Shown: one piece after another, positions 1 through 10,552 of the stretch
How positions within the stretch are numbered: position 1 is the first letter of the stretch
Layout of the letters: each line of letters starts with the position of its first letter
UHGV virus genome: UHGV-0117298
Reading direction: 5' to 3' (one strand)
DNA length: 10,552 nucleotides
DNA from: a virus
Made by a program: the position numbers and the translations under genes
The notes under the pieces: generated by a model
Database searches by the model: none
What the model saw: the letters and a program-made list of their open reading frames with translations, nothing else
What the model was told of the DNA's origin: nothing

Positions 1-49
1 CCTATTGGATGGCATTCGAAACCTAGTTGTGAGATCACTGTTGAGCACA

Positions 50-607
50 TCATATTCCAAACCCCATTTGCCCCGACTCATCTTCAAGCGGTAAAGGTAT
101 TCTCCCAGAGTAAGTTATGTTCAGATGTTTACAGAAGTAATTCCAATACCCTACCAGGTCATCTGGGTTTATGTCATCTTCGATTGGAAACGCTATTCTA
201 TCACTATAGTATCCAGCTTCTTCATAGTATACATGGTAGTGAGCACCGTAAATGATATCTTGGTACTTCGGATGATCGACCTTGTAACTATTCGTGTGTT
301 TGTCAAAGTGATAGGTATCTACCGCGAAAACCCTCTTGTTATGATAGAAAGCAATAATATTTATTTTAGGGTAAGAAATCGGGTCATCAGGTTCTGAATC
401 CTGATCTGGTTTCCATTTCAGTTCAAACTTTAGCCCTTGTATAGGTATACAATCCTCATCCAAGGGGATGATATGGGCTTGTAGCCACATATCAGAGCGA
501 CTTGGTTTCTGTTTCCATTTAACGCCAGAAAAGTTAACTATTTTTTTACAATAAAGTACTTTATCAACTTCTACTTGGCTTGGCTGATAATCATCTATTT
601 TTGCCAA
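50..607 (-). CDS. Hypothetical protein in the rex position, directly downstream of cI on the same strand; function unknown
   Basis: 185-aa ORF beginning 39 bp after the cI stop on the same strand. First in-frame start is TTG at 605-607, preceded by a GGGCGG purine stretch; next in-frame ATG would give about 145 aa, so the start is uncertain. Visibly AT-rich compared with cI. Rich in Tyr/His/Asp/Glu, no hydrophobic transmembrane stretch. I recognise no similarity to lambda RexA or RexB. Confidence 0.55.
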   Translation of the reverse strand: MAKIDDYQPSQVEVDKVLYCKKIVNFSGVKWKQKPSRSDMWLQAHIIPLDEDCIPIQGLKFELKWKPDQDSEPDDPISYPKINIIAFYHNKRVFAVDTYHFDKHTNSYKVDHPKYQDIIYGAHYHVYYEEAGYYSDRIAFPIEDDINPDDLVGYWNYFCKHLNITYSGRIPLPLEDESGQMGFGI

Positions 608-646
608 TGTTTACCGCCCTGTAAATTGTAGATAAAAGTGGTTTCA

Positions 647-1363
<717 letters not shown>

Positions 1364-1370
1364 TTAAATC

Positions 1371-1434
1371 TATCACCGCAGGGGATAAATATCTAACACC
1401 GCAGATGTTGACTATTTTACCTCTGGCGGTGATA
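1371..1434. promoter_or_regulatory. OR3-OR2-OR1 tripartite operator with divergent PRM/PR promoters
   Basis: Three 17-bp sites: tatcaccgcaggggata (1371-1387), taacaccgcagatgttg (1394-1410), tacctctggcggtgata (1418-1434). PR -35 ttgact at 1408-1413 and -10 gataat at 1431-1436. cro SD taaggagg precedes the ATG at 1461. A few positions in OR3/OR2 and the spacer differ from lambda as I remember it. Confidence 0.85.
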
Positions 1435-1451
1435 ATGACTGTATGTACTAA

Positions 1452-1661
<210 letters not shown>

Positions 1662-1668
1662 GTAACCC

Positions 1669-1714
1669 CGCTCTTTGTAACAACGGACATTCGTCCTACG
1701 TCGCTGAAAAGCGA
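1669..1714 (+). promoter_or_regulatory. nutR-like N-utilisation site (boxA plus boxB hairpin)
   Basis: boxA-like cgctcttt at 1669-1676, followed by a short hairpin tcgct-gaaa-agcga at 1701-1714 with a GAAA(A) purine loop. Position between cro and cII matches nutR. The boxB stem differs from lambda gccctgaaaaagggc. Confidence 0.45.
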
Positions 1715-1799
1715 GCCCCAAGATATCTGACCAACTCAGGCCATATGCGTTTCCACGCATACCAGTCAACTAACTATTCACTATTGGAAATCTTAAGAA

Positions 1800-2096
1800 A
1801 TGGAAAGAACAAGTTACAGCAAACTATCACAGCGTGACGTTGATCGCGCAGAAACAGATTTACTTATCAATCTGTCAGCTATTACCCAGCGCGGTCTGGC
1901 AAAGATGATTGGCTGTCATGAATCGAAGATAAGCAGAACGGACTGGAGATTTATTGCTTCGGTCTTGTGTGCTTTCGGAATGGCATCAGACATCAGTCCG
2001 ATTAGCAGGGCTTTTAAGTATGCGCTTGATGGACTCACCAATAAAAAACGCCCGGCGGCAACCGAGCGTTCTGAACAAATCCAGATGGAATTCTGA
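1800..2096 (+). CDS. cII: CII transcriptional activator (mosaic: divergent N-terminal 79 aa, lambda-identical C-terminal 19 aa)
   Basis: 98-aa ORF between cro and O. The C-terminus LTNKKRPAATERSEQIQMEF matches lambda CII as recalled. The rest is collinear with lambda CII (HTH region ...SKISRTDWR vs lambda ...SQISRWKRD) but substantially different. Weak SD, as in lambda. Confidence 0.85.
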   Translation: MERTSYSKLSQRDVDRAETDLLINLSAITQRGLAKMIGCHESKISRTDWRFIASVLCAFGMASDISPISRAFKYALDGLTNKKRPAATERSEQIQMEF

Positions 2097-2117
2097 GGTC
2101 ATTACTGGATCAATCCA
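2041..2117 (-). ncRNA. oop: oop-like antisense RNA overlapping the cII 3' end
   Basis: The reverse complement of this span ends in a GC-rich hairpin (cgctcgg-ttgccg-ccgggcg) followed by ttttttatt, and closely resembles lambda oop RNA as I recall it. Its 5' end lies in the cII-O intergenic region. Boundaries are approximate. Confidence 0.45.
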
Positions 2118-2128
2118 CAGGAGTCATT

Positions 2129-3028
2129 ATGACAAATACAGCAAAAATACTCAACTTCTGCAGAGGTAACTTTGCCAAACAGGAGCGTAATGTGGCAGAT
2201 CTCGATGATGGTTACGCCAGACTATCAAATATGCTGCTTGAGGCTTATTCAGGCGCAGATCTGACCAAGCGACAGTTTAAAGTGCTGCTTGCCATTCTGC
2301 GTAAAACCTATGGGTGGAATAAACCAATGGACAGAATCACCGATTCTCAACTTAGCGAGATTACAAAGTTACCCGTCAAACGGTGCAATGAAGCCAAGTT
2401 AGAACTCGTCAGAATGAATATTATCAAGCAGCAAGGCGGCATGTTTGGACCAAACAAAAACATCTCAGAATGGTGCATCCCTCAAAACGAGGGAAAATCC
2501 CCTAAAACGAGGGATAAAACATCCCTCAAATTGGGGGATTGCTATCCCTCAAAACAGGGGGACACAAAAGACACTATTACAAAAGAAAAAAGAAAAGATT
2601 ATTCGTCAGAGAATTCTGGCGAATCCTCTGACCAGCCAGAAAACGACCTTTCTGTGGTGAAACCGGATGCTGCAATTCAGAGCGGCAGCAAGTGGGGGAC
2701 AGCAGAAGACCTGACCGCCGCAGAATGGATGTTTGACATGGTGAAGACCATCGCGCCATCAGCCAGAAAACCGAATTTTGCAGGGTGGGCTAACGATATC
2801 CGCCTGATGCGTGAACGTGACGGACGTAACCATCGCGACATGTGTGTACTGTTCCGCTGGGCATGCCAGGACAACTTCTGGTCCGGTAACGTGCTGAGCC
2901 CGGCCAAACTCCGCGACAAGTGGACCCAGCTCGAAATCAACCGTAACAAGCAACAGGCAGGTGTGACAGCCTGCAAACCAAAACTCGACCTGACAAACAC
3001 TGACTGGATTTACGGGGTGGATTTATGA
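2129..3028 (+). CDS. O: Replication initiator protein O
   Basis: 299-aa product matches lambda O (MTNTAKILNF...TDWIYGVDL) with a few substitutions. SD aggag. Contains the ori iterons internally. Stop overlaps the P start (ATGA). Confidence 0.95.
   Translation: MTNTAKILNFCRGNFAKQERNVADLDDGYARLSNMLLEAYSGADLTKRQFKVLLAILRKTYGWNKPMDRITDSQLSEITKLPVKRCNEAKLELVRMNIIKQQGGMFGPNKNISEWCIPQNEGKSPKTRDKTSLKLGDCYPSKQGDTKDTITKEKRKDYSSENSGESSDQPENDLSVVKPDAAIQSGSKWGTAEDLTAAEWMFDMVKTIAPSARKPNFAGWANDIRLMRERDGRNHRDMCVLFRWACQDNFWSGNVLSPAKLRDKWTQLEINRNKQQAGVTACKPKLDLTNTDWIYGVDL
2478..2562. repeat. Lambda-type origin of replication: four O-binding iterons, followed by an AT-rich unwinding region to about 2610
   Basis: Four direct repeats, each an imperfect palindrome tccctcaaaacgaggga-like: 2478-2494, 2498-2514, 2522-2538, 2545-2562. 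They are followed by caaaagacactattacaaaagaaaaaagaaaagatt. Located inside O as in lambda. Confidence 0.85.
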
Positions 3029-3726
3029 AAAACATCGCCGCACAGATGGTTAATTTTGACCGTGAGCAGATGCGTCGGATCGCCAACAACATGCCGGAAC
3101 AGTACGACGAAAAGCCGCAGGTACAGCAGGTAGCGCAGATCATCAACGGTGTGTTCAGCCAGTTACTGGCAACTTTCCCGGCGAGTCTGGCTAACCGTGA
3201 CCAGAACGAACTGAACGAAATCCGCCGCCAGTGGGTTCTGGCTTTCCGGGAAAACGGGATCACCACAATGGAACAGGTTAACGCAGGAATGCGCGTAGCC
3301 CGTCGGCAGAATCGACCATTTCTGCCATCACCCGGGCAGTTTGTTGCATGGTGCCGGGAAGAAGCATCCGTTATCGCCGGACTGCCAAACGTCAGCGAGC
3401 TGGTTGATATGGTTTACGAGTATTGCCGGAAGCGAGGCCTGTATCCGGATGCAGAGTCTTATCCGTGGAAATCGAACGCGCACTACTGGCTGGTTACCAA
3501 CCTGTACCAGAACATGCGGGCCAATGCGCTGACTGACGCGGAATTACGACGCAAGGCTGCCGATGAACTGACCTGTATGACAGCGCGAATTAACCGTGGT
3601 GAGACGATACCTGAACCAGTAAAACAACTTCCTGTCATGGGCGGCAGACCTCTAAATCGTGTTCAGGCGCTGGCGAAGATCGCAGAAATTAAAGCTAAGT
3701 TAGGACTGAAAGGAGCAAGTGTATGA
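3025..3726 (+). CDS. P: Replication protein P (DnaB helicase loader)
   Basis: 233-aa product matches lambda P (MKNIAAQMVNFDREQMRRIANNMPEQYDEKPQVQQ...). Start overlaps the O stop; stop overlaps the ren start. Confidence 0.95.
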   Translation: MKNIAAQMVNFDREQMRRIANNMPEQYDEKPQVQQVAQIINGVFSQLLATFPASLANRDQNELNEIRRQWVLAFRENGITTMEQVNAGMRVARRQNRPFLPSPGQFVAWCREEASVIAGLPNVSELVDMVYEYCRKRGLYPDAESYPWKSNAHYWLVTNLYQNMRANALTDAELRRKAADELTCMTARINRGETIPEPVKQLPVMGGRPLNRVQALAKIAEIKAKLGLKGASV

Positions 3727-4013
3727 CGGGCAAAGAGGCAATTATTCATTACCTGGGGACGCATAATAGCTTCTGTGCGCCGGACGTTGCCGCGCTAACA
3801 GGCGCAACAGTAACCAGCATAAATCAGGCCGCGGCTAAAATGGCACGGGCAGGTCTTCTGGTTATCGAAGGTAAGGTCTGGCGAACGGTGTATTACCGGT
3901 TTGCTACCAAGGAAGAACGGGAAGGAAAGATGAGCACGAACCTGATTTTTAAGGAGTGTCGCCAGAGTGCCACGATGAAACGGATATTGGCGGTATATGG
4001 AGTTAAAAGATGA
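3723..4013 (+). CDS. ren: Ren protein (Rex exclusion relief)
   Basis: 96-aa product MTGKEAIIHYLGTHNSFCAPDVAALTGATVTSINQAAAKMARAG... matches lambda Ren as recalled. SD aaggag. Confidence 0.9.
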   Translation: MTGKEAIIHYLGTHNSFCAPDVAALTGATVTSINQAAAKMARAGLLVIEGKVWRTVYYRFATKEEREGKMSTNLIFKECRQSATMKRILAVYGVKR

Positions 4014-4039
4014 CCATCTACATCACTGAGCTAATAACA

Positions 4040-4070
4040 GGCCTGCAGGTAATCGCAGGCCTTTTTATTT
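4040..4070 (+). terminator. Intrinsic terminator (tR2-like) between ren and ninB
   Basis: Perfect 7-bp stem ggcctgc (4040-4046) / gcaggcc (4055-4061), loop aggtaatc, followed by tttttattt. Confidence 0.6.
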
Positions 4071-4086
4071 GGGGGAGAGGGAAGTC

Positions 4087-4527
4087 ATGAAAAAACTAAC
4101 CTTTGAAATTCGATCTCCGGCACATCAGCAAAACGCTATTCACGCAGTACAGCAAATCCTTCCAGACCCAACCAAACCAATCGTAGTAACCATTCAGGAA
4201 CGCAACCGCAGCTTAGACCAAAACAGGAAGCTATGGGCCTGCTTAGGTGACGTCTCTCGTCAGGTTGAATGGCATGGTCGCTGGCTGGATGCAGAAAGCT
4301 GGAAGTGTGTGTTTACCGCAGCATTAAAGCAGCAGGACGTTGTTCCTAACCTTGCCGGGAATGGCTTTGTGGTAATAGGCCAGTCAACCAGCAGGATGCG
4401 TGTAAGCGAATTTGCGGAGCTATTAGAGCTTATACAGGCATTCGGTACAGAGCGTGGCGTTAAGTGGTCAGACGAAGCGCGACTGGCTCTCGAATGGAAA
4501 GCGCGATGGGGAGATCGGGCTGCATGA
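4087..4527 (+). CDS. ninB: NinB (Orf-family recombination mediator)
   Basis: 146-aa product from the ATG at 4087 (MKKLTFEIRSPAHQQNAIHAVQQILPDPTKP...) matches lambda NinB. SD gggagaggg. The track ORF starts 18 nt earlier at a non-canonical position. Confidence 0.9.
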   Translation: MKKLTFEIRSPAHQQNAIHAVQQILPDPTKPIVVTIQERNRSLDQNRKLWACLGDVSRQVEWHGRWLDAESWKCVFTAALKQQDVVPNLAGNGFVVIGQSTSRMRVSEFAELLELIQAFGTERGVKWSDEARLALEWKARWGDRAA

Positions 4528-5051
4528 CTATCAAATCAAATACGCCAGCACACGACAAGGACTGCTGGCAAACGCCGCTTTGGCTTTTTGATGCACTGGA
4601 TATTGAGTTTGGATTCTGGCTGGATTCGGCAGCGAGCGACAAAAATGCTCTGTGCGCTCACTGGCTAACTGAGGACGACGACGCGCTCAATTCTGAGTGG
4701 GTAAGCCACGGTGCAATCTGGAATAACCCACCGTACAGCAATATCAGGCCGTGGGTGGAAAAAGCCGCTGAGCAGTGTATACAACAGCGACAGACGGTAG
4801 TGATGCTTGTGCCAGAGGATATGTCTGTCGGATGGTTCAGCAAGGCTCTGGAGAGTGTTGACGAAGTTCGTATTATCACTGATGGACGGATTAATTTTAT
4901 CGAACCATCGACAGGGCTGGAGAAGAAGGGAAACAGCAAAGGCTCCATGCTGCTGATTTGGCGACCGTTCATCAGTCCTCGACGGATGTTTACTACCGTA
5001 TCCAAAGCGGCATTGATGGCGATCGGGCAGGGCGTCAGGAGGGCTGCATGA
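4524..5051 (+). CDS. Phage DNA N6-adenine methyltransferase (Dam-like, orphan)
   Basis: 175-aa product from the ATG at 4524, overlapping the ninB stop (ATGA). Contains the amino-methyltransferase motif IV (IWNNPPYSN). Sits where lambda has ninC/ninD. No adjacent restriction endonuclease candidate. Confidence 0.8.
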
Positions 5052-5230
5052 GACGACAGCGACGAAGTTTCACCGACATAATCTGCGAAAACTGCAAATA
5101 CCTTCCAACGAAACGCTCCAGAAATAAACCCAAGCCAATCCCAAAAGAATCTGACGTAAAAACCTTCAACTACACGGCTCACCTGTGGGATATCCGGTGG
5201 CTAAGACATCGTGCGAGGAAAACAAGGTGA
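5048..5230 (+). CDS. ninE: NinE
   Basis: 60-aa product [60 protein letters not shown] matches lambda NinE as recalled. ATG overlaps the methyltransferase stop. Confidence 0.85.
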
Positions 5231-5397
5231 TTGACCAAAATCGAAGTTACGAACAAGAAAGCGTCGAGCGGGCTTTAACGTGCGCTAATTGCGGTCAGAA
5301 GCTGCATGTGCTGGAAGTTCACGTGTGTGAGCACTGCTGTGCAGAACTGATGAGCGATCCGAATAGCTCAATGTACGAGGAAGAAGACGATGAATGA
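5227..5397 (+). CDS. ninF: NinF (Cys-rich small protein)
   Basis: 56-aa product from the GTG at 5227 ([37 protein letters not shown]...) matches lambda NinF as recalled. SD gagga lies 8-9 nt upstream. GTG overlaps the ninE stop. The track's ATG at 5185 has no SD and overlaps ninE. Confidence 0.75.
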
Positions 5398-6112
5398 GTT
5401 AATAAATGGCAATGCCATCAAAATGACAAGCATTGAAATCGCTGAGTTGGTGGGAAGTCGTCCAGATAACGTAAAAATATCAATAGAGCGCCTGGCTAAA
5501 TCTGGAGTTATTCAACTTCCTGCATTGCAGGTTTTCGAAAGAATCAATAACTTAGGACTGCGCCGTAGTGTCGAGGCTTACGTCTTCGAAGGCGAACAAG
5601 GTAAGCGCGACAGCATTATTGTCGTCGCTCAGTTGTCGCCGGAATTCACCGCTCGTCTTGTTGACCGTTGGCGAGAGCTTGAAGACGCTGCGGTTAATAT
5701 CCCCAAAACGCTACCAGAAGCGTTGCGCCTTGCTGCTGATCTTGCTGAGCAGAAAATGCAACTGGAAAACCAGCTCGCAATTGCCGCACCTAAAGTTGAG
5801 TTTGCCGATCGCGTTGGCGAGGCCAGCGGAATTTTGATTGGAAACTTTGCAAAGGTTGTTGGAATTGGTCCAAACAAACTGTTTGCGTGGATGCGCGATC
5901 ACAAAATCCTTATTGCTTCAGGTTCCCGGCGCAATGTGCCAATGCAGGAATATATGGATCGCGGCTATTTCACAGTGAAAGAAACAGCGGTCAACACAAA
6001 TCACGGAATACAGATATCGTTCACCACAAAAATCACCGGGCGTGGTCAACAGTGGCTGACCAGAAAGCTGCTCGATAACGGAATGCTGAAAGTAACAGGG
6101 GAGGCTGCTTAA
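5390..6112 (+). CDS. Rha-family phage regulatory protein / antirepressor with C-terminal KilA-C (ANT) domain
   Basis: 240 aa. N-terminal region (MTSIEIAELVGSRPDNVKISIERL...) resembles the Phage_pRha domain; C-terminal region (...KVEFADRVGEASGILIGNFAKVVGIGPNKLFAWMRDHKIL...GYFTVKETAVNTNHGIQISFTTKITGRGQQWL) resembles the KilA-C antirepressor domain. Domain calls are from memory of family signatures. Start overlaps the ninF stop. Confidence 0.75.
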   Translation: MNELINGNAIKMTSIEIAELVGSRPDNVKISIERLAKSGVIQLPALQVFERINNLGLRRSVEAYVFEGEQGKRDSIIVVAQLSPEFTARLVDRWRELEDAAVNIPKTLPEALRLAADLAEQKMQLENQLAIAAPKVEFADRVGEASGILIGNFAKVVGIGPNKLFAWMRDHKILIASGSRRNVPMQEYMDRGYFTVKETAVNTNHGIQISFTTKITGRGQQWLTRKLLDNGMLKVTGEAA

Positions 6113-6402
6113 TGGCTAACCTACGCAAAGAAGCGCGCGGCAGAGAATGTCAGGTACGTATTTACGGCGTATGCAATGGCAATCCTGAAACTACAGTTCT
6201 GGCACATTACCGGATGGCTGGAATTTGCGGAACGGGAATGAAACCTGACGACCTGATCGGCGCATGGGCTTGTAGTGACTGCCACGCGGAGATCGACCGA
6301 CGCACAAGGATTCTCGACAACAAAGACGCCAGACTTTACCACCTCGAAGGCGTGATCAGGACGCAGGCGATACTGCTGAAGGAGGGGAAGATTAAGTCAT
6401 GA
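6112..6402 (+). CDS. YbcO-like DUF1364 protein (Cys/His-rich, putative metal-binding nuclease)
   Basis: 96-aa product MANLRKEARGRECQVRIYGVCNGNPETTVLAHYRMAGICGTGMKPDDLIGAWACSDCHAEIDRR... resembles DLP12 YbcO as I recall it. SD gggagg. TAATG overlap with the upstream gene, ATGA overlap with rusA. Confidence 0.75.
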   Translation: MANLRKEARGRECQVRIYGVCNGNPETTVLAHYRMAGICGTGMKPDDLIGAWACSDCHAEIDRRTRILDNKDARLYHLEGVIRTQAILLKEGKIKS

Positions 6403-6761
6403 ACGAATATCAGTTTGTGCTTCCATACCCGCCGTCGGTGAACACCTACTGGCGAAGACGGGGAAGCCAATACTACATCAGCGATAAAGGCCAGAAATAC
6501 CGAAAAGACGTTCAGCAAATAATCCGCCAACTCAAGTTAGACATTTTCACCAAATCAAGACTCCGCATCAAAGTCATCGCAGACGTTCCAGACTCCCGCC
6601 GCCGCGACCTCGACAACATCCTGAAAGGTTTCCTCGACTCCCTTATCCACGCCGGATTTGCGGAAGACGACGAGCAATTCGATGACATTCGCGTAATTCG
6701 TGGTGTGAAAGTACCAGGCGGACGGCTTGGAATAAAAATCACCGAACTGGAGAACGTATGA
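6399..6761 (+). CDS. rusA: RusA Holliday-junction resolvase
   Basis: 120-aa product with RusA hallmarks (LPYPPSVNTYWRRRG..., DVPDSRRRDLDNILKGFLDSL..., GGRLGIKITELE) collinear with E. coli RusA. SD ggagggga. Confidence 0.9.
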   Translation: MNEYQFVLPYPPSVNTYWRRRGSQYYISDKGQKYRKDVQQIIRQLKLDIFTKSRLRIKVIADVPDSRRRDLDNILKGFLDSLIHAGFAEDDEQFDDIRVIRGVKVPGGRLGIKITELENV

Positions 6762-6901
6762 ACAAAGCATTCGAACGATATATGCGCCAGCGTTATGGCA
6801 ATCGCTATGACCTGACGCGAGATGTTGAAGGTTTCTACTGTAGTGAAATTGTGAAACGAATGTTTGAAGTTTGGTGTCATTGCAAAGGATGGGAGGTCTG
6901 A
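6758..6901 (+). CDS. Small conserved nin-region protein (YlcG-like by position)
   Basis: 47-aa ORF (MNKAFERYMRQRYGNRYDLTRDVEGFYCSEIVKRMFEVWCHCKGWEV), absent from the track because it is under 60 aa. ATG overlaps the rusA stop and its own stop overlaps the next start (TGATG), so it fits the coupled operon exactly. Identity is positional only. Confidence 0.45.
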   Translation: MNKAFERYMRQRYGNRYDLTRDVEGFYCSEIVKRMFEVWCHCKGWEV

Positions 6902-7515
6902 TGCGGCTAACTCCAGTATTCAGCATGGTTAACTTCATTAATGACGCGCACTTTCGCCGCGTATGGAGACACCCGAAGAAAACCATCAACTCTAGCCAGA
7001 AAGCATGGGTTCATTACATGTTACAGGTATGGGGCAAGGTTAATACCGGAGATTGCTCTCCAGGTGGTGCAATTAACGTTATCGGTCGTCTGATGATTCG
7101 CAGTCAGTGGAGCGATGACAAGGCTAAGCAGATAGAGTCTGTCGTCATGCGCCTGTACGAAGAAGATGGGCTGCGCGGAGATGAGCTATACAAGAAAGCT
7201 CGCGAACTGGTCATTCCTCAATCATCGTTTAGCCACATCATCACTCTCGCCAAAGAATCAGATGATGCGGCTTTCGTTGAACGTGTGATGGTTAAAACGT
7301 TTCACCGTGAAAGCCCTGTCCGCGATGTAGCTATTAAGCGATATTGCAATCGCAATTGCACGCAAGATATAGCCAGGATTATTTCTTATATAACAGGTGC
7401 TGATATTCAGTATTGTCGTAAGCGAGTGGTGTGGTGTGAGAAAGTGCTGGAGTCAGAAATGTTTTATGCAATGAAACGAGAATTGGAGAAAGAATTTCCA
7501 TTAATAGCGGCCTGA
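6901..7515 (+). CDS. Putative late-gene antiterminator (Q position), family not recognised
   Basis: 204-aa product from the ATG at 6901 (MRLTPVFSMVNFINDAHFRRVWRHPKK...), with SD gggagg 5 nt upstream. Last gene of the nin operon and immediately upstream of a terminator-containing non-coding region and the holin, i.e. the Q slot. Sequence does not match lambda Q as recalled; Cys pairs (CNRNC, YCRKRVVWC) could form a metal site. Confidence 0.5.
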   Translation: MRLTPVFSMVNFINDAHFRRVWRHPKKTINSSQKAWVHYMLQVWGKVNTGDCSPGGAINVIGRLMIRSQWSDDKAKQIESVVMRLYEEDGLRGDELYKKARELVIPQSSFSHIITLAKESDDAAFVERVMVKTFHRESPVRDVAIKRYCNRNCTQDIARIISYITGADIQYCRKRVVWCEKVLESEMFYAMKRELEKEFPLIAA

Positions 7516-7673
7516 ACTGAAATAATTTTGTAAATGCGTTGCTTCCGAGAAATGAAAGTGGTATTTTTTGTATATGCTCGGAGCAAAAGCGAACTGAGCA
7601 GTGAAATTGAAATCCTGATTTCCCCGGTCGTCGATAATATTTAGGGTCGACATACTGGCTAGATTAGGTAAGA
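7516..7673 (+). promoter_or_regulatory. Putative late promoter (PR'-like) and Q-utilisation region
   Basis: Non-coding AT-rich segment between the Q-position gene and a hairpin terminator. Candidate sigma-70 elements: ttgctt - 17 nt - tatttt around 7551-7579. Exact promoter not resolved; inferred from lambdoid architecture. Confidence 0.3.
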
Positions 7674-7701
7674 GCCTCGGCAGAAACGTCGGGGCTTTTT
7701 T
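7674..7701 (+). terminator. Intrinsic terminator (tR'-like) downstream of the late promoter
   Basis: Stem gcctcggc (7674-7681) pairs with gtcggggc (7688-7695), including two G-U wobbles; loop agaaac; followed by tttttt (7696-7701). Confidence 0.5.
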
Positions 7702-8031
7702 GTTTGCATAACAGGTAAGAGCATTGAACCCGCAGACCTCGCGGAATTGGTGAAAGGTGCCGCGCAGTGCTCTTATCGTTGTGGTGAATGCGCAGGCTGA
7801 TGCGCGAAAGACATTGCAGCTATTGCGGAAAAGAGCTGTTCGGCGGGGCAATTAAACGCCCGTGAGAGTCTGAAATAACCGCAAGCCGGAGATCAGCACC
7901 GGTCGCCACAATCCAAACTGAGCCGTAGCCACTGGCTGTCCTGAATTCATCAGTGATAGTTACGCTGCGGCCTTCTTTTTTCCCTTCCCAATATAAGAAC
8001 TACGCAATCCGTTACTGGCGGAGGCGTTGCT

Positions 8032-8247
8032 ATGAAATCAATGGACAAAATCTCAACTGGCATTGCCTACGGCACCTCCGCAGGCAGTGCTGGCTACTGG
8101 TTTTTACAGTGGCTTGATCAGGTCAGTCCGTCACAGTGGGCTGCGATTGGTGTACTGGGGAGTCTGGTTCTGGGCTTCCTGACATATCTGACTAACCTGT
8201 ATTTCAAAATCAGAGAGGACCGGCGTAAGGCGGCGCGGGGAGAGTAA
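8032..8247 (+). CDS. S: Phage-21-type pinholin (class II holin, dual-start S21 family)
   Basis: 71-aa product [71 protein letters not shown] matches S21 as recalled. Has the dual-start motif (Met1-Lys-Ser-Met4), two hydrophobic segments and a charged C-terminus. SD ggcggagg. Confidence 0.9.
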
Positions 8248-8251
8248 AGCG

Positions 8252-9058
8252 ATGAAGAAAAAATACGAACTGGTTGTTAAAGGGATAAATAATTACCCGG
8301 ATAAGATTACTGTTACTGTGGTACTGGAAATTGGTGGGTATCCGTCACTGTTGTTGCCAAATGTGGCGATTAGTCTTGACCGTACTGAAGGTGCCACGCT
8401 GGAGTTTTACGAAGCTGAGGCGAAAAAGCAGGCGAAGCAGTTTTTCATGGATGTTGCTGCCGGGTTATGTGAAGGGAACGAACCGTTGCCGGAAAAGCGC
8501 CCCATAATTTTAGAGGCGCAGGATGTGTTGATAACCTACAAAGGAAAGCTACCGGGAAGAATTACTGGTTCTCTGAAGATGCCGCCGTCAACACTGCGGT
8601 CAGAAAAAGAGGCGTCTTGTCTGCAGTCTGAGTACTCCATTACGGTTAAAAGTGCCGGAGAGGAAGGAAATAAACGTTATTTTATTGCGTCTGCACCTGA
8701 TAAAGATCAGGAATGGGAGTGTAACCGGCCATCCTTTGTTGTATACGGAGATGGCGGGAAAATAACCATCTCAGAAAATGGGAAATTAACACCGCCATCG
8801 CACCAGCATAGTGAGGCGCTCATTGAATTTGCCATTGATTACCTGAAGAACAATAAACAGCAGGGGCTGATGAAGCGCATTGGTCGTTGCATGGGATATC
8901 TGCAGGTAGCAGCTGAGATTGAAATGATGGCCAGTGGTGCTGACAATGATGCAGTTGTGCTGGAGGCTCTTCTGCGTGATTTTGATAATACGCCCTTTAA
9001 GAAAGCACCTGTTGACTGGATGCAGCCGGGGATGACTTATCTGAAAGGGCGTATATAA
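8252..9058 (+). CDS. Hypothetical protein inserted between holin and endolysin; function unknown
   Basis: 268-aa ORF starting 4 nt after the holin stop. The holin's last codons (ggggagag) can act as its SD, so it is probably co-transcribed with the late genes. No signal peptide or TM segment and no motif I recognise. More AT-rich than the flanking lysis genes. Confidence 0.65.
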   Translation: MKKKYELVVKGINNYPDKITVTVVLEIGGYPSLLLPNVAISLDRTEGATLEFYEAEAKKQAKQFFMDVAAGLCEGNEPLPEKRPIILEAQDVLITYKGKLPGRITGSLKMPPSTLRSEKEASCLQSEYSITVKSAGEEGNKRYFIASAPDKDQEWECNRPSFVVYGDGGKITISENGKLTPPSHQHSEALIEFAIDYLKNNKQQGLMKRIGRCMGYLQVAAEIEMMASGADNDAVVLEALLRDFDNTPFKKAPVDWMQPGMTYLKGRI

Positions 9059-9067
9059 GGTGGCTCG

Positions 9068-9382
9068 TTATCTGTTGCTGGATAATCGACTGAAGATGCG
9101 TTCTTTTTGTGTTTTTGCGTAATGATTGTCCCACTCACAATCAAGGTAGCTTAATTCTTCATTCAACCAGTTATTTATATTGGTCTTAATACGCATAAGC
9201 ATGGGCTGTGTTAATGCTCTGGCGATAATGCCGAGAGTCACAGGTGTGAGATGTCCATACGGCTCAGCCTGAATGGATTTTACTGCATCGTGTTCTTGTG
9301 GGAGGAGTAAGAGGCACTCTGATTTTACCCGCTCATTTATGGCTTGCAGGCATAAATCATAATTATGTTGATCGTTATGCAT
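9068..9382 (-). CDS. Hypothetical small protein, convergent with the upstream insert gene; function unknown
   Basis: 104-aa ORF on the opposite strand to the lysis cassette, with a good SD (agagga, 6 nt before the ATG at 9382 on the minus strand). AT-rich. Separated by 9 bp from the stop of the 268-aa gene. No motif I recognise. Confidence 0.6.
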   Translation of the reverse strand: MHNDQHNYDLCLQAINERVKSECLLLLPQEHDAVKSIQAEPYGHLTPVTLGIIARALTQPMLMRIKTNINNWLNEELSYLDCEWDNHYAKTQKERIFSRLSSNR

Positions 9383-9510
9383 GGTTAATCCTCTACTGAA
9401 ATTGTCAGATATATTTCAGCCATCAGGAAAAACGCCAGTGTCCTACCGCTGGCGGGCTGAAGATTTAACATATCCAGGGATTCGGAACCGATAAATCCTG
9501 ATAAATATCC

Positions 9511-10044
9511 ATGAACACCAAAATCAAATATGGCCTGTCGGCTGCCGTTCTGGCGTTGATTGCCATCGGTGCGCCTGCGCCTGATATTCTCGACCAGTTT
9601 CTGGATGAAAAAGAAGGTAACCACACAACGGCATACCGTGATGGTGCGGGTATCTGGACCATCTGCCGCGGTGCCACAATGGTGGATGGTAAACCTGTTA
9701 TTCCGGGCATGAAACTGTCGAAGGAAAAATGCGACCAGGTTAACGCCATTGAACGGGATAAGGCGCTGGCATGGGTGGAGCGCAATATTAAAGTGCCACT
9801 GACCGAACCACAGAAAGCGGGTATAGCGTCATTTTGTCCCTATAACATTGGCCCCGGTAAGTGTTTCCCGTCGACGTTTTATAAGCGGCTGAATGCCGGT
9901 GATCGTAAAGGTGCATGCGAGGCGATTCGCTGGTGGATAAAAGATGGTGGGCGCGATTGCCGCATACGTTCAAATAACTGCTATGGACAGGTTATTCGTC
10001 GTGACCAGGAAAGCGCATTAGCCTGTTGGGGGATAGATCAGTGA
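9511..10044 (+). CDS. SAR endolysin (signal-arrest-release lysozyme, T4-lysozyme/GH24-like)
   Basis: 177 aa. N-terminal weakly hydrophobic Gly/Ala-rich SAR segment ([17 protein letters not shown]), then a catalytic-triad pattern E-x8-D-x5-T ([20 protein letters not shown]), as in R21 and P1 Lyz. Stop overlaps the Rz start. Confidence 0.9.
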
Positions 10045-10502
10045 GCAGAGTCGCCGCGATTATTTATGCTCTGGTTATCTGCATCATCGTCTGCCTGTCA
10101 TGGGCTGTTAATCATTACCGTGATAACGCAATCGCCTACAAAGCCCTGCGCGACAAAAATGCCAGAGAACTGAAGCTGGCGAACGCGGCAATTACTGACA
10201 TGCAGATGCGTCAGCGTGATGTTGCTGCGCTCGATGCAAAATACACGAAGGAGTTAGCTGATGCGAAAGCTGAAAATGATGCTCTGCGTGATGATGTTGC
10301 CGCTGGTCGTCGTCGGTTGCACATCAAAGCAGTCTGTCAGTCAGTGCGTGAAGCCACCACCGCCTCCGGCGTGGATAATGCAGCCTCCCCCCGACTGGCA
10401 GACACCGCTGAACGGGATTATTTCACCCTCAGAGAGAGGCTGATCACTATGCAAAAACAACTGGAAGGAACCCAGAAGTATATTAATGAGCAGTGCAGAT
10501 AG
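10041..10502 (+). CDS. Rz: Rz i-spanin (inner-membrane spanin subunit)
   Basis: 153-aa product from the GTG at 10041 ([59 protein letters not shown]...) matches lambda Rz as recalled: N-terminal TM segment plus coiled-coil periplasmic domain. The track's TTG at 10026 is an upstream extension. Confidence 0.9.
10261..10443 (+). CDS. Rz1: Rz1 o-spanin (outer-membrane lipoprotein), embedded in the +1 frame of Rz
   Basis: 60-aa product [60 protein letters not shown] matches lambda Rz1. Has a lipobox (LVVVGC) and a proline-rich mature region. Lies entirely within Rz. Confidence 0.9.
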
Positions 10503-10552
10503 AGTTGCTCATATCGATGGGCAACTCATGCAATTATTTTGAGCAATACACC

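Follow-up and report, generated by a model that had tools for sequence, protein, structure and literature searches.

To our knowledge, RexAB is the oldest known abortive-infection system. It occupies the slot downstream of the repressor gene in lambdoid prophages, and its RexB component spans the membrane several times. The cI-N interval is recognised as a mosaic hotspot and houses both RexAB and BstA (PMC8585504). Another relevant precedent is the pair of a HipA kinase and a DUF3037-DUF1829 protein (WP_000210934.1), which is protective in E. coli and was validated in the DefensePredictor study (PMC13092281). Through this system DUF1829, a domain of the PD-(D/E)xK clan, was newly implicated in defence, the DUF1829 assignment in WP_000210934.1 being weak (probability 0.78). 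The closest match among defence models is PDC-M24 of the PADLOC library; it is itself only a computational candidate, and no paper text names it.

The locus described here belongs to a stretch of 10,552 nucleotides of the virus genome UHGV-0117298 (the window). It carries two genes, called A and B below, downstream of a lambda-type repressor (Table 1), and we consider A-B to be probably a lysogen-expressed two-gene defence cassette, PDC-M24-like, which stands in place of rexAB.

Table 1. Features of the repressor-downstream region in the window.
Feature	Position	Strand	Remarks
Gene B, start (first 53 nt)	1..53	(-)	Remainder lies outside the window; ATG overlaps the stop codon of gene A in ATGA
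Gene A (185 aa)	50..607	(-)	TTG start; product sequence is that of WP_001062368.1; PHROG 2017
cI-A spacer (39 bp)	608..646	(-)	Lambda homology stops with the base that follows the cI stop codon
cI repressor (237 aa)	647..1360	(-)	Lambda immunity; first gene of a presumed PRM/PRE operon
OR/PRM/PR switch region, cI-cro	1361..1460	.	Homology to lambda; PRM role taken from lambda

The first-pass annotation described a 185-aa ORF located 39 bp beyond the cI stop codon on the cI strand. The coordinates of both genes agree with this, and the six-frame ORF listing gives the same spacing. The first-pass annotation also took this ORF for a single gene, which turned out to be an artefact: the window ends 53 nt into gene B, so only one gene could be seen. 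Related loci contain a 250-aa gene B directly after gene A, its start codon overlapping the stop codon of gene A by 4 nt. Such an overlap implies translational coupling.

Gene A starts with TTG (605-607). An in-frame TAA is found two codons upstream, so no earlier start is possible for this ORF. All orthologues examined share the position of the Met-Ala-Lys start, which is encoded with GTG (TTG in E. coli) and with ATG in none of them. The ribosome-binding site is weak in the window (a purine-rich AGGGCGG, roughly 8 nt upstream of the TTG) and in the orthologues as well. The simplest reading of the conserved non-ATG start, which this codon usage suggests, would be selection for low expression.

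The AT-rich, tyrosine-, histidine- and acidic-residue-rich composition noted earlier is borne out. Gene A has 38.2% GC (36% at third codon positions) compared with 45.8% in cI and 48.5% in the rest of the window, and this low GC (38%) marks the A-B cassette as imported cargo. The product is acidic (pI 5.3; 10.8% Asp, 8.6% Tyr, 4.3% His), with three acidic patches at residues 68, 143 and 174. The absence of a membrane segment stands too, the highest hydropathy over 19 residues being 0.45. A 90-aa ORF runs antisense to gene A (125-397 (+)); we assume it to be a by-product of the AT-rich opposite coding strand.

Homologues of protein A form 21 protein clusters (59-99% identity) spread across Enterobacterales, with members in Escherichia, Klebsiella, Salmonella, Yersinia, Buttiauxella and Xenorhabdus, and protein A matches PHROG 2017 with an E value of 6e-67. 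Synonymous differences are saturated (pS 0.62-0.92) compared with pN of 0.12-0.26, and dN/dS is about 0.1 where it could be computed. Gene A is thus a real gene under strong purifying selection.

The structure model of protein A (pLDDT 82, pTM 0.81) is composed chiefly of beta strands with two helices and has a disordered stretch of 11 residues at its end. No fold relative was detected in the PDB. A profile search among 1.84 billion representative proteins yielded no more than 20 hits, which makes this a small family. W31, R92, D97, N106, H123, H125, F158, P173 and Q180 are invariant in members down to 21% identity, with H104 and G121 nearly so. The Arg/Asp/His/Asn/His-x-His polar cluster contained in this set is a likely catalytic or metal-binding site. 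The C-terminal tail (residues 174-185, LEDESGQMGFGI) is disordered yet conserved and keeps an SGQxG motif, so that it may be read as a docking peptide.

Several weak matches of protein A were rejected. Glutathione peroxidase, the sole match in the NCBIfam scan (E 0.15), is noise, as is NMN adenylyltransferase in the PDB sequence-profile search (E 0.21). Designed Kelch-repeat proteins (SAKe6) reached a summed E value of 2e-10 with no stretch significant alone, a repeat-summing artefact.

Positions 1-640 of the window agree fully (100% identity) with loci which hold the complete gene B, whose product (WP_000968518.1) is annotated in related records as a DUF1828 domain-containing protein. It consists of an N-terminal DUF1828 domain (Pfam, 33.5 bits at residues 26-110, above the gathering cutoff of 22 bits) and a C-terminal DUF1829 domain of PD-(D/E)xK fold. 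The structure model (pLDDT 82) is a soluble two-domain alpha/beta protein, in which the DUF1828 domain is similar to type III secretion chaperones and YbjN, while the DUF1829 domain has the alpha-beta-beta-beta-alpha-beta core of PD-(D/E)xK nucleases. PDB sequence-profile searches with protein B gave no match. In the C-terminal domain only G155, S157, G158, P164, T177, G194 and D198 are invariant across distant homologues; H159 and K173 vary. Since the canonical D...(D/E)xK triad is not kept in this domain among the distant homologues, nuclease activity of B is doubtful.

The position of the cassette was compared with that of rexAB by aligning the locus of phage ev017 with lambda (blastn). Homology stops one base past the cI stop codon and restarts where rexB ends, with its stop codon and the terminator that follows; only the flanks align, in agreement with the initial assignment of gene A to the rexAB position and with its reported lack of resemblance to RexA or RexB. 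As lambda homology is confined to both flanks, A-B is an exact swap for rexA-rexB, with 1348 bp replacing a lambda segment of 1399 bp. The terminator scan places the hairpin of this intrinsic terminator directly 3' of gene B, and the same scan located no terminator-like site on the minus strand between cI and A. A PR-like promoter match is present at 1408-1436 (+), and the switch region is the presumed source of a leftward cI-A-B transcript. Judged by this layout and by the known behaviour of lambda, A-B is most likely co-transcribed with cI from PRM/PRE in the lysogen. We do not claim an internal promoter for A-B, as promoter-like matches within or before gene A are no commoner than expected by chance. 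Rfam gave no match in window positions 1-1800.

The segment from cI to cro (646-1675) shares 94% identity with lambda, which makes the immunity that of lambda. Up to base 1057, the 3' part of cI matches ev017-type phages, whose immunity differs, with 99% identity. The segment 1-1057 as a whole has 99.2% identity to phages ev017, ev207, PhiR57_1 and PhiR63_2 and is equally near to prophages of E. coli Nissle 1917, ATCC 25922, ABU 83972, UM146 and many more. Since none of the phage records or complete E. coli genomes searched joins the cassette with a cI of lambda immunity, the window is a recombinant, with the joint inside the C-terminal domain of cI near base 1057.

Two further observations concern other parts of the window. 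Between the P21-type holin gene (8032-8247) and the lysozyme gene (9511-10044) there are two genes, 8252-9058 (+) coding for a 268-aa DUF1327 protein and 9068-9382 (-), a 104-aa ORF without a Pfam match; these look like a cargo insert within the lysis cassette. In the nin region, just after the gene of a NinF-like small protein, 5390-6112 (+) encodes 240 aa that include a KilAC/ANT antirepressor domain.

The first-pass annotation had proposed a survey of what occupies the slot downstream of cI in other prophages. In most of the related loci examined, the A-B pair is located behind a prophage repressor, the repressors having differing immunities. The pair, with overlapping stop and start codons, is kept in Escherichia, Yersinia, Xenorhabdus and further enterobacterial genomes. 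In Yersinia, Xenorhabdus and the further enterobacterial genomes it lies each time directly 3' of an S24 repressor gene (210-237 aa, of differing immunities) and 5' of the N region. Metagenomic relatives of A with 21-28% identity are still followed by a DUF1828 gene, and an S24 repressor gene precedes in two of these loci. The pair persists to about 22% identity. Among the loci inspected, including these distant relatives, we found no A without an adjacent downstream B, and the two genes are always on the same strand with overlapping or abutting stop and start codons. A narrow-alignment search for related loci returned five species loci only.

The pair also occurs in the temperate Pseudomonas phage VB_PaD_phPA-G (PP083311). 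An unannotated ORF (3420-4004 (+) of locus L023) is a homologue of gene A, with the invariant residues of the family and a C-terminus ending in ...GQMGFDV. It overlaps by 4 nt a homologue of gene B annotated as hypothetical, and a gene for a CI-like repressor is located upstream.

Of 5426 complete E. coli genomes, 241 contain the cassette DNA. Each has one copy, located on the chromosome, and all copies have an identity of 99% or more, so the prevalence may largely reflect clonal descent; rexAB is present in 99 genomes of the same set. Nissle 1917, ABU 83972, UM146, APEC O18 and ATCC 25922 are among the extraintestinal and commensal strains that carry the cassette. The Nissle 1917 prophage is defective (truncated integrase, an IS element, left arm lost), yet cI, A and B are retained. 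Seven phage records contain the cassette and correspond to five distinct phages. PhiR57_1 and PhiR63_2, which both carry it, were reportedly isolated by Brenes and Laub in 2025.

For defence functions we used the PADLOC model library and Table S5 of DefensePredictor with its strict cutoff (mean log-odds of 4). PDC-M24 is the only model of the defence library matched by A or B. Protein B matches PDC-M24B over nearly its entire length (E 4.7e-10; residues 2-249 align with positions 4-254 of the 256 in the model), and its distant counterparts do so with E values down to 1.8e-15. The match of A to PDC-M24A is weak (E 4.8e-4, 18 bits, residues 104-163 only). Relatives of A score between E 2e-4 and 4e-3, one of them aligned over its full length. 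A-family scores are marginal overall (15-19 bits). Pfam DUF6978 matches the C-terminal third of A with 22 bits (E 2.2e-4), below its gathering cutoff of 29.6 bits, and similarly weak DUF6978 matches were obtained for five of the 17 family members.

In Table S5 of DefensePredictor the mean log-odds are 4.90 for A and 5.64 for B, both listed as "Predicted novel defense gene" (PMC13092281). Both proteins are absent from the tables of screened and validated units of the same study (PMC13092281). A-B has therefore already been flagged as a probable anti-phage defence by two computational resources, and the idea of a type that had escaped notice is not supported. The proposal that gene A is a defence candidate is credible in the light of these predictions, but not as a single-gene system, since two genes together make up the conserved cassette.

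DUF1828, DUF6978, PDC-M24 and both WP accessions occurred in no relevant main text in our literature search. Nor did the search find any report of an experimental phenotype of A-B (the 2025 work of Brenes and Laub lay outside it). Bury et al. (2018; PMC5987069) reported that "phage repressor pr" (EcN_1294) of a Nissle prophage protects K-12 against lambda and Stx phages. EcN_1294 is a cII-family gene of the same Nissle 1917 prophage (locus L002, 6775-7071), and not cI or the cassette. The qPCR and cloning primers of Bury et al. map to positions 6972 and 7078 of this locus; as they target the cII gene, the protection observed is uninformative on A-B.

How such a cassette could work may be outlined as follows. 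A and B would act as one translationally coupled unit, placed between cI and the shared terminator where rexA-rexB would otherwise be. Expressed with cI in the lysogen, the unit would counteract other phages by abortive infection or by an attack on nucleic acid. B may serve as a sensor or holder by means of its DUF1828 domain, similar to secretion chaperones and YbjN; the disordered SGQxG tail of A may dock there, and infection would free an effector activity. Candidates for the effector are the Arg/Asp/His/Asn/HxH site of A and the PD-(D/E)xK-fold domain of B. The TTG or GTG start together with the weak ribosome-binding site would hold a potentially toxic pair at a low level. A narrower version can be put forward only tentatively, and we regard it as rather unlikely in all its details: A would be an enzyme of a previously unseen fold, with its Arg/Asp/His/Asn/His-x-His site as the effector. 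The chaperone-like domain of B would restrain A by its tail and let it go once B senses an infecting phage, which would make the pair a mechanistically new two-component immunity. Were this so, a RexAB alternative linked to repressors would be widespread from enterobacterial lambdoid phages to D3-like Pseudomonas phages.

Other explanations were weighed against the defence cassette. The pair could serve the phage life cycle or host physiology (induction, lysis-lysogeny, DNA processing, fitness or virulence) and not defence. Other roles have indeed been tied to genes of this slot, BstA having first been linked to virulence phenotypes (PMC8585504), and extraintestinal and commensal strains often carry the cassette. 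We nevertheless hold this explanation to be unlikely: the association with repressors of many immunities, even in a Pseudomonas phage, argues against a host-specific physiological role, and both defence predictors flag the pair. It is quite unlikely, too, that A-B is a toxin-antitoxin-like addiction module which stabilises the prophage, even a defective one, and has no real anti-phage role. The two genes are small and translationally coupled, the conserved weak start codon suggests tight dosage control, and the decayed prophage of Nissle 1917 has kept the cassette along with cI, all of which would suit a module of this kind. However, neither protein matches a toxin or antitoxin family or contains a DNA-binding antitoxin domain, and the slot is the classic exclusion location. 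Besides, this explanation overlaps the defence reading, as many toxin-antitoxin-like pairs are defence systems.

We give very little credence to the idea that A alone is the superinfection-exclusion or abortive-infection factor, with B dispensable. It draws on the stronger candidate active site of A, where R92, D97, H104, N106, H123 and H125 are conserved to 21% identity. Against it stand the presence of B immediately downstream of A in every locus inspected, to about 22% identity, and the coupling implied by the stop/start overlap. The possibility that ORF 50..607 is a chance frame or what is left of a decayed housekeeping phage gene retains practically no probability. The non-ATG start, the low GC and the hypothetical annotation could have pointed that way, but genes from different genera agree in length, start position and C-terminus, and the PHROG 2017 match is strong. 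The 21 homologue clusters, the confident structure model and the low dN/dS with saturated synonymous sites contradict and refute it.

The position and likely role of A-B are unsurprising and its kind, repressor-linked prophage defence cargo, is a familiar one; it is the proteins that are uncharacterised. A and B are without a characterised relative, and A is without a recognisable fold. The cassette constitutes a clean natural allele of the RexAB slot, more frequent in the complete E. coli genomes than rexAB itself (241 versus 99 of 5426), and its carriers include the widely used strains Nissle 1917, ATCC 25922 and ABU 83972. If A-B is protective, it would add a new defence mechanism, might explain part of the phage resistance in probiotic and pathogenic B2-type strains and would provide an experimental anchor for the PDC-M24, DUF6978, DUF1828 and DUF1829 families.

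Compared with the structural relatives of its two domains, protein B is distant: identity to type III secretion chaperones and YbjN and to the PD-(D/E)xK nucleases Can2, NgoMIV and PspGI is only 7-16%, and B has no secretion-system context. The HipA system shares with A-B the DUF1829 domain in its second protein, but the partner is a kinase and not a member of the A family, and the N-terminal domain is DUF3037 and not DUF1828. BstA of the Salmonella prophage BTP1 is similar to A-B in its location after a prophage repressor, in a presumably shared promoter and in its link to repressors in many lineages (PMC8585504); it is however a single protein and A-B consists of two genes, which match only the PDC-M24 models. 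PDC-M24, with a DUF6978-like A and a DUF1828-like B, has the same gene order and similar protein sizes. The A family forms a small, separate branch, and the match of A is marginal.

RexA-RexB of lambda and A-B have no sequence similarity and differ in domain content. The rex genes are 15 bp apart, whereas A and B overlap, and A-B has no RexB-like membrane component, A being devoid of a hydrophobic segment and B being modelled as soluble. Yet both are pairs of genes on the repressor strand, presumably transcribed in the lysogen from PRM/PRE, and they occupy the same slot, with the 3' end of cI and one common terminator as its borders.

Follow-up and report, generated by a model that had tools for sequence, protein, structure and literature searches.

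The window, a stretch of 10,552 nucleotides from the virus genome UHGV-0117298, contains the lysis cassette of a lambdoid prophage, in which 1.26 kb lie between an S21-type pinholin gene and the gene for a SAR-type endolysin. The initial annotation had placed two convergent genes in this slot, and both their coordinates and their layout proved right. The slot, its borders and the segments discussed below are as follows.

8032–8247, plus strand: S21-type class II holin (pinholin), 71 aa, bordering the slot upstream
8252–9058, plus strand: ORF-A, 268 aa, a chimeric "long YdfR" late gene
8252–8605, plus strand: DUF1327/YdfR N-terminal domain of ORF-A (aa 1–100) and linker to about aa 118
8606–9058, plus strand: X core of ORF-A (aa 119–268), the C-terminal part of a separate unannotated family, here called X
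9068–9382, minus strand: ORF-B, 104 aa, convergent with ORF-A, the proposed cargo gene of a reverse-oriented moron cassette
9383–9510, minus strand: conserved leader of 128 nt spanning the gap between the endolysin start codon and the ORF-B ATG, with a promoter-like region and a 5′UTR
9395–9420, minus strand: hairpin 2 of the leader
9433–9454, minus strand: hairpin 1 of the leader
9467–9472, minus strand: TATGTT, a putative −10-like hexamer
8588–9444: block absent from phage H-19B
9079–9487: 409-bp block (ORF-B and most of the leader) absent from two related contigs
9511–10044, plus strand: endolysin R, 177 aa, the downstream border of the slot
10026–10502: Rz, 3′ of the endolysin
10261–10443: Rz1, likewise 3′ of the endolysin

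The holin matches Pfam family PF04971 at 8.6e-36 and the endolysin matches PF00959 at 4.7e-25; the endolysin begins with a Gly/Ala-rich segment that looks SAR-like from its sequence. Only 4 nt separate the holin stop from the ATG of ORF-A; GGGGAGAG precedes this ATG, with GGAG as the Shine-Dalgarno sequence. ORF-B has GAGGA (9389–9393) 7 nt ahead of its own ATG. The slot had been called AT-rich relative to its flanks, which is true but modest: GC content is 44.8% over 8252–9510 (46.2% in ORF-A and 41.0% in ORF-B), versus 51% in the flanking S, R and Rz genes and 47.7% in the whole window. The 1.26 kb are two separate things that often travel together, ORF-A being one and ORF-B with its spacer the other. 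Both ORFs are conserved coding genes, not chance reading frames.

ORF-A is a chimera in which a YdfR N-terminal domain leads through a predicted disordered linker to the conserved X core. Residues 1–100 match Pfam PF07041 (DUF1327) at 1.7e-43 and 147.2 bits, against a gathering cut-off of 25, and residues 1–78 are 44% identical to Escherichia coli K-12 YdfR (E 1e-20). ORF-A also matches PHROG 1085 (function unknown) at 8.9e-159, and the DNA of gp05 of Stx2 phage 86, annotated as "YdfR family protein", is 99.7% identical to it. The initial annotation recognised no motif in either protein, which is wrong for ORF-A; it had also judged the proteins to be unlike YdfR, the family to which the N-terminal domain of ORF-A belongs. 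With 268 aa, ORF-A is not a lone-domain YdfR of about 100 aa, and a YdfR-domain fusion fits better.

The X core carries the motifs GRCMGYLQVAAEIE and, at the C-terminus, PG-x-x-YLK-x-R. Stand-alone X proteins are 165–221 aa long and have an N-terminal coiled coil that is absent from ORF-A; relative to the longer DUF1327-X fusions (285–333 aa), the segment with the coiled coil is missing from ORF-A in frame. Comparison of the X core with a distant X protein by hhalign gives a probability of 99.95% at 35% identity, and phages of E. coli and Salmonella as well as metagenomic ones have kept the core. That the C-terminal part of ORF-A is real follows from its recurrence in Salmonella and metagenomic phages at 33–39% identity with invariant motifs. 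No relatives of the X core were found in Pfam, NCBIfam, PADLOC or the PDB. Species-representative genomes contain only two X loci, in E. coli and Shigella, and therefore the family is narrow.

The AlphaFold model of ORF-A is poor overall (pLDDT 50), with a beta-sheet and a long helix over aa 1–70 (pLDDT 61–83) and disorder from aa 70 to 154. The protein has a pI of 5.9, no transmembrane segment and a maximum 19-residue Kyte-Doolittle mean of 1.31; it is soluble and cytoplasmic rather than a lysis protein of the membrane. The corresponding maximum for ORF-B is 1.16. A hydropathy scan for lysis-protein signatures (transmembrane, SAR or lipoprotein signal segments of the holin, antiholin or spanin type) found none in ORF-A or ORF-B.

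ORF-B is a real gene because intact homologues reach down to 26–48% identity, dN/dS against the LC567842 copy is 0.27, and the AlphaFold model is confident (pLDDT 88, pTM 0.81), a soluble-looking five-helix bundle. We detected no relatives with known function, and Pfam, NCBIfam and PADLOC returned nothing. A search of PADLOC-DB v2 gave 0 families at E ≤ 1 for ORF-A, for its C-terminal part and for ORF-B, so that the defence or toxin-antidote role first suggested has no signature there. An RpiR-type HTH_6 assignment of ORF-B was rejected: a weak PDB sequence match (E 0.076) disappeared with a broader profile and had no structural support. ORF-B likewise has no similarity to DUF1883 or DUF1823, found in the convergent genes of Salmonella and PhiR5_1. 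No stem-loop with a U-run, as expected of a terminator, was found 3′ of the ORF-B stop. All that lies there is a long-range inverted repeat, which pairs 8988–9002 with 9040–9054 and has no U-run.

The spacer between ORF-B and the endolysin is a conserved leader. A pattern scan of IMG/VR found it in at least 120 phage contigs, and 66 distinct copies were aligned. The same leader lies upstream of HK022 gp23 (annotated as "moron gene product"), ES18 gp25 ("possible moron") and mEp043 gp70, and occurs in HK633 too. At least 29 unrelated small cargo gene clusters sit behind it, most of them intact small ORFs with Shine-Dalgarno sequences. The guess that a promoter of its own serves ORF-B from within 9383–9510 fits this setting, ahead of annotated morons of HK022 and ES18. 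Rfam gave no match to the leader in the window at the gathering threshold and chance-level matches only at E ≤ 10. We found no earlier description of the conserved leader in the literature covered, which was without most subscription journals, and a prior description may exist.

The hexamer TATGTT falls in conserved alignment columns (family pattern TA-n-n-(G/T)-T) and lies 12 nt ahead of hairpin 1. We treat it as a putative −10 element, because a consensus sigma-70 scan of 9383–9510 called no promoter, TATGTT being weak as a −10 and the −35 poor. Hairpin 1 (CGCCAGCG-gtagga-CACTGGCG) is 99.4% paired and almost invariant in the 66 copies, and so gives no covariation support; it also forms in the fold of the window copy. 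One of its pairs is U.G in 53 of the 66 copies and pairs only in the cargo-sense RNA. The element might just as well serve as a DNA or protein-binding site, and in the window copy it is followed by U5, so here it could end the ORF-B transcript instead of heading it. Hairpin 2 lies just ahead of the Shine-Dalgarno sequence and varies in its stem (UGAAAU/AUUUCA in the window versus GAGGG/CCUC in the consensus), with compensatory changes in four of five stem pairs; it folds in the window copy too. Its loop is AUGGCUGAU in the family consensus and AUAUCUGAC in the window. A further candidate, hairpin 0 (CAGGGT/ACCCTG) in the promoter-like part, was rejected as an RNA structure, with only 4 of 6 pairs holding and little covariation. 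The upstream box of the leader was rejected as a LexA box; judged by eye in the aligned copies, it is CTG-N9-CAG, not N10.

Occupancy of the slot is variable. By blastn, the 409-bp block at 9079–9487 is absent from two otherwise collinear contigs that carry X only (L102 and L114). L102 looks like a deletion derivative because it retains the final 11 nt of ORF-B, ending in N, R and the stop. Blastn and the junction sequences show that 8588–9444 is absent from H-19B, in which YdfR is short (113 aa) and the right-hand junction of the gap falls inside hairpin 1. Three unrelated families of reverse-oriented cargo occupy the S–R slot behind the same leader. The expectation of variable cargo is thus borne out by clean indels (H-19B and the L102 type) and by the three cargo families, and the outcome that would have spoken against it, two core lysis accessory genes constantly tied to this endolysin type, does not apply. 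A DUF1327/YdfR-family gene is the usual occupant of the S21–R slot (Qin, H-19B, many Stx phages), so the region is not the two-gene insertion that had been described; only ORF-B with the leader is a discrete indel.

We propose, with slightly more confidence than doubt, that ORF-A is a YdfR-X late accessory gene and that ORF-B with its spacer is a reverse moron cassette expressed in the lysogenic phase. ORF-A, a YdfR/DUF1327-family accessory gene of the late operon, would be carried on the Q-dependent late transcript and translated directly after the pinholin gene. ORF-B and the 128-nt spacer would form a reverse-oriented cassette in which the spacer acts as a conserved platform for expression, made up of a promoter-like region and a 5′UTR whose two hairpins lie just ahead of the ribosome-binding site. 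In different phages, at least 29 unrelated small genes stand behind this platform. We infer the promoter, the timing of expression and any phenotype. In the lysogen, ORF-B would be transcribed from the platform, opposing a silent late operon, and after induction the converging antiterminated late transcription would shut it off. ORF-B would then be a lysogeny-phase cytoplasmic accessory protein, and its likeliest role is host modulation or action against other phages. Genes that lie antisense to the late genes of a prophage can possess a separate transcription start and be active in the lysogen (PMC7067206). The moron or accessory module suggested initially thus suits ORF-B and the leader but not ORF-A, the usual resident of the slot.

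ORF-A and ORF-B could instead be one functional pair (toxin-antidote, abortive infection or exclusion) made of a late forward protein and a lysogen reverse protein, one neutralising the other; we consider this improbable. Homologues of X and ORF-B remain convergent, sometimes overlapping by 33 nt at their 3′ ends, in lineages whose proteins share no more than 35–48% identity, and they are still convergent where the pair lies upstream of the holin (L012, L013–15, L046). Among 108 leader copies, the forward gene that converges on the cassette also encodes, time and again, a protein of the DUF1327 or X type or a small coiled-coil protein (LEQRV); the commonest such partner, a 111-aa cluster, has no Pfam match and an hhalign probability of 2.4% against DUF1327. 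An obligate pair is argued against by the many loci in which one of the genes is missing: ORF-B is absent from about 50 of 80 X loci, and in about 47 of 80 ORF-B loci X is either absent or reduced to a decayed remnant of 65 aa. In Salmonella, the same X and leader carry an unrelated DUF1883 cargo. The PADLOC result stands against a pair as well, and the convergent layout is unlike the usual toxin-antitoxin operon, which is not convergent.

ORF-A could also be a lysis accessory or a timing regulator whose target is the pinholin, the SAR endolysin or the envelope. The position of ORF-A and its coupling to S21 would then be accounted for; we regard this role as unlikely. ORF-A directly follows the holin stop on the same late mRNA, ydfR-family genes fill the slot in the phages named above, and a genetic screen, as cited in PMC13232886, ties K-12 ydfR to envelope integrity. 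Against a lysis role, ORF-A has no transmembrane or signal segment, truncated and deleted forms of such genes are frequent, and DUF1327 genes also lie between tail genes (ES18 gp24) and beside leader cassettes at other late-operon sites. In lambda and phage 21, moreover, the endolysin gene lies directly 3′ of the holin.

It is quite doubtful that the product of the cassette is an RNA, antisense to ORF-A and the holin, that damps leaky late expression or hinders related superinfecting phages. With no terminator 3′ of ORF-B, the transcript would extend in antisense orientation across ORF-A and into S. Precedents are an antisense RNA within the late genes of Salmonella prophage BTP1 that blocks superinfection (PMC7067206) and convergent sRNAs at the pR′ moron site of EHEC prophages (PMC4104026). 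ORF-B, however, is under purifying selection, intact in distant homologues and confidently folded, and the other cargoes are also mostly intact ORFs with Shine-Dalgarno sequences. Finally, RefSeq limits its annotation to the first 112–114 codons ("YdfR family protein, missing C-terminus"); the view that this implies, that the C-terminal two-thirds of ORF-A are a meaningless recombination read-through, is most improbable: in E. coli genomes PGAP flags a partial gene or a pseudogene, and the structure prediction for this part is poor, but the 268-aa frame is uninterrupted in every copy examined, clusters of this form hold hundreds of member sequences, and the C-terminal core occurs elsewhere as stand-alone proteins with conserved motifs.

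A more specific possibility concerns RNase E. Full-length K-12 YdfR co-purified Rne 1–598 and RNA and binds RNase E at its catalytic half, and 72 YdfR residues are enough for a two-hybrid interaction with Rne and Rng (PMC13232886). The match of ORF-A aa 1–78 to YdfR spans those 72 residues, and ORF-A may thus bind RNase E, by extrapolation from a protein 44% identical to it. Beyond that paper, we found no function for DUF1327 in the literature, of which few subscription journals were covered. It is a long shot that late-made DUF1327 or X proteins bind hairpin 1 and the hairpin 2 loop in the leader RNA and pass the RNA to RNase E in the manner of RapZ, switching the lysogeny cargo off in the lytic phase. 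We know of no RNA partner of any DUF1327 protein. If this were true, the unit would be a portable "lysogeny-only expression socket" with exchangeable cargo, and YdfR/DUF1327 would have its first function.

Morons are the store from which temperate phages supply host-changing genes such as toxins, exclusion systems and serum resistance. Here, one moron family of enterobacterial lambdoid phages shares a fixed structured leader, with dozens of unrelated small proteins swapped behind it, at several late-operon sites that include the lysis cassette. The same cassette is carried by the clinically relevant O104:H4 strain 2011C-3493, 55989 and Stx2 phage 86. The hairpin 1 motif may serve as a sequence handle for harvesting candidate lysogeny-phase effectors, and the leader is a defined regulatory element to test. 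The position of YdfR/DUF1327, a reported RNase E binder, beside a conserved RNA element suggests a testable function.

Among known systems, K-12 YdfR (b1555, Qin) is closest to ORF-A, with a homologous N-terminal domain (identity as above, over 78 aa) and the same place on the late strand in an S21-type holin–endolysin gap, where ydfR is tightly packed between essQ and rrrQ. YdfR differs in being a single domain of 103 aa whose stop overlaps the endolysin start, with no reverse gene after it, whereas the 268-aa ORF-A has the added X core and a convergent cassette behind it. K-12 YdfR binds the same catalytic half of the enzyme as RapZ, the adaptor that delivers the sRNA GlmZ to RNase E; the authors of the RNase E paper compared the two (PMC13232886). 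This is an analogy only, with no relationship in sequence or fold.

Lambda bor, like ORF-B, is a small gene in the late region that opposes late transcription, and it is expressed from the prophage. It has been discussed as a moron (PMC3594210), and the record of phage 86 contains a bor homologue on the strand opposite the lysis genes. Bor is a lipoprotein encoded after Rz, whereas ORF-B is a soluble helical protein encoded between S and R, and in the loci examined bor has no copy of the leader upstream.

The closest parallel for the cassette is with the morons of HK97 and HK022, as defined by Juhala et al. 2000 and summarised in PMC3594210. Like these, the cassette lies inside a late operon, is extra DNA relative to close relatives (9079–9487 against L102 and L114, 8588–9444 against H-19B) and differs in GC content, with a moderate gap between 42.1% in 9079–9487 and 51.3% in R or 52.3% in S. 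In HK022 (gp22/gp23) and ES18 (gp24/gp25), the leader of gp23 and gp25 is that of the window, and in ES18 the convergent forward gene also encodes a DUF1327 protein. The HK022 and ES18 cassettes lie between tail genes, carry other cargo proteins and have an annotated terminator, whereas the cassette of the window lies inside the lysis cassette with no recognisable terminator and abuts the endolysin start codon.

The DNA between the holin gene (S) and the endolysin gene (R) is best supported as a late accessory gene followed by a moron cassette in reverse orientation. The window covers a lambdoid prophage's right arm, from the immunity and replication genes past Q to the lysis genes. The layout proposed in the initial annotation, with two ORFs between holin and endolysin, matches the ORF listing and Pfam results:

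8032-8247: S21-type holin, S (ORF listing and Pfam)
8252-9058, plus strand: ORF-A, 268 aa (ORF listing and Pfam)
9068-9382, minus strand: ORF-B, 104 aa (ORF listing)
9383-9510: spacer of 128 nt between ORF-B and the endolysin
9511-10044: endolysin, R, a phage lysozyme with a Gly/Ala-rich N-terminus (ORF listing and Pfam)
3′ of the endolysin: Rz and Rz1 (ORF listing and Pfam)

The ORF-A ATG follows the holin stop by 4 nt and is preceded by GGGGAGAG; GAGGA lies 7 nt 5′ of the ORF-B ATG. The region had also been described as AT-rich. With a GC content of 44.8% over 8252-9510 and 41.0% in ORF-B, compared with ~51% in S, R, and Rz and 47.7% in the whole window, the direction of this claim holds, but the AT bias is only modest. 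At 7670-7699 (+), between a Q-like gene (6871-7515) and the holin, lies a strong hairpin that resembles a terminator and has a U-run; tR′ of the late promoter region would be expected there. The Q-S interval of this prophage contains neither stx nor other cargo.

Databases already list both genes as hypothetical proteins. The region is 99.7% identical over 1259 bases to Stx2-converting phage 86, in which ORF-A is gp05 ("YdfR family protein") and ORF-B is gp06 ("hypothetical"). Of 5426 complete E. coli genomes, 95 contain ORF-B DNA, including O104:H4 2011C-3493, and strain 55989 matches the entire lysis region. The GenBank/RefSeq note on gp05 (L003, the phage 86 locus, 3993-4799) gives homology to COG0188, type IIA topoisomerase A subunit; our Pfam, NCBIfam, and PDB searches gave no support for this assignment.

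ORF-A is a chimera of a DUF1327/YdfR N-terminal part and an unannotated family that we call X. Residues 1-100 match DUF1327/YdfR (Pfam, 1.7e-43), with 44% identity to K-12 YdfR over 78 residues. The Qin prophage carries ydfR between essQ and rrrQ, all on one strand, and H-19B and many Stx phages match the region over its first 328 nt only; the normal tenant of the S-R slot is thus a ydfR-type gene. The rest of ORF-A is a member of X, for which Pfam, NCBIfam, PADLOC, and PDB gave no relatives. X proteins come in three forms: stand-alone (165-221 aa, with a coiled coil at the N-terminus), fused to DUF1327 (285-333 aa), and the YdfR-X form of the window (268 aa), which lacks the X coiled coil. 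In one IMG/VR contig (L144, 863-1993), holin and YdfR-X gene form a single 376-aa ORF, which may reflect a sequencing error or a frameshift removing the holin stop.

It is possible, although less supported, that the ORF-A tail is a pseudogene. In E. coli genomes PGAP gives ORF-A (8252-9058 in the window, 3353-3694 in locus L001, 2161-2496 in locus L002) pseudogene status, with the label "YdfR family protein, incomplete, missing C-terminus". Despite the RefSeq partial-pseudogene label, the 268-codon frame is intact and conserved, and the X core motifs GRCMGYLQVAAEIE and PG-x-x-YLK-x-R are retained in Salmonella and metagenomic homologues of 33-39% identity. The call seems to arise because the gene and the YdfR model differ in length.

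A role of ORF-A in lysis timing is likewise a possible but less supported reading. We found no membrane segment in the protein. Its AlphaFold model is poor (pLDDT 50), with a moderately confident N-domain, disorder over aa 70-154, then a beta-meander and helices, and a fold search with it returned nothing usable. K-12 YdfR provides the only functional lead for ORF-A: its residues 1-72 suffice for two-hybrid interaction with the RNase E catalytic half, and both Rne 1-598 and RNA co-purify with full-length YdfR (PMC13232886).

ORF-B is a real gene. Its dN/dS is 0.27 against a 77%-identical copy in LC567842, and an exhaustive profile search recovered intact homologues of 105-120 aa with 26-43% identity. 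ORF-B is modeled with confidence as a bundle of five helices (pLDDT 88, pTM 0.81), and its only fold neighbors are generic helical ones. A weak RpiR-HTH lead was lost with a broader profile.

Occupancy of the slot is variable. H-19B corresponds to the window minus 8588-9444, with the junction at a short repeat. Contigs with X only, such as L102 (the window minus 9079-9487), look like deletion derivatives because the last 11 nt of ORF-B are still there. A further common type has an ORF-B homologue and just a 65-aa X remnant. That ORF-A and ORF-B form a toxin-antidote or defence pair is possible but less supported. Homologues of X and ORF-B remain convergent neighbors in distant lineages, even where they lie upstream of the holin. 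ORF-B is absent from ~50 of 80 X-bearing viral contigs and intact X from ~47 of 80 ORF-B-bearing ones, so the two are not an obligate pair. In Salmonella diarizonae (L009, 2025-4941), an X homologue between Q and holin has a DUF4406 gene and a ParE-toxin/HTH pair on its 5′ side and a convergent, leader-preceded DUF1883 gene on its 3′ side, so that accessory genes are densely packed into an island at the pR′ moron site.

The spacer 5′ of ORF-B is a conserved leader, found by comparing DNA upstream of ORF-B homologues with only 37-48% protein identity. Its near-invariant motif, TCAGCCCG(C/T)CAGTG-loop-CACTGGCG, also precedes the unrelated DUF1883 gene convergent to X in Salmonella, and an IMG/VR pattern scan places the leader in at least 120 contigs. 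The alignment (A10) holds 66 distinct copies among the matches listed and spans 164 nt. From 5′ to 3′ it comprises an upstream box, a hexamer (TA-n-n-(G/T)-T, 12 nt 5′ of hairpin 1), hairpin 1, a variable linker, hairpin 2, a Shine-Dalgarno sequence, and the cargo ATG. Hairpin 1 is 99.4% paired across the 66 aligned copies, and 53 of 66 have a U.G pair that pairs only in cargo-sense RNA. In hairpin 2 the loop (AUGGCUGAU) is conserved and the stem varies, and pair counting finds compensatory changes at 4 of its 5 pairs; the window stem has UGAAAU/AUUUCA in place of GAGGG/CCUC. The predicted fold of the window leader contains both hairpins and partly sequesters the Shine-Dalgarno sequence (MFE -24.3 kcal/mol, z -2.07). 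No Rfam family matches the leader. That the cassette acts through its RNA alone is possible but less supported.

The conserved hairpin 2 loop includes an AUG (AUGGCUGA; 9385-9423, minus strand, in the window), which in several leader copies opens a very short upstream ORF, a possible leader peptide: MAEIYLTISVED in the window, ending 2 nt 5′ of the ORF-B ATG, MAVTSG in L012, and MADC in L013. L004, a close relative, has CUG instead. Most copies (L187 4390-4466; A10 columns 1-22) carry a GC-rich hairpin at the cargo-distal end, 5′ in the cargo sense, which is intrinsic terminator-like on the late-sense strand (GCCGCCATCGTGCGGC then T6) and whose stem covaries (GCCGC/GGCGGC vs GCCACC/GGTGGC). 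The window leader lacks it because the endolysin gene begins at that spot. In three E. coli loci (L016-L018, ~3300-3480), a P0161-type ORF-B homologue keeps the promoter-like part (TATCAGGATTTATCGG...CCATGGTATGT) with both hairpins lost and a perfect TATAAT 49 nt 5′ of its ATG; the leader therefore seems modular.

The genes behind the leader are exchangeable. Among the matches listed, the first ORF falls into 29 unrelated clusters in 115 loci, mostly of 65-105 aa, ORF-B being one cluster; for cluster representatives, Pfam gives no function and the matching PHROGs are function-unknown ones. Where the leader abuts the endolysin start codon, which is the S-R slot proper, 20 leader copies among the matches listed carry three unrelated cargo families. 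A convergent forward ORF ends beside the cargo in 108 leader loci among the matches listed. DUF1327 was directly detected in this partner at 22 of the 108, and 24 fall in a BLAST cluster with YdfR-X fusions. Several partners are 50-63 aa and start with the X-typical coiled coil LEQRV-x-x-LE, and the largest cluster (49 loci, ~111 aa) is not demonstrable as DUF1327. These recurrent partners, as raw counts over 108 loci, suggest a composite module.

From the layout, lambda bor, and transcriptome work in which genes antisense to prophage late genes can possess their own start sites (PMC7067206), we infer that ORF-B would be expressed in the lysogen and that converging Q-modified late transcription would silence it.

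The moron concept was established beforehand. We found no description in Rfam or the searchable literature of a structured leader common to many morons with exchangeable cargo, or of DUF1327 or X genes as frequent partners of that leader; the HK022 copy may have an earlier mention. The cassette has no recognizable terminator or consensus promoter, and in this it differs from the moron definition. It fits most of the defining features, being extra DNA of different composition with its own upstream element, and that element is the one found 5′ of annotated morons. Among isolated phages, HK022 has the leader 5′ of gp23 ("moron gene product"), in the interval between tail genes I and J; ES18 has it 5′ of gp25 ("possible moron"), in the M-L tail gene interval; and mEp043 has it 5′ of gp70, which lies after Rz. 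The leader-preceded HK022 moron gene (L302, 2651-2872) is annotated "srb protein" and is homologous to the commonest cargo cluster (73 aa, MSNIRYIEGLKLS...). The forward gene convergent with the ES18 cassette, gp24, is itself a DUF1327 protein.
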